Assembly (NCBI GenBank): GCA_963847445.1
Contig: CAWJZV010000033.1
Location: 1-64,000 of the forward strand
DNA from: an uncultured delta proteobacterium
Lineage (GTDB): Bacteria > Desulfobacterota > Binatia > UBA9968
Length of the DNA stretch: 64,000 nucleotides
Reading direction: 5' to 3'
How positions within the stretch are numbered: the stretch's first letter is position 1; every line of letters starts with the position of its first letter. Shown piece after piece: positions 1 through 64,000 of the stretch. The notes beneath the pieces were generated by a model that was not told the DNA's origin, did no database searches, and saw only the letters and a list, made by a program, of their open reading frames with translations. The position numbers and the translations under genes are program-made.

Positions 1-195
1 ACGCCTCCTTTTGTTTATGGAGAATCTACCTTTCTGTATCGCAGGATCACTACTGCAATCAATGGCTATTGCAGTGAATTCGAAACAGCTTGACTGGAGA
101 ACGGCTAAAAGCGTATCTTGCGCAAGTTTACGAGTCGAGCTTCCGCAATACATTTGCCATTCACCAAGACCGTCGTGAAAAAGGAGAAACAGTCC

Positions 196-825
196 ATGTC
201 CAAGCATCAGCGCATCGTCAGCAATCTCTTATTCTTGTTTGTCGTGTTTCTAACAATTCAGGCGTGCGACAAGAAAGAAGAAGCTAAAACAACCGCTCCT
301 GCTCCTGCGGCTACTCCAGCACCTGCAGCTCAAGCGCCGCAATCTGTTTCGGCGCCCACTCCTGCATCGGCGCCAGCTCCTGAAGCTGCGCCATCGGCCG
401 CGCCCGCGCCTCAGCCCGCGCCGGCGAAAGCCGCGCTCGCGACCTCCGACGGCGAGACCCCTGGAGCGCGCGTCGAGGTTCAGGAGCTCAGGCGTGTCAG
501 CGGCGGGACCGTGATGCTCAGGTTCATGATGATCAATGACGCAGATAAGACCCTCAACGTCGGTTATGCCTATGGCGCAGGTTCAACTAGCGATATCGGT
601 ACCGTCGGCGGCGTGCATCTCATCGAGCCCGTCGGCAAGAAAAAATACCTGGTCGTCCGTGACAGCGAAAACAAGTGCGACTGCAGTAGAGGCGTCAAAG
701 ACATTGCTGCCAAATCGCGTGCAAATCTCTGGGCGAGGTTTCCCGCGCCGCCTGATAACGTCGAGAAGATCGGTGTCGTGATTCCTCACTTCTCGCCGAT
801 GGACGATGTGCCTCTCAGCCGTTGA
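196..825 (+). CDS. Lipoprotein with Pro/Ala-rich linker and uncharacterised C-terminal domain
   Basis: AAGGAG RBS before ATG 196; lipobox-like IQAC; long APAPAA linker; globular C-terminus with CDC; abuts the OmpA gene. Confidence 0.8.
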   Translation: MSKHQRIVSNLLFLFVVFLTIQACDKKEEAKTTAPAPAATPAPAAQAPQSVSAPTPASAPAPEAAPSAAPAPQPAPAKAALATSDGETPGARVEVQELRRVSGGTVMLRFMMINDADKTLNVGYAYGAGSTSDIGTVGGVHLIEPVGKKKYLVVRDSENKCDCSRGVKDIAAKSRANLWARFPAPPDNVEKIGVVIPHFSPMDDVPLSR

Positions 826-836
826 CGACGAGGACC

Positions 837-1388
837 ATGATGATTCTACTACCGGTTTACGTTGTATTGATCGTGGTCGGCATACTTTCCCAGAACGGGT
901 GGGCGGCGGAAGAGCCTCCTCCCGTTGCCAATCCTAAGATCCAGATTTTGGACCTGATCTTTAAAGTAGAAAATCTGGCTGGCAAGATTCAGGATTTGCA
1001 AATCAAGGAGACTGACCTCGAGATTCGCATCGAGCTGGCCGCGGACGTGCTCTTCGATTTCGACAAAGCGGACATCCGATCCGATGCGCAGAACGCATTA
1101 AAGCAGGCCGCCGACATCGTCAGAGACAAGGCCAAGGGCACGGTGCGGGTCGAAGGGCATACCGATGGCAAAGGTTCGGAGTCATACAACCAGAAACTTT
1201 CCGAGCGGCGCGCGAACTCGGTCAAGGACTGGTTCGTCAAAAAAGAGGGCCTGAAAAACGTCAAGTTCAGCACGCGGGGCTTCGGTGCCAAGAACCCCGT
1301 CGCGCCCAACACGAAGCCCGACGGCTCGGACGATCCCGAAGGCCGTCAAAAAAATCGCCGCGTGGAGATTGTTATAAGTAAGAAGTGA
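837..1388 (+). CDS. OmpA/MotB-like peptidoglycan-binding protein
   Basis: Signal/TM segment; motifs VLFDFDKADI, VEGHTD, YNQKLSERRA, NRRVEI. Confidence 0.92.
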   Translation: MMILLPVYVVLIVVGILSQNGWAAEEPPPVANPKIQILDLIFKVENLAGKIQDLQIKETDLEIRIELAADVLFDFDKADIRSDAQNALKQAADIVRDKAKGTVRVEGHTDGKGSESYNQKLSERRANSVKDWFVKKEGLKNVKFSTRGFGAKNPVAPNTKPDGSDDPEGRQKNRRVEIVISKK

Positions 1389-1530
1389 ATCTCAGCTCCA
1401 GGTTCAGCGCTGGTCCGAAAATCATTCTTTGAAGCATGGCCTTATCATTTCTAATTGATGAGGCAGACTTTTTTGTTACTCGCAGCCTCACACGCTTTTT
1501 TACCTTAGCTGTCGAAAGGAGTCTTCTGCC

Positions 1531-2322
1531 GTGAAGAGAATGAAGTGGTTGGCTCACGCCTTCGCCCTGGCGCTCGCGGCGGTGGCGCTGTTTGCCGGTC
1601 ACGTCCCCGCCTCATTAGCCCAACAGAGGCAGCAGTTTCCGCCGAGCTCGCGCAAACCCGCGTGCGGCTGCTACGTCTGCGGTAAGCTCCTTGCCGTGAC
1701 GTTCGAGGACAAGGACTGTTACGGCATCCTTGCCGCCGACGCGTGTGGGGAGAGTTTAGCGAATATGCCAAAAGCGAAGCGCGAGAGCTTCTGCCAGGAG
1801 GTCAAGGCGCGGGTCGGGTTCACCTCCTTTAAAGACTCCTGCCCTGTCTACGCGCCGTACTGTGGGTCGGAGAAAACTGCGGCGCAGGGCCCGGCGAGCG
1901 GCGGCGCTGCTTCGCTGCCGACCGACCCCGACCACGATGGGCTCGCGGATGGTTTCGGTGGCCCGCCGCCGGGGCCACCGACAGGCCAGCTCTCGCCGCC
2001 GCGCCTCGTTCATCTCATCATGGGGGTACCCGGCGGCGGCAAGCCGGTCACCGCGTTTACGGTTTTTCTCGATGGTGCCGCGTGCCTGCTTCCGCTCGCT
2101 GCCAACAATCAGCCGTCCGAGCCGGCAGCGGCGAAACACGTCGTGCGCGGCCGGATCATGCACGGCGACGGCCGCGTTCGGATCGAGGCCGAAGCGAGCG
2201 CGCTTGCGGGCGGCGCGAAGCTCGGGCCGGTCACCGGCGAGGCGAAGGGCAAGGACGCCGCCGCCGTCACCAAGGCCACACGCGTCGTGACGGAGAAAAT
2301 AAAGCTCGTTTGTGCGCGGTAA
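1531..2322 (+). CDS. Secreted Cys-rich hypothetical protein
   Basis: AAGGAG RBS; signal peptide; 8 Cys in N-terminal domain; Pro/Gly linker. Confidence 0.7.
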   Translation: MKRMKWLAHAFALALAAVALFAGHVPASLAQQRQQFPPSSRKPACGCYVCGKLLAVTFEDKDCYGILAADACGESLANMPKAKRESFCQEVKARVGFTSFKDSCPVYAPYCGSEKTAAQGPASGGAASLPTDPDHDGLADGFGGPPPGPPTGQLSPPRLVHLIMGVPGGGKPVTAFTVFLDGAACLLPLAANNQPSEPAAAKHVVRGRIMHGDGRVRIEAEASALAGGAKLGPVTGEAKGKDAAAVTKATRVVTEKIKLVCAR

Positions 2323-2609
2323 CGCGGCCCGCGTCTGGAATCAGCGCCCCAAGCGCCGTCAGGTTCGAGCCTGTCGCAGCGTCAGCGAATAGTTAGTGGT
2401 GCCCGAGGTCTGCCCGGCTTCGAACGTGTGTTCGCCATCCGATTTCAACCTGCCGTCCGGCTCGCTGCGGAGATCGCGAAACGCGTCCCCAAACATGGGA
2501 GCTTCAAAGACCGTCCGAAGTTGGGGCGGCGGATCGAAATCGGACAGCCGCATGATCGAGCAGAAACTCGACACGCCCTGAATCAAGTCGAAAGAAACCA
2601 GGAGGGGAA

Positions 2610-2913
2610 TTGAGACTCTGGGGCAAAGTGGCATGCGGCATGATGTACGTAATCGCCGCGATATTACTCATTGTCTCCGTTGTCGTGCCGGAGGCACGGC
2701 GGGAGTCTATCGCGGTTGCAGCAATCTCGATTGCGATCGCGCTATTCGGAATTCCCGCGCTCGTGAAAGTTTTTTCGTCCTTCACCGGCGACGAGGATAT
2801 CCTCACCAACGGCGTCTTGGGCTCAGCCACCATTACATCTTTAGAGCCTACCGGCTGGCGCTATAACCGACAGTACCCGATTGTAAAATTTAACCTGAAC
2901 GTTGACGCGGGCG
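2610..2913 (+). repeat. 304-bp direct repeat, copy 1 (copy 2 at 3936-4239)
   Basis: Manual alignment at offset 1326: 10 substitutions in the 5' ~130 bp, remainder identical. Confidence 0.95.
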
Positions 2914-3098
2914 TGCGCGTCCGCGGCCTCAGCTATGATGATAGCCGGTCGTTGGTCTTATGTTCGGGGCGCGAAACCCTTGGCAACTCCTATCGCGACT
3001 CATACGGGGCGACATTGCGTTTCGTCAATGGCGACGGCTGGTTCACCGCGAATTTAGTCCTTGTCGGCGTCGTTGCGGCGATTTTTTTGGTTTTATAG
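2610..3098 (+). pseudogene. Truncated chimeric copy of the 5' part of the gene at 3936
   Basis: First 304 bp nearly identical to 3936-4239, then unrelated sequence; GGAGG RBS with TTG start. Confidence 0.7.
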
Positions 3099-3367
3099 CA
3101 GTTACATTTCAGCCACCGCAAACTTCCCGCAGCAAAACTGCCACGCCCTGGTTTGTCGCTCGATCAACTTCGTACGTTGTGGGCCTGCGAGCGTGTGCGG
3201 CGGCAATTTGCGTACGCGGTGGCCCGCTATCAAAGCGAGACAGGAGTGGCACGCGTTCGTGCGGCGGTATTGGCTGCAAATCTCGACGGGGCTCTCGTCA
3301 ACTGCAGCAGTGGTGGCGCGAGACATCAAAGCCGAGTAAAATTTCTGTGTAGGGCCTGGAGGATAAT

Positions 3368-3913
3368 ATGAAACATCCGATTTTAGATCGCCTACCGAAC
3401 AAAAAGCTTTTTATTCCTGTCGTAGCTGCGGCGTTCGCCCTGGTATCGATTGGTTTATTGACGTTTCCGACGTCCAGCTCGGGCCAGCACGCTGGCTGGA
3501 GCGGCTCCGCCGGAATGAAGAGCGGCTGTGTAGGATGGAATTGCGACGGAAAAAATCCGTGCACGGGAATGGGTTGCAGCGACAGCCCGTCTACTAAAGT
3601 ACCGAAACCTGCGAAAACGGGTTCCACGTCGACAGACTCGGGGAAAACCAAACCGAGCAAGAACTCGAAGTCTTCTAACGACTCGACGCACGGGCCGTCG
3701 CAGTTCCCAAAACAACCATCGCAGTTTCCCCACCAGCAACCGTCACAATTCCCACCATCGCAGTTTCCATATCAGGGGCCCTCGCAGTTCCCAAAACAAG
3801 GATCATTGCCAGACGGGCAGGTTCCACAAGAACCATCACAGTTTCCCAAGCTTGAGGGGCAAAAATCGTCAAGCGAGCAGAAAACGCCTTACGGCGCAAA
3901 CAAGCCAAAGTGA
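3368..3913 (+). CDS. Secreted/membrane-anchored low-complexity protein with PSQFP repeats
   Basis: GGAGG RBS; hydrophobic N-terminus; 4-Cys segment; six PSQFP motifs with synonymous codon variation. Confidence 0.75.
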   Translation: MKHPILDRLPNKKLFIPVVAAAFALVSIGLLTFPTSSSGQHAGWSGSAGMKSGCVGWNCDGKNPCTGMGCSDSPSTKVPKPAKTGSTSTDSGKTKPSKNSKSSNDSTHGPSQFPKQPSQFPHQQPSQFPPSQFPYQGPSQFPKQGSLPDGQVPQEPSQFPKLEGQKSSSEQKTPYGANKPK

Positions 3914-3935
3914 ACCGTAATTAAGGCTTTTCGTC

Positions 3936-4877
3936 ATGAAACTCTGGGGCAAAGTGGCAAGCGGCATCATGTACGTAATCGCCGCGATATTCCTCATTGT
4001 CGCCGTTGTCGTGCCGGAGGCACGACGGGAGTCTATCGCGGTGGCGGCAATCTCGATTGCGGTCGCGCTATTCGGAATTCCCGCGCTCGTGAAAGTTTTT
4101 TCGTCCTTCACCGGCGACGAGGATATCCTCACCAACGGCGTCTTGGGCTCAGCCACCATTACATCTTTAGAGCCTACCGGCTGGCGCTATAACCGACAGT
4201 ACCCGATTGTAAAATTTAACCTGAACGTTGACGCGGGCGGCGCGGCTTATCAGGTCGAAATCAAGCAAGCCGTCGATCCGGAATTGCTCGAGCGACTCGC
4301 CTCGGGGGTCGTTGTCGTGGTACGAGTCGATCGGCAGGACCACAAAAGAGTTGTCATCGATTGGCGCGAGCCGAGTCGCGGTGGCACTCAACCAGCTAAA
4401 GACGCATCCGCGCAATCAACCGAACTGCGAGCAAAAAACTCCCTCTGGCCTTTTCTCCGCTGGGGCTTCCTTATCTTCGGTCTGATATTTTTCCGGCTCA
4501 GCTGCGAAGAAGGCGCATTCAAAAAGGGCGGAGTGACAACTCAAGCGGTTGTCCTGCAGAAAACCTACACGCGGGAAACCCAGTCCACGTCGGGAAGTCG
4601 CAGCACCCCCTCGCGGCGCTCGGTGAGCTACAAGTTTACGACGCGGGATGGGCGGACGGTCGAAGGCAGATACGATGTCCTGCCCCAAACCTGGGAGAAA
4701 CTCAAGGAAGGTGAGCCGGTGGTCATAGAATACCTGCCGGATTCGCCGAGCACCAGCCGAATTCCGGATCAGCGCGCGAGCTTCGGGATCTGGAGAATCA
4801 TGGCGCTGGTGCTGTTGGTGTCGAGCACCGTCCTTTTCATAATGGGCTGGCGCCAGAAACGGGCTCGAGCGAAATGA
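3936..4877 (+). CDS. Membrane protein with DUF3592-like domain(s)
   Basis: TM pairs flanking beta-rich segments (VSYKFTTRDGRTVEG...GEPVVIEYLPDSP). Confidence 0.75.
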   Translation: MKLWGKVASGIMYVIAAIFLIVAVVVPEARRESIAVAAISIAVALFGIPALVKVFSSFTGDEDILTNGVLGSATITSLEPTGWRYNRQYPIVKFNLNVDAGGAAYQVEIKQAVDPELLERLASGVVVVVRVDRQDHKRVVIDWREPSRGGTQPAKDASAQSTELRAKNSLWPFLRWGFLIFGLIFFRLSCEEGAFKKGGVTTQAVVLQKTYTRETQSTSGSRSTPSRRSVSYKFTTRDGRTVEGRYDVLPQTWEKLKEGEPVVIEYLPDSPSTSRIPDQRASFGIWRIMALVLLVSSTVLFIMGWRQKRARAK

Positions 4878-4929
4878 CCATTTCACCCCTATCGTTATCT
4901 TCCGCGCCGCGAGGAAATGGATTCTACGC

Positions 4930-5430
4930 ATGCACGTGACACAACGAGACCCGGACACGCTCATCGTCGAAGAGGGCGCCGGCACGGCGATCTTCTTGGG
5001 ATCGATCTGCCTGGGCGTCGGCGCGATTGCCGTCATTATCGGATGGACCAGCGAAAAATGGCTGTTTGTGATCGTAGGCACTATTTTCGCGCTCTTCGGG
5101 TTCAAGATTTTCCTGTTCGGTCGGACGAGAATGCATCGATTCGAGCGCTGGCGCGGCATGCTTGCGATAGACTCGAAGGGGCTGTTGCGATCGGACCGGC
5201 GCGAGTTGCCGCTCGATCGCATCGCGGACGTCGTCCTCGAAGAGATCCGCGGGCGCGGCGGCCCGAGTTATTATATTTACTACGTGACGGCGGACGGAGA
5301 GCGTATCAAGTGGAGCGACTACTACCACGGATCGAAGGAGAATACGCTCGAATGCTTCCAGGCGGCCCGCGAATTCCTGGGAATCGCCAATGCGCCGGCC
5401 GCCGTCGACAATGAGCCCACGCGCGGCTAG
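4930..5430 (+). CDS. Two-TM hypothetical membrane protein with possible bPH-like soluble domain
   Basis: Two hydrophobic helices followed by RELPLDRIADVVLEE. Confidence 0.75.
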   Translation: MHVTQRDPDTLIVEEGAGTAIFLGSICLGVGAIAVIIGWTSEKWLFVIVGTIFALFGFKIFLFGRTRMHRFERWRGMLAIDSKGLLRSDRRELPLDRIADVVLEEIRGRGGPSYYIYYVTADGERIKWSDYYHGSKENTLECFQAAREFLGIANAPAAVDNEPTRG

Positions 5431-5524
5431 CCGAGTGTTTTATGCCCGAATCGTCGCTTGACAGTAAAAAGTTCACGGCCTACCGTCCGCCAAATGAACC
5501 AACTATTCCAATAAAATGTTTTTT

Positions 5525-5745
5525 CGACCCAAGACTCCATCGCTCCATTACGCCAATTTCGTGCTCGTGCTCGTGACTTGCTTGCTCAGCGCGGCAATTG
5601 CATCGGCTCAACCGCTCACTGTCATCCCGAGGGGATACGAAGGATCTCAGAAAGATTTCTCTCTTCGTTCGAAATGACAACGTACGAACTTTGCGTGCTT
5701 TGCGCGAGATATTCCGAGCTTCGCTTGCGGCGTGCCCGCGCTTGG
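5525..5745. repeat. Composite intergenic repeat cluster: CTCCA-type, (TCGTGC)n, TGTCAT..ATGACA palindrome at 5620-5679, TTTGCG-type
   Basis: Each component recurs elsewhere (9618-9684, 36030, 53283, 33640). Confidence 0.8.
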
Positions 5746-5827
5746 CCGATCCCCTTGACACCAAACGAAGTCGCAGCCTAACCTCGCCGCATTCCGATTC
5801 GATAGCGACCAGAAAGGAATTTCCATC

Positions 5828-6877
5828 ATGCAAAATCCCAAAGTCACCAAAGTAATCGATGCCGACGGCCATATTTACGAGAACCACGAGGAAATAGAAG
5901 AATACTTCGAGGGCAAATACCGCGGCATGCGCCGGGCGCGCGCCTATCCGCTGTTTCCTTCCCTCGACGGCTGGCCGCGCGGCCTCGGCGCCGGACGTCC
6001 AGATAAAGTCACGGAGACCAAACCGGAAGATGTCATCAAGTTCGTCGACAACATGGGGTTGGAAAGCACCGTGCTCTATCCAACCGCGGCGCTCGCCATC
6101 GGCTTGGTGCAAGAGCCGGCTTGGGCCTGCGCGGTTTCGCGGGCCTATAACAATTGGTTCCACCACCGCTACATCAAAAAAGACTCGCGCCTGAAAGGCG
6201 TCGCCGTGCTGCCGATTCAAGATCCGCAGAAAGCGGCCGAAGAGCTGCGCTACGCCGTCGAGAAGCTCGACATGGTCGGCGCCTTTCTGCCGTCGGCATT
6301 GGTCATGAGCAAAGCCTTCGGCCATGCCGACTTTGCGCCGATCTTTCGCGAGGCCGAGCAACTCGGCGTCCCTCTGGGCGTCCATGGCGCGCCGAGCCGC
6401 GGCTTCGGTTTCGACTTTTTCGAAGACCAGGGCCAAGTCCACGCCCTCGAACATCCGTTCCCGCTGATGATTCAGTTCACCAGCATCATTTGCGACGGCG
6501 TGTTGGAAAGATTTCCCAAGCTTAAAATCGCCTTCCTCGAAGCCGGCTGCGGCTGGCTGCCCTACATGATGGATCGCCTGGATTATGAATACGAAACCCG
6601 CGGCGCCCGCTCGTTTCCCAACATGAAAAAGAAACCTAGCGACTACGTCAAAGACTGTCCTGTGTACGTCAGCTGCGAACCGGAAGAACATTCCCTTGCC
6701 TATGTGTCGCAAGTCATCGGCGCCGACCGCATCATGTTTCCCTCCGATTATCCCCACGAACGAGTCTACGGTGAGTTTTTGAAAGACATCCCCGAACTGC
6801 TCAAGCGCCCAGAGTTATCCGATGACGCCAAACAAAAAATCCTTTACGACAACGCCAAAGAGTTTTACCGGATCTGA
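5828..6877 (+). CDS. Amidohydrolase family 2 protein
   Basis: IDADGH, AYNNW, GVHG, FLEAGCGW, FPSDYPH. Confidence 0.93.
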   Translation: MQNPKVTKVIDADGHIYENHEEIEEYFEGKYRGMRRARAYPLFPSLDGWPRGLGAGRPDKVTETKPEDVIKFVDNMGLESTVLYPTAALAIGLVQEPAWACAVSRAYNNWFHHRYIKKDSRLKGVAVLPIQDPQKAAEELRYAVEKLDMVGAFLPSALVMSKAFGHADFAPIFREAEQLGVPLGVHGAPSRGFGFDFFEDQGQVHALEHPFPLMIQFTSIICDGVLERFPKLKIAFLEAGCGWLPYMMDRLDYEYETRGARSFPNMKKKPSDYVKDCPVYVSCEPEEHSLAYVSQVIGADRIMFPSDYPHERVYGEFLKDIPELLKRPELSDDAKQKILYDNAKEFYRI

Positions 6878-6886
6878 TCCCTCTTA

Positions 6887-6990
6887 CTTCCTCTCCCTCT
6901 GGGAGAGGACAGAGGTGAGGGCTAGGGTGAGGGTATGTCGTAGGGGCGACCGGCGGTCGCCTTCACCTTATCCCAGAGGGAAAGGAAGCA
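6887..6990. repeat. CCTCTCCC..GGGAGAGG palindromic repeat with nested GTAG REP (6939-6962)
   Basis: cctctccctctgggagagg hairpin; gtaggggcgaccggcggtcgccc closely matches the REPs at the RAYT (49177, 49499). Confidence 0.8.
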
Positions 6991-7005
6991 GAAACGGGAA
7001 AACAT

Positions 7006-7663
7006 ATGCACAAAACAATCACGCGGCGAGCTTTTTGCTCGATGCTCTTGGCTCTTCCCTTTCCTGCTCAGGCGCAGCAGCCGAAGAAAGTCCCGCTGAT
7101 AGGGTATCTATCAAATGGCGATGCAGGGGGACTTCTTGATCCAGGCGGCCAAGAATGCAACCAAGACGATTCCCATCGTTATGATGGGCGCCGGGACGGG
7201 CAAGGCTTTCAATTAGACCTACCGCGACAGGATCGGACCCAGCGGGCTGGGAGATATTCTTTTAGCTCGATTACACTGGGCGGACTGGCCGGCTCGTAGA
7301 GAACCGCGACACGGGCAAGTTTGGCAACGGCTTCTTTGAACAGCTCCAGCCGCTTCCCGCCTAAGCTTCGCCGAAAGAAAGCGCATCGTCGAGCTTGCCG
7401 GCAAATACCGGTTGCCGGCTATTTACCCACAGAAGGAGTTTGTCGATGACGGCGGTCTCATGTCCTACGGGTTTGACTCCACTGATTTGTACCAGCGCGC
7501 CGCCCACTACGTAGACAAGATCTTGAAAGGCACCAAGCCGGCTGATTTGCCGGTACAGCAGGCGACCAAGTTTGAGTTTGTCATCAACTTGAAAGCGGCG
7601 AAGCAGATCGGACTGACACTCTCGCCGGAGTTTCTCTCGCGGGCGAATCGGGTCATTAAGTGA
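7006..7663 (+). pseudogene. Scrambled ABC substrate-binding protein (ABC_sub_bind type) with deletions and an internal inversion
   Basis: Plus strand: AQQPKKVPLIGYL, IQAAKNATKTIPIVM, C-terminus ...GGLMSYG...KFEFVINLKAAKQIGLT. Minus strand 7245-7367: LGGKRLELFKEAVAKLARVAVLY. Confidence 0.85.
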
Positions 7664-7727
7664 CAGCGGTCGAGTGTCGGGGCTCGGCTGTTTTCGAGGT
7701 GGGCATTAAAGCGGCTTTAACGAGGCG

Positions 7728-7931
7728 TTACAGCCGCGAAGAGGTCTTGGTTTTTCGCTCTTTCACCCGTCTATGCTGAGGTTTAACTTGAGCGCTTTGC
7801 TTGGCCGACGAGCGAATGACTATTTGCCCGGTCGAAACGATCACTTCCAGGCGCTTAGCCATATGGCGAAAATATTCCGTCGGAAGAAACAGTCCCTTAG
7901 AAGTAATTCTTATGCCGTCTTTCGTTTCCAT
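7728..7931 (-). CDS. Small basic protein, possibly AbrB/MazE-like
   Basis: IRITSKGLFLP..F..LEVIVSTGQIVIR pattern; overlaps the upstream antitoxin gene. Confidence 0.5.
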   Translation of the reverse strand: METKDGIRITSKGLFLPTEYFRHMAKRLEVIVSTGQIVIRSSAKQSAQVKPQHRRVKERKTKTSSRL

Positions 7932-8113
7932 GGGCGTATCGATGTCGGATTGGCCACTTCGATCTTTTTTACGCGCCCTAATGCGCCGCGTTCCATCACG
8001 AGTGGGGTCGAGTCCTCTTGCAGGTCGAGATCGGTCAAATCATGGGTGGACCAAAACTCATCCTCCTGTTCCCAAGAGTCAAATTTAGGGATGGCCCGCA
8101 ATTTTTTTCCCAT
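7910..8113 (-). CDS. BrnA/CopG-family antitoxin-like protein
   Basis: IPKFDSWEQEDEFWSTHDLTD N-terminal motif; overlaps brnT; GGAG RBS. Confidence 0.75.
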   Translation of the reverse strand: MGKKLRAIPKFDSWEQEDEFWSTHDLTDLDLQEDSTPLVMERGALGRVKKIEVANPTSIRPWKRKTA

Positions 8114-8375
8114 ACTGCTTTCTCTCCTTGGCTGTCATGTCCATGGCAGTCACCAAAAAATAGCGCCCGTTTCCATGGAACTGCAAAACGATTTTGAGGA
8201 GCCGGTCGGTGAGCGTCGCACCCATGACGACGACTCTAACGGGGTCCTGCTTATGCCGCAACCGGATCGCCCGACGATGCGTCAGTGCTTCCTCTATTTC
8301 AAACCGCGTGACTCGATGCTTTGCCCATACTTTCTCTTCAATGAAGGCTTTAACAATGAGTTTGCTGAGCCACAA
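8085..8375 (-). CDS. brnT: BrnT-family type II toxin (RNase)
   Basis: KHRVTRFEIEEAL, G.T..DRLLKIV, LVTAMDMTAKERKQY. Confidence 0.8.
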   Translation of the reverse strand: MWLSKLIVKAFIEEKVWAKHRVTRFEIEEALTHRRAIRLRHKQDPVRVVVMGATLTDRLLKIVLQFHGNGRYFLVTAMDMTAKERKQYGKKIAGHP

Positions 8376-8423
8376 GTTATTTATATATTAAAAGCAATGG
8401 ACCAAGAAAACAATCTGCGGTCA

Positions 8424-8492
8424 ACGGCGAAGCAGATCGGCGTGACGATTGCGCCGGAGGTGTTGGCGCGGGCGACTAAGCTGATCAAATGA
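8424..8492 (+). pseudogene. Orphan 3' end of an ABC_sub_bind gene (TAKQIGVTIAPEVLARATKLIK*)
   Basis: Colinear 69-bp homolog of 7595-7663; both end TGACAG. Confidence 0.85.
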
Positions 8493-8500
8493 CAGAAGTT

Positions 8501-8577
8501 TGTAGGGGCAGGCCCCGTGCCTGCCCTCGGCGCAATTTTACTGTTCGGACGGGCAACCAAGGGGGGTTGCCCCTACA
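8501..8577. repeat. REP doublet (TGTAGGGGC...GCCCCTACA)
   Basis: Two GC hairpins with GTAG/CTAC feet in inverted orientation. Confidence 0.85.
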
Positions 8578-8606
8578 TCGATAAATGATAAGAGGTGCAG
8601 ATCATT

Positions 8607-9603
8607 ATGAAGCAATCCTTATTCATCTCGCTACTACTGCTTTTCACGAACGTTGCCTTCGCCCAGGACGCCAAGCTCATCGAGGCGGCAAAGAAAGACG
8701 GCAAGCTGATCGTCTATGGCACCATGCAATCGGATATCTTCGAGCTGCTGCAAAAATCGTTTCACAAGAAAACCGGCATCGCCATCGACTACTGGCGCAC
8801 TTCGGCGACCAAAGTAATGGACCGCGCGCTCAGCGAAGCGCGCGCCGGCAAGGCGCTCTTCGATCTGGTCATGTCGACGGAAGACACGCACCGGATCATG
8901 CTCAAGGAAGGCATCCTGGCGAAATATGAATCGCCGATGATCAAAGACTTTCCCAAAGAAGCGATCGACCCGCAGTTGGGACCGCGGGCGCGCAATCACA
9001 TCGTCGGCGTCATGTACAACAAGAATGTCATCAAGCCCGCCGACGCGCCGAAAACTTTAGAAGATCTAGTCAAGCCGCAATACCGCGGCAAACTCGTCAT
9101 GGCCGACCCGACGCTGCACACCACGACAGCGCAGTGGCTGGCGAATCTTGCATAAACTTATGGGCAAAGACAAAGCGGATAAGTTCATCCGCGACCTGGC
9201 CGCGATGAAGCCGGTGCTGGTGGAATCCTTCGCTCCCTCCGCCGACCGCGTCACCACCGGCGAGACGCCCATCGGCATAACTTACGTTTATTATGTTTTC
9301 TTGAACGGCCAGAAAGGCGCGCCGGTCGACTACGTCCGCGGCGACTACCGGCTCTTGGGCGACGCCAGCTACATGTCGATCTTCCACAAGGCGCCCCATC
9401 CGAGCGCAGCCAAAGCTTTCATCGACTTTTTCCTCGACGACGAGAGCATGAACATCATGGCCAAGGCCGGCGAGTTCGTTAACCGCAAAGGCGTCTACCC
9501 GCCGGTGCCCGACGCCGACAAGATCAAGTTCGTCGAGATGGACGATCTCGGCGAGTCTTTCTACGCCGAGAAACGCAAAGAGTTCCAGAAGCTATTTCGC
9601 TAA
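8607..9603 (+). CDS. Fe3+/thiamine-type ABC substrate-binding protein (frameshift near 9150)
   Basis: LIEAAKKDGKLIVYG; KAPHPSAAKAFIDF; ORFs 8595-9155 and 9148-9603 join. Confidence 0.88.
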
Positions 9604-9608
9604 TATGT

Positions 9609-10644
9609 ATGATGATCCGACCCAGCACCCGATTACTCCAACACTCTAATTTCGTGTTCGTCTTCGTGCTCGTGCTCGTGACTTTGATTGCGAATGTCAG
9701 TGAATTACGCGCGCAAGCCCTGATCAAAGTCCCCTTCCCCTACTCGCCGATCAACGCCAACAGTTTGCCCTGGATGATCGCCAAAGACGCCAAGCTCTTC
9801 GAGAAACATGGCCTCGATGTCGACTTGGTCTACTTCGGCGCCTCATCGTTGATCCTTCAGACCATGCTCTCGGGCTCGGCCAACTACGCTGGCTTTGCCG
9901 GTCCGGCGATCATTTCCAACGTCCTCAAAGGCGGCGATGTCATCACCGTGGCGGCGTTGACGCCGATGAACATTCCGCTGATTACCAAAGCCTCGATCGA
10001 TAAGGCCGGAAGAACTGCGCGGCAAGAAGATCGGCATCAGCCGCTTGGGAACGGTGCCGCATTTCGCCATTCAATTGATTTTAGAACGTTTCACCATCAA
10101 AGACGCGACCATCCTTCAAATGGGCGGCCAGCCGGAAGCGGCAACTGCATTGCGCAAAGGTATCGTCGACGCCGCCATGGTGTCGGCGCCGACTTCGTTT
10201 CAGCTGGTTAAAGAAGGGTTTCGTGAACTGGTCGGCGCGCTGGAATACAACAGGCTCGGCATCAAGTTTGTTTCCCAAGGCGTTGCCGCGCGGCGCAGCT
10301 ACGCCGCCAAGAATCGCGACATGACCATCCGGCTGATCAAAGGCACCATGGAAGCGATTAAAGTCATGTCGACCCAGGATATTCTGGCGAAAAAGATTCT
10401 TGCCAAATACACCCGCCAAACCGACCCCGAATTGCTCGATCGTACCTACAAGCAAGCCCTGGAAATCGTCAACCGCGATCCGGCGACCCCGCGCGAAGCG
10501 CTCGCATCGACCGCCAGGCTGATGGCCGATCTCGGCCTTGCCGACCGCGCCGCGGTTACCAACACGCCGGTGGAATCGTTCTACGACAATAGTTATGTCG
10601 ACGAGATCAAACAGTCGGGCTTTTTGAAAGAGCTGTGGAGGTAG
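9609..10644 (+). CDS. NMT1/SsuA-type ABC substrate-binding protein (frameshift near 10005)
   Basis: LFEKHGLDVDLVY; ELRGKKIGISRLG; FYDNSYVDEIKQSGF. Confidence 0.88.
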
Positions 10645-10646
10645 CG

Positions 10647-11623
10647 ATGATGCAGCGCTGGCGCCTACTGCTGGGTGTTGTTTTAATATCGGTCCTATTC
10701 GCCGGATCGTTCGCGTTTGCCGCTGACGCTCCAGCGCGCACCAAGATCCGCATCGCCACCGCCGCGCCGTCGCTCAGCTACTTTCCGATCTACGCCGCGG
10801 TGCAGAAAGGCTTCTTTGCCCGGCGCGGCTTCGACGTCGAGATGATTCAAATGGCCGCTAGTTTAACCGCGGCGGCGCTGCTCAATCGCGCGGTGGACTA
10901 CACGATCATTCCCAGCACCATCGCCACCGCCGCCGCCCGCGGCGCAGCGGCGAAAGTCATCATGTTTGCCTCGGTGAAGCTGCAACATACCCTGGTGGTG
11001 CGCGCCGATATCAATGCGGTAACGGAATTGGCGGGAAGAAAATCGCCGGCAGCGGCTTCGGCAATCTGGTCGCCTATGAAATCCAGTTTCTCATCGAGCG
11101 CTACAAGCTCGGTCCCAAGACCACCATCATCAACGCGCCCTCCTCCATCGACCGCTTGATCGCCGTGCAGAAAGGCCTTGCCGAAGCCGCCATCATCGCC
11201 GCTCCGGCCGATATCAAAGGCGAAGAGATGGGGCTCAAGCGCTTGATTCAGATGGGCACGCTGCTGCAAATTCCCCAGGCCGGCCTCGCCGCCACCGACG
11301 AAAAAATCAAAACCAACCGCGGCGAAGTCATCGAAGTGCTCAAAGCCGCCATCGACGGTTTGGAATACACGGCGAATCAGCGGGAAGATGCCACCGCATT
11401 GATCGGCAAATGGATGGCGCTCACGCCAACTCAAGCAGCCAAAGCGTACGATAGCGTCAAAGACACCTACTCCCGCGACGGCGTGCCAACGCTCGAACAA
11501 AGTAAAGCCTACATCGCCATGCTCGCCGCCACCGCAGGCCTGAGCGCCGACCTGCCGGCGGCGACGATCTTCGATTTTTCGCTGTCCGCCGCCGCGGCCA
11601 AAGAACTGGCGGCAAAAAAATGA
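10647..11623 (+). CDS. NMT1/SsuA-type ABC substrate-binding protein (frameshift near 11040)
   Basis: Signal peptide; KGFFARRGFDVEMIQM; two ORFs join at an A-run. Confidence 0.85.
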
Positions 11624-11738
11624 TCTCGGGTAGGAGTAAAGGGACATTTACTCCTTACTCTAAATACGCCTCACTGTTCAGGAATTCCCCGCGGAATGTT
11701 ACGATGTTGAGATTCGCAGCAATTCCACGGAGACTTTC

Positions 11739-13021
11739 TTGTCCAAAGCATTCGGTCTCGACTTCGGCACTACCAACAGCGCTCTGGCCCTCGCCCACGC
11801 CGACCACGCCGTGGAGCTCGCGCGATTTGGCGCCGGCTCGACCTTTCGTTCGATCCTATATTTTGAGCAAGACGAGGCCTCGAAGAGCGGCAAGCTGCGC
11901 GTGGTCGCCGGGCCGGACGCGATCCAAGGCGTATTTGAATGCGCGCATGCCGGGACGGTTGATTCAATCGACCAAGTCTTATCTCGCCAGCCGGTTATTC
12001 AGCCGGACGCAGATATTCAATCAAACTTTTTCCCTGGAAGAATTGATCGGCACCTTGTTGCGCTATCTGCGCAAATCCGCCGAAGCCCAATTCGGCGATC
12101 TCGGCGGCAAGCTGGTGGTCGGCCGCCCGGTTCACTTCAGTGGCACGAAAGATCCAAAGGACGACGACTTCGCGGTTGCGCGCTTGCGCAAAGCGTTTGC
12201 CAACGCCGGCTTCGACGAGGTCCACTTCTTACCTGAGCCGGTCGCCGCCGCCTACAAGTACCGCCAGCAGCTCGACCATGACGAGCTCGTGCTGATCGCC
12301 GACTTCGGCGGCGGCACCAGCGATTTTTCCCTGGTCAAATTGCAGCCAGCGCAAGCTTCGACGAGCCGAATTGGCCGATCAAGTGATCGGCAACGATGGC
12401 GTCGGCATCGCCGGCGATACTTTTGACAGTAAACTTGTGCGCCATCTGGTGGCACCGATGTTGGGCTTGGGCAGCCAATACAAGACTGAGTTCGGCAAAG
12501 TCCTACCCGTGCCCAACTGGCTCTACGAGCATTTGGAACGCTGGCACTACCTGTCGTTTCTCAAGACCCGGAAAAACATGGAACTGCTCAAGCAGATTCG
12601 CTTCCAAGCCCTGGCGCCGGAAAAGCTCGACGCGCTGATCGAGCTGGTCGACCAGGATCTCGGCTACCGCCTGCACCAAGCGATCGAGGCGGTCAAATGC
12701 GGCTTATCGACACAGACGAGCAGCCGATTTCATTTCAAAGAAGCGGCCATCGATATCGAGAAATCCGTCGCACGCGGCGATTTCGAGCATTGGATCGGCG
12801 CCGAAGTGAGCGCGATCACAGCCTGTGTCGACAGACTGCTCGCCAATTGCAACGTCGCTGCCCATGAAATCGACGCGGTTTTCATGACTGGCGGCTCGTC
12901 GTTCGTACCGGCGATCCGAAGAATATTTGACAGCAAATTCCCCAAGGCCGCCATTCGCGCCGGCCAGGAGTTTACCTCGGTGGCCGAGGGGTTGGCGCTC
13001 CATGCCTTGGAGCATTCCTAA
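11739..13021 (+). CDS. yegD: Hsp70-family protein, YegD-like (frameshifts near 11930 and 12370)
   Basis: GLDFGTTNS, VVGRPVHF, EPVAAA, DFGGGTSD, TGGSS, SVAEGLA. Confidence 0.88.
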
Positions 13022-13317
13022 CCACCTTTGAAATTCTATGATCTTTGCTCGCCACCGAATCGGCGCCGCGCCGCAAGTCGCAACCGCTGCGAAGCGGAAT
13101 GGCAGCCCACGCGTTGACACGCCGAATCGCGATCGGCTACTGTCGATGCCAATGCAGCTCACAATTGGAGATCCGATGACGCGACTCAACCGCCGCCCAA
13201 GACCGACAAGTATGTCGACATGAGCTATCTCGCCGAAGCGCGCCGAACATTACAATAAAGTTCTGCGTGACCAGCGTTGGCGAACTCCCGATATCGATCA
13301 CCAGATTCCCAGATTCA

Positions 13318-15227
13318 ATGATTAATCCCTCACGCGCGCTTCGCGTCACCGTTTGCGCTCTGCTTGCACTCCAGTTTGTCCTGCCGCCGCAGACTCACGC
13401 ACAGGCAGCGTCAAAAGCCATTGTCATGGCCTGGGACGGCACCGTGCCGTCATTCGTGAAAGAATTAATCCGCGAAGGTAAATTGCCCAACCTCGCCAAG
13501 CTCATCGCCGGCGGCAGCTTTGCCGACGATGTCATGGCCGGATATCCATCGAAGACCGCGCCGGGTTTCGCCTCGCTCATGACCGGTGCGCCGCCGCGGG
13601 TCACCGGCATCAGCGGCAATCGCGTGCCGCGCGCGCCGCGCGACCAGTTTACGATTCTCGATAGTCTCGCCGGCTTCGCCGGCGCGCCGCTGCGCGCCGA
13701 GCCGATCTGGGCCACCGCCCAGCGCGGCGGCAAGAAGTCGGTGGTTTCGCATATTCCGTCCTTCGCCGAGGAGAGGGCCGAGGACGTCGTACGATTCTCC
13801 GGCTACAATCTGATCGCCGGACGCGACGGTATCGTCACCCGGCGCGCGGTTAAGAGCGAGAGCAGCACACCTTGGCAAGATCCGCCGGCGAGCGACGCGC
13901 CGCCCATCGAATTTGAATTTACCGTCGGCGAATCCCAGCTTATCGGCCTGCTGATCGACGATCCCGCCGACCCTCAAGATCGGTTACGACACCGCCGTGA
14001 TCGCCGCCAGCCGCGATAACCGCGAGATCAAAACCAGACTGAAGCCGGCGCCGCCAAGCCCCGGCAGCGAACTTTTCTGGTCCAGCCCCATCGCGGTCAA
14101 AGGCACGGGCAGCGTTGACGCGAGAGTTTATTTGCGTCTGTTCGATCTCAAAGCGGACGGCAGCGACTTTTTTCTCTACTACACCCGGCCGAGCCGCGAT
14201 CTTGAGTTTAAAAAAGACAGCCGAGACCAGCGCCACCGTGCGCACCTTCATCGGCAACGGCGCCAGCATCCTCTATCAAAACGGCGCCCTCGGCCGGACC
14301 ATCGCCAACGGCGGCAGCGGCGGCGCCGAGGCGCGCTATCTGGAGACCATCATGTTCGCGCAGCACCAGTTGATGGAAACCAACCGCTGGGCGATTGAGA
14401 ATTTACCCTGGGATCTGTTTCTCGCCTACACGCCGTTCCCCGACGAGGCCGAGCATGCCTGGCGCGGCCATCTCGACACCACGCTGCCGACCTATCGTCC
14501 GGAGATCGCCGACAAGCTCCGGCCTTTTCTCGAACAGGTCTACCGCTCCAGCGACGAGCATCTTGGCCTGTTGTTATCCAAGCGGCCTGACGACGCCTTA
14601 TTTGCGTTCATCTCCGACCATGGCGTCCAAGGCATCCACAAGCGCGTCGCGCTCAATCTTTGGCTGCAACAAAACGGCTTTCTCGCGCTCGACGGACAGA
14701 ACCGCGTCGATCTCACGAAAACCAAAGTGCTCTACCCGGCGGTCAACAACGGCTACTTGCTGGTTAACTCGAACGACCGCAAGGGCGGCATCGTCCGCAG
14801 CGACGAACGGAATGAGCTAATCCGCAAGTTGCGCGAATCTCTAAACTCGTTGCGCGACGGTGATCTTCAAGTGATCGTGTCGATCATCGATGCGGAAACC
14901 GAAGGAGAAACAAAAGGCATCGGTGGCGAGGTCGGCGGCGATCTTTACATCGAACTAGCCGCCGGCTATGACTTCGACCCGCGCCTGAGCGGCGGTCAAG
15001 TAATCGCCAATACCGAGCCCTACGGCAACCATGGCGCCAATCACGAGCAGCCATCCATGCGCACACTTATGGTGCTTAACGGTCCCGGCATTCGCGCCGG
15101 ACAGAAACTTTCCAACGTGCGGATTATCGACTTCGCTCCCACCCTCGCCTGGCTGCTCGGTCTGTCCCAGCCCAAAGACGCCACGGGAAAAGTGCTTTAC
15201 GAAGCCTTCACCGAACCGCGGCACTGA
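13318..15227 (+). CDS. Alkaline phosphatase superfamily / type I phosphodiesterase (frameshifts near 13980 and 14220)
   Basis: AWDG, PSKTAPG..TG, DEAEH, SDHG, GNHG, DFAPTL. Confidence 0.88.
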
Positions 15228-15239
15228 AAGGAATAGGAG

Positions 15240-15580
15240 CTAGCCGCACAGGGGCGAGCGCGGCAGAGCGGCAACGAGTCGAAAGAGATACCATCGGCCG
15301 CAAAGAACGCAAGGGTTCGGGCAGATTCGGGAATTCAAACTCGATCTTCGTACTGCTGTGGTTTGAAACCCGGCTGCAAAATCTCGGGGAGATCTGGCAG
15401 CATCGGAAGAGGGACCGACTCTCGCGCAAGCTGCGCACAACACTCGAAGTTCTAAAGGATAAAATGGATTCCAACGGTCTGGGATAATCTTAATCTCCGA
15501 CCATTGCGAGCTTAGCGCCTTTGCGGGAGATATTCCGAGTTTCGGTTGCGGCTGTGCCGCGCTAGGTCCTTCGTGGTGAA
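15240..15580. repeat. Composite intergenic repeat cluster
   Basis: Contains ggttgcggctgtgccgcgc, cttcgtggtgaa and a segment resembling 53176-53205. Confidence 0.6.
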
Positions 15581-15648
15581 AACTGTTCTCGTCGAATTAC
15601 TGATATGCACCAACAAACTCAGCTGATCTATCGGAAGGAGTTGCGCTC

Positions 15649-16939
15649 ATGACCGTTAAATCATCCTGGGAACCGCCGGCGGTAGTTTCCTTCGACGAAG
15701 TTCTCAAACTCAACGACGAAGTCACGGCCAAAGCCGATGCCGCCCATCGACATCAGCGAAGATATTTTTCGCATTCATGAACTGGCCATGGACTGGGACA
15801 TCGGCGTGGTGCGCTACGAGCCGAGTGACAAGAGCCGCATCCCCACCGGACCCGATGGCAAGAAGGTCGGCATCTTCCTCCTCCACGGCGGCGTTTCCGA
15901 CTTCAAATCGGTGCAACGGATCGCCAAACTTTTACCGGAGAAGTTCGGCATCCCGGTGGCGACCATGACGTTTCCCGGCCGGTTTTACTTCCTTGACGCC
16001 AACCGTGACTGGCCCGGCGATGTCGAGAATACCGATGGTTCAGCACGCACGCCGCTGTGGACCAAGGAAACCAAGATCACCAAAGATCAGTACACCACGG
16101 TCCAAGACACGTCGAAACGTGAAGACTACGGCACGCTGGTTTCGCTGTCAGCAAAAGAAGGCACGGAGTTTTACCATCGCATGGCCGCCTGGCCGGTGGC
16201 GTTCGAGCAAGCGGTCATAGAATCCGCGCGCCGGCAATTTCCCGCGGGCGAATACTCGATCTATATTCACGGCCACTCCACCGGCGGCCCGTTCGCCATG
16301 ATGGCCTCCCAGCGCGTGCCCAATATCGCCGGCCTGCTCGGCTGGGGCAGTTCGCCCTTCGGCTGGATGTATCCGATAGTCAGCGGCGACGACTGGAGTT
16401 TTCCGTTCAACCAATTGCGCCTGCGCACTTGGCGCGACACCGCGCGTTACATGTACGAGGGCATGAAGAACCAAGACATCGGCCTGCCGATGCTGATCGA
16501 GCTAACATTCGAACGCTGGGAGAGCGCCAAGAAGCGGCCCAACTTCAAAGCCGAAGACTTTATTCACAAGAATTCGACCCAGGCCCTCGAAGCCGCCGCC
16601 CGGGCCGCCGCAACTCGGCTCAAACTATCGCACCAAGACACCGCCGCCCTGGTCCAGCGTTATCTCGGCTACACCAGGGAACTGTCGGGCCCCGGCGTCA
16701 AACCGGTGCCGAACTTTCTGTCGATCCACGGCATCAACGACGACACCGTCACGCTCAAACGCTGCGAACGTTCACTGCCGCTGTTCGCCAATTTGAATCC
16801 CGCACCCAAAGTCCGCGCCGTCTCCCTCGGCGCCGGCGTTCACTCCTGGGGCTGGAGCGACGATAAGCTCCCGCAGGGCATCGTGCCGCCAGTGGCCAAG
16901 CTCTGGCACGACGCGATCATGAATGGATTCTTCCTCTAG
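15649..16939 (+). CDS. Alpha/beta-hydrolase-fold protein (frameshift near 15735)
   Basis: AAGGAG RBS before ATG 15649; LHGG, GHSTGG nucleophile motif, HGINDD, GVH. Confidence 0.8.
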
Positions 16940-16978
16940 TAGACGATCGAGATTCAAGCGAGGATACAAAGATGCTTT

Positions 16979-17057
16979 CACCACGAAGGCACGAAGAGCA
17001 CGAAGTTCGGAATAATAGATTATCCGAACCCTTCGTGTCCTTCGTGACTTCGTGGTG
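16979..17057. repeat. CACCACGAAG-family tandem-unit hairpin (others at 30917-30992, 32110-32169, 33590-33720, 53094-53433, 57918-57990)
   Basis: (CACGAAG)x3, spacer, (CTTCGTG)x3 inverted. Confidence 0.9.
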
Positions 17058-17134
17058 AGACTGAATTAGTCGTCGACATTTTGAACGCGCTTGACCGATT
17101 TGAACGGTTTGAACAAATTCATTAGGCTTGATCC

Positions 17135-17671
17135 ATGCCAGACACCAATCATCTGATACTCACCGCCGTCGGCCCGGACCGGGTCGGTCTCGTGGAAAAG
17201 ATCGCCGCGTTCATCGCCCGCCATGATTGCAACATCGAGGACAGTAAGATGGCGGTATTCTGCGGCGAGTTCGCCGTCATCGTCTTGATCACCGGCGACG
17301 GCAATAAGCTGGTAAAAATCGGCCGCGATTATCGCGAGATCGAAAGCGAAACCGGCTTGACCATTTCGATCAAGACGCCGGCAATGCGCAGCACCGCCGA
17401 GTCGTTTCTGCCCTACAAACTCACCGCCTCGTGCATGGACCATCCGGGCATCGTTTATCAGATTAGTAACGTGCTGAGCGGCATGGGCGTGAATATCGAA
17501 TCGATGGAAACCAAAACCTACGCCGCGCCGATCAGCGGCACTCCGATCTTCCAACTTGAAGCCGACCTGGCCGTACCGACGCGAACCAACATCGCCGAGC
17601 TGCGCGAGCGTTTCGGCGAGATCCAGCGGCAGGAGAATATCGATATCGATCTGACGGCGGCGAAAAATTAA
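17135..17671 (+). CDS. gcvR: Tandem ACT-domain protein, GcvR-like
   Basis: GPDRVGLV...CNIEDSKM; MDHPGIV...GVNIESM. Confidence 0.85.
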   Translation: MPDTNHLILTAVGPDRVGLVEKIAAFIARHDCNIEDSKMAVFCGEFAVIVLITGDGNKLVKIGRDYREIESETGLTISIKTPAMRSTAESFLPYKLTASCMDHPGIVYQISNVLSGMGVNIESMETKTYAAPISGTPIFQLEADLAVPTRTNIAELRERFGEIQRQENIDIDLTAAKN

Positions 17672-17679
17672 TAAAAGCC

Positions 17680-17781
17680 AGTTCCAATTGTTCCAAACGT
17701 TCCAGTGGTTCCAAACGGTTCGGAAAGCCGCAGATCGTTCGGCGTGTTGGAACGGTTGGAACCACTGGAACCGTTGGAACT
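17680..17781. repeat. GTTCCA/GTTCAA-family tandem-unit hairpin (others at 17080-17114, 35010-35090, 36787-36828, 39742-39780, 51919-51989, 55975-56083)
   Basis: 9-bp periodic GTTCCA units followed by inverted TGGAAC units. Confidence 0.9.
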
Positions 17782-17802
17782 ATCCGGCGTACGGCTACCG
17801 CC

Positions 17803-19125
17803 TCAAGACGTCTTCTGCTTTCTACCCAGCCACAGGCTGTTGACCAGCCAAACAATTGAAATCGGCACGGCGACTAGCGAAACCCCGGTCATCGCCAAAC
17901 CGAGCGCGCCCAAGCCGGCATAGGACCAGGCGCCCACCTGATCGCCCAAGCGATACACCACGGTATCGATGAAGCTCTTGGCCTTGTACTTATCCTCACG
18001 CGGCACGACGGTGAACAGCACCTCGCGGGTCGGCCGGGCGAAGGCGAAATTGCCGGCGCGGCGGATCACTTGAAAAGCCACCAGCGCCGCGATGGTCGGC
18101 GCCCAAGCCAGGGTGCCGAAACCGAAGACGCTGAGCAACGGCAGCAACGCTAAGGTAAGCGCTACACCGATGCGTTTGATGGTTCTCGCGGTAACGAACA
18201 ACTGCGCCCCGAGAGTTAGAATATTTACCCAAAGATCGACACTGGCAAAAAACGCCGTGCGCGCGCCGCGGTCGGCGAAATATTTCCTGGCGATCTCGGC
18301 TTGCTGGAAATAAAGAAACGTCGAGGTGATCGCGAAGAGCAAAAGAAAAACACTGACGTTGATCAGATAGGGCGACTTGAGCGCGTGAGACAGGCCGCTC
18401 AGAACCGAACCGCCGATGAGCGACTCGTCGCTTTGACCGGCGGGCCGCTGGCTCACCGCCGAAGACAAGCGCGACAAACGACCAACGCAGAAGACCGCGA
18501 CTTCCAGCAATACGGCGGAGCCAAACAAAAGATATGTCGCCGGCACCTGCTTGGCGAGGGCCGCGGTTAAGCTCGAACCAATAATACCGCCGAGGGTCGC
18601 GCCGGCGGCGATGAAGCCGAACAGCCGCTTGCTCTGCTCGGTGTCGAACACGTCGACCATCAGCGCCCAAAAAACCGAGACGACAAAGAGATTAAACATC
18701 GACGCCCAGATAAAGAACACTCGGCCGATCCAGATATTCTGTTCCCCCGACGCCATCTGAAGCAACACGATGAAGATCAAAAGATTGGCCGCGAAGAAGC
18801 GATAGGTAATCGCTATGAATTTGACCCGCGGCAGTTTCGCCACCAGCGCGGCGAAAGGCGGATTGACAGCGATCATGCCGATCAGCGTACCAGTGAAAAG
18901 CCATTGGAGATTTTCCACCCCGCCGGCCACGCCCATCTCGTCACGGATCGGCCGGAGAATATAATAGGAGACGAAAACTGAAATAATATAAAGCCATGAC
19001 CAGCCGAGGGCGCGCAACTCAGCCGGCCGGACATCGATCACCCGCGATAGAAGCCGATGCACAGCGCCATTACTCGTCGATGCGCCCGAATCCGTCACTC
19101 CTCGCCCCTCACCACTCGCTCCCAA
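17803..19125 (-). CDS. Npt/AAA-like (ATP:ADP antiporter family) MFS transporter
   Basis: YYILRPIRDEMG, FNLFVVSVFW, KRLFGFI, KYKAKSFIDTVVYR.GD; start may be GTG near 19098. Confidence 0.88.
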   Translation of the reverse strand: MGASGEGRGVTDSGASTSNGAVHRLLSRVIDVRPAELRALGWSWLYIISVFVSYYILRPIRDEMGVAGGVENLQWLFTGTLIGMIAVNPPFAALVAKLPRVKFIAITYRFFAANLLIFIVLLQMASGEQNIWIGRVFFIWASMFNLFVVSVFWALMVDVFDTEQSKRLFGFIAAGATLGGIIGSSLTAALAKQVPATYLLFGSAVLLEVAVFCVGRLSRLSSAVSQRPAGQSDESLIGGSVLSGLSHALKSPYLINVSVFLLLFAITSTFLYFQQAEIARKYFADRGARTAFFASVDLWVNILTLGAQLFVTARTIKRIGVALTLALLPLLSVFGFGTLAWAPTIAALVAFQVIRRAGNFAFARPTREVLFTVVPREDKYKAKSFIDTVVYRLGDQVGAWSYAGLGALGLAMTGVSLVAVPISIVWLVNSLWLGRKQKTS

Positions 19126-19131
19126 CTTCCC

Positions 19132-20059
19132 CTAAACGTTATCGATGAACTGTTCCATGCGTTTGCGCATGGCCGCGTCCGGCAGGCGACCGCGCGCCGC
19201 GCCGAGATTGTCGACGACATACTCGGCGCGCGCCATGCCGGGCACGGCGCAGGTGATGGCGGGATGCGAGACGATATATTTCAAAAAGAACTGGGCCCAG
19301 GTCGCGCAGTCGAACTCGCCCGTCCACTCCGGCAATTTCTTGCCTTGCACGGCTTTGAACAGACCGGCCGCGGCCGAAGGGTAAGTTGATCATCACGCCC
19401 ATGCCGCGGTCGGGCGCCAGCGGAATGATCCGCTCGCCGGCATCGCGGTTGTCGAGAGCGTAATCGACCTGAATGAAATCAAGGGTTTCTTTCTTCATCA
19501 CCTGCTCGAATTCGCCGTATTGGTTATCGAACGACGTGGTGATGCCGACGTAGCGAATCCGCCCCGCCGCTTTCATCTCGCGCAGGGTTTTCAACTGCAC
19601 GTCGGTGTCGCGCAGATTATGCACGGCGAGCAAATCGATCCGGTTAGTGCGCAGTTTCTTGAACGACTCTTCGATTTGTTTGATACCCTCATCGCGGCCG
19701 ACGTTGCGCAGGCTCACCTTGGTGGCGAGAAACAGCGAGTCGCGGACTTTCAGACCATCGACCAATTCGCCGACGACGGCTTCCGCCGTGCCATAGGATG
19801 GCGAGCTGTCGATCACCTTCCCGCCCAGCGCTTGGAACTGGCGGATGGTTTCGCGCAGCGGCACTTTCTCGCTGTCGTTTTTAACATCTTCATAACGGCG
19901 CGCGGTACCGATGCCGATAATCGGCATCGCCTCGCCCGACGACGGGATCTTTTTCTGAATCAGCGGTTGGCTCTGCGCCGCCAGATACTCCGGCCGAAGT
20001 AGCAGCGAAGCGCCTAAGCCCAATCCAGCTTTGATGACGTTCCGACGACTTAAGTCCAT
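19132..20059 (-). CDS. Aldo/keto reductase with Tat-like signal (frameshift near 19370)
   Basis: SRRNVIK; IDSSPSYG, LATKV, DLLAVHNL, FLKYIVSHPAITC. Confidence 0.9.
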
Positions 20060-20211
20060 AGCTTCTCCTTATCACTCGACAGCATGATGTAGCACCAGTC
20101 GTCAGACCCCGCAAGACAATGGCGCGCTGTTGGCGCTCAGGTTTTTTCTCTTGTGCTTGCCATCCGCCGGCATTACGATGCGCTCACTTCGCCATCGAGG
20201 AGATTGATTCA

Positions 20212-21195
20212 ATGACAGCCATTAAATCGCTCGCCAGGTTTCGTGTTTGGTATGACCTTGTTGGTGGAATCCCAGCCGGTTATGAGTCAAACCCTCGACA
20301 AGATTCGCTTGGGTTATAGCGGCACGGGCATCAACAACTACGTTCTCGATATGGGCAAACGCACCGGCATCTTCAAAAAGAACGGCCTCGATATCGAAGT
20401 CGTTTACGTCAACAGCGGTTCGCTGCTCAGCCAGGCGCTTATCGCCGGCACCTTCGATGTATCCTTTTCGCAAGGCTCGGAGGCGATGGTGGCGAAGATA
20501 CGCGGCGCCGACGTGCGCATCGCCGCCGTGGTCGCCAACCGCTTCAACCATGTCTATCTCGCCGCGCCGTCGATCACCTCGATCAAGCAACTGAAAGGCA
20601 AAAAGGTCGCGGTCAGCCGCTTCGGTTCCGGCTCCCACTTCCAGACCAACTTGGCGCTCAAAGAAGGCGGCCTCGATCCGGAAAAAGATGTCACCGTTCT
20701 GCAGATCGGCAACTCCGGCGCGCGCATCACGGCGATCCTGAGCGGCGTCGTCGACGGCACGATCATGGCGGCCGACTTCGTGCCGCGGGCCAAACGCGAA
20801 GGTTTCAACGTCCTCGCCGATCTCGCCGACACCAAGATCGAATACCCGTTCTTGTCGCTCAACTTCATCGGCAGCTATCTCGATCGTAACCAGAAGACTG
20901 GTCAAGGCGCTGATCAAAAGCATGTCCGAATCGATCCGCGCGCTGCAGAGCGACGCGACCACGGCGAAGAGCCGTGATCCGTTCGGCGCTGCGCACGGAC
21001 GATGTCGAGACGGTCGACTACGCCCTCGCGCGTAGCGTCCAGGTGCTGGACCGCCGGCCGTTTCCAACGCCGGGCGGCATCCAGACGGTGCTCGACGAAC
21101 TGGGCAAAGATGCCAAAACCAAAGCGTGGAAGTTCGACGACTTCGTCGATCTGCGCGCGCTGCGGGAACTGGAGAAGGAAGGATTTTTTAAATAG
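20212..21195 (+). CDS. NMT1/SsuA-type ABC substrate-binding protein (frameshifts near 20240 and 20900)
   Basis: GAGGAG RBS; IFKKNGLDIEVV; LKGKKVAVSRFGSG; FVDLRALRELEKEGF. Confidence 0.87.
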
Positions 21196-21196
21196 C

Positions 21197-22900
21197 CTAG
21201 GGCAAGACCGCACGCAACAGCACCAGCGGCGCGTCGCCTTCAGGCCCGCTGCCGCGGCTGCGTAGCAACGGGGGCGTCAATTGAGGTTGAGCTTGCCGGA
21301 GCCTATTCCACACTTTCTCGGTGGTGATGATGTAGCCGTCGCCGTCAGCGATCTGCACCACGGCGGAATCCACGGGCCGTTCGGCCACCTCAATCGCCCC
21401 GCCGCGATAGAACACCACGGCATCGCCATTGAAGCCGCCGGACAAAACCAACTTGTCCGAAGGTTGCACCAGACGGTTGACTTCAATCATGAAGTCCCGG
21501 TAGCTCTTGGTCTCGGCGATTTTCACTTCCACCAGGCCTCGGCTTAAAAACGCGAAAATAATCCATAGCGCCACCAACGAGCCGCTGGCCGCGATCATGC
21601 GGCCGCGCCAGAGGTAATAGCCGAACAGCGACCAGAGAGCGGCCCAGGCCAGCGCGACGGCATCGAATTTCCAACCCCAGCCGGCGATCTGATTGACGAT
21701 GACGAGAAAATTAGCGCGGTCTTTGGGCTTGAGCAATTTTTCGATGGGGTCGAACAACCATGCTGGATCATGGGTCCATAAATCGCCCAGGGCGATTAAT
21801 AGCAGGATCAAGGCCGTGATCGCAGCAACGCCGGAAATCAGCCGGAGAAACCAAGTTCGAACCACATCAAACCTCGCCTGGCGATGAACCCACACGGCCA
21901 AGAGCAGCGCCAACGCCGGATAGATCGGCAACAGATAAACCGCCCGTTTCCCCGACGACAGCGAGAAAAACAGCAGCATGACGCCGAACCAGGTTTGCAG
22001 AAACAGCAGATCATCGCCGTCAGAACTGCCGCGCTCTTTCACCCAATCCCAAAACATAAACGGATAGAACAATCCCCATGGCGCCGCGAGACTGAAGAGA
22101 TAAGACAAATAATAATAAACTGGATGGCTGTGGCCGGAACCGCCAACAAAGCGGCGCAAATTTTCCGACAGCAGTTGGCGATCGACGAAACCCTCCCCGC
22201 CCCGGCTAATCGCCATGCCATACCAGCCGGCGACCAGAAGTACTGCGAGCAGCACGCCGGGATGAAAGGCGAATTTAAAAAACATTTTCCAATTACGTTT
22301 GAGCGCGAGGAAGACCGCGATCACCAACCCCGGCAAAACGATCCCCAACGGCCCTTTGGAAAGCGTCGCCAAACCAACCAGCAGGTACATCGCATAGGGC
22401 CACATGGGATGGCGCAGGAAACCGCGGTAGATAGCGTAGAACAGGATCAAACTCAGCGTGACGAAGAAACACAGAGTCATATCGACGCGCGCGTTGACCG
22501 CCTGGGTCTGATAGATCATCGTCGTCGCCAGGATCGCGCCGCCTAACAATCCGACCTGCGCACCGAAAAGCTTAGCGCCGAGCAGATAGAGAAAAATCAC
22601 GCCGAGAGTCGCGTACAGCGCCGAGGGAAATCGGATGGTCGTTTCATCGAGCACCCCGGTAACCTGATAGGTCAGCGCCGCCGACCAATGAAACATCGGC
22701 GGCTTGGACGGAATCGCGGTGGCGCGCTTGAGCGGTAACAGCCACTCGCCGCGTTGGACAATATCCTGCACGGCCAAAGCCTCGCGCGGCTCGCCTTTGT
22801 CGAACATCGGCGTGCTGCCTAGATAAGGAAAGTAAAGGACGCCGCAGAGCGCCACCAGCAAAAACACATGAAGCCAACAAGTCCGCTTGGGTCCGGTTCA
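21197..22900 (-). CDS. arnT: ArnT-like GT-C glycosyltransferase
   Basis: DKGEPRE, SKPP, RFPSA, ARVDM, LSKGPLG, SSGKRAVYLLP; start either ATG ~22900 with frameshift or 22867. Confidence 0.88.
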
Positions 22901-23324
22901 TAGAAGTGTTCGACTGCCCGCTCGGTGTCGGCATCAATTGTCTCCTTTATCAGCGACGAAAGAAGTCCGATTCTGACGAATTTCACCGTCATAGAAACGA
23001 CTTACATCAAGTACACTGACGAGCGCAAACTTGCCGCAATCCAATGAGGTGTTATGTTTCTTGGGGGGGCCAGCTAGTTCAAGGTAGACATCACGCGCGT
23101 GCAATTGACCGTGCGTGACATCGATCAGGTATCGCAATAATCATCTGTATTGGTTGCGGTGGTGAGATGGCCCCCGAGTCCTACGACCGACCATTGGCGA
23201 GTAGAGGATACCTGTAACCATCTTGCGAACAAACCTTTTGCCTCAGTGAGATTTCCGTAGAAACTCATCGAGTTTGTTGAGCAGCGAGCTCACAGTTCTC
23301 TCTTTCCCGGCGACGATCGACCTT

Positions 23325-24080
23325 TTATGATTTCTCGGATCGGGTCGAGTCCTTGAATAACCGGTGGCTGCGCTTGAGCTTGAGCAAGAAAAGATAAAGT
23401 GCTCCTACCGCCAGTGATAACCAGAGCGCGCGAATGGCCGCCGTCTTGATCCCTACCGCGCCATGGAGAAGATAGGTGCGCCAAACCGGGATAAAAATAA
23501 AGCCAATGGTGAGCCCAACAACCGTACCGAGGTCCTTTTTTATGCTCCGTCTCCAGTCAAAACGCATCCCCTCAAACGACCGCGCGACGCGCGACAATTT
23601 CGGCAAGTAGCGGTTGACGGAAGTTGCATAGTCATCATATTCACTGGCGAATTTATTTCGCAAATAAGCTTCCTCGGAAGAAACAATAGCCTGATAGACG
23701 AAAAGAAAAAACGGTATCAAAATAAGATAACCCATCGGCGATCCGAGTAGCATGGTCATGCCGATCGCTATCAATCCATTTCCGACATACATCGGATTTC
23801 GTGTGATCCCGTAGACGCCGCCACGAACCAACCGTCCCGCATAAACCTGTCCATCTTTGCCGCCACGATGAATGTATTCAAAACCGATAGTGATGAGCCG
23901 AACGGCTTGCCCGAGCAGAGCGACTCCTATGCCGACGACAGTCAAAAATTGATCGACCACAAGGCTGTCGAAAATGATCTTGGGGCGGAGGGTGAGAGCA
24001 CCCAGCACAAAGATTATGGGGAAAAGCGCGTTACGGTAATGAAAAAAGAAATTGCCAATTGCGATATTCCAAGAATGCAA
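23325..24080 (-). CDS. ICMT/PEMT-family integral membrane methyltransferase (LmtA-like)
   Basis: GVYGITRNPMYVGN; EEAYLRNKFASEYDDYATSVNRYLP. Confidence 0.88.
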   Translation of the reverse strand: MHSWNIAIGNFFFHYRNALFPIIFVLGALTLRPKIIFDSLVVDQFLTVVGIGVALLGQAVRLITIGFEYIHRGGKDGQVYAGRLVRGGVYGITRNPMYVGNGLIAIGMTMLLGSPMGYLILIPFFLFVYQAIVSSEEAYLRNKFASEYDDYATSVNRYLPKLSRVARSFEGMRFDWRRSIKKDLGTVVGLTIGFIFIPVWRTYLLHGAVGIKTAAIRALWLSLAVGALYLFLLKLKRSHRLFKDSTRSEKS

Positions 24081-24126
24081 GCGAGACTCTCCGCTTCTGT
24101 CCGCGCCGAAAACTCAACCGTGGTGT

Positions 24127-24852
24127 TTACTTGACGGCTATGATCCCGCAGAAATTATACCACTTAAAGAAAACGTCACAAAAAGTGAATCCGCTGTTTA
24201 GAAACAGTTCGTAGTCTTCTTCAAGCCGGTAAGGAATCAAGACGTTTTCCAGAGCTTCCCGCTTTTGGGCGATTTCCATCTGACTGTAGCCATTGCGTTG
24301 TTTGAAATCGTAATAATGTTTAATGAATGAGCGATTCACCTTGGAATCCTTGCTAAGAACTTTTTCGACCACCACCATGCAGCCGCCAGGAATCATCCCA
24401 TTGGCGATATTCGTCATGATGCGATGCCGGCGCACCGGTCTAATAAATTGCAGGGTTAAGTTCATAATGACGACCGAAGCATTGGTAATTTCGATGTCAT
24501 CGTTGAGATCTGCGCAGATGAGTTCGTGGTCACGTTCCATTCCCTGTTGAGCGATTTTTTGGCGGGCTTGGTCAAGCATTTCATTGGAGAAATCCACGCC
24601 GATAAACTTAACATTTTTTGATAGCACTCGGTCCAATTCAAAAAAAGCATTGCACGTAGCGCAGCCCAAGTCGTATATCCGTGTGCCCTCGACCGCATAG
24701 TCTGCAGCAATTTCACTGATCATTCGCTGCATTTCGGAATAGTAGGGAACCGATCGATTGAGCATGTCGTCAAAAACAACCGCGGTGTCTTTACCAAAAT
24801 CGAAGTCGCTTACAGCCTCTCGTCTCTCGCTGAATAAAGTGTCTTTAGCCAT
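24127..24852 (-). CDS. cmoA: Carboxy-S-adenosylmethionine synthase
   Basis: FDDMLNRSVPYY, YDLGC, NLTLQF, VEK, NGYSQMEIAQKREALENVLIP, WYNF; AAGGAG RBS. Confidence 0.92.
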   Translation of the reverse strand: MAKDTLFSERREAVSDFDFGKDTAVVFDDMLNRSVPYYSEMQRMISEIAADYAVEGTRIYDLGCATCNAFFELDRVLSKNVKFIGVDFSNEMLDQARQKIAQQGMERDHELICADLNDDIEITNASVVIMNLTLQFIRPVRRHRIMTNIANGMIPGGCMVVVEKVLSKDSKVNRSFIKHYYDFKQRNGYSQMEIAQKREALENVLIPYRLEEDYELFLNSGFTFCDVFFKWYNFCGIIAVK

Positions 24853-25100
24853 AAGTCACCGGCTCCTTTGTCGCGATAGTGGTCTAAAAAGTGGCCGCGC
24901 GAAAAGCCCCCTGACCAAGAAAATTCTTCTAATGTGGCTTGTCGGATTCACCCGCTGCTTGTTGCGATGGCTGCGCAATTCAATTCACGCTAGGGCGAAC
25001 CACCGCGCATTAGCGAAATGCGATTCCTGTCTCGCCTCATGCGTTACACGCGATCTTTGACGCGCAGCAATACACTGAGCACATTTACGCTGTATGGAGG

Positions 25101-25156
25101 GCAAAGTAACGCGAATGTCTTGCTGGCACCTTTCCGGAAGATTACATCTTTGAAAG
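25101..25156 (-). promoter_or_regulatory. Cop/Cus-box-like promoter upstream of cmoA
   Basis: GCAAAGTAACGCGAA and CCGGAAGATTACAtctTTGAaAG at the same spacing as 27669-27724; TACTTT -10-like element on the minus strand. Confidence 0.65.
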
Positions 25157-25393
25157 GTTAAAGTGGCCGACGGGACTAAAGAAATGAAGCCAACGAGCAC
25201 CTGAGCGAGTAAAGACAGCAAACCGTTCGGCGGCCGCAGGGCTTTTTACCGTAACTTTCGCTTCACCCGCGTCGTAGAATTCAATCCTTGGATGCAAGAG
25301 TCAATGACAAACTATTCGAGGTCTGGCAACGCAACTATCGCAAGGCAATGCCCGGGGGTTGCACTTGCGTTTCATTTCCGGAAGTTCCCCGTA

Positions 25394-25819
25394 TTACAAT
25401 TGCTTAGCCCACTGGATTATCAGCGCGCGCTCCGCGGCCGACAGCTTGGCCTCGGGATGCAACGAAACATAGAACCAGGGCGGCATATCGCCTTTGCCAA
25501 CTTCCCTGGCGATTTCCTTTTTCTTACGCGATTTGCGGGTTTCGTCGTAGCCATCCCAGGTGGATAAATTCAACTTCTTGCGGCCGTCTTTAACATCTCG
25601 GGCGATCAGAAAGGACGCAGGAGCGACCCGTGCATACCACGGCCAGACGGTCTCGTTGGAATGGCAGGCGTTACAGGATCGTCGCAAGAGCGCCTGAACT
25701 TCCACCGGCGCTTCGGGATAGTTGCGCTGTGCCGGATTGCTCCGCGCGAGCGGCACCAACTGCGCCGCACACAGAGCGATCGCCAGCGCGGCACCAAAGC
25801 GTATGAGCCATTTCATCAT
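25394..25819 (-). CDS. Haem-binding domain (c-type cytochrome) protein
   Basis: SCNACHSNETVWPWY, LNLSTW, MPP..Y...HPEAKLS. Confidence 0.88.
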   Translation of the reverse strand: MMKWLIRFGAALAIALCAAQLVPLARSNPAQRNYPEAPVEVQALLRRSCNACHSNETVWPWYARVAPASFLIARDVKDGRKKLNLSTWDGYDETRKSRKKKEIAREVGKGDMPPWFYVSLHPEAKLSAAERALIIQWAKQL

Positions 25820-25865
25820 CGATGTTTCCTTTCACGTTCCGAACCTCTAGAAAATTTGCCGCAAT

Positions 25866-25881
25866 CTGACAAAACTGCAAT
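25866..25881 (-). promoter_or_regulatory. Possible third cop-box upstream of the haem-binding gene
   Basis: CTGACAAAACTGCAAT; flank resembles the other two boxes but the -10 element is not shared. Confidence 0.4.
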
Positions 25882-25890
25882 GCGCCTCGA

Positions 25891-27642
25891 TTACTTGTTG
25901 GTGACGACCGAGATGTCACCAACGCGGGCAATGGTCGACGGTGTGCTGCCGCCCAATCTGTCGACCGCGCTACTTTTGATAAAAACCACCAGTCGATGTT
26001 TCGAATGTTTCCACAGAGCGGCAAATTCCTCACGCGTGTACAGCACTTTGCCATAACCGGCGGCCGGCTCGGGCCGCTGCCTGGCAACATAATCGCTACC
26101 CAAAATCTTGCTGCTATCGGCGGGCGCGATTACCCATATCGGTCGCTGAATATTCAGATAGAATGGCAGGCTTGAGGGATACCCGCCGTAAAGAACCAGT
26201 TGGTCATCGGCATGGATCAACGGCGCAACTCTCTCCGCCAATTGTATGGACGAGCGATCTAAGGAGACCGCGATCCAAATCGGATTGGCGCACAGAACTA
26301 AGAGCGCAAAACCGATAGCCGTTGCGGGGTAGAGAAACTGCTGCTTCGCCCAACCCTCGTCAGTGATCAGGAGCTCGAGTACCGGGATGAGTTGGAGCCC
26401 GATAATCCCCGAAAATGCCGGCCGCCGGGATAAATGTTCGTGTATATATGCCTGGAAACGATCGGGCAAAAAATCAGGCCAAAGGACTGTCAGTGTAATG
26501 GCGAATGATACCAGGCAGAAAGTGGCTAGTGGAACCCAAAGAATCCTCTTCTTTTTCACCGTGGAATCCGTCAGGGCTTTGGCAATCACCGCTGCCAAGA
26601 TGATCGCGAGTGGCGGATAGATCGGTAGAATGTAATGGGGGAGTTTGGATGATGACAGAGAAAAAAACAGCAGCGGTATGGCAACCCACAAACTCAAAAA
26701 GAGATGTTCACCTTTCAGCGCACGCTTACCTAGATCGGTGATCGTAGCGGGCAGCAAAACCGTCCAAGGGAAAAATCCGCCCGCCAGGACCCCGATGAAG
26801 TAATACCAAGGCCCGCTCCGCTTGAATTGTGTCGAGGTAAAACGGTGGACGTTCTCCTCCCAAAGAAAATAACGCAGGTATCCTGGATTGCGCGACTCGG
26901 CGGTCAGGTACCATGGCGCCGCCGTTAAAATTAGCAGCGCTATGCCGAGGGGAATCTGCATGTGACGGAGCAAACTCCATCGTTTTGTCAGCAGCAGGTA
27001 AACGCCAATCACCGCTGCAGGGAGAAGAAACCCGATAGGCCCCTTGAGCAGCGTCGCCATGCCCATGGCAACATACATCAGAAGAAACTGGCTTTTCCCT
27101 GCGCCGCTTTCGACCCCACGCTGCCCAAGGCAAAAACTGCAGAGAGCGAGGGTAATGCAAAACGTCAGCGTCATATCCATGATGACGGCGCGGGATAGAG
27201 CAAAAAACTCGATGCTGGACAGAAGAATCAAAGCGCTCCAGAGTCCGGCCCGGCGCCCGAACAGAGAGCCGGCAAACCGGTAGGTAATGCAAAGACAAGC
27301 CAATGCCGCCAAAGCGGATGGCAGTCGCGCTGCCCATTCCGAGATGCCGAAAAACTTGTACGAGAGAGCTACCAGCCCAAAAAAGAATATCGGTTTGTCT
27401 AATCGCGGGATAAAGTCATAGTGGGGCGTGACCCAGTCTTTGAGCAGTAATATCTCGCGGGCGATTTCAGCATTTCGCCCCTCGTCCGGCTCAAAGAGCG
27501 CCGCCCCGCCCAAGTTAGTAAATAATACCCATACACAGAAAAGCAGCAGACCGAGATCCCAGTATCGGGCGGGATCGCTGGAATGTACATTTTGATTGTA
27601 AATTGAAAGTGGCGGCTCAACCGTTCCGACGCTGCGATGCAT
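25891..27642 (-). CDS. arnT: ArnT-like GT-C glycosyltransferase
   Basis: EPDEGRNAEIARE, DKPI, ARLPSA, LKGPIG, SSSKLPHYILP; ATG 27642 chosen because TTG 27672 lies in the promoter motif. Confidence 0.9.
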   Translation of the reverse strand: MHRSVGTVEPPLSIYNQNVHSSDPARYWDLGLLLFCVWVLFTNLGGAALFEPDEGRNAEIAREILLLKDWVTPHYDFIPRLDKPIFFFGLVALSYKFFGISEWAARLPSALAALACLCITYRFAGSLFGRRAGLWSALILLSSIEFFALSRAVIMDMTLTFCITLALCSFCLGQRGVESGAGKSQFLLMYVAMGMATLLKGPIGFLLPAAVIGVYLLLTKRWSLLRHMQIPLGIALLILTAAPWYLTAESRNPGYLRYFLWEENVHRFTSTQFKRSGPWYYFIGVLAGGFFPWTVLLPATITDLGKRALKGEHLFLSLWVAIPLLFFSLSSSKLPHYILPIYPPLAIILAAVIAKALTDSTVKKKRILWVPLATFCLVSFAITLTVLWPDFLPDRFQAYIHEHLSRRPAFSGIIGLQLIPVLELLITDEGWAKQQFLYPATAIGFALLVLCANPIWIAVSLDRSSIQLAERVAPLIHADDQLVLYGGYPSSLPFYLNIQRPIWVIAPADSSKILGSDYVARQRPEPAAGYGKVLYTREEFAALWKHSKHRLVVFIKSSAVDRLGGSTPSTIARVGDISVVTNK

Positions 27643-27668
27643 GGAACTAAAGTTATGCTGGACAATCC

Positions 27669-27724
27669 GCAAAGTAACGCGAAAGCATTACCGCGAGCTT
27701 GCCGGAAGATTACAATTTTGACAG
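27669..27724 (-). promoter_or_regulatory. Cop/Cus-box-like promoter upstream of arnT
   Basis: GATTACAATTTTGACAG imperfect palindrome plus shared 15-bp GCAAAGTAACGCGAA. Confidence 0.7.
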
Positions 27725-27737
27725 GTTGGCGGCGTGA

Positions 27738-29147
27738 TTAAGCCGCCGGAGGAAGAGGCAGAGACAGGCTAAAGACCGAACCGCCGCCGGGGTCGGACGA
27801 GGCTTCGACCCGCCCTTGGTGCGCTTGGACAACCGCTTTGACTAGACTCAAGCCGAGGCCGAGACCGCGCTGCGAGCGGCTTTTATCACCGCGGTAAAGC
27901 CGATCCCAAATGCGCGGCAGCTCGTCGGCCGGTATGCCGATGCCGTTATCGCGAACCGACAAAAGAACCTCGCGCTCGGCGCGGGTCGCGGCGATCTCGA
28001 CTCGCCCACCGCTCGGGGTATATTTGATCGCGTTGTCAACGAGGTTTGCCACCACTTGCCGCAGCCTTGTGCGGTCGGCTCGCAAAGATAGAACCCGGGG
28101 AACGTCGGTCGTCATGCGCACCTGCGCCTCGTCTGCGACATGCTCGTAAAGACCCGTCACTTCATGGACCAACTCGGCTAGATTCACGTCTTCAAACGCA
28201 AGCTTCATCGTCCCGGTCTCAGCTTCCGAGATGTCCATCAAAGAATTAAGAATCGCCATGACGCGATCGGACTCTTCCAAACAGTCCGCCAATGCTTCGC
28301 GGCAGGCATCTGCGCCGGCATCGGATCGCAAAGTTTGCTCGGCCACTCCCCGAAGACGGGTCACCGGCGTGCGCAGATCGTGCGCGACGTTATCCAAAGC
28401 GTCCCTCATGCCGCCGATCAAGTTCTCGATCTTCTCCAACATCTGATTGAACAAGATCACCAGCTCGTTTAGTTCATCGCCGGTTTCGCTATCGGGAACT
28501 CGGGCTTCGAAGCGCGCGGTATCGATAATCGACCGCGCCGCTATACTGAGATGGCGAATCGGCCGGAGCGCGCGAAAGGCCAGGAAGGCGCCACCGGCAA
28601 CACCGAACAGCACCATCGGGATGATAGTGGCGAGCATCGTCTCGTGAAAGCGTTCCCGCACCTCCTCGCGATCCTGAATGTCTCTGCCAACTTGCAAAAC
28701 ATTGCCATTCGCGAGCCGCGCGGCGGCGACTTCAAGCAAATCACCACCACTATTCGATGAATAGTATTGCCATTGATCGATCAACGGTGGCTTATCCGGA
28801 TTGGTAAAATCGAACTTCTCCCAAAGGCGCGGATTGCTGAGAAAAATAGTCACGCTCGCCGCATTGGTAATGCGCGCAAAATAGGAGTTGCGCCGGCTCG
28901 GTTTGCGCTGTTTGCCAAACTCATTGGCCAGCCCCGAGACGCCGCCGGCCTCGACTAAAGCCACATATTTGCGCAGCTGAGACTGAGTCTCGCCGCGTCG
29001 GTCGCGCATGGACGAGAACAAGAACAAATAGGATACCGAGAACAGGACTAAGGAACTGACGATAAAGATTCCCGAGTACCATGCCGTCAGGCGAAAACCG
29101 AGGGTCCGGTGAAAGGAGCTACTGACTCTTAAGCGCATAGCCGACAC
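27738..29147 (-). CDS. HAMP sensor histidine kinase (CusS/CopS-like)
   Basis: Two TMs, HAMP, AHDLRTP, NLVDNAIKY, DNGIGI, GLGLGL. Confidence 0.93.
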   Translation of the reverse strand: MSAMRLRVSSSFHRTLGFRLTAWYSGIFIVSSLVLFSVSYLFLFSSMRDRRGETQSQLRKYVALVEAGGVSGLANEFGKQRKPSRRNSYFARITNAASVTIFLSNPRLWEKFDFTNPDKPPLIDQWQYYSSNSGGDLLEVAAARLANGNVLQVGRDIQDREEVRERFHETMLATIIPMVLFGVAGGAFLAFRALRPIRHLSIAARSIIDTARFEARVPDSETGDELNELVILFNQMLEKIENLIGGMRDALDNVAHDLRTPVTRLRGVAEQTLRSDAGADACREALADCLEESDRVMAILNSLMDISEAETGTMKLAFEDVNLAELVHEVTGLYEHVADEAQVRMTTDVPRVLSLRADRTRLRQVVANLVDNAIKYTPSGGRVEIAATRAEREVLLSVRDNGIGIPADELPRIWDRLYRGDKSRSQRGLGLGLSLVKAVVQAHQGRVEASSDPGGGSVFSLSLPLPPAA

Positions 29148-29793
29148 CCCGGTGCGTCTGAATCAGCTTGCCGTCGAAATCGCGATCGAGTTTGCTGCGC
29201 AAGCGCGATACCAGCACATCGACGACGTTGGTCATCGGGTCGAAATCGTAACCCCAGACATGCTCGAGAATCATCGTTTTCGACACCACCTTGCCGGCAT
29301 TGCGCATGAGATATTCGAGCAAGGCGAACTCGCGCGGCTGTAAATCGAGTTTGGTTTCGCCGCGCTTGACCTCACGGGTGAGCAAGTCGAGGGACAGCTC
29401 GCCGGCAGCGAGCCGAGTCGGCTCGGTCTCGTGGCCGGCCCGGCGGATCAATGCTTGCACGCGGGCCAACAGCTCAGCGAAGGAAAACGGTTTAGTCAGG
29501 TAATCGTCGCCGCCGGTCTGCAAGCCTTTAACTCGATCGTCGACGCTACGCTTGGCGCTCAAGATCAACACCGGCGTAGGAATTTTCGCTTGCCGCAGCC
29601 GCTCGATCACGCTCAAGCCGTCAAGCTTGGGCAGCATGATATCCATGACCGCTGCGTCATAGGGCTCGGACAACGCCAGATGAAGCGCCCCGTCGCCATT
29701 ATCGGCACGGTCGACTGCGAAGCCCGCTTCTTCCAAGCCTTTGACAATGAATGAAGCAATTTTCTTGTCGTCTTCGACAACTAGGATGCGCAT
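29119..29793 (-). CDS. OmpR-family response regulator (CusR/CopR-like)
   Basis: MRILVVEDD, DIMLP, DDYLTKPF, VWGYDFDPMTNVVDV, RGVGY. Confidence 0.95.
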   Translation of the reverse strand: MRILVVEDDKKIASFIVKGLEEAGFAVDRADNGDGALHLALSEPYDAAVMDIMLPKLDGLSVIERLRQAKIPTPVLILSAKRSVDDRVKGLQTGGDDYLTKPFSFAELLARVQALIRRAGHETEPTRLAAGELSLDLLTREVKRGETKLDLQPREFALLEYLMRNAGKVVSKTMILEHVWGYDFDPMTNVVDVLVSRLRSKLDRDFDGKLIQTHRGVGYALKSQ

Positions 29794-29867
29794 CGGTTTA
29801 GCGCGACATTCTCTTCACCGATCTACTAACGGGTAAACAGATAGAGAACTCAATGGCGCTGGCGAAA

Positions 29868-30839
29868 TCATTTTTTGCCCAGCGCCTCCGGATTCAACAC
29901 ATGGCTCGGCTTGCCGGCGGCGAAGCTGACGATGTCGTCAACGACCGTCGCGTAATACTCTTCATAACTTTCACGGGTGACGTAACCGAGATGCGGCGTG
30001 CAGGTGACATTGGCCATTTTCGTCAATGGCTCGTCCGCGCCAACCGGCTCTTTATCGTATACGTCGACAGCGGCAAAGCCCGGCCGCCCGGCCTTCAACG
30101 CCTCGACCAACGCGCCCTTGGCGATCAAGCCGGAACGGCTCGCGTTGACCAGCAACGCGCTCGGCTTCATGCGCGCCAAATCATTACTGGTAATGATGCC
30201 GCGGGTGTCCTTGTTGAGCGGCAGATGAAAGCTCACGATATCCGCCTCGGCGAAGAACTCCTCGCGGCTCTTGGCGACTTCGAACCCGGCGGCTTTCGCC
30301 CGGCCTGTCGAACCTTCGCGCCCCCAGCAAATCACCCGCGCGCCGAAGGCTTTTCCCACACCAGCAACGATACTGCCGATCTTACCGTAGGCGTAGATGC
30401 CGATGGTCTTGCCACTGACGCCGATACCCAACGTCGACTGCCAGCCGCCGTTCTTCAAACCGGTTACCTCACGCGGCAAACTACGCAGAGATGAAAGAAT
30501 CAATCCCCAAGTGAGCTCCGCGGTCGCGTTAGGATTGCCCGAACCGCCCGCCGAAACCACGATGCCCTTCTCGGTGCACGCTTCGAGATCGACATGAGTC
30601 GCCGCCCGGCCGGTTTGACCGATCAGCTTGAGCTTGGGTAATTTCTCGATCAACTCACGCGGAAAATAAGAACGCTGCTGGGTCAGCACCACGGCATCGG
30701 CGTCTTTCAATTTCTCCGCCAAACTCGCCACATCGTTGGCGGTGTCCGAGAATACCACCACGTCATGTCCGGCCAGCTTGGGAAAACATTTTAAAGTCTT
30801 GAAAGCATTCTGATAATCATCGATCACAGCAATTTTCAT
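29868..30839 (-). CDS. D-2-hydroxyacid dehydrogenase family protein
   Basis: IDDYQ, YGKIG, VNASR, DVYDKEP, TPHLG. Confidence 0.93.
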   Translation of the reverse strand: MKIAVIDDYQNAFKTLKCFPKLAGHDVVVFSDTANDVASLAEKLKDADAVVLTQQRSYFPRELIEKLPKLKLIGQTGRAATHVDLEACTEKGIVVSAGGSGNPNATAELTWGLILSSLRSLPREVTGLKNGGWQSTLGIGVSGKTIGIYAYGKIGSIVAGVGKAFGARVICWGREGSTGRAKAAGFEVAKSREEFFAEADIVSFHLPLNKDTRGIITSNDLARMKPSALLVNASRSGLIAKGALVEALKAGRPGFAAVDVYDKEPVGADEPLTKMANVTCTPHLGYVTRESYEEYYATVVDDIVSFAAGKPSHVLNPEALGKK

Positions 30840-31009
30840 GGTTGGATTCCTCCTCTTACTGACCTCTGTTTGATATTACGAGTGTTGACTCATTAGCACT
30901 GTGAAAATTCCCTTTTACCACGAAGGCACGAAGGACACGAAGTTAGGAGTAAACATTCTCCGAAACCTTCGTGTCCTTCGTGCCTTCGTGGTGTAAACTC
31001 TTGCGCCTT

Positions 31010-32074
31010 CTATGCAGCACCTATACAAATTTCGCTTTCATTTAAACCATACAACCGACGCGGGTTTTCCGACAGGATCTGCCGGGTTGTCGCTTCGGAT
31101 AAATCCTCGCGGCCGATGAACTTGTCGAGATCGCCGGAGAATTGATCCCAAGGTTTCTCATGAGGGAAATCCGACGGCCAGATCAACTGCGTGCTGCCCA
31201 TCAACGAAGCCACCGAACTCAGCGTCGACTCGCCGACTTCACAGGAATAATAGAGATTGCCGCCGCGCATGATTTCCTTGGGCGAGCGCGTCGGTTTATG
31301 CGGCCAGCGATTGGTGCGGTGCTCGAAACTCTCTTCGAGGCGGTCCATTAAATAGGGCACCCAGCCGCAGCCGGACTCGAGAAACACCACGCGCAGTTTG
31401 GGAAAGCGTTCGAACACGCCGTGAATCATCATGCTGGTCAACTGCTGCATTTGCGCGAACGGATGGCTCAACGGGTAGACCCCGGCGAAACTGGTGAAAT
31501 GATCCAAACCCAGCTCCGCCGCCGAGCCGGCATGGACGCCGAGCGGCACGTTCAAGCGCTCGGCCGCGGCGAAGATCGGATCGAACTGCGGCAATCCGTA
31601 GCCGCGCATGGGATTCATCACCGCCGCCAACATGCCGCCGACCATACCCAAGTCGCGCACGCAGCGTTCTAGTTCGTTGGCCGCTTCCTGCGGCTCTTGA
31701 ATCGCCAACAGCGCTACGCCTTTGAAGCGCGCATTGACGCGAAGAAAATAATGGTGCAGCCAATCGTTATAAGCCCGCGCCATGATCACCGCCCAATCGG
31801 CATCGTGGATCAGGCCGATGCTCAATCCCGCGCTGGTATAGAGCACCGTGGTCGAAATGCCGCAGTGATCGAGAAATTTGACCCAGCGCTCGGCATCCGG
31901 ATGCTCGCGCTGGCGCGGCGTCAGCGCACCGCGCATCCAACCATCGCGCGGAAACAGCACATATTCACGCTTGCCGTCTTCCTTCTGAAACGCCCCCGGC
32001 AAAAACTCCCGCAACTGCTTAACGTCTTCAATCACGTGACCGTCGGCATCGATGACTGGAAATTCTCGCTTCAC
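31010..32074 (-). CDS. Amidohydrolase family 2 protein
   Basis: GGAGG before GTG 32074; IDADGH, ESGCGW, SDFPH. Confidence 0.92.
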   Translation of the reverse strand: MKREFPVIDADGHVIEDVKQLREFLPGAFQKEDGKREYVLFPRDGWMRGALTPRQREHPDAERWVKFLDHCGISTTVLYTSAGLSIGLIHDADWAVIMARAYNDWLHHYFLRVNARFKGVALLAIQEPQEAANELERCVRDLGMVGGMLAAVMNPMRGYGLPQFDPIFAAAERLNVPLGVHAGSAAELGLDHFTSFAGVYPLSHPFAQMQQLTSMMIHGVFERFPKLRVVFLESGCGWVPYLMDRLEESFEHRTNRWPHKPTRSPKEIMRGGNLYYSCEVGESTLSSVASLMGSTQLIWPSDFPHEKPWDQFSGDLDKFIGREDLSEATTRQILSENPRRLYGLNESEICIGAA

Positions 32075-32180
32075 TTCTGTCCCTCCTAAGTGAACCCATA
32101 ATCCGCTTTCACCACGCAAAACACGAAATTCGGAACTTTTATTTCCGACCCTTTGTATGCTTCGTGGTGCAAGCCCTCTC

Positions 32181-33134
32181 TCAATTCAACTTCTTCAATT
32201 TCTGCAAGCTGCGCAGTTCGCGTGGCGGTTGCAAGCGCTGGCCCATGATCGTCCAGGAGACCTCGCCGACGTAGATATCGCCGCGCGAGTCGATGGCGAT
32301 ACCATGCGGCGCGATGAACTGGCCGGGCTTTTCGCCGGCGAAGATATCGCCCAAGCGCGCCAGCCGTTTGCCATGCTTGTCGTAGATATCGACGCGGTTG
32401 CCGAGATTGGGCGCCTTCATGTTCACGCCGAGACCCGGGCCCAACTCGCCGACGTAGCACAGCGGATCGTTTTTCGTCGTGTCCATATAGAGCGCGCAGG
32501 GCCGGTGCATGTTGTTCCATTGGGTCTCGTATTTGCCGTTGCCGTCGAATACCTGCACCCGGTTGTTCTCCCGGTCGGCGACATAGACCCATCCGTCTTT
32601 GTCGGTGACGATATTGTGGACAATGTTGAATTGCCCGGGATCGGAACCCGATTCGCCCCAGGACAACAGCAACTTTCCATCCGGAGAATACTTGTGCACG
32701 CGCGAGTTGCCGTAGCCGTCGGAGACGTAAATATCACCCTGCGGCGAGAACGCGACATGAGTGCAGCGATTGAACGGCTCGCCGCCTTGATAGGTCGAGG
32801 CTTTTCCCGGCACGCCGATGGTCATGAGAACTTTGCCGTCCAGGGAGCACTTGCGCACGGTGTGATCGCCGTCGTCGGTGAGAAAAATCGTCTCGTCGAG
32901 GCCCATGGTGGCGCCATGAGCGCGCTTGAACACGCCGTCGCCCCAGGAGCGCAGAAAGTTGCCGTCGCGGTCGAACACGATCACCGGATGCTTGCCGCGG
33001 GTGAAGCAATAGAGCTGGTCTTTATTGTCGACCGCCACCGCCGCCACTTCGTGAAACGTCCAGTCATCGGGCAGTTTGCCAAAACCTTCGACCACTTCGT
33101 AACGAAAATCGCCGCTGCCTATTATGACGCTCAT
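32181..33134 (-). CDS. NHL-repeat protein, peptidyl-alpha-hydroxyglycine lyase-like
   Basis: NHL repeats; SDGYGNSRV, ADRENNRVQVF. Confidence 0.9.
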   Translation of the reverse strand: MSVIIGSGDFRYEVVEGFGKLPDDWTFHEVAAVAVDNKDQLYCFTRGKHPVIVFDRDGNFLRSWGDGVFKRAHGATMGLDETIFLTDDGDHTVRKCSLDGKVLMTIGVPGKASTYQGGEPFNRCTHVAFSPQGDIYVSDGYGNSRVHKYSPDGKLLLSWGESGSDPGQFNIVHNIVTDKDGWVYVADRENNRVQVFDGNGKYETQWNNMHRPCALYMDTTKNDPLCYVGELGPGLGVNMKAPNLGNRVDIYDKHGKRLARLGDIFAGEKPGQFIAPHGIAIDSRGDIYVGEVSWTIMGQRLQPPRELRSLQKLKKLN

Positions 33135-33161
33135 AACAATCTCCCTTCGCCTAAGCTGTTA

Positions 33162-33220
33162 CGAGTTTGGAGTTTCGGGTTCCGAGTTCAATACGAAACC
33201 CGCAACCCGTGACTCCAAAC
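33162..33220. repeat. GAGTTT/AAACTC-type tandem-unit hairpin
   Basis: agtttggagtttcgggtt ... aacccgtgactccaaact inverted arms. Confidence 0.75.
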
Positions 33221-33537
33221 TATCCTGCCGCCTCATGCTCATACACCTGGCGCCAGGCCTCGAAGCCGCCCATCATGCTGGCGACGTTGGTAAAACCATT
33301 TTCGAGAAAGTATCCGGTGGCGCCCATGCTGCTATTGCCGTGATAGCAGTAGACAATCACGTCTTGATCCTTGTCGGTGTTCTGCAAAAACTCTTGAACG
33401 TTGCCGTCGTGCAAATGAATCGCGCCGGGAATATGCGCCTGTTGGTACGAGCCGGGATCGCGAATATCGACGAACACACAGTTCTTGTCATCGAGTTTCT
33501 TTTTCGCCTCATGAATTTGGATCTGCGGGATCTCCAT
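33220..33537 (-). CDS. glpE: Single-domain rhodanese / thiosulfate sulfurtransferase
   Basis: VDIRD, HIPGA, CYHGNSS, GGFEAW. Confidence 0.9.
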   Translation of the reverse strand: MEIPQIQIHEAKKKLDDKNCVFVDIRDPGSYQQAHIPGAIHLHDGNVQEFLQNTDKDQDVIVYCYHGNSSMGATGYFLENGFTNVASMMGGFEAWRQVYEHEAAG

Positions 33538-33843
33538 CCTTCTCTCCTTCTGTTTCGCAAGGTGCTGTCTTTGGTTTTAACCCGATGACTCACCACGAAG
33601 TCGCGAAGGACGCGAAGTTCGGAATCTTATTCATTCGAAACTTTGCGCCCTTTGCGTGCTTTGCGGCGAATATTCCGAAATCCGACTTGCGGCTTCGCGC
33701 TCTTGGTGCCTTCGTGGTGACCCCCTCCGGTCGCCCTGCGCAATGCTGTGGTTCTATCAAGCCTATTTCTCGCTGTCCACAGTGGAAAACCCTCCGGCCA
33801 TCGCGTATAAACGCGCTGATCCAGCAAACATCAATTCGCCTTC

Positions 33844-35044
33844 ATGAAAATCAAACCGCTGCAGCTCTACTCCCTGGCCGCCATCGTCCAGATCGCCGGC
33901 TCCTCCGGCGCGGCCATGCTGGCGCCGTTTTTCATGAAAGATCACGGCTACTCGATCGCCGCGGCGAGCGTGCCGCTGGTCGTCAACGGCATTGGCCGGG
34001 TCTGTTCCGATCTCACCTCCGGCGTGCTGGCGAGCTATTTCAGCTCCGGCGTGTTGATCGTCGCCGCCTCGGCGGCCTCCATCGTCGTCGCCGCCTTGGC
34101 GCATTTCTTCATCGAATCGCCGGTGGTATTTCTCGGCGCGTTTACGCTTCTCGGCATCACCGAAGCGATGTTCGCCTTGTCGATCCGCAAAATTGCCTTC
34201 GAACAATCCGAACCCGGCCAACAAGGCCGAGTCCAAGGCCAAGTCGCCGCCGCCCTCGGCATCGGCTTTTCCCTCGGTCCGCTTGCGGGCGGATTCGTCG
34301 GCAAACTCTTCGGACCGCAAGTGCTGTTCGCCTTTTACGCGCTGCCGCAAGTCATCGGGCTAATTTTGATTCTTTGCGGCGGCGCCCATCGCTCGCGCGC
34401 CATCACCCAAGAAGCTTCGGTGCAACTCTGGCGCGAAGGGCAAAACGTTGCTAACGAGAGCTTCGTTCCTGGCCTCGTCACTGGCGGTGTTTCAATCTTT
34501 CGTCATGTTGGTCGGCGTCACCCGCATCGCGTTTCCGTTTCTCGCGGTCAATCAACGCGGCTTACGCCTTGGACTGGGTCGGCACCGTGGTCTCGATCTC
34601 GCGCATGACCGACACCTTCGGCCGCTACACCGGCGGCTGGCTGTGCGACCGCATCACCGCGCCGCGGGTGATCTTGCTGGGCGTCGCCATCGGCATCCCG
34701 ATGTTCCTCATCCAACCCTACGGCTCGGGCGTCCTGTCCCTGGTAATCCCGCTGACGATCATGACCATGGGCTTCGGCTATTCCAATGTCGGCGCCACCA
34801 CCTTCGCCCTGCAATCGGCGGGACCCAAAGCCAAAGCGCTGGCCTTGGCCTCACCCGCTCCTGCACATCCCTGGGCAATACCTTGGGGCCGTTGATGGCT
34901 GGCCTATTGGTGCAACACTTTGGCTATGAGACTGGCTATCACGGCATGGCCGCGATCTCGGCGGCGATACTGGTCGTCGCGTGGCTGGGGCTGAGAAAAC
35001 GAAACACTCGTTCAACAGTTCAAGGTTCAAAAGTTCAAAGTTGA
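33844..35044 (+). CDS. MFS transporter (several frameshifts 34440-34850)
   Basis: TM helices across three frames; GGWLCDR, GPLAGG. Confidence 0.82.
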
Positions 35045-35103
35045 GAATCCGGATTCCGAACCTTGAACTCTTGAACCTTTGAACCTTGAACGGGATTGCG
35101 CGC

Positions 35104-35895
35104 CTAGCGCAATCCCTTGTAGTCCTCGCCGATGGCGAGATCTTTGAGATACTCCATGCTGTTGTTGGCGTAACCGACCTGGCCGGCTTTCTCGGCGCGC
35201 CAGCCGTCGAGATACTTGATGATGTCGTCGAGCGGCAACACGTCGGCGTATTTCTGATTCATGTCGAACAGGTTGATCGCGTGACAGGCTTCGTGGCGGT
35301 CGAACACGCACTCTTCGGCGACCACCATGCGCAGCCGATTGGTCGTGCCGTCGACCACGCTGGCGCGCACGCAACCGCTGGTGCTCTCGCCGCAGGTAAT
35401 GATGGTATCGACGCCGAGAAAGTTTAAGTGGCCGACCAGCGGCGTGCCCCAAAAAGCGCTCGGCGAAACTTTCTTGAACACGGTTTCGCCCGGGATCGGT
35501 TTCACTTCGTCGACGATGTCATAGCGGCGGCGAAAACGGTCGAGCTCCTCGGCGCTCATGGTCGCGCGCTTCTTGGTGTCGCGGCGAAACGCCCAAGGCT
35601 CGACCGCGACGCCGTCCATGCCGGTCACGTGAATGATCGGAATGCCAACTTCGCGGCACTTGGCGAGCAGTTTTTGAATATGCGGCAAAGCGTTCCAACC
35701 GGCGAGACCGCAACTCCCCGGCCAAGTCTTGATCGCCTCGGTCACCGCCTCCGGCTTGTCGCCAAACACCCAGCGATATAGATCGATCAACAACAACGCC
35801 GGTCGCTCGCCGAAACCGATGCGCCGATCCGCCTTGCCAATCAAAGTCGCTTTGTCTTGTTCCGTGAGAAATTTCTCCCAAACACGCTCAGCCAT
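35104..35895 (-). CDS. Isochorismatase-family cysteine hydrolase
   Basis: LLLID, KVSPSAFWGT, GESTSGCVRASVVD; GGAGG RBS. Confidence 0.92.
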   Translation of the reverse strand: MAERVWEKFLTEQDKATLIGKADRRIGFGERPALLLIDLYRWVFGDKPEAVTEAIKTWPGSCGLAGWNALPHIQKLLAKCREVGIPIIHVTGMDGVAVEPWAFRRDTKKRATMSAEELDRFRRRYDIVDEVKPIPGETVFKKVSPSAFWGTPLVGHLNFLGVDTIITCGESTSGCVRASVVDGTTNRLRMVVAEECVFDRHEACHAINLFDMNQKYADVLPLDDIIKYLDGWRAEKAGQVGYANNSMEYLKDLAIGEDYKGLR

Positions 35896-35984
35896 GCAGC
35901 ACCTCCGAATAGAATTGACCAAGACTTATCACCGCGCCGCTTCGATCGTCAAGATCGCCTAGTGCGGCTGCAACTGGAAATAAG

Positions 35985-36135
35985 ATTATCTCTCGCAAAG
36001 GCGCGAAGTCGCAACGGAGAAGACAAACATGTCATTTCGACCGAAGGGAGAAATCTATCGCGATCCCTCGTTCCCTCGGGCTGACGGGCCTCGGCCGTCC
36101 CTTGGCGTCTTGGCGTCTTGGCGCGAGAGCTTATC
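35985..36135. repeat. Nested repeat: CGCAAAG/CTTGGCG arms enclosing a TGTCATTTCGACCGAAGGGAGAAATCT palindrome
   Basis: Inner arm is the reverse complement of 53315-53341 and resembles 5653-5679. Confidence 0.85.
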
Positions 36136-36341
36136 CGATTCCGCGGCCCCCCAGCACCGGCCGCCTTCGCGCGCGCGGCGGAGACTCTAGGCGAAAATGG
36201 TATAGTGACATTCGAAACCAATTGGTATATAGCTACTCCAATATCGCGGTTAAACGGCGGATAAAACATTTGATTTCGTCGACGGGAGTATCCGCCTCGG
36301 CGTCCGGGGCAGGATTGACCGGGCGGTAAAGGAACGCGTAG

Positions 36342-36734
36342 ATGGCGATTAGACGCAAATACAAAAAGAAGCCGACCTCCTTCGTCACCGCGGTTCAGCT
36401 CGATCTCGACACCCAAGGTTTCGTCTACAACAAATGGGGCGGCCAGCAAGTCTGCAAACGCGGCGACTGGCTAGTCGACAACGACGGCGACAAGTACACG
36501 GTATCTGAGGAGGCGTTCGCCAAGACGTACGAATTCGTCAGCCCCGGCGTTTACACAAAATCGGCACCGGTCTGGGCCGAGGTCGCGGACAAGCCCGGGA
36601 AAGTGAAAACCAGCGAAGGTGAAACGGCCTATGAGGCCGGTGATTATCTAGTCTCCAACAACCAAGACGGCACCGACGCCTACGCCATCAGCGCGGAAAA
36701 GTTTCGCGAGCTTTACGACGTCGCTGAAGAATAA
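36342..36734 (+). CDS. PGDYG-like protein with internal duplication
   Basis: KRGDWLV...YTVSEEAFAKTYE and EAGDYLV...YAISAEKFRELYD. Confidence 0.75.
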   Translation: MAIRRKYKKKPTSFVTAVQLDLDTQGFVYNKWGGQQVCKRGDWLVDNDGDKYTVSEEAFAKTYEFVSPGVYTKSAPVWAEVADKPGKVKTSEGETAYEAGDYLVSNNQDGTDAYAISAEKFRELYDVAEE

Positions 36735-37265
36735 AACTCTCCGAACATCGACCAAGACAGATTGCCTTGAGCGCCTCATCCACAGGCTGAACGTTTTGAA
36801 CGGCTTAAACAATTGGAACGACTGAAACGGGCCGCGGTTATTCAATGTCCTGGTCGAGACGAAAGCCGACGTTGAGGCTACGGAAGTCGGCGACGACCCT
36901 GCGTCGGATCGATGATCGCAAACCCTCCGGACGGTCGGTCGCCGTTCGCCTGCCCTGCTCGAATGCGGTCGCTGAACGGTAGCCGCCAAACATCAGTGCA
37001 TTCGACTCGTTATCGGTGAATGCGTCCATATCGGTTCGACTCATCGGAAAAAGTAAAACAGTGATTTTCACGTCTTATACATCGCCATTGTCGGGAAAAT
37101 CAAAGTTAAAATGGTTGGTTATCAGCTCAACCCTGGTGCTCGGTTGCGCCGGCGGTTTCGAAACCGTTTTACTCCGCCCACGGAAAAACTACTGCCAATC
37201 GGCGCAAGGAGGGAATCGACGAAGGGAACGATGCCAACTCGAGAGGCGCGGTCGTACGGCTTCGG

Positions 37266-38288
37266 CTACTTGTAAGCTACGCCAGCACTCGCCGGCCCAG
37301 CCAACGGAATCACTTCGGTCCTGCTGAAGCCAACCTCGCGGCACCAGCGGGAGAAATCAGCGCCCGTGAAGTCGAAGGCGTCGCCGAATTCGATCAGCAT
37401 ATTGAGCGACATCATGAGTCCGAAGGCGTTCTCACGCCTGGCGTCGTCGATAATGTTCTCGACGACAATGAACGCACCGCCGGGAGGCAAGGCAGCGTGG
37501 GCTGCCCGGATGAGATGCAGCTTCTTATCGAGATTCCAGTCGTGCAGGATCATTCCCATCGTAATCACATCCGCCTTCGGCAACGGATCGGCGAAAATAT
37601 CGATAGCCTTCGCGGTGACCCGATCCGCAAGTCCGGCTGCGGCGATCTTGCGCTCGGCGATCGCGGCGACGGCGGGGAGATCCGTGGAGGTGCAGCGCAG
37701 GTGCGGATGCTGCTTGGCGACGAGCATCGACAGTTGGCCGGTGGCACCGCCAACGTCACAGAGCGTGCGATAACGGGAAAAATCAAACTTCTCGGCCAGC
37801 GCCTGAAAATTGGCCGCGGAGATGCCGCTCATCGCGTCCATGAATTGTTCGAGCCGCTCGGGCTTGCTGTACAGCTCGGCGAACATCGGCGCGCCGGTGT
37901 GTTTGATCTCGTTCTGCGCGCCACCGGTGCGAAGTCCGTCAGAAAGATCGCCCCAGAATCGGTACAGCCGCGCATTGGCCATTTCCAGGAAGCCGGCCAT
38001 AAACTGCGGGCTGTTCCGGTCGAGGAACAACGCGGTTTCATCGGTGTTGCGATAGCGCGCTGCCGGGCCGTCGCCGTCGCGTTCGAGGAAACGCAACGCC
38101 ACCAGCGTGTCGAAGAAATCAGGATTGGCTCTCGGATGGAGCCCAAGCGCCTCTTGCAGTTCGCGGCCGGTCATCGATTTCGCGCCAAGTGCCGTGAAAA
38201 GGCCGAGCTCGATCGCCGAGAGCAAAACCTTGGACGGCCAAAAGGCCAAGCCGACTTCCATGATTCGAGCTGGAGATAAAGTATTCAT
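37266..38288 (-). CDS. SAM-dependent O-methyltransferase (dimerisation domain + Methyltransf_2)
   Basis: SAIELGLF, DVGGATG, ILHDW, LPPGG. Confidence 0.92.
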   Translation of the reverse strand: MNTLSPARIMEVGLAFWPSKVLLSAIELGLFTALGAKSMTGRELQEALGLHPRANPDFFDTLVALRFLERDGDGPAARYRNTDETALFLDRNSPQFMAGFLEMANARLYRFWGDLSDGLRTGGAQNEIKHTGAPMFAELYSKPERLEQFMDAMSGISAANFQALAEKFDFSRYRTLCDVGGATGQLSMLVAKQHPHLRCTSTDLPAVAAIAERKIAAAGLADRVTAKAIDIFADPLPKADVITMGMILHDWNLDKKLHLIRAAHAALPPGGAFIVVENIIDDARRENAFGLMMSLNMLIEFGDAFDFTGADFSRWCREVGFSRTEVIPLAGPASAGVAYK

Positions 38289-38334
38289 CACCGACGTTCC
38301 TCTCCTGGCAAATTCACGGTTGTTGCGCGTCGGA

Positions 38335-39072
38335 TTATGCCGCCAGCGCGTCGGCAAGCGCAAGCAAAAGCTTGGCGCCGTCGCCCTTCCATGTGCTGCC
38401 GTGCATGCACGCGAGCGTTGTCGGTCCGGCCGCGGCCAGTCTTTCCAGCATCGCCCGCGCATTCGGTGTATGCGAGTAATAGTCCATCGCCTGACGGAAC
38501 GCCTCGCTCGGCCCGAGAATATCCGCCTCGGTGGTGGCTGGATGTTCGGCGCCGCCCTGGGTGAACAGATCGCCGCAGAGTAAGGTCCGCGTCTGCTCTT
38601 CCATCAGGAAGCCGCATTCCCAGCCGTGCGGCAGGTGCGGCGTGTCGAACCAGCGCACGGCATGTTTTCCCAGCGCCAGCGTTTCGCCGTCCGCCAGTGC
38701 GTGGGCCGGCCGGTCGGCGATGTCATCGATGGAGACCAACGCCGCCACTTTGCCGCACAGCGGCGCGGACTGCGGCGCCGCCGCGAGCCATTCGTTGAGC
38801 GAACCGCATTCATCCGCCTCGACGTGCGAAAAGCCGACGTAGCGCAACCGTTCCACGGGCAACACACTCGCCACCGCTTCGCGCACCAGCGGAAACATCT
38901 TGCGCGGCCCGGTGTGGAACAGCAACGGCGCTTCATCGGCGATGAGAAACTGATTGAACGAAAACCCGCCAGGCCCGCCGGCCATAATCACCGGCGTATT
39001 GATGCGGTAAATCCCATCCGCGACTTCATGGACATTCGTCCCCGACTGTTTATTGGTGACAAGCATTTTCAT
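38335..39072 (-). CDS. Metallo-beta-lactamase-fold protein (ODP/FprA N-domain-like)
   Basis: SHVEADECG, TPHLPHGW, GDLF, CMHG. Confidence 0.88.
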   Translation of the reverse strand: MKMLVTNKQSGTNVHEVADGIYRINTPVIMAGGPGGFSFNQFLIADEAPLLFHTGPRKMFPLVREAVASVLPVERLRYVGFSHVEADECGSLNEWLAAAPQSAPLCGKVAALVSIDDIADRPAHALADGETLALGKHAVRWFDTPHLPHGWECGFLMEEQTRTLLCGDLFTQGGAEHPATTEADILGPSEAFRQAMDYYSHTPNARAMLERLAAAGPTTLACMHGSTWKGDGAKLLLALADALAA

Positions 39073-39212
39073 TCTCCTCGGATATTAAGTAGCTCAGCCC
39101 TCGGCTTTTTCAATATCGCGGCGTCCAGGCGACCGGTCTCGCATCTTAAATGCGGCGAGGAATGAGGCAATGCCTGTTGCTCCGCCGCTTTCGAAAGCGC
39201 TATAGTCGGCCC

Positions 39213-39730
39213 ATGGAAAAGCTCATTCCCATCGATCTCACTGGAGTCATCGCAGAGGTGAAAGCCGAAGGCAAAACCCGCCGGGTGCTCTGGCAGGATT
39301 CCGAGTCGATTGCGTTCTTGAGCAGCGGGCGTAAAGAGCGCTGGGATTTTCACATCGATCCGGCGGACGAAGTGACGCTGCAAGTTGACCGGCGTGCAGC
39401 ATCTGGTCTATCGTGATGAAGCCGGCAACGAACACACCGCCGATATCAAAGCCGGTCAGATCCTGCTCTGTCCCGCCGGCGTGCCGCATTCACCGCGCCT
39501 CGAAGCCGACTCCTGGTTCATCGTCTTCGAACGCAAGCGCAAAGCGGGCGAGATCGATTACTTCAAATGGTTCTGCAACAAATGCGGCGAAAAAGTCTAC
39601 GAGACCATCCGCCGAAGTCGGCGACTACCGCGCCGATCCGGTGAGTCAGGTCTATCAAACGTTCTCCAGCGACGAGAAACTGCGCACGTGCAAAAGCTGC
39701 GGCACAATAATTCCGGCGCCGCCGAAGTAG
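39213..39730 (+). CDS. 3-hydroxyanthranilate 3,4-dioxygenase-like cupin (frameshifts near 39385 and 39610)
   Basis: R.DFHIDPADE, VPHSP, FERKR, WFCNKC...RTCKSCG. Confidence 0.82.
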
Positions 39731-39924
39731 CATTTGAGATCGTTCCAGTCGTTCCAAACGTTCAAGTCGTTCAAAACGTTTTCGGTCGGAGAGAATTGGC
39801 AACATCTAGCCGAGGAAGATCACCAAGAATTCTTGAGCGTTATTTCGAACTTGGCGTCCTTAGCGTGCTTGGCGCGAGGAGAAATTGATTTCATAGTCCA
39901 TCATCTCCTACCCAGGCCAATTCG

Positions 39925-40707
39925 ATGACTGACTACGTTAACCACACTCACGCGACTCGCCCAAGGCCTACGCCGCCGCGGAACGCGCCGTGATCGCTGC
40001 GTTTTTCAAGAAGCCGCGCAAGCGCACCGACCACTCTACGCTGGCTCAAAGCCCAGGGGTTCAAAGAATACTCGGCGATCAGGCCGATCATCGATGCCTT
40101 GGCGGCGCTCTATCCGAAAATCGATCGCGGCGTCGACCGGCATGACTACGCCGAGCTGACCGAGAAACTCGCCGACGAGACCAAACACGCGCGCTTGGTG
40201 CTGGATCTGCTGGAAGAAATCAGCGGCAAAAAAACCGGGCCGCGTGATCTCACCTGGCTGCCGGAGGATCGCAAGCTCGCCAAGGTGCGCGCCAAGTACT
40301 CCAAGAGCTACGCCACCCTGTTGCACGGCTCGGGAAAAGTCAGTTCGAAAGAAATCAAGCGCCGTGACGAAGATCTCGAGCGCGCCGCCATCACGCTCAC
40401 CGAGGGCGGCGGCGGCGCGCTCTATTGGGTTTGCAGCAAACTTAAAAAGACCGGCATCGAAGCCAAGATCGCCCAGGCGTTCCATGAAATCCTGCTCGAC
40501 GAAGTCGAGCATAAAGATAGCGGCGCCCGCTCTCTCGACGGGCAAATCAAGAACGACGCCGACTGCAAACGCGCCGCCGAGATTATTTGTGCCGTGTGCG
40601 GCCAGCGTCTGCGCATGCGCAACGAGCAATTCGGCTTCCCGTTAAACAAGATCCAGCTGGCGGCATTGGACCGGCGCGCCCAAGCCGCGCTCGACGGTGC
40701 GAAATGA
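39925..40707 (+). CDS. Ferritin-like di-iron protein (frameshift near 40035)
   Basis: FKEY, DETKH, LTEGG, DEVEH. Confidence 0.7.
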
Positions 40708-41571
40708 CCGCTGTCACTCTAGCTTTGCTGCTGCAATTGGCTTTTGTCGCGCACGCCGACGGCCGTCGATCTGCCGCCGCTCAAAACCACCATCAGCGAT
40801 TTCGCCGGCATGTTTCCGCCGGCTAGCCTCGACGATCTCGAACATCGCCTGCACCGGTTCGCCACCGAGACCGCCAACCATGTCGCGATTTTGACCGTCA
40901 AAAGCCTCGATGGCGCCACGATCGAAGCGCTGGCGCAGCAAGCCTTCAACCGTTTGCCGTTGAGCGATAACGAGCGCAATAAGACCGTGCTGTTAGTCAT
41001 TGCCCGCGCCGAGCAGGAGGTCGGTTTTCATGCCGGCGCGCCGTTGCAGCATTTGCTGCCGCAGCCGGCGACCAGCGAGAAACTGCGCGAGCAGGTGACA
41101 CTCTACATCAACGGTCTCCGACCCGACCTCGGCATCCATGGCGCGGTGCACTATCTGTTCCGCGCGCTGCGCGGCGACGTGCGCGTCGGCAGTCAGAGCG
41201 CCGATGAGAATCTCGAAGAGATGTCGCTGCGCGGCCGCGGCGCGGGGGCGATCTTTGCGCTGTTTATCGGACCGTTCTTGGCTTTCTTCGTCGGCGGTCT
41301 CTGGGGCGTCTACGCGACTCAGTACGGCGTGCAGCGCTGGCCCCGGCTCGCCATGGGCGCGATTTTTGGCGGCGGCACGGCGAAAATCGTCATAACCTTC
41401 ACGGCATTTATCGGCGGCTCCAGCGACTCACTTTGGTATTTCATCATGGCCCTGGCGATTCCCCTCGGCGTCTTCGGCAGCTGCACGGAATTCTGGATGT
41501 CGGGAGACTGGCGCGGCATCCCGCGGGAAAAAGGGCCGCGGCGAAAACCTGAAGACAACATGGGCATATGA
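40704..41571 (+). CDS. TPM-domain membrane protein (frameshift near 40750)
   Basis: ISDFAGMF, VAILTVKSLDGATIE, VLLVIA; C-terminal TMs. Confidence 0.8.
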
Positions 41572-41889
41572 ACGTCGGACGGCGCATGATCGGCCCCCGG
41601 GCTTTTCGCCGCATTCTTTGAAAGCGAATCAGCTCAGCTGATCTAAAGCGCTGTGCTTGCTCCGTAACTTTGTAGACTTGCATTGCACAATTCTAGAAAG
41701 ACCACTCCAGAGGAACGGCTGGCGGCGGTAATTGCCATGCTCGCGCCCGCAATGCGTGGCGCCCGTGCAGGCGCAGCAGAGAAGCCACGGCCGGGAATAC
41801 CTGTTGAATTAACACTTCTATTTCTAGAGAATAACTCATGGCGACCCTTTGGAGCGACTTGCGATCCGAGAACAATCGGTGCAGCGGCG

Positions 41890-42830
41890 ATGGCCTGTGA
41901 TAATTCATATGGGCGAACTTTGCTGTCGCGCCGCCAGGTATTGCGCGCCGGAGTTGGCGCAGGTGCGCTCGCACTGATGCGAGGTCGTGCTATGGCGCAA
42001 TCGATTCTACGTAAACCGATCCCACGCAGCGGTGAGTTATTGCCGGTCGTCGGCCTCGGCACCTGGCAAACCTTCGACGTTGGCGCAGCTTCGACCGAGC
42101 GTGCGTCCTTGAAAGAGGTCCTGCGCGAGTTTGTTCAGCGTGGCGGCAGCGTCATCGACTCTTCGCCAATGTATGGCAGGTCAGAAACCGTCGGCGGCGA
42201 TCTCGCCGCCGAACTTGGCATTCACAAGCAACTCTTCGTCGCGACCAAAGTGTGGACCAGCGGGCGCGAGGCGGGCATTCGCCAGATGGAGGAATCGTTC
42301 CGCCGGCTTGCGCGTGCAGAAACTCGACCTCATGCAGGTGCACAATCTACTCGACTACCGCACGCATCTGACGACGCTGCGAACGTTGGCGAGACGAGGG
42401 CAAGATTGATTACCTCGGCGTGACCCATTACCATGCCGGCGCTTATGCCGAACTGGCTCGGGTGTTGGCAGCCGAGGAGTTGGATTTCGTCCAACTAAAC
42501 TACTCGATGGCGGAACGCGACGCCGAAGAGCGGCTGTTGCCGCTCGCCGCAGACAAACGTATCGCGGTGCTGGTCAACCGGCCCTTCGCCGAAGGCGCGT
42601 TGTTTAAGCACACCCGCGGCAAAACTTTGCCGCCCTGGTCCAAAGAGTTCGGCTGTGCCAGTTGGGCGCAATTTTTTCTGAAGTTCATCATCGCCCATCC
42701 GGCGGTCACCTGCGCTATTCCCGCGACCAGCAAAGTCAGCCACCTGATCGACAACCTGCAGGCGGGAGTTGGCCCGCTGCCTGATGCGCGGATGCGCGCG
42801 CAAATGGCGCGCTACTTAGCTGAGGCTTAG
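41890..42830 (+). CDS. Aldo/keto reductase with Tat-like signal (frameshifts near 42310 and 42400)
   Basis: SRRQVLR; GLGTWQTFD, DSSPMYG, ATKVW, QVHNL; paralog of the gene at 19132. Confidence 0.88.
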
Positions 42831-42858
42831 AAAGCTGCGCAGGCCAGCTTCAACGCGC

Positions 42859-43473
42859 CTACTTCTTCGCCGCGCCCCAAACTTCTTCCAGCCGCTGCGC
42901 CCGGCCGCAGCCATGGGAATAGAGTTTGTAGCGCACCGGATTTTTCTTGTAGTAGTCCTGGTGATAATCCTCGGCCGGGTAAAAAACCGTCGCGGCGGTG
43001 ATTTCGGTCGCCACCGGCTGCTTGAAGCGGGCTTGAATCGACTTCTTCGATTTCTCGGCGGCGCTTTTTTGATTGCCATCGTGATAAAAAATTCCCGAGC
43101 GGTACTGGCTGCCGAGATCGCAGAACTGGCCGTTGGCGGCGAGCGGATCGATGTTGCGCCAAAACACCTCTAACAACTTATCGTAGGTAATCTTTTTCGG
43201 ATCGTAGACGACCTGCAAGGCTTCGGTATGGCCGGTGGTCCCGGTGCTGACTTGCTCGTAGGTCGGGTTCTTGGTCTTGCCGGAGATATAGCCGGAAGTC
43301 GTCGAGATCACGCCGTCGAGTTCGTCGAAGGGCGGCTCCATGCACCAGAAGCAGCCGCCGGCAAAGGTCGCCTTGGCGGTTTGCGCGCTGCCAGGCGCTG
43401 GCGCGGCGAATAGCAGCAGCGCGGCGAGCCCGCAAGACTGTACCAACCTAATGAATATTTGCCGAGTTCTCAT
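42859..43473 (-). CDS. msrA: Peptide methionine sulfoxide reductase with signal peptide
   Basis: GGCFWC, GHTE, QYRSGIF, AEDYHQDYY; GGAGG RBS. Confidence 0.96.
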   Translation of the reverse strand: MRTRQIFIRLVQSCGLAALLLFAAPAPGSAQTAKATFAGGCFWCMEPPFDELDGVISTTSGYISGKTKNPTYEQVSTGTTGHTEALQVVYDPKKITYDKLLEVFWRNIDPLAANGQFCDLGSQYRSGIFYHDGNQKSAAEKSKKSIQARFKQPVATEITAATVFYPAEDYHQDYYKKNPVRYKLYSHGCGRAQRLEEVWGAAKK

Positions 43474-43716
43474 GGCACCTCCGATAAAATTAGTTTTCAA
43501 GGCACAACATATCCCGGGCACAGTCGCTCGCAAGAGCGCGGGTCATTCTTGCAAGCCATAACCGCCAAACCCCGCGGCAAGTTCCCGATGGCCATGGATA
43601 ACTTGCCGGGCCAGGCAAAAGGTCATATACCACAACTTGGCAGGTCACGAAGGTTTTAACGTTATCCGACTGCCGATTCTACGGCGCGATCGGCCAATAA
43701 ATTTTTGGAGATTTTC

Positions 43717-44803
43717 ATGCGTGTGATTGACTGCGATGCCCATGTCGAAGAGAGCGTCGAAACTTGGCAGTATCTCGATCCGGAGTTCTATCTGCTCCGG
43801 CCGATCCCGGTGGTTTTCCCCGAAGATACCTGTTTCGGCACCCACAATGCTGCATGGGTGATCGATTATAAGCTGCGTTTCTTCGCCTCCAATCCGACCT
43901 CGATGAAACGCGCCCATGACAAAGACACGTCGATTCCGGTGCAAGAGCTGCGCGATGTCAAACAGCGCATCGCCTGTATGGATGAACTTAGCCATCGACA
44001 CCCAGGTGGTGTTCCCATCATCTGGCTCGGTTGTCTCGCCGAGAACGTCGAGCTCGAAGCGGCTCTGGCGCGCAGCTACAATCAATTCATGGCGACGCAA
44101 TGCAACTCAGTCCGGCGGCCGCATCTGGTATGTCGCCATCGTGCCCTGGCGCCGGCCCGATCTCGCCGTCCAGGAAATCCGCCGCGTCAAAGCTTTGGGC
44201 TCCGCCGCCGGCATCTTCGCCCGCGGTCTCGAATGGGACCGGCCGTTGACCCACCCGGATCATTGGCCGATCTACCAGGAGGCCGAGCGCCAGGATCTGC
44301 CGGTCACGGTGCATACCGGCAATGGTTCGAGCCCGACCATCAGCCGTATGCTCGAAGGCGTGCCGCGGCCTTATTACGATGAATTTCCGCAAATCCACCC
44401 GCTCGGCCGCGGCATCGTCAGCAATCCCTATGTGCTCTATGGCTTCACGCAGATCTTCAGCTCGACGCTGCTCGACGACTTCCCCAAACTGCGCGTCGCC
44501 TTTCTCGAAGCCGGTATCGAGTGGACCCCCCGCTTGGTCAAAGGACTAGGCGAGAAGCGCCGGGCCAAGGTCGATCGCTGGTTGGCCGAACAGGTATTCG
44601 TGTCTTGCGCCATCGATGACGATCTGCCCTATGTCGCGAGCAAGCTCGGCGATGACTTCATCGTCACCGCCACCGACTTTCCCCATGGCGACGCTTTTCG
44701 GCAAGACCAATTGGCCCAGGGGTTGATAAAACGGGGCGATCTCAGCAGCACAACCATCGAGAAAATCCTCAACAAAAACCCTGATCGGCTGTATCATCTC
44801 TAA
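43717..44803 (+). CDS. Amidohydrolase family 2 protein (frameshifts 43990-44110)
   Basis: IDCDAH, VHTG, FLEAG, TDFPH. Confidence 0.87.
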
Positions 44804-44905
44804 CCGAAGGCACGGACAATCGCTGAATCCGGAAGCGACTCTTGGGAAGAAAGTGGCGTGCATCGCAGCATTCGCGTCTGCCATCATAAAAATTTCCTGA
44901 ATTTA

Positions 44906-44934
44906 TTGAAGTGCGCCCTCTCTCATGGTATATT
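44906..44934 (+). promoter_or_regulatory. Sigma70-like promoter for the desaturase operon
   Basis: TTGAAG-N17-TATATT with extended TG. Confidence 0.55.
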
Positions 44935-44996
44935 CTCGGGATTAATGAAGCACTCATTCCTTCGAACTGCGACCGCCTCAGTGGTCCAATGGTTCA

Positions 44997-46033
44997 ATGC
45001 TGACTTCCATGCCACCGGCCAAGGTTAGCAGAGTCCAAGGATGTCGACCGGATCAATTGGGTACGCAGCATTCCGTTCATCATCATGCACTTGGTTGTCT
45101 CGGCGTTTTTCTGGTCGGCTGGAGCTGGACCGCGGTGGCTACCGCGGCGGCGCTTTACTTCGTGCGCATGTTCGCGATCACCGGCATTTACCATCGTTAT
45201 TTTTCCCATCGCACCTTCAAGACCTCGCGGCCGGCGCAATTTATCTTTCGCCCTCTTGGGCGCGTCGGCGACCCAGCGGGGCCGCTTTGGTGGGCCGCCA
45301 ATCATCGAGAACATCATCGCAATTCCGATACGCCCGACGACCCCCATTCGCCGGTGCACTACGGTTTCTTTCGCTCCCTCATGCGGCTGGTTCATGTGCA
45401 ACCGTTTTTACGCCACCCAGTACAATCGCATCCAAGACTTTGCCCGCTTCCCTGAGCTCGTCTGGCTCAATCGCTTACGACAAGGCCGTGCCGCTCTCTT
45501 TGGCGTCGTTGCTTTACTTATCGGCCTCGGCCTGAGATAACGCGCCGTCCCTTGGCGTCACCGGCCTGCAACTCTTCGTTTGGGGTTTCGTCATCAGCAC
45601 CACGGTGTTGTTTCAGGCACCGCCACGATCAATTCGCTGTCGCATATTTACGGCAAGCAAGCGCTATGACACCGGCGACGAAAGCAGAAATAACTTTTGG
45701 CTGGCGCTGATTACCCTCGGTGAAGGCTGGCACAACAACCATCACCAACATATGGGTTGCGTCCGCCAGGGCTTCTATTGGTGGGAAATCGACGTTACCT
45801 ACTATATTCTCAAGTCGTTGTCGTGGTTCGGCATCATCTGGGATTTGAAACCGGTGCCGGTCAAAGCCTACGATCGCAACGAACAGCTGCCGGTCAAGAA
45901 AATGACATCGGCGCTAGCCGAACCGCTGCTTCCCCGGCCAAATCCACTACCACGGCGAAGTTCTCATCGCCGCCATCCGTTAGTCGAATTGCGGCCGGCA
46001 AAGTCACTTGCGCTTTGTCGCCGAGATCGCTAG
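44997..46033 (+). CDS. Delta-9 acyl-CoA/acyl-lipid desaturase (many frameshifts; 3' end uncertain)
   Basis: His boxes HRYFSH, HREHH, GEGWHNNHH; WWEIDVTY. Confidence 0.87.
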
Positions 46034-46058
46034 CATCGGCGACAAGCTTCGCTAGCAT

Positions 46059-46576
46059 ATGCCACCCATACCCGATATTTTCAGTAAGGTCGTTCTGTTC
46101 CAAGACCTCGAAGCCGATTCCTTAGCCACTCTTGCGCCCTTGCTGATCGCCAGGAAGTTCACTGCCGGCACAGTGATTTTTCGCGAACTGGACGACTCCG
46201 ATGCGCTCTATATCGTCGATCAAGGCACGGTCGTCGTCAGCAAACATGTCAGCGACGATGTCGACATGGTGCTGACGCGCTTTCACGCGCGGCGACTTCT
46301 TTGGCGAGATGGGATTGTTCGACAACGCGCCGCGCTCGGCCACCGCCAATGTCGAAACCGACTCGCTCCTGTGGCGCCTCGACCGCGGCGTTTTTCACGA
46401 TATTTTTTCGCATCATCCCGGAGATGGCCGCGAAGATTTGCTACCGGCTGGTGACGATTTTTATCGAACGGCTGCGCGTCACCAACGAGCAGACCCGCGA
46501 CGCCATCCGCTGGGGTTTGGAAGCCACCGGCTATGCCTCCGGCAGCCAATCGCTGTTCGGTCGCAAGTCGACGTAA
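46059..46576 (+). CDS. Stand-alone cyclic-nucleotide-binding domain protein (two frameshifts)
   Basis: VIFRE, LYIVDQG, GDFFGEMGLFDNAPRSATA across frames; no HTH. Confidence 0.82.
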
Positions 46577-46584
46577 CCGCGATC

Positions 46585-47811
46585 ATGGCCGAACCGGCGA
46601 AACTCCAACTGCTCACGCGCAAACCTGGCGAAGCGGGCTTTCAGCTCCACGAGATCCACAGCAGCCAAGCCCATCTCGGTTACCGGCCACGGCGCATCGC
46701 CGAGGAGTTCTGGGCGATCACCGCGCAACCCCGGAGCGCCGACGGCGGCCGCGCCTACGTGCTCAAAAATCTCCAACGCGACCGCTACCTGTTACTCGAC
46801 AGTAAGGAGTTCTTTCTCTGGGACCGCTTCGACGGCAGTCTCTCCCTCGAAGAAATCGCGCGATCGTATCATCACAGCTTCGGCGCCTTCGACTACGCCA
46901 TCATCCGCCAATTTCTGGCTAAGCTCTACCAGGCCGGCTTGCTCATCGAACGGGAAAACTTAGCGCTGCAACAAAGTCTAGTCCGTAGCCAGAGCGAAAT
47001 TTTGGGCGATGGGATTTAGTTCCGCGGCAAAATACTGGCGCAGAATATCCTTCACCGTGGCCAACGCCGACCGGCTTTGTGCCGGGATTTACCGCTACGG
47101 CGGCTTTCTCCTGTTCCACCCGCTCACGCCTCGGCCTGACAATTCTTCTCGCAATCCTGGCTGGCATCGCGGCGCTTGCGCTTGAGCCCCCAGGCCAAGC
47201 AGTTCACCCAACTGCTCGCCGCCACGCCATGGCTCAGCGGCGCGATCATGTTGGCCTCACTGTTGGCGGTGTCGATGATGCACGTGACGGTGCACGCTCT
47301 GGCGTGCAAAGCCTACGGCCGGCGCGTCCGTGAGATCGGTTTCTTTCTGCTGCAAGGAGTCTTGCCGACGTTTTACGCCGATGTCACCGATATCTTCATG
47401 TCGACACGGCGGGCGCGGGTGATCGTCGATCTCGCCGGCCCGTTGGTCGAACTGTTTTGGGGCAGCGTGGCTTTTCTCGTGGCGTATCAAGTCCAGCCCG
47501 GTGTCGGCCAAGCGTTCTTGTTCGGCATCGGCGTCGTGCTCTGGGAAGGCGCGCTGATTAATCTCTATCCGTTTAGTTTCCTCGAATTGGACGGCTACAA
47601 CATCGTCGCCGATCTGTTGGCGATGCCGACCCTGCGCCAGCAAGCCTTGGCGCTGGCACCGCAACTGCACCGACGCTTGCTACGACCCAACACACTAACT
47701 AAAGCGGAATGGATTCAAATCGCCTATCTGCTGCTCTGCTTGGTCTCCGTAGTGATTTACCTGATCGCCCACCTCGACTTTGTGCGCGGCTTGCTGCCCA
47801 GTTGGAAGTGA
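46585..47811 (+). CDS. M50/site-2-protease-like membrane protein with N-terminal PqqD/RRE-like domain (frameshifted)
   Basis: FLWDRFDGSLSLEEI...LYQAGLL; HVTVH, FYADVTD, LAGP, NLYPF..LDGY. Confidence 0.78.
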
Positions 47812-47828
47812 ACGACCGTGTCTTGAAC

Positions 47829-48883
47829 CTATCCCTGCCTTCGCCCCAGATCCCTCAACCCGCGCTCCCACTTGTCCAGCTCTTTTTCCAACTGTTGAAT
47901 CGACATGCCCTTTTCCGCATACCAGCGTTTAAAGCCATACTCCTTCGCCGGGCTGCCGTAGTCATAGGCTTCGAGTATTTTCTGGCCATCCGGACTAAAG
48001 AGAAAATCGACAAATAATGCGGCCGCGTGGGGATGGGGCGCTTGCGATGACAGCGCGGCGCTGCCGGCGCTGGCCGGCACGATATCCATCGGCACCCACA
48101 CCACCGGCGCTTTTTTTTGCGCCGCCACCAGGGCGTGGTTGCGAAAGATCGTCGGCGACGCTTCGACTTCGCCGGTGATGATGAAGTCGTTCATCGCCTG
48201 GCCGGACACCGAGTGCATGGTGATGTCTTGGCCGCGCAGCCGTTTGAGATATTCCTCGCCCTTGGCGAGCAGCATGCCGCCCACCGTGCGCGATCCGGTG
48301 TCGGTGGTGACGAACGACATCCGCCCCTTGAGCGCCGGTTTCAACAAATCGTCGTAGTTTTTCGGCACCGCGCTCGCCGGCAGCTTGTTCTTGTTGTAAG
48401 CGAAGCCCATGTAGGATTCGCGCACCGTCCCCCAATACACCGCGCCCTTGCCCGCCTCTTCCCGCGCGTCAGGAATGAGTCGGGCGATATGCGGGTTGGT
48501 AAACGGCTGAATCAGTTTGAGCGCCTGCATCAACATGAGCAGCGGCAACGAGCTTTCCGCCACATCCATCAAGTAGCGTTTCGCCTGCGCCTCGGCAAGA
48601 AATTTGGAAATCAAATCCTTGCTCGTGCCCCGGTAGGATTCCACCTGCACGCCGTATTTCACCTCGAACGCCTTGGCCAGCTCACGATAGGAGTTGCCCG
48701 CCAACGCCGTGTACCAAATGATCTTGCCTTCCTTTTTCGCCCCAGCGGCAAGCATCTGCTCGCGGTCGGGGCCAGTGTACATTGCCAGTTCGGCGATGGT
48801 GGCGGGTTTGGCGGTCTGCGCCGCCAGCCTGAGCGGCAGCAGCAGAAAGTAAACCGATCACTATGATAATCAGAATTTCGCAC
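47829..48883 (-). CDS. Fe3+-type ABC substrate-binding protein (frameshift near 48815)
   Basis: GAKKEGKIIWYT; APHPHAAALFVDFL. Confidence 0.87.
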
Positions 48884-48908
48884 GGTAATCCTCCGTCAAG
48901 CCTTTCAT

Positions 48909-49484
48909 TCATTGACGCCAAGCGTAATCCGTTTCCGGTTTCAACGCCGCCGGATTCTCCCGGTCAAATTCCCAATGCATAGGATTGTCGAGAATATACT
49001 GGCGAATGCGATTCAAGGAATCTTCGTTACGGATGACATGTTCGAAGTAGTTGCGCTGCCATATCGGTTCGCCCGGCGAGCCCCGCGCAGTTCATTGATA
49101 TGTTTAGTGGCCGCAGCTTTGAACGATCGAACAATCGCACCAAAGATGCCGCCCTGGATTGGCGATCTCGGATCCTGTAGGGGCGACCGGCCGGTGCCCT
49201 CCCCTACCCGTCGGCAATCACGAAACACCGTGAACATGATTCGGCATTACAACAAAGGCATCCAGTTCGATTTCTTTGCGTAATGCTCCGTGCTGACATT
49301 CCCCGCATTCATCTTGAACTGTTCGGCCCCAATCGTTTGATCGCATTTCCCCGTCAACAATGTCTCCGAACAAACAGCTTCGATCTTTCGTGACAATCGT
49401 TATAAAATACGCACCGGCCTGGCGTAGTCATAGTTCTTGCAATCGAATCGAACGACGATGCGTGATTCGGGACGATTCGTTCAT
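48909..49484 (-). mobile_element. REP-associated tyrosine transposase (RAYT, HUH/Y1), frameshifted
   Basis: RRSIRL, YFITIVT, FVVMPNHVHG, IVRSFK, WQRNYFEHVIRNE, YILDNP read across frames; REPs at 49177-49207 (internal) and 49499-49523. Confidence 0.9.
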
Positions 49485-49498
49485 CAGCATTTAGAAGA

Positions 49499-49523
49499 GG
49501 GCGACCGTCGGTCGCCCCTACAT
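49499..49523. repeat. REP hairpin adjacent to RAYT
   Basis: gggcgaccgtcggtcgcccctaca. Confidence 0.88.
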
Positions 49524-49568
49524 ACGGATGAAAACTCCGCATGATCGGCAGCTACACCCACTTACCGC

Positions 49569-50520
49569 TCACACCCCCGGCAACGCCGCCGCGTCGGGAT
49601 GAAAAAACGTCTTGTAGTCGATGCGCGTCGGCGTCAGACCTTGCTCATGGGCATACTGGGTCATCGCTTCCAACTCGCGCACGTTGTTCGGCACGTTGTA
49701 GGCCCAATAGTCGTCACCCATCAGTTCGCGTTGCTCGGCGACGGCAGCGGCGATCCAGGAATAGGCGATCACTTGCGGGTCGGGGCCGACGAGACGATCG
49801 AAGGCGACGTCACGCGACTTGCGGAAAGCCTTGAGCAGCGCCACCGGCGCGTTGGGATGTTTATCGACGAAGGCTTGTTTCAAGGTCACGATATGGCTGG
49901 TCGGGAATATTTTCGTCTGGCGGTAATACTCCTGCTCCTCCTTGCGGAAGTCGCGAAACAGCCGGCGCATGCGCGGATCGCGCGCCGTGATCGACGGCAG
50001 CACGTTAGGTCCAATAACCGCGTCGATCTTGCCGTCGAGCAGCATGTTGTCGAGCAACAGATCCGGATCGTCGTTGGAATCGATCTGCTCGATGCGAATG
50101 CCCTCGGCCAGCGCCATCTTCTTCGCCCGCGGCGAGCACCAGTTGATCTTTTTCAAATCGACGCCGTAATAATGTTGCAGCGCGCCGCGCGCCCACACGC
50201 CGGCGGTGTTGTCCCATTGCATGATGCCGACGCGCCGGCCTTCCAGCCCCTTCGGCGATCTCGATGCCCGCTTTGCTGTTGACGTAAATGTACGCCAGCC
50301 GAAACTTGCGGTTGGGAAACGCCGGGATGGAAATATGCGCCTCGCCTTTCGCGTAGGCGCGCACCCGCGCGGCAAAGCCGCAGTCCCAGGCGTCGCATTC
50401 CTCTTCCGTCGGCACGAATTCCCAGTCAAAACCGTCGATCTTCACGGTGCCGTCGGTGATCGGAATATTGGTATCGATGGTCGGTTCGCGAAAATAAAAG
50501 CGCAGTTTTGGATTGGCCAT
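49569..50520 (-). CDS. 4,5-dihydroxyphthalate decarboxylase-like protein, periplasmic-binding fold (frameshift near 50260)
   Basis: DGTVKIDG, PAFPNRKFR, TAGVWARGAL, IFPTSHIV, YAHEQGL. Confidence 0.82.
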
Positions 50521-50594
50521 GGCAAACTCCTTATTAGATCGATTGCCGCAACATAGCCCGACAAACGGTTAGGGTTCAATCGCCGGGGGAAAGT

Positions 50595-50670
50595 TGGAGA
50601 GTGGAGTACTAGAGTATTGGGTTTCGGAATTTCCGGACCACCACTCCATTACTCCAACACTCCATCACTC
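50595..50670. repeat. TGGAGT/ACTCCA-family tandem-unit hairpin (relics at 5531, 9625, 11630)
   Basis: ggagagtggagtactagagtattgg ... ccactccattactccaacactcc. Confidence 0.85.
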
Positions 50671-50751
50671 GCATTTTCACTTGCTTGACACCCTTTGCCA
50701 AACTGCATAGTTAATTTAAGCACTAAGTACGCACGCGAAAGGACTCTCCCC

Positions 50752-51907
50752 ATGGCAAGGCAGTACAAATGCATTTCCGGCGACGGCCATATCGATTTGA
50801 ATCCCGACATCTGGCGCGACCGCGTTCAAGCGAAGTATCGCGAGCGCGCGCCGAAGCGAGTAAAAATGGCCAACGGTTCGGATGCCGTGGTCATCGACGG
50901 CGGTAAACCGAACACCATCGGCATTACCCGCAGCGTGCGCGTCGCCCATACGGATCTAGCCAAGCAAGTGCCGACGTTTGAAACTTGCGCGGGCACCGGG
51001 TCATCGCAGCAACGATTGGACGAGCAGGTGCAGGACGGCATCGATTGCGAGATTCTATTTTCCCAGATCACTTTCGTCCTGCGGCAAACCACCGGACGAC
51101 GATTTCTATCGCGACTGCATTCGCGCCTACAATGAATTTCTTGGCGAAGAATACAGCGCGCCGGCGCCCGACCGTTTGGTTTGCATGGGCACCCTGCCCA
51201 CCACCAGCGTCGGCGATGCCATCAAGGAAATGGAGCATTGCGCTAAGCTCGGCATGAAAGGCGTCAAGCTCGACCGTTATCCCAGCGGCAAGAGCTATCC
51301 TACCGCCGAAGACGACAAGTTTTGGGCCGCCGCCATCGACATGCGCATGGCGCTCACCAACCATAACAACGGCAACTTGGGTTCGGGCAAAGGCCAGCCC
51401 GACTATCTCTACGCCAAGGACCCCGGCCACGACGTGCACCAGAAAGATGCCTTCAAGTTTTTTACCCGCTTCACCAACGACGCCATGACCGCGCCTTTGC
51501 AGATGGCCTTTGCCGGCGTGTGGGATCGCTTTCCCAAACTCGAATTTTATTGGGCGGAAACTATGATCGGCTGGTTAGAGTACGGCCTGTGGCAGGTCGA
51601 CGACCATTACAAACGCTACATGGGCATGATCCACGACGCCTGGGGACTGCCGAAGTTGGAGCGCATGCCGAGCGAATACATCAAAGATCGCAACTACTGG
51701 GGCTTTCTGCGCGATCCGGTGGGCATTAAACGGCGCGATAGCATCGGTTACGACAAGCTCATGTGGGGCACCGACTTCGCCCACGCCGCCAGCGACTATC
51801 CCAACTCGCAAAAATACTTGGCAGAAGACTTTGCCGGCGTGCCGGAAAACGAGCTGCGCGCCATGTTGGTGGATAATTGTGTACGGTATTTTCACCTAAA
51901 CGATTGA
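50752..51907 (+). CDS. Amidohydrolase family 2 protein (frameshift near 51090)
   Basis: ISGDGH, AYNEF, AETMIGW, WGTDFAH. Confidence 0.9.
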
Positions 51908-52023
51908 GCGATACCCGACTGGAACAATTGGAACCCTTGGAACTTCTGGAACGCGTTCCAATTGTTCCAGCGGTTCCAATCGTTCCAATAGGCTTTAAAA
52001 GCCCAGCGAAGCTAGGAGATAAA

Positions 52024-53048
52024 ATGAGTGACGTCGGCACGACTCACGAAGACCTCGAACGATTCTTAGGCGATCATTATTTAGTCGGCGCCGGGACTGA
52101 AACGCGACAAGCGGGTAACGCCACGCGCGGGCAAGACCGCGGCGCATTGGAAATGGGACGGCATTTACCGCGGTCTTCAACGTTCCGGCGAGATCGTCAC
52201 GGTCGGGCCCGAACGGCATGACCGGCATGCGCTCGGTGGTCGGCATCGAAGCGAAGAACTTCCCGATCTGGATGAACGCGCAAATTCTCATGCCCGGCGA
52301 GCGCACCCAATGCCACCGCAACCTGCGCAGTGAGACGCGGCTGGTCTGTGAAGCGCCCAAGGACGCGGTATTCGTCTGCGAGTACGAAGCCTACCCGATG
52401 GAGCGCGGCGATGTCGTCATCAGCCCGGCGTGGACCTACCACGATCACTGGAACAAAGATAAAACGCCGGCGATCTGGATCGACGGCTATGACAACGGCT
52501 ATAACCCGAACGTCAACATCAACGAGCGCTTCCCCAACGACAGTCCCTACGAAGAAGTGAAAAAGCCGGCGGGTTACGGCCAGCGCACCCTCGGCCTGGC
52601 GCGCCCCATCGCGAACGAAGCACCGTTTCCGCTGCCGCCCATGCGTTATCCCTGGGCCGACACCCATGCCGCCTTGATGGCGCTGCGTGAAAACAACGAG
52701 AGCGACCCCTACGACGGCGTGATGATCATGCTCGCCAGCCCGGTGGACGGCGGCCCGACGCTGCCGACCATCGCCTGGCAAGCGCAGCTGCTAGCGAAAA
52801 AACAAAAAACCATGGCGCACCGCCACAACAGCACCACCTTCTACTTCGCGTTTGAAGGCGCCGGCGCGGTGGTCATCGACGGCGAACGGTTGGAATACCA
52901 CAAAGGCGACATCTTCGCCGTGCCGGCTTGGACCTGGCACCATCACGAGAATACCAACGGCGACGATACGATTCTATTCTCCATCGACGACTGGCCGGCG
53001 ATGAAAAAGCTTGGCTTTTACATGAAAGAAGACGCCAAGGGATTTTGA
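52024..53048 (+). CDS. Gentisate 1,2-dioxygenase-like bicupin (frameshift near 52100)
   Basis: QILMPGE..CHRN, PAWTYHDHWN, MRYPW, HRHNST, PAWTWHHHEN. Confidence 0.85.
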
Positions 53049-53093
53049 TAGATTTGCTACAGCAGTCCAGGCGCGCACGACGTGAACATCCAT

Positions 53094-53500
53094 GTTCACC
53101 ACGAAGGACACGAAAAACACGAAGGTCTCGGAAACTATTTCTTCTCTTAACTGCGTGTCCTTCGTATTACATAAGTTAGAAATTCGTGCGGCTTGCGCAA
53201 ATTTTCTTAGCCCGGAACGTCTCGGATTCGGATATTCCTCGCGCCAAGGACGCCAAGGTCGGAAAGTGAAAGGCCAAGGCCGGTCATGCCGATGGGATGC
53301 GAGGGATATCGGAAAGATTTCTCCCTTCGGTCGAAATGACATATTTCCCTTACCTTTGCGCCCTTTGCGTGCTTTGCGCGAGCTGTTCCGAGTCTCGCTT
53401 GCGGCGCGCCGCGCCAGAACCTTCGTGGTGAACTGCGTCATTGTTTCTCGATCACGACCGCACCGCCTTCGTCGCGGGCGGGTTTTAAACCCGCCCGCCG
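53094..53500. repeat. Large nested repeat cluster
   Basis: CACCACGAAG arms enclose CGCCAAG/CTTTGCG arms, which enclose GTCAT..ATGAC (53283-53340); followed by gggcgggttttaaacccgccc. Confidence 0.88.
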
Positions 53501-53547
53501 AATCCCTCTAGAGTACTGCGTAACTTTCGTGTAAGAGAATCAGCACC

Positions 53548-54738
53548 ATGACGAGCGCCGCGCCAACATTAGCCGCCATGACAACGGCAGCAGCCGAGGA
53601 TGCTGCCAAGATCGCCGTCAGCCTGCGCGGCCTGTGGAAAACCTACACCGGCAGCAGCAAACCGGCGGTGCAAAACCTCTCCATCGACATTCGCGACGGC
53701 GAGATCCTCACCCTGCTCGGCCCCAGCGGCTGCGGCAAGACCACGACTTTGAGAATGGTCGCCGGTTTGGAACATCCCGACGCCGGCGATATTCTTTTCG
53801 GCGAGCAAGCCGTGGTCATGACCGCCAAACGGCTGTTCATGCCGCCGGACAAGCGCAACGTCGGCATGGTGTTTCAGTCCTACGCCATCTGGCCGCACAT
53901 GACGGTGGCCGAAAACGTCGCCTTTCCGCTCCACGCGCGCCACTTTCCCAAGAGCGAAATCAAAGGACGCGTGTTGAAAGCCCTCGACCTGGTCGGCTTG
54001 AGCGGTTTTGAAGATCGGCCGGGGCCGCTCCTGAGCGGCGGCCAGCAACAGCGCGTCGCCTTCGCCCGTGCCCTGGTCACTGAACCGCGCGTCCTGCTGC
54101 TCGACGAGCCGTTCAGCAACCTCGACGCGAAATTGCGCGAGCAGATGCGCATCGGCGTCAAACTGCTGCAAAAAAGATTGAACATCGCCATGCTGTTCGT
54201 CACCCACGATCAAATCGAAGCGCTGAGTTTATCCAATCGCATCGCGCTGATGAATTTCGGCGTGGTCCAGCAGCAAGGCGATCCCCGTTTACTCTATGAA
54301 AAGCCGGCCAATGAATTCGTCCGCGACTTCGTCGGCCGAACTTTGCTCTTCAAAGGCAAGGTGCAAAGCGGCAATCCGTCGGGACAATTGGCTATCGCTC
54401 TCGAAGGCGCGCCGGACTGTGTGGTCTTCGGCCGGACCTATAATCCCGCTGGCATCAAAACCGGCGCCGCCGTTTATATCGGGGTGCGCCCGGAAGACGT
54501 TGAGATACTACCCGCGAACGGGGCAACGCCGCCACCTGGGATGATCGGCGGCACCGCCCAAGCCGCGTTGTTTATCGGCGAGCGGATCGAGTATCAGGTC
54601 GAAGTCGCAGGCCAGGGCGAAATGTTAGTTTACGGCGAACGCCATCAACCCATCGATGAAGGCAATAAAGTCTGGCTCAAACTGCGCCCCGACGGCCACA
54701 GCGCATGGTCGTCGGACTGGTCGCTTAAAGAAGATTGA
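53548..54738 (+). CDS. ABC transporter ATP-binding protein (FbpC/PotA-like, TOBE domain)
   Basis: GPSGCGKTT, LSGGQQQR, LLLDEP. Confidence 0.95.
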   Translation: MTSAAPTLAAMTTAAAEDAAKIAVSLRGLWKTYTGSSKPAVQNLSIDIRDGEILTLLGPSGCGKTTTLRMVAGLEHPDAGDILFGEQAVVMTAKRLFMPPDKRNVGMVFQSYAIWPHMTVAENVAFPLHARHFPKSEIKGRVLKALDLVGLSGFEDRPGPLLSGGQQQRVAFARALVTEPRVLLLDEPFSNLDAKLREQMRIGVKLLQKRLNIAMLFVTHDQIEALSLSNRIALMNFGVVQQQGDPRLLYEKPANEFVRDFVGRTLLFKGKVQSGNPSGQLAIALEGAPDCVVFGRTYNPAGIKTGAAVYIGVRPEDVEILPANGATPPPGMIGGTAQAALFIGERIEYQVEVAGQGEMLVYGERHQPIDEGNKVWLKLRPDGHSAWSSDWSLKED

Positions 54739-54751
54739 AGGAAAGGATGTT

Positions 54752-55963
54752 ATGAAGACTCTACAACAGCCCACCAACGCGAACTTGCGCCCCGGAAGGC
54801 GATCCGACCGATCGATCCGATCCGTCGGATCGGTCGGATCGCTACTGCTCCTGTTTGCCACCGCCACCGCCGTCTTCGGCGCCGCGGCGCCGGCAAACTT
54901 CGAGCAGGAATGGTCCAAACTCATCGCCGCGGCGAAGCAAGAAGGCAATGTCCTGATCGCCTCCGGCGGCGCGCCGTCGCGCCAGTACCGTCCGGTAATG
55001 GACGCGTTCTCGAAGAAATTCGGCATTAAAGTCGAAGTTTCCACCGGCAACGCCACCGACACGGTCAATCGCGTCTTAGCCGAACGTAAAGCCGGCAAGT
55101 TCACCGTCGATGTCGCCTTGATCAGTTCTCGCGAGAACAACCAGCGGTTGGTGCCCTCCGACTCCTTAGTCCCGTTCGCGCCCTTGCTGATCCATCCCGA
55201 AGTCCTCGACAAGTCGGCCTGGTACATGGGTCACCACTGGTACGCCGACAAGTTTTCCAAGTTCACCTTCATTTATCATGTCACCAAGGAAGACCAGTAC
55301 GAGACTTGGTACAACACCGACAAGATCAAAGACACGGAAGTCGCCACCATCAAAAAACAAACCGACTACTTCGATCCGCGCTGGAAAGGCAAAATCGCCG
55401 GCCAGGGCATGGGCGATCCATCCGGTATCCGGCAAATGATCGACAGCTATTTCGAACCGGACCGCGGCCAGGAATGGATCAAGACTTACCTGCTCAACGC
55501 CGGCGTGACTTTCAGCGACGACCGGCGAATTCTCGAGACCTGGCTGGTCGGCGGCAGATTTCCGCTCTACGCGGTTTCCACCGGCAGCGAAGAGCTCGCC
55601 ATCTTGGCGAAGAAGGGGCTGCCGATCAAACAAGTCCTGTTACCCAAGCAAGCGGCGCTGATCCGAGCGGGCGGCTCCGGCTGTTGCATCTCGGCCTTTG
55701 CCAACCCGCAGCATCCCAATGCCGCCAAGCTGTTCATCAACTGGTTCCTGTCCAAAGAAGGCCAGACGCTGACGCACACGATGATCCCCGCCATCGACCG
55801 TTCGTCGCTGCGCAACGATATCCCGATCGGTGAAGTCGTGGTCGATCAGCGCCGCGCACCTGGGAAAGAGTACGGCTTCCCCGACGCCGACCCGACCATG
55901 GGCGCGAAGCAGGAAGAAGCGCAGAAGTGGGTTTATAAAATCTGGGAGACAAGGCAAAAATAA
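54752..55963 (+). CDS. Fe3+-type ABC substrate-binding protein
   Basis: AAAKQEGNV; PQHPNAAKLFINWFLSKEGQ; AAGGA RBS. Confidence 0.9.
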   Translation: MKTLQQPTNANLRPGRRSDRSIRSVGSVGSLLLLFATATAVFGAAAPANFEQEWSKLIAAAKQEGNVLIASGGAPSRQYRPVMDAFSKKFGIKVEVSTGNATDTVNRVLAERKAGKFTVDVALISSRENNQRLVPSDSLVPFAPLLIHPEVLDKSAWYMGHHWYADKFSKFTFIYHVTKEDQYETWYNTDKIKDTEVATIKKQTDYFDPRWKGKIAGQGMGDPSGIRQMIDSYFEPDRGQEWIKTYLLNAGVTFSDDRRILETWLVGGRFPLYAVSTGSEELAILAKKGLPIKQVLLPKQAALIRAGGSGCCISAFANPQHPNAAKLFINWFLSKEGQTLTHTMIPAIDRSSLRNDIPIGEVVVDQRRAPGKEYGFPDADPTMGAKQEEAQKWVYKIWETRQK

Positions 55964-56094
55964 ATCTCCAACATGTTCAAGTCGTTCAAAACGTTCAAGC
56001 CGTTCAAATCGTCGGAAACCGCCGGTACTCGGATAGCTCCGACGACGGCTTGAACGTTTTGAACTATTTGAACGGCTTGAACGAATAGGTTCAC

Positions 56095-57883
56095 GTGGAA
56101 CGATCTCCAACACTAGATCAGCTTAGTATCGCGCCAACAATTCCCGCCCCCCGCTTAACCCGCGGCCATTTCATCATGGCGGCGGTGTTGATCGGACTCG
56201 GCTATTTTCTGCTCTGGCCGGTGCTGCTGTTATTGATCAACAGCTTCAACGCGGCCAGCGATTGGTTCGTCGAGCCGCGCACCTGGGGCACCCAGCATTG
56301 GCAGAACGCGTTTCAGCGCCCCGGCTTGGTCGCCTCGCTGGGCAACTCGGTGCTGATTTGGTCGCTCACCGTAGCGGTCAGCTTTCCGGTCGGCGTTGCC
56401 ATCGCTTGGCTGCTGGCGCGCACCAAGATCCCGTTCAGCCATACGATAGAGTTCCTGTTCTGGGTCTCTTACATGGTGCCGAGCCTGCCGACGACAATCG
56501 CCTGGATCACCTTGCTCGATCCTGACATCGGCATGATAAACGTCGGTTTGAAAAATCTCTTCGGTCTGGAGCAAGGACCGTTCAACATTTTCAGCGTGCC
56601 CGGCATCGTCTGGGCGAATCTCATGGGCCACGGCATCTCGATCAAGGTCATGCTGTTGACGCCCGCCTTCCGCAACATGGACTCGACGCTCGAAGAAGCC
56701 GCCCGGGTCGGCGGCGCGAGCAATCTGCGCACGCTATTCAAAGTCACCCTGCCGCTGATGATCTCGCCGATGATGATGGTGTTCGCCTTGCAGTTGCTGC
56801 GGGTATTCCAATCCTTTGAAACGGAATATCTGCTCGGCATGCCGTTCGGCTTTTTCGTCTATTCGACCAAGATCTTCTCTCTAGTGCGCAACCAAGTGCC
56901 CAACTACGGCGAGGCGACGGTGCTGGCGAGTCTGACGCTGGCGATGATCGTCTTGATCATTCCGCTGCAGCGCTGGATCCTGGAGCGGCGCCGCTACACG
57001 ACGATTACCGGCAGCTTTCGCCCCGGCCTGATCGATCTTGGCAAGTGGAACTACATCGCCTTCGCGCATCCTCGATCACGCTCCTGGCGCTGCTCGACCG
57101 TCGGTCCCATGGTGATACTTGTTCTCGGCAGTTTTATGCAGCGCATCGGCTACTTCGTTTTGGGCTTCACTCTCGAACACTGGCGTTTTGTGCTCACCGA
57201 TCCGGTTTTCGTCAAAGCGCTGCGCACGACGTTGACGCTGGCGCTCACCGCGGCGCTGCTGAGCCCGCTGATTTTTTCCGTGCTCGCCTACATTCTCGTG
57301 CGCACGAAACTGCCGGGACGTTCGGCCCTCGATTTGATGATCTGGAGCGCCGGCGCCATCCCCGGCATTCTCGCCGGCCTTGGGCTCTTGTGGATGTTTC
57401 ATCGGCACGCCGGGGTTGAATGCGCTCTTCGGCACCATCTGGGCGCTCATCATCGTCGTCATCCTGCAAGGCAAAACCACCGGCGTGAATATCATGAAAG
57501 GCGTGCTCGTGCAGGTCGGCGCCGACATGGAAGAAGCCGCGCGAGTCTCCGGCGCCGGCTGGATCAGAACCTATTGCAAAATCTGGCTGCCGCTCTTGAT
57601 GCCGACTTTGGTCCTGTTGGCGGTGATGAACTTCGTCACCGCCGCCGGCGCCACCAGCAGCATTATTTTACTCGCTTCGCGCGACACCATGACGCTCTCG
57701 TTAATGGCCCTGGAGCTCTCCGCCAACGCCGTCAGCAACCGCGAAGCCGCCAGCATCATCAGCATCTTCATCATCGCTTTCACCGTCACCGGCGCACTGC
57801 TGGTGCGCTACTTCGGCCGCCGCTTCGGCGTCCGCCACGATATGCACGCCGGCCCCAGCGGCAACACACCTGCCGCGGTGTGA
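56095..57883 (+). CDS. FbpB-type fused ABC permease (frameshifts near 57070-57100 and 57400)
   Basis: Two EAA motifs: LEEAARVGGA and MEEAARVSGA. Confidence 0.9.
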
Positions 57884-58037
57884 ATCGAGCATTCCGGCAA
57901 GAGGCAAATACGAGACTCACCACGAAGAGCACGAAGGTAGGAAGAAGAAATTGTTTCCGAACCCTTCGTGATCTTCGTGTCCTCCTTCGAGATACATGTG
58001 AGGGGATGAGATGCACAACAACGAGCCTGCGTGGCTC

Positions 58038-58117
58038 CGTCATACCCGCGAAAGCGGGTATCCAGGCCAACTCGGCCGTAGCGACAAACCTGGATTCCCG
58101 CGTGCGCGGGAATGACG
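58038..58117. repeat. GTCAT-CCCGCG..CGCGGG-ATGAC palindromic doublet
   Basis: cgtcatacccgcgaaagcgggtatccagg ... cctggattcccgcgtgcgcgggaatgacg. Confidence 0.9.
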
Positions 58118-58236
58118 AATTTGGGGGATTATGTTCTGGGAATGCCAACCATTTTTATGCTCTGTAGGCGAGCGTTAAGCTCATGAACCACTTCGTGGTA
58201 AAATAGTTTCTTGACTATTCTAGTAACAAGCGGCAA

Positions 58237-59323
58237 ATGGCAAACATGATCACTTCGCCGCCGCGCTCCCTTCGCTTCCTCTTCATCGCTCTCGCCGGCC
58301 TCTCGCTGCTTTTCGGCATCTGGATCGGCGTGGCCCGGCTTGGCTTTGCTCTGCCGCTCCCGAGTCCGGCTCATGATCTCACTGCACGGCCCGCTGATGG
58401 CCGTGGGCTTCTTGCTGACGCTGATCGGCCTGGAGCGCGCCGCTACGCTGGACCGCTGGTGGGTTTACGGTGTGCCGCTGCTGAGCATCTTGAGCATGCT
58501 CTCATTGCTCACCGACTTGCCCAGCGCCAGCACAGCGGTCCTTGCCGCGGGCTCGGCCCTGCTGCTCACTTTGTTTTTCGTCGAGCTTTATAATCGCCAG
58601 CCTGAAGAGCATTTCATTGTCATGGCGGTGAGCGCCGCCGTGCTTGCCTGCGGCAATCTGCTCTGGCTCACCGAAACGACCCTGCATCGCGTCGTTCCTT
58701 GGTGGGCCGGATTTTTAATTCTAATGATCGCCGGCGAACGGCTCGAACTGACGCGCCTGCGCCGCCCGAAGTCATGGGTTCGTGGCTCGTTTCGTCTCGC
58801 CGTGATTATTCTAATTGCCGGCCTGGTGACATCGCCATGGGAGTTCCGCCTCGGCGTGCGCATCGCCGGCGCCGGCATGATCGCCATGGCGCTGTGGCTG
58901 CTGCGCTACGATCTCGCCTGGCAGAGCATTACACAACCCGGCTTACCGCGCTTCATGGCCGCTGGGCTCATCGCCGGTTATTTTTGGCTCGCCGTCGGCG
59001 GCGTTTTCTGGATTTGGTTCGCGCGTTTCTTCGGCGCCGGACCGCTTTACGACGCCATGCTCCATACGGTGTTGCTCGGCTTCGTCTTCTCGATGATCTT
59101 CGCCCATGGGCCAATCATATTGCCGGCGATCACCCAACTGGCTTTGCCGTTTCACTATCGTTTTTATCTTCATGCCGGCTTGCTGCATCTCTCACTGCTA
59201 GTCCGCATCGCCGGCGATCTCGCGTTGTTGCCGGGAGGACAGCAATGGGGTGGCGTGCTCGGTGCCCTCGCCATTTTGATGTTTCTCTTGAACACTATTC
59301 ACGCTTTGGTTTCGGCGCGCTGA
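58237..59323 (+). CDS. Multi-pass membrane protein, NnrS-like (frameshift near 58370)
   Basis: HGPLM..GFLLTLIGLERA; IAGERLEL; YDAMLH..LGFVFSMIFAH. Confidence 0.72.
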
Positions 59324-59411
59324 GGTTGCTGGCGCAAGCGTGGATTTGCTACACTGCGTTACCAATGAGAATGAACCCGGCCGCGAAACGAACCGAGGGA
59401 TGGGAGAACTA

Positions 59412-59855
59412 ATGACTTATTACTACCGCGCTTTACCTATTTTGCTGGGATTGATCGTCGCCACGACATCATCCGCCTCCGCCGACATCGGCCAGATCAA
59501 GAATGTCAGCGGCGCAGTTTTCATTCTCCGCCAAAGCGTCCAGCAGCCGGCCAAGGCGGGCGACCTCGTGCAACAGTCCGATGTACTCATCACCGGCGCC
59601 AACGGCGCCGTCGGCCTGACCTTCATCGACAGCTCGCGTCTATCCGCCGGCCCCAATAGCCGCATCGAGCTCAAACAGTTCCGCTTCAATCCGACCACCC
59701 ATGACGGCGAGTTTGTCACCGACGTGCAGCGCGGGACGTTAGCGGTGGTCTCCGGGCAGATCGCCAAACGCTCCCCCGACGCGATGAAAGTAAAAACCCC
59801 GACCACCATCCTCGGCGTGCGCGGCACCACCTTCGCAGTCCAAGTTGAAGAATAA
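59412..59855 (+). CDS. Secreted stand-alone FecR-domain protein
   Basis: Signal peptide; TGANGAVGLTFIDSSRLSAGPNS; TPTTILGVRGT. Confidence 0.87.
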   Translation: MTYYYRALPILLGLIVATTSSASADIGQIKNVSGAVFILRQSVQQPAKAGDLVQQSDVLITGANGAVGLTFIDSSRLSAGPNSRIELKQFRFNPTTHDGEFVTDVQRGTLAVVSGQIAKRSPDAMKVKTPTTILGVRGTTFAVQVEE

Positions 59856-60501
59856 AAATTTCCCGCCGAGTTTCCGATGGCTCGATTGGCGACTGCGTCA
59901 CGCTTTCTGCGCGTATGCAGCGTGCGCCGTACTCGCCGGCTGCGCGACGGTCAAGCCCGCGCCCAAGATCAACACCTATGTCGTGCTGCTGCCGGAAGAG
60001 GGCGGTGCGCCCACGTCGGTTATTGTCGGTGAGGGTGCGCATGCGCTGACTTTGGATCAACCGTTGAGCGGCGCAACTGTCGACAGCGAGGGAAAGATTG
60101 AACGAAAATCTCCCACTGCCGCGGAGGCCGACAAAACCTTCGCCGCGGCGCTGGCGGCTCAGCCACCCAAGCCGATCAGCTTCACGCTTTACTTCGACAC
60201 CAACAGTACCCAGATCACTACCGCGTCGCGGGCGCAACTCGACGCGCTGATGGCGGAAGCGGCGCGCCGCCAAGCCGTCGAAGTTCAAGTCACCGGCCAC
60301 ACCGACCGCGTCGGCAACGCTGCCGACAACGACCGGCTGTCTTTGCAGCGCGCCGAAACAATGCGCACGATGCTGGTCCAGAACGGCATCAAAGCGACGT
60401 TCATCCGAGCCGTCGGCCGTGGCGAACGGGAGCCCCTGGTTCCCACCGCCGACGAGCAACCCGAAGCGCGCAATCGCCGCGTCGAAGTCCTATTGCGCTA
60501 A
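59845..60501 (+). CDS. OmpA-family lipoprotein
   Basis: LAGC lipobox; LYFDTNS, GHTD, LSLQRA, NRRVEV; start uncertain. Confidence 0.9.
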   Translation: MKNKNFPPSFRWLDWRLRHAFCAYAACAVLAGCATVKPAPKINTYVVLLPEEGGAPTSVIVGEGAHALTLDQPLSGATVDSEGKIERKSPTAAEADKTFAAALAAQPPKPISFTLYFDTNSTQITTASRAQLDALMAEAARRQAVEVQVTGHTDRVGNAADNDRLSLQRAETMRTMLVQNGIKATFIRAVGRGEREPLVPTADEQPEARNRRVEVLLR

Positions 60502-60589
60502 TTTCGAACGAATGAATAAGCCTGCCGATGGAAAGGACTTCGAGGCGGGCTCTTCGTTAGGTCTCGAGACTTGGATAGCCAGCCAATCT

Positions 60590-62754
60590 TCACAGCGCGG
60601 ACGGCGCTCCTGACGAAGCTTTGCGATAGCCAACTGCCAGCAGCAGTCAGATCGTCGGACGGCGCAGCTTTATCGGTAAAGTGCTTCACCTCGGTATGTA
60701 GCATCTGACAAACCGCTGCGGCGCTCCTCGGTGGATCCTTAGCCAAGCACTGAAGCGTTCGCGCCTAAGCCAAACTGCGCTTGGCCGCCATCTTCCGCCT
60801 CGGTTACACCGTCGGTAATCAATAGCAAAATATCGCCGTCGCTCAGCCGCAAGCGCTGCGTCGGATAGGCGAACCCATGATCGAGACAGAGCGGCGGTCC
60901 GCCAGCGCGATCGAGCTCGCGCGGCGCGTCCCGCGGACGCAAGAGAATCGCTGGGTTGTGGCCGGCGTTGCAGAGCTCCAACTCACCCGAACTGCTATCG
61001 ATGACTCCGATAAGGGCCGTGACGAACATCGCCGTCGGATTTTCCCGCGAGATTTCATCGTTTACCGAACTTAGCACTTGGCCGAGGTTCGATGGCTCGC
61101 GCCGCGCCAGGCTCTTGCACAACGTCTTGGTCAGCGCCATGAACAACGATGCCGGCACGCCTTTGCCGGAAACGTCGCCGATCATGAAAAACAATCGCCG
61201 CTCGTCGAGCATGAACGCATCGTATAGATCGCCGCCAACTTCCTGGGCCGGCTCCAATAGCGCAAAGAAATCGAGATTGGCCGGCATTCCCGTCGATCGA
61301 ATTGGGATCGGGCAACATGCCCATTTGAATTTCCCGCGCCGCACGGAGCTCGCCGGCGGCACGGAGCCGTTCGTTGCGCTCGACCGCCAACTCGGCATCG
61401 AGTTCCCGGCGCCGCCGCAGGGCCGCCGAAAATCCCGCCGTAAGTAGCAGACCGACCATCACGCCGTTGGCCGCCGCCGGCAGTGTCGGATCGTAGAGCA
61501 CGTGAATCTTTTGAAAAGCGATGAAGCTGGCGATCACGAGAGTTGCCGCTATGGCGCCAGTACAGTGCGACGCCGATGGCCGGTCGACGCCGGGGTAGAG
61601 CCACGATCAGGACGATGCCGAAGGTGACCAGCCCAAGGAGTTCCCACCAGCGCGCCACCGATGGCCGGATCAAGCGGGCACCGAAGAGAATATTCTCGAC
61701 CAGCTGGGCATGAATCTCGACGCCGTCCATGCGCGAGCCTACGGGCGTTGCCGCGACGTCGCTGATGCCCACGGCGGTGGCCCCGATAATCGCCACCTGA
61801 TTCGCAAGCGCCTTGGGCGCCACAGCACCGCGGAGAATCGCCGCCGCCGACACCCGCCGATAGCGATGAGCGAGCGAGTAATACAAACGCAGGCTGCCGT
61901 TGCGGTCCGTCGGAATGAATGACGTACCGATCTGCACTCCGACGTATGCCGTTGCGATCACTGCGCACGGAATACGCCGCTTGGCCAGTCGCCACCCGCA
62001 ACAGTTCGACGGCGAAAGCCGGCGCGATCAAGCCGTTGACGCTCAGCACCAATGGCATATTCCGGATAACCCCGTCGCCGTCGCGGCTATCGTTCAAATA
62101 GCCGCGGCCATGGGCAACCGCTTCAAGCTCCGGCAGATTAACGATCTGCCCTTCATAGGTCGGGGCAAATCGCTGTGGCGCTGCGCCGGAAATCACTGCT
62201 GGAGTTTGGCTCGGTATCGAAGACTTCCCCGGAGGCGCGTCGACCAGCGCGGCGCGGCCGAGCACCGACGGAACCTGACGCAAGGTATCGGCGAGAATGG
62301 CATCGTTGGGCGGCAGCGCAGCGAGCGCTTTGCGTAACTCGAGCGATGTGTCTTCACGCTCGGCTAACAGCCGCTGCGGCGATTGGCTATCGGCTTCCGG
62401 CAGAATCATGTCGAGACCGACAGCGAGGGCACCGAGGCGATGGCTTGCGCTGACCAGCTGCGCCAAGCGGGTGCGCGGCCAGGGCCAGCGGCCGAACTGT
62501 TGCAGGCTTTCATCATCGATGTCGACGATCACCGCCGGCAACGTGGTAACCTGACGCGGCATCACCCGTTGGTAAGCGTCGAACCAAAGGTTCCGCACTG
62601 GGCTCCATGCCGTCTCGCCAAAGGCGATTTGCGCCAATGCCATCAACGCCAAGAGCCCAATCGCGGCCTTGCGGCCGTTATCGGCGCCCAAACGATCGAG
62701 CAGCGGCTGGCTGAACCCACCGCTACGTGGCAATGATTCCTGGGGCGTCGCCAC
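60590..62754 (-). CDS. CHASE2 sensor with PP2C/SpoIIE phosphatase domain (several frameshifts)
   Basis: IVDIDDESL..GRWPWPR, DGVEIHAQ, TMs, EVGGDLYD, GDVSGKG, NAGH, TDGVTEA, SDDLT. Confidence 0.88.
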
Positions 62755-62758
62755 GAAT

Positions 62759-63723
62759 TTACAGATCGATGACTAAGCCGTCGTAAGCGGTCGAGACTTG
62801 GAGAGAATTATTTTCACCGGCGATCTCGGCGTAACGCTGGGTTTCGCCGAGGACCGAATAGATTGTGTCGTCGCTGTACGACGGTTCGTGGTGGAACATA
62901 CAATAATGCTTGACCTGGGCGCGCAAACATAAATCGACACCGACAATATTGCTCGAATGTCCCCAGTCCGCCTTGGCATCGATCATTTCGTTGAACGAAT
63001 ACATGGAGTCGAACACGACCAGATCGGCGTCGCGGTAAAATTCCACCATCGCCGCGGTTTCGTTCTCCGACTCGAGCTTATGTTCGCCGTCGGTCGAGTA
63101 CACCATGCTCCGGCCGTTTTTCTCGAATCGATAACCGTAGGAATCGCCGGGATGGGGTTGCAGTTTCGCCTTGACGCGCAGACCGTCGATCTCGTACCAG
63201 CGATCCGTCTGCCAGCGGAACAAAGCTGATGTTCGCGCGCAACTGATCCCAATGCACCGGGAAACAGGGATCGGATTGCTGGCGCCGAAAAGCTTCCTCG
63301 AGCACAGCCAGCGAATGACCGCCATGTATGCGTATGGTATTGCCGGGGATGTAAGCCGGCGGGAAAAATGGAAACCCCATGATATGGTCCCAATGCACGT
63401 GGGACATGAAGAAATTATAAACTTGCGGCCGGGCCGATCCATGTTGAGCCAGCACTTGTTGACCAAAACAGCGCAGTCCCGAGCCCATGTCGCATAAAGT
63501 GTAGTGGTCGCCGCCGATGACTCTCGACACTCGATGTGTTGCCGCCGTAGCCGCTGCGCAAGGGGAATTCCAAGTCCGTATCGATGAACCGGTCAAGGGC
63601 CGCTTCGTCGGCGAACTGGCGGCCGGCGGCTTTTAGCAGAGCGCGCTTGATCTTGTCGCGGATGACCGCACCTTCGGTGGCTGTCGGCAGCGAACCGCGG
63701 GTGCCCCAAAAGCGGATGCGCAT
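62759..63723 (-). CDS. MBL-fold metallo-hydrolase (frameshifts near 63525 and 63210)
   Basis: FWGTRGS, YGGNTS, SHVHWDHIMGFPFF, HPG, TDGE, WGHS, FHHEP. Confidence 0.88.
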
Positions 63724-63740
63724 AAGTTCTTTCCGTGCCC

Positions 63741-64000
63741 TTACTTCAAGCCACCTGCGACGACGCCGCCCAAACGACAGGCCGAGTGAAATACCAGGCA
63801 AAGCACGTTGCGTTCGCTATCGCGCCGATAACTCGCCCGGTCCACCAGAGCGCGCATCATCGGCACGCCGACGCCGCCCAAACCGCGTTGATCGATATCG
63901 ACGGCGAGATCGGGCTCGGGCATGGCGAGGATGTCAAAAGGCTGTCCGCCGTCAACGAATTCTAACTCCAAGCATTGGACCGTCGATCAGCCGGCAGACC
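63741..64000 (-). CDS. Anti-sigma factor kinase (RsbW-like HATPase), 5' end outside the window
   Basis: DGGQPFD, RGLGGVGV..MRALVD..SYRR...N. Confidence 0.8.

What the first reader, a model, noticed from the sequence alone, without database searches (positions are those of the whole stretch)
23325..24852. Orphan cmoA paired with an ICMT/LmtA-like membrane transferase: candidate carboxy-SAM-dependent lipid carboxymethylation
Seen: an intact cmoA keeping the QKRxxLEN Arg motif sits 46 bp upstream of an ICMT/PEMT-family gene. No cmoB is in the window, and the pair lies between two ArnT-like genes. Established: CmoA makes carboxy-SAM, normally used by CmoB for tRNA cmo5U; Leptospira LmtA, an ICMT-like enzyme, methylates lipid A 1-phosphate; ArnT modifies lipid A phosphates. 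Inference: the membrane enzyme may transfer a carboxymethyl group from Cx-SAM to lipid A or another lipid. I know of no such described pathway.
Basis: partly seen in the sequence, partly recalled or inferred. Interest (0 to 1): 0.85.

Follow-up and report, generated by a model that had tools for sequence, protein, structure and literature searches.

The report
Carboxy-SAM synthase paired with membrane transferase
A gene for the enzyme that makes the rare cofactor carboxy-SAM sits beside a gene for a membrane methyltransferase-like enzyme, and this pair recurs across many bacterial phyla, which points to an undescribed pathway that probably attaches carboxymethyl groups to a membrane lipid.

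Summary
An intact cmoA (24127-24852, minus strand; TIGR00740 244.8 bits, cut-off 193.3) lies 46 bp upstream of a 251-aa ICMT/PEMT-fold membrane protein (23325-24080). That protein's nearest curated family is Leptospira LmtA, far below its cut-off.

- **No CmoB.** This 92%-complete genome has one cmoA and no cmoB.
- **Conserved adjacency.** A CmoA homologue is adjacent in 75 of 80 genome loci (15 named phyla) and in 76 of 80 metagenome loci.
- **Co-occurrence.** Among 61 related genomes, CmoA and the close membrane-protein orthologue occur in the same four genomes only.
- **Separate CmoA clade.** The linked CmoAs lie apart from CmoB-linked ones on a tree (moderate support). The Arg that contacts the Cx-SAM carboxylate in E. 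coli CmoA is kept.
- **Fusion to chorismate mutase.** Five family members are fused to a chorismate mutase domain. That enzyme makes prephenate, CmoA's co-substrate, and CmoA is encoded next door.

Best reading (0.66): a self-contained module in which the membrane enzyme transfers carboxymethyl from Cx-SAM to an acceptor at the cytoplasmic face of the inner membrane. The acceptor is unknown; lipid A phosphate is only a lead. I found no published description. Nothing is shown biochemically.

The parts
24127..24852 (-). cmoA: carboxy-S-adenosyl-L-methionine (Cx-SAM) synthase, 241 aa, of the subfamily linked to ICMT-like genes
   Evidence: TIGR00740 at 244.8 bits, above the 193.3 cut-off. 1IM8 at 174.5 bits and 4GEK at 160 bits over the full length. 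R198 corresponds to E. coli Arg199 and is kept in 70 of 73 linked CmoAs. AAGGAG lies 12 nt before the ATG.
24081..24126 (-). 46-bp spacer between cmoA and the membrane gene, with GGAG before the TTG start
   Evidence: Sequence read. In 32 related loci my start-codon choice gives a 4-bp overlap of the two genes.
23325..24080 (-). ICMT/PEMT-fold, LmtA-like integral membrane transferase, 251 aa; proposed Cx-SAM-dependent carboxymethyltransferase
   Evidence: PF04191 at 45.2 bits and PF04140 at 25.4 bits. LmtA_Leptospira at 82.5 bits, residues 9-217 against profile positions 11-220 of 252. AF2 model with pLDDT 90.3 and six long helices. Best Foldseek hits are ICMT structures 5V7P and 4A2N. Invariant Y69, R72-G73-G74, R94-N95-P96-M97-Y98 and E136-E137 in 74 sequences.
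24853..25393 (-). 541-bp region upstream of cmoA; presumed promoter region of the two-gene unit
   Evidence: ORF map. No sigma-70-like match on the minus strand in this stretch. An RNA-library contig of a relative covers 24706-24944 (weak).
27738..29793 (-). Two-component system (response regulator 29119-29793, histidine kinase 27738-29147) of the heavy-metal CusRS/CopRS-like kind; candidate regulator of the module
   Evidence: TIGR01387 at 254.4 bits (cut-off 279.2) and TIGR01386 at 233.7 bits (cut-off 292.55). Homologues with the regulator 68-82% identical lie upstream of the pair in 18 of 80 loci from Binatia, Desulfurivibrionaceae-like and Syntrophaceae records. L039 and L042 carry the system without an adjacent cmoA.
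25891..27672 (-). ArnT-like GT-C glycosyltransferase (593 aa); context, not conserved with the pair
   Evidence: PF13231 and PF02366. NF009784 at 217.8 bits, below the 567 cut-off.
25394..25819 (-). Haem_bd domain protein (141 aa); context
   Evidence: PF14376 at 139.4 bits.
21197..22867 (-). Second ArnT-like GT-C glycosyltransferase (556 aa); context
   Evidence: PF13231 at 70.9 bits. NF009784 at 111.5 bits, below the 567 cut-off.

Best explanation
cmoA and the downstream membrane gene form a self-contained two-gene module. CmoA converts SAM and prephenate into carboxy-SAM in the cytoplasm. This step is inferred from family membership and from the conserved Arg that contacts the Cx-SAM carboxylate. 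The six-helix ICMT/PEMT-fold enzyme has its conserved motifs on the cytoplasmic side. I propose that it binds Cx-SAM in place of SAM and transfers the carboxymethyl group (+C2H2O2, +58.005 Da) to a nucleophile of a membrane-embedded acceptor in the inner leaflet of the inner membrane. This second step is inferred and not shown. The acceptor is unknown. The nearest characterised relative, LmtA, methylates the 1-phosphate of Kdo2-lipid A, so a lipid phosphate is my first guess (lipid A or a polyprenyl phosphate). A phospholipid head-group amine is my second guess. In this genome and several other lineages the module sits behind a CusRS-like two-component system, so it is probably switched on by an envelope or metal signal. 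The low G+C of the pair and its patchy distribution point to horizontal spread as an accessory trait.
For: 1. Adjacency. Among the 80 genome loci most like the membrane protein (37-78% identity, 15 named phyla), a CmoA homologue is adjacent in 75. Of these, 66 are same-strand, immediately upstream and at least 40% identical; 1 is cut by a contig end; 4 are divergent; 3 are weak; 1 is a remnant. Four loci have none and 1 is not assessable. In an independent metagenome scan 76 of 80 loci have it, and the other 4 lack flank on one side.

2. Tight coupling. By my start-codon choice 32 loci show a 4-bp gene overlap.

3. Co-occurrence. In 61 genomes of the window's order, CmoA-like genes (E <= 1e-20) occur in 4, and close orthologues of the membrane protein (E <= 1e-87) occur in the same 4.

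4. CmoB is not needed. It was not found in this genome. It was over its cut-off in only 4 of 17 genomes that carry the membrane gene.

5. The linked CmoA looks like a real Cx-SAM synthase. In Methylobacter luteus and Hydrosulfovibrio ferrireducens the only CmoA is the one beside the membrane gene, while CmoB lies elsewhere.

6. Fusion. Five members of the membrane-enzyme family carry a C-terminal chorismate mutase domain (PF01817, 56-66 bits, cut-off 27). Chorismate mutase makes prephenate, CmoA's co-substrate. In 5 fused loci, L164-L168 (L164 encodes P0187 itself), CmoA follows directly.

7. CmoA integrity. 70 of 73 linked CmoAs match TIGR00740 at about its cut-off. Arg199 is the only residue that contacts the Cx-SAM carboxylate in E. 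coli CmoA (passages of PMC4482062). Its equivalent is kept in 70 of 73 linked CmoAs and in 73 of 73 covered metagenome CmoAs.

8. Separate clade. Linked CmoAs are 49-88% identical to the window's, leaving out three divergent ones at 23-29%. CmoB-linked ones are 33-39% identical. On the tree all 73 linked plus 3 'type-2' rows lie on one side of a branch (SH-aLRT 74), with a core clade of 66 (SH-aLRT 86).

9. A second, diverged CmoA-like gene is again followed by an ICMT-like gene in 3 Binatia genomes.

10. All 74 family members hit LmtA_Leptospira as their best NCBIfam family.
Against: - No biochemical or lipidomic datum exists for any member.
- The donor preference of the membrane enzyme is untested. 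I could not examine its pocket, because no coordinates or Cx-SAM docking were available.
- The family-specific R72-G73-G74 hairpin is only a candidate carboxylate binder. Ma-ICMT also has a basic residue at the aligned position. One unlinked paralogue shares the RNP variant of the RHPxY motif.
- Four genome loci have the membrane gene without an adjacent CmoA. One of those genomes showed no CmoA at all (L107/G069, completeness unknown).
- In three Binatia genomes the close orthologue relies on a distant, diverged CmoA-like gene that lacks the Arg at the aligned position.
- The tree split has only moderate support (SH-aLRT 74, quick search).
- The lipid A idea is weak. The LmtA score is a quarter of its cut-off, and ArnT-like, GT9 or sulfatase neighbours are rare: immediate neighbours span 121 Pfam families among 94 proteins.
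- Carboxymethylating a phosphate would not lower net negative charge, unlike known lipid A modifications (my reasoning).
- Related genomes are not independent samples.
Confidence: 0.66

Rival explanations
1. The membrane enzyme is an ordinary SAM-dependent methyltransferase that works downstream of Cx-SAM chemistry. An unlinked enzyme carboxymethylates the acceptor. The ICMT-like enzyme, whose family includes carboxyl O-methyltransferases, then methyl-esterifies the new carboxylate, as CmoM does after CmoB.
For: The ICMT family includes carboxyl O-methyltransferases (Pfam and NCBIfam names). The SAM-binding core motifs are intact. Tandem two-domain forms and a second ICMT-like paralogue near the pair show that two such activities can act together: P0121-P0130 and loci L047, L050, L053, L054, L057 and L061.
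Against: This needs a third, unlinked carboxymethyltransferase. No CmoB was found in 13 of 17 genomes that carry the membrane gene, and neighbours beyond the pair are not conserved. In the tandem forms it is the second domain that looks canonical (RYPLY/RHPLY, no RGGK hairpin), while the domain like the window's carries the family-specific hairpin. That fits the window-type domain as the first step.
Confidence: 0.14
2. The pair does use Cx-SAM, but the acceptor is not a membrane lipid. It could be a small or volatile nucleophile (a thiol, sulfide or metalloid) that partitions into the membrane, as for the ICMT-family enzyme MddA. It could also be a protein or lipoprotein terminus.
For: Two of 74 members also hit the MddA model weakly. 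The linked two-component system is of the heavy-metal kind. Neighbourhoods are unrelated to lipid synthesis in most loci.
Against: All 74 members score best, and over nearly their full length, to LmtA, a lipid A enzyme. Envelope enzymes recur where any neighbour recurs: ArnT-like, GT9, and a sulfatase-family membrane transferase. All named carrier phyla are usually counted as having an outer membrane (for the labels; the outer-membrane statement is my knowledge).
Confidence: 0.13
3. The adjacency has no functional meaning. cmoA serves tRNA cmo5U only, and the membrane gene is an unrelated methyltransferase that travels with it.
For: In 4 of 17 carrier genomes a CmoB exists elsewhere, so tRNA use of Cx-SAM is possible there.
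Against: Adjacency is kept in 151 of 160 loci across at least 15 phyla. Co-occurrence is 4 of 4 against 0 of 57 in the window's order. CmoB is absent in most carriers. The membrane enzyme is fused to chorismate mutase.
Confidence: 0.03

Closest known systems
CmoA-CmoB (tRNA cmo5U34) two-enzyme cascade of Gram-negative bacteria
   Same: The same first enzyme: CmoA, above the TIGR00740 cut-off, with the Arg199 equivalent kept. The same logic of a Cx-SAM synthase encoded directly beside the enzyme expected to consume Cx-SAM. In a control sample, 27 of 30 canonical cmoA loci have cmoB adjacent.
   Different: The partner is an integral membrane ICMT/PEMT-fold protein and not a soluble Rossmann-fold enzyme. 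It shows no likeness to CmoB. No CmoB was found in the genome. The CmoA belongs to a separate subfamily, 33-39% identical to CmoB-linked ones. The acceptor cannot be assumed to be tRNA.
Other natural Cx-SAM users: TglE/TglF (3-thiaglutamate), MccS/MccB-CTD (microcin C of Bacillus), phage CmoA/CmoX (5-carboxymethylcytosine in DNA)
   Same: A CmoA homologue is recruited beside a non-CmoB transferase to carboxymethylate a new acceptor class (passages of PMC10491745, and PMC12783734). Selectivity for Cx-SAM rests on basic residues at the carboxylate: CmoB Lys91/Arg315 and a key Arg in CmoX.
   Different: As described in those passages, CmoB, TglF, MccB-CTD and CmoX are methyltransferase-fold or C5-methyltransferase homologues that act on RNA, peptide, nucleotide or DNA. 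Here the partner is a polytopic membrane enzyme, and the expected acceptor is membrane-embedded. No Cx-SAM-binding residue has been identified.
LmtA of Leptospira (lipid A Kdo2 1-phosphate O-methyltransferase; NCBIfam TIGR04571)
   Same: It is the best-scoring curated family for all 74 members, aligned over nearly the whole length (residues 9-217 against profile positions 11-220 of 252). It has the same superfamily and membrane setting.
   Different: The score is 82.5 bits against a cut-off of 325, so this is not an LmtA orthologue. LmtA is reported to use SAM (recalled: Boon Hinckley et al. 2005, not read here). I obtained no genuine LmtA sequence for a residue-level comparison (one search found 0 of 121 genomes over the cut-off).
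ICMT/Ste14 and PEMT membrane methyltransferases (PF04140, PF04191; structures 4A2N, 5V7P)
   Same: Fold and core motifs. Foldseek's best hits are 5V7P, 8XKU_G and 4A2N, with probability 0.99-1.00 over about 120-196 aligned columns. The LVxGGxY, R-x-P-x-Y and EE motifs are present.
   Different: RNPMY stands in place of RHPxY. There is an invariant Y-I-x-R-G-G-(K/R) hairpin before the cofactor motif and two extra C-terminal helices. The gene is obligately linked to cmoA. Some members are fused to chorismate mutase.

Membership tests
CmoA, carboxy-SAM synthase (TIGR00740) | Whole-protein score above the curated equivalog cut-off | tested here: met
   244.8 bits against 193.3. 70 of 73 linked homologues match at E <= 3e-57, which is about the cut-off.
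CmoA, carboxy-SAM synthase (TIGR00740) | Arg199 (E. coli numbering), the only side chain that contacts the carboxylate of Cx-SAM | tested here: met
   Window R198 aligns with it. Its role is taken from passages of PMC4482062. It is conserved in 70 of 73 linked and 27 of 27 CmoB-linked CmoAs.
CmoA, carboxy-SAM synthase (TIGR00740) | Makes Cx-SAM from SAM and prephenate | not testable with these tools
   Indirect only. It is the sole CmoA in two genomes that also hold CmoB. The genome has a chorismate mutase gene on contig C30.
cmoA-cmoB operon (tRNA cmo5U pathway) | CmoB (TIGR00452) present, usually adjacent to cmoA | tested here: not met
   The best hit in the genome is 35.3 bits against a cut-off of 275. 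The genome is 91.8% complete.
LmtA (TIGR04571) | Score above the curated cut-off (325 bits) | tested here: not met
   82.5 bits. The best E-value among 74 members is 7.1e-33, and all lie far below the cut-off.
LmtA (TIGR04571) | Methylates the 1-phosphate of Kdo2-lipid A with SAM | not testable with these tools
   No assay was possible, and no genuine LmtA sequence was obtained for comparison.
ICMT/PEMT membrane methyltransferase superfamily (PF04140/PF04191) | Pfam gathering scores and the fold | tested here: met
   PF04191 at 45.2 bits (cut-off 25) and PF04140 at 25.4 bits (cut-off 24). AF2 pLDDT 90.3. Top Foldseek hits are ICMT structures, though all E-values are above 0.001.
ICMT/PEMT membrane methyltransferase superfamily (PF04140/PF04191) | Cofactor motif R-H-P-x-Y and the EE pair | tested here: inconclusive
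   R94-N95-P96-M97-Y98 (His replaced by Asn, invariant) and E136-E137 are present. The Asn variant also occurs in one paralogue from a genome without CmoA, so it does not mark the donor.
Cx-SAM-dependent carboxymethyltransferases (CmoB, TglF, MccB-CTD, CmoX) | Basic residue(s) positioned at the S-carboxymethyl carboxylate | not testable with these tools
   R72 and K75 of the invariant RGG(K/R) hairpin are candidates. R72-G73 are absent from 4 unlinked paralogues. No coordinates or docking were available.
ArnT (NF009784), for the two flanking GT-C genes | Score above the curated cut-off (567 bits) | tested here: not met
   111.5 and 217.8 bits. They are GT-C/PMT_2 family members only.
Heavy-metal two-component systems (TIGR01387/TIGR01386) | Scores above the curated cut-offs | tested here: not met
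   254.4 against 279.2 and 233.7 against 292.55. These are the best-scoring families for both proteins but lie just below threshold.

The most novel reading that the evidence does not exclude
This is a widespread, horizontally mobile bacterial envelope-modification system. An ICMT/PEMT-fold membrane enzyme uses carboxy-SAM to put a carboxymethyl group on a lipid: lipid A 1-phosphate, a polyprenyl phosphate, or a phospholipid amine. Some lineages then cap it by methyl esterification through a second, fused or adjacent ICMT-like domain. That would be the first lipid use of Cx-SAM, the first membrane-integral Cx-SAM-dependent transferase, and a new chemical class of envelope lipid modification, possibly switched on by metal stress through a CusRS-like system.
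Probability: 0.4. Interest if true: 0.92.

Novelty: new variant of a known kind. Interest (0 to 1): 0.86.

Why it matters
Cx-SAM is a rare cofactor. In what I read, its natural consumers are CmoB, TglF, MccB-CTD and phage CmoX. All are described as methyltransferase-fold or C5-methyltransferase homologues acting on nucleic acids, nucleotides or peptides. The 2015 CmoB paper states that other acceptors of the carboxymethyl group remain to be discovered.

This module would add a membrane-integral transferase fold and probably a lipid acceptor. It is not a curiosity of one genome. The profile finds 515 representative clusters (50% identity) at E <= 1e-30, and carriers span at least 15 phyla, including cultured bacteria.

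It explains why CmoA occurs in lineages without CmoB. It predicts a specific and easily searched mass shift of +58.005 Da. It also gives public annotation, which now reads 'isoprenylcysteine carboxylmethyltransferase family protein', a testable function. A naturally Cx-SAM-selective membrane enzyme would interest those who engineer alkyl-transfer pathways (PMC7496830).

Tried and rejected
1. **Methylcarbamate hopanoids.** Type I methanotrophs make amino-hopanoids with a terminal group tentatively assigned as methylcarbamate from mass spectra alone (passages of PMC5100885). That group has the same added formula, C2H2O2, as N-carboxymethyl (my arithmetic). Methylobacter carries the pair, so I asked whether the pair could explain these lipids. 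The paper reports them in all Type I strains tested, but the membrane gene was found in only 7 of 101 genomes of the order of Methylobacter luteus. I rejected it as a general explanation. It is not excluded for single strains.

2. **Complex prediction.** CmoA with the membrane protein gave 'no answer' (score 0.00, mark 0.32). This is no evidence either way.

3. **Neighbourhood as a guide to the acceptor.** The nearest ORF on each side of 54 dereplicated loci (94 proteins) matched 121 Pfam families. The commonest were histidine-kinase domains (6), PEMT (3), sulfatase (2) and Rce1-like (2). No conserved third gene emerged. ORFs came from my crude longest-ORF caller, so some are spurious.

4. **Genuine LmtA for residue comparison.** A search of 121 genomes of the phylum of locus L113's genome found no match over the cut-off. 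The comparison was left out.

5. **Pocket inspection.** A docking paper on Ma-ICMT (PMC12643142, passages) let me map only K114/Y121/R125/H126 to window R83/Y90/R94/N95 through the alignment. That does not settle the donor.

6. **Promoter and terminator scan.** Promoter-like sites were 5 against 2.6 expected, and none lay upstream of cmoA on the minus strand. Not informative.

7. **Expression.** Contigs of two RNA libraries, 93-98% alike, cover parts of both genes. One covers 24062-24212, running from cmoA across the spacer, with only 19 letters inside the membrane gene. DNA can be present in such libraries and these are relatives, so this is only a weak hint. Parts without cover mean nothing.

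8. **CmoA fused directly to the membrane enzyme.** None appeared among the 10 longer relatives (all tandem ICMT-like forms) or among the 10 long representatives scanned. P0126 is tandem. Two long representatives, P0222 and P0250, were not scanned.

9. **Literature.** No paper in the held library joins CmoA or Cx-SAM with ICMT, PEMT, Ste14 or lipids in a relevant way.
   - 7 papers held all three terms and 5 were listed, all incidental by title and abstract.
   - 186 papers, 25 listed.
   - 0 papers.
   - 64 papers, 40 listed.
   - 124 papers, 15 listed; none of those listed that mention CmoA mentions the membrane families.
   - Subscription papers are mostly not held. The 2013 Nature paper on Cx-SAM could not be read. 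Supplements are closed. Supplementary Figure S9 of PMC4482062, on the distribution of cmoA and cmoB, may bear on CmoA without CmoB.

Full report
**What is in the window.** On the minus strand, in transcription order, the ORFs are as follows.
- An OmpR-type response regulator (29119-29793).
- A HAMP/HisKA histidine kinase (27738-29147).
- A 593-aa GT-C/PMT_2 glycosyltransferase (25891-27672).
- A 141-aa Haem_bd protein (25394-25819).
- A 541-bp gap.
- cmoA (24127-24852, 241 aa).
- A 46-bp spacer.
- A 251-aa PEMT/ICMT-family membrane protein (23325-24080).
- A 457-bp gap.
- A second GT-C protein (21197-22867).

cmoA scores 244.8 bits on the CmoA equivalog TIGR00740 (cut-off 193.3). The membrane protein's best NCBIfam hit is LmtA_Leptospira at 82.5 bits (cut-off 325), aligned over residues 9-217 against profile positions 11-220 of 252. 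Both genes have plausible ribosome-binding sites. The pair has 44.5-48.7% G+C, against about 58% for the window, which fits acquisition from elsewhere. The flanking genes are only ArnT-like, at 111.5 and 217.8 bits against a cut-off of 567.

**The genome.** The window is contig C33 of a 7.19-Mb assembly that is 91.8% complete with 6.9% contamination. Relatives are labelled Candidatus Binatia. It has one CmoA and no CmoB (best hit 35.3 bits, cut-off 275). It has a chorismate mutase domain gene elsewhere, so prephenate should be available.

**Co-occurrence among relatives.** I searched 61 genomes of the same order. One of them, G035, is unpublished and counts among the negatives.
- Close orthologues of the membrane protein (E <= 1e-87, 55-70% identity) occur only in G000, G013, G036 and G011.
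- CmoA-like genes (E <= 1e-20) occur in exactly the same four genomes.
- In G036 the two genes are adjacent.
- In G013 and G011 the membrane gene follows the histidine kinase directly. A diverged CmoA-like gene (158-161 bits) lies on another contig.
- That diverged gene is itself followed by a roughly 400-aa PEMT-family membrane protein. This is a second, older version of the same pairing. A third Binatia genome shows it too.
- Related genomes are not independent, so I give no statistic.

**Adjacency at large.** A scan of one genome per species with an alignment of the four orthologues gave 323 relatives. The best 80 loci (37-78% identity) carry 15 named phylum labels, all bacterial. None is labelled Bacillota, Actinomycetota or archaeal.

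| CmoA homologue next to the membrane gene | Genome loci (of 80) | Metagenome loci (of 80) |
|---|---|---|
| Same strand, upstream, at least 40% identical | 66 | 54 |
| Same, but cut by a contig end | 1 | 13 |
| Same strand, upstream, partial | 0 | 2 |
| Same strand, downstream | 0 | 7 |
| Divergently oriented | 4 (three Methylobacter, one KSB1) | 0 |
| Adjacent but below 40% identity | 3 (L059, L085, L087) | 0 |
| Truncated remnant | 1 (L109) | 0 |
| None, with at least 800 bp of flank on both sides | 4 (L039, L042, L044, L107) | 0 |
| Not assessable (under 800 bp of flank on one side) | 1 (L055) | 4 |
| **Adjacent in total** | **75** | **76** |

- Three of the four genome-locus exceptions are Binatia genomes with the diverged CmoA-like pair elsewhere. 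In the fourth genome no CmoA was found.
- With my start-codon choice, 32 loci have a 4-bp overlap of the two genes. Thirteen of these loci come from one close group.
- The metagenome loci come from a second, independent scan of metagenome contigs.

**CmoB is dispensable.** CmoB was over its cut-off in 4 of 17 genomes that carry the membrane gene.
- Present: G061, G062, G064 and G225.
- Not found: G000, G036, G013, G011, G063, G065, G067, G069, G070 and G221-G224. Completeness is unknown for many of these.
- In Methylobacter luteus and Hydrosulfovibrio ferrireducens the only CmoA is the one beside the membrane gene, while CmoB lies far away. This suggests that this CmoA subfamily does make Cx-SAM.
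- As a control, 59 of 151 sampled genomes of the phylum of Methylobacter luteus (NCBI label Pseudomonadota) have a CmoA. In 27 of the 30 best loci cmoB is directly adjacent.

**The CmoA subfamily.**
- Linked CmoAs are 49-88% identical to the window's, leaving out three divergent ones at 23-29%. CmoB-linked ones are 33-39% identical.
- I built a 107-row maximum-likelihood tree (quick search). All 73 linked rows plus the 3 diverged 'type-2' rows lie on one side of a branch (SH-aLRT 74) from the 27 CmoB-linked and 4 other rows. A core of 66 linked rows forms a clade (SH-aLRT 86).
- Thirty-six positions are at least 95% conserved across both groups. Eleven positions separate the groups.
- Passages of PMC4482062 state that Arg199 is the only residue contacting the carboxylate of Cx-SAM in E. 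coli CmoA.
- The window has R198 at that position. It is kept in 70 of 73 linked CmoAs, in 27 of 27 CmoB-linked CmoAs, and in 73 of the 73 metagenome CmoAs whose alignment covers it.
- The three exceptions and the type-2 proteins carry K-[ST]-R-S or K-A-N-S-I-R-G instead. Their product is less certain.
- 70 of 73 linked CmoAs match TIGR00740 at about the cut-off.

**The membrane enzyme.**
- The AlphaFold2 model built on 74 sequences is confident (pLDDT 90.3, pTM 0.88). It shows six long helices and a short hairpin at residues 72-81.
- Foldseek's best matches are ICMT structures 5V7P, 8XKU_G and 4A2N (probability 0.99-1.00). They cover only the core, and all E-values are above 0.001.
- From the helix pattern and the positive-inside rule I read, by eye, an N-in, C-in, six-helix topology with all conserved motifs on the cytoplasmic side.
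- Invariant in 74 sequences are Y69, R72-G73-G74, R94-N95-P96-M97-Y98, N101, Y129, E136-E137, R16, R61 and R157.
- Four paralogues from related genomes lack R72-G73. Two of those genomes were shown to have no CmoA. Three of the paralogues have the canonical RHPLY motif and one has RNPLY.
- So the hairpin, and not the Asn, is the family mark. It is my candidate for the carboxylate contact, but I could not test this.
- All 74 members hit LmtA_Leptospira as their best NCBIfam family. Public names are generic.
- The profile finds 515 representative clusters at E <= 1e-30.

**The fusion.** Thirteen of the 150 best representatives are longer than 330 residues, and I scanned ten of them.
- Five (P0187, P0206, P0208, P0223, P0244) consist of the family's membrane domain, hairpin motif included, followed by a type II chorismate mutase domain (PF01817, 56-66 bits, cut-off 27).
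- In five fused loci in metagenome contigs, L164-L168 (L164 encodes P0187 itself), CmoA is encoded directly downstream, with the QRKREALENV motif.
- Chorismate mutase makes prephenate, and CmoA needs prephenate to carboxylate SAM (passages).
- A membrane 'methyltransferase' has no evident use for prephenate unless it depends on Cx-SAM. I regard this as the strongest single argument for the coupling.

**Further forms.**
- Ten proteins of about 505 aa from Binatia-type metagenomes are tandem fusions. The N-terminal domain is of the window's type. The second ICMT-like domain has RYPLY or RHPLY and no hairpin.
- Six loci have a second ICMT-like gene near the pair.
- This suggests, as inference only, a second step such as methyl esterification of the new carboxylate, like CmoM after CmoB.
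- Single proteins carry OmpA or DUF2141 domains.

**Context and regulation.**
- Beyond the pair, neighbours vary widely.
- The recurrent exception is the two-component system. Homologues with the regulator 68-82% identical to the window's lie upstream of the pair in 18 of 80 loci. These come from Binatia, Desulfurivibrionaceae-like and Syntrophaceae records. L039 and L042 carry the same system without an adjacent cmoA.
- In the Desulfurivibrionaceae-like group a sulfatase-family membrane transferase lies in between.
- The system's best families are the heavy-metal CopRS/CusRS kind, just below cut-off.
- ArnT-like genes occur in 5 of 80 loci and a GT9 heptosyltransferase-like gene in 4.
- Envelope modification is therefore a reasonable setting, but lipid A is not established as the acceptor.

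**Mechanism proposed.**

| Step | Status |
|---|---|
| CmoA makes Cx-SAM | Inferred from family membership and the conserved Arg |
| The membrane enzyme binds Cx-SAM at the cytoplasmic face and transfers carboxymethyl to a membrane-embedded nucleophile | Inferred from linkage, co-occurrence and the fusion |
| The acceptor is a lipid phosphate or a head-group amine | Guess, from likeness to LmtA and PEMT |
| Control by a metal- or envelope-sensing two-component system | Inferred from gene order in several lineages |

**Novelty.** In the passages I read, the natural Cx-SAM users named are CmoB, TglF, MccB-CTD and phage CmoX. My five literature searches found nothing that links CmoA or Cx-SAM to ICMT/PEMT-family enzymes or to lipids. 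The library lacks most subscription papers, and supplements were closed. I file the module as a new variant of the known 'CmoA plus dedicated transferase' cascades, with a new enzyme fold and probably a new acceptor class.

**Limits.**
- There is no experiment behind any of this.
- Donor preference and acceptor are unknown.
- Many carriers are metagenome-assembled genomes of unknown completeness.
- ORFs and start codons in related loci come from my own scripts.
- Tree support is moderate.
- The complex prediction gave no answer (see Tried and rejected).

Noticed in passing
L034:1270-3384, L035:1417-3416, L128 (genomes G013, G011, G067): This is a second, diverged version of the pairing. A CmoA-like gene (158-161 bits on TIGR00740, below the cut-off) has K-A-N-S-I-R-G in place of Q-K-R-E-A-L-E-N. 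It is followed at once by a roughly 400-aa PEMT-family membrane protein with an RNPYY motif. In L035 that gene is split into two ORFs. These genomes also hold the window-type membrane gene without an adjacent cmoA.
   Followed up: partly
P0121-P0130 (about 505 aa); loci L047, L050, L053, L054, L057, L061: Some proteins are tandem fusions of a window-type domain with a second, canonical ICMT-like domain (RYPLY or RHPLY, no RGGK hairpin). Elsewhere a second ICMT-like gene lies close to the pair, in five Omnitrophota loci and one record labelled Pseudomonas sp. This may mark a second modification step.
   Followed up: partly
window 27738-29793; loci L040, L068-L072, L075-L077, L081, L083, L084, L092, L106: The response regulator beside the module is 68-82% identical across records labelled Binatota, Thermodesulfobacteriota and 'Deltaproteobacteria'. 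That is high for regulators of different phyla and suggests that the regulator, kinase and module move together. The best-matching families are heavy-metal CopRS/CusRS.
   Followed up: partly
L068-L084 group (for example L081:3111-5198): In Desulfurivibrionaceae-like loci a 695-aa sulfatase-family membrane protein sits between the kinase and cmoA. Its best hit is phosphoglycerol transferase I at 78.9 bits, below the cut-off. Downstream on the other strand lie genes that look by eye like phoU and pstBACS; I did not scan them.
   Followed up: partly
window 23200-25200: G+C falls to 44.5-52% over cmoA and the membrane gene, against about 58% for the window. This is consistent with horizontal acquisition.
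   Followed up: partly
L021 (genome G018): A 50%-identical homologue of the window's downstream GT-C gene (21197-22867) is followed by a canonical ICMT-like gene (RHPLY type). So a GT-C gene beside an ICMT-like gene also occurs away from any adjacent cmoA. G018 showed no CmoA-like gene.
   Followed up: no
P0226 (442 aa), P0270 (366 aa): Single family members carry a C-terminal OmpA-like domain or a DUF2141 domain after the membrane domain.
   Followed up: no
L122 (Methylobacter marinus genome G062, C1:4560259-4560981): A second CmoA (221.3 bits) carries the motif RKREALENV. It has neither CmoB nor the membrane gene within 1.5 kb.
   Followed up: no
window 17803-19125: A 440-aa MFS protein shows a weak likeness to TLC ATP/ADP transporters (PF03219, 22.3 bits).
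   Followed up: no
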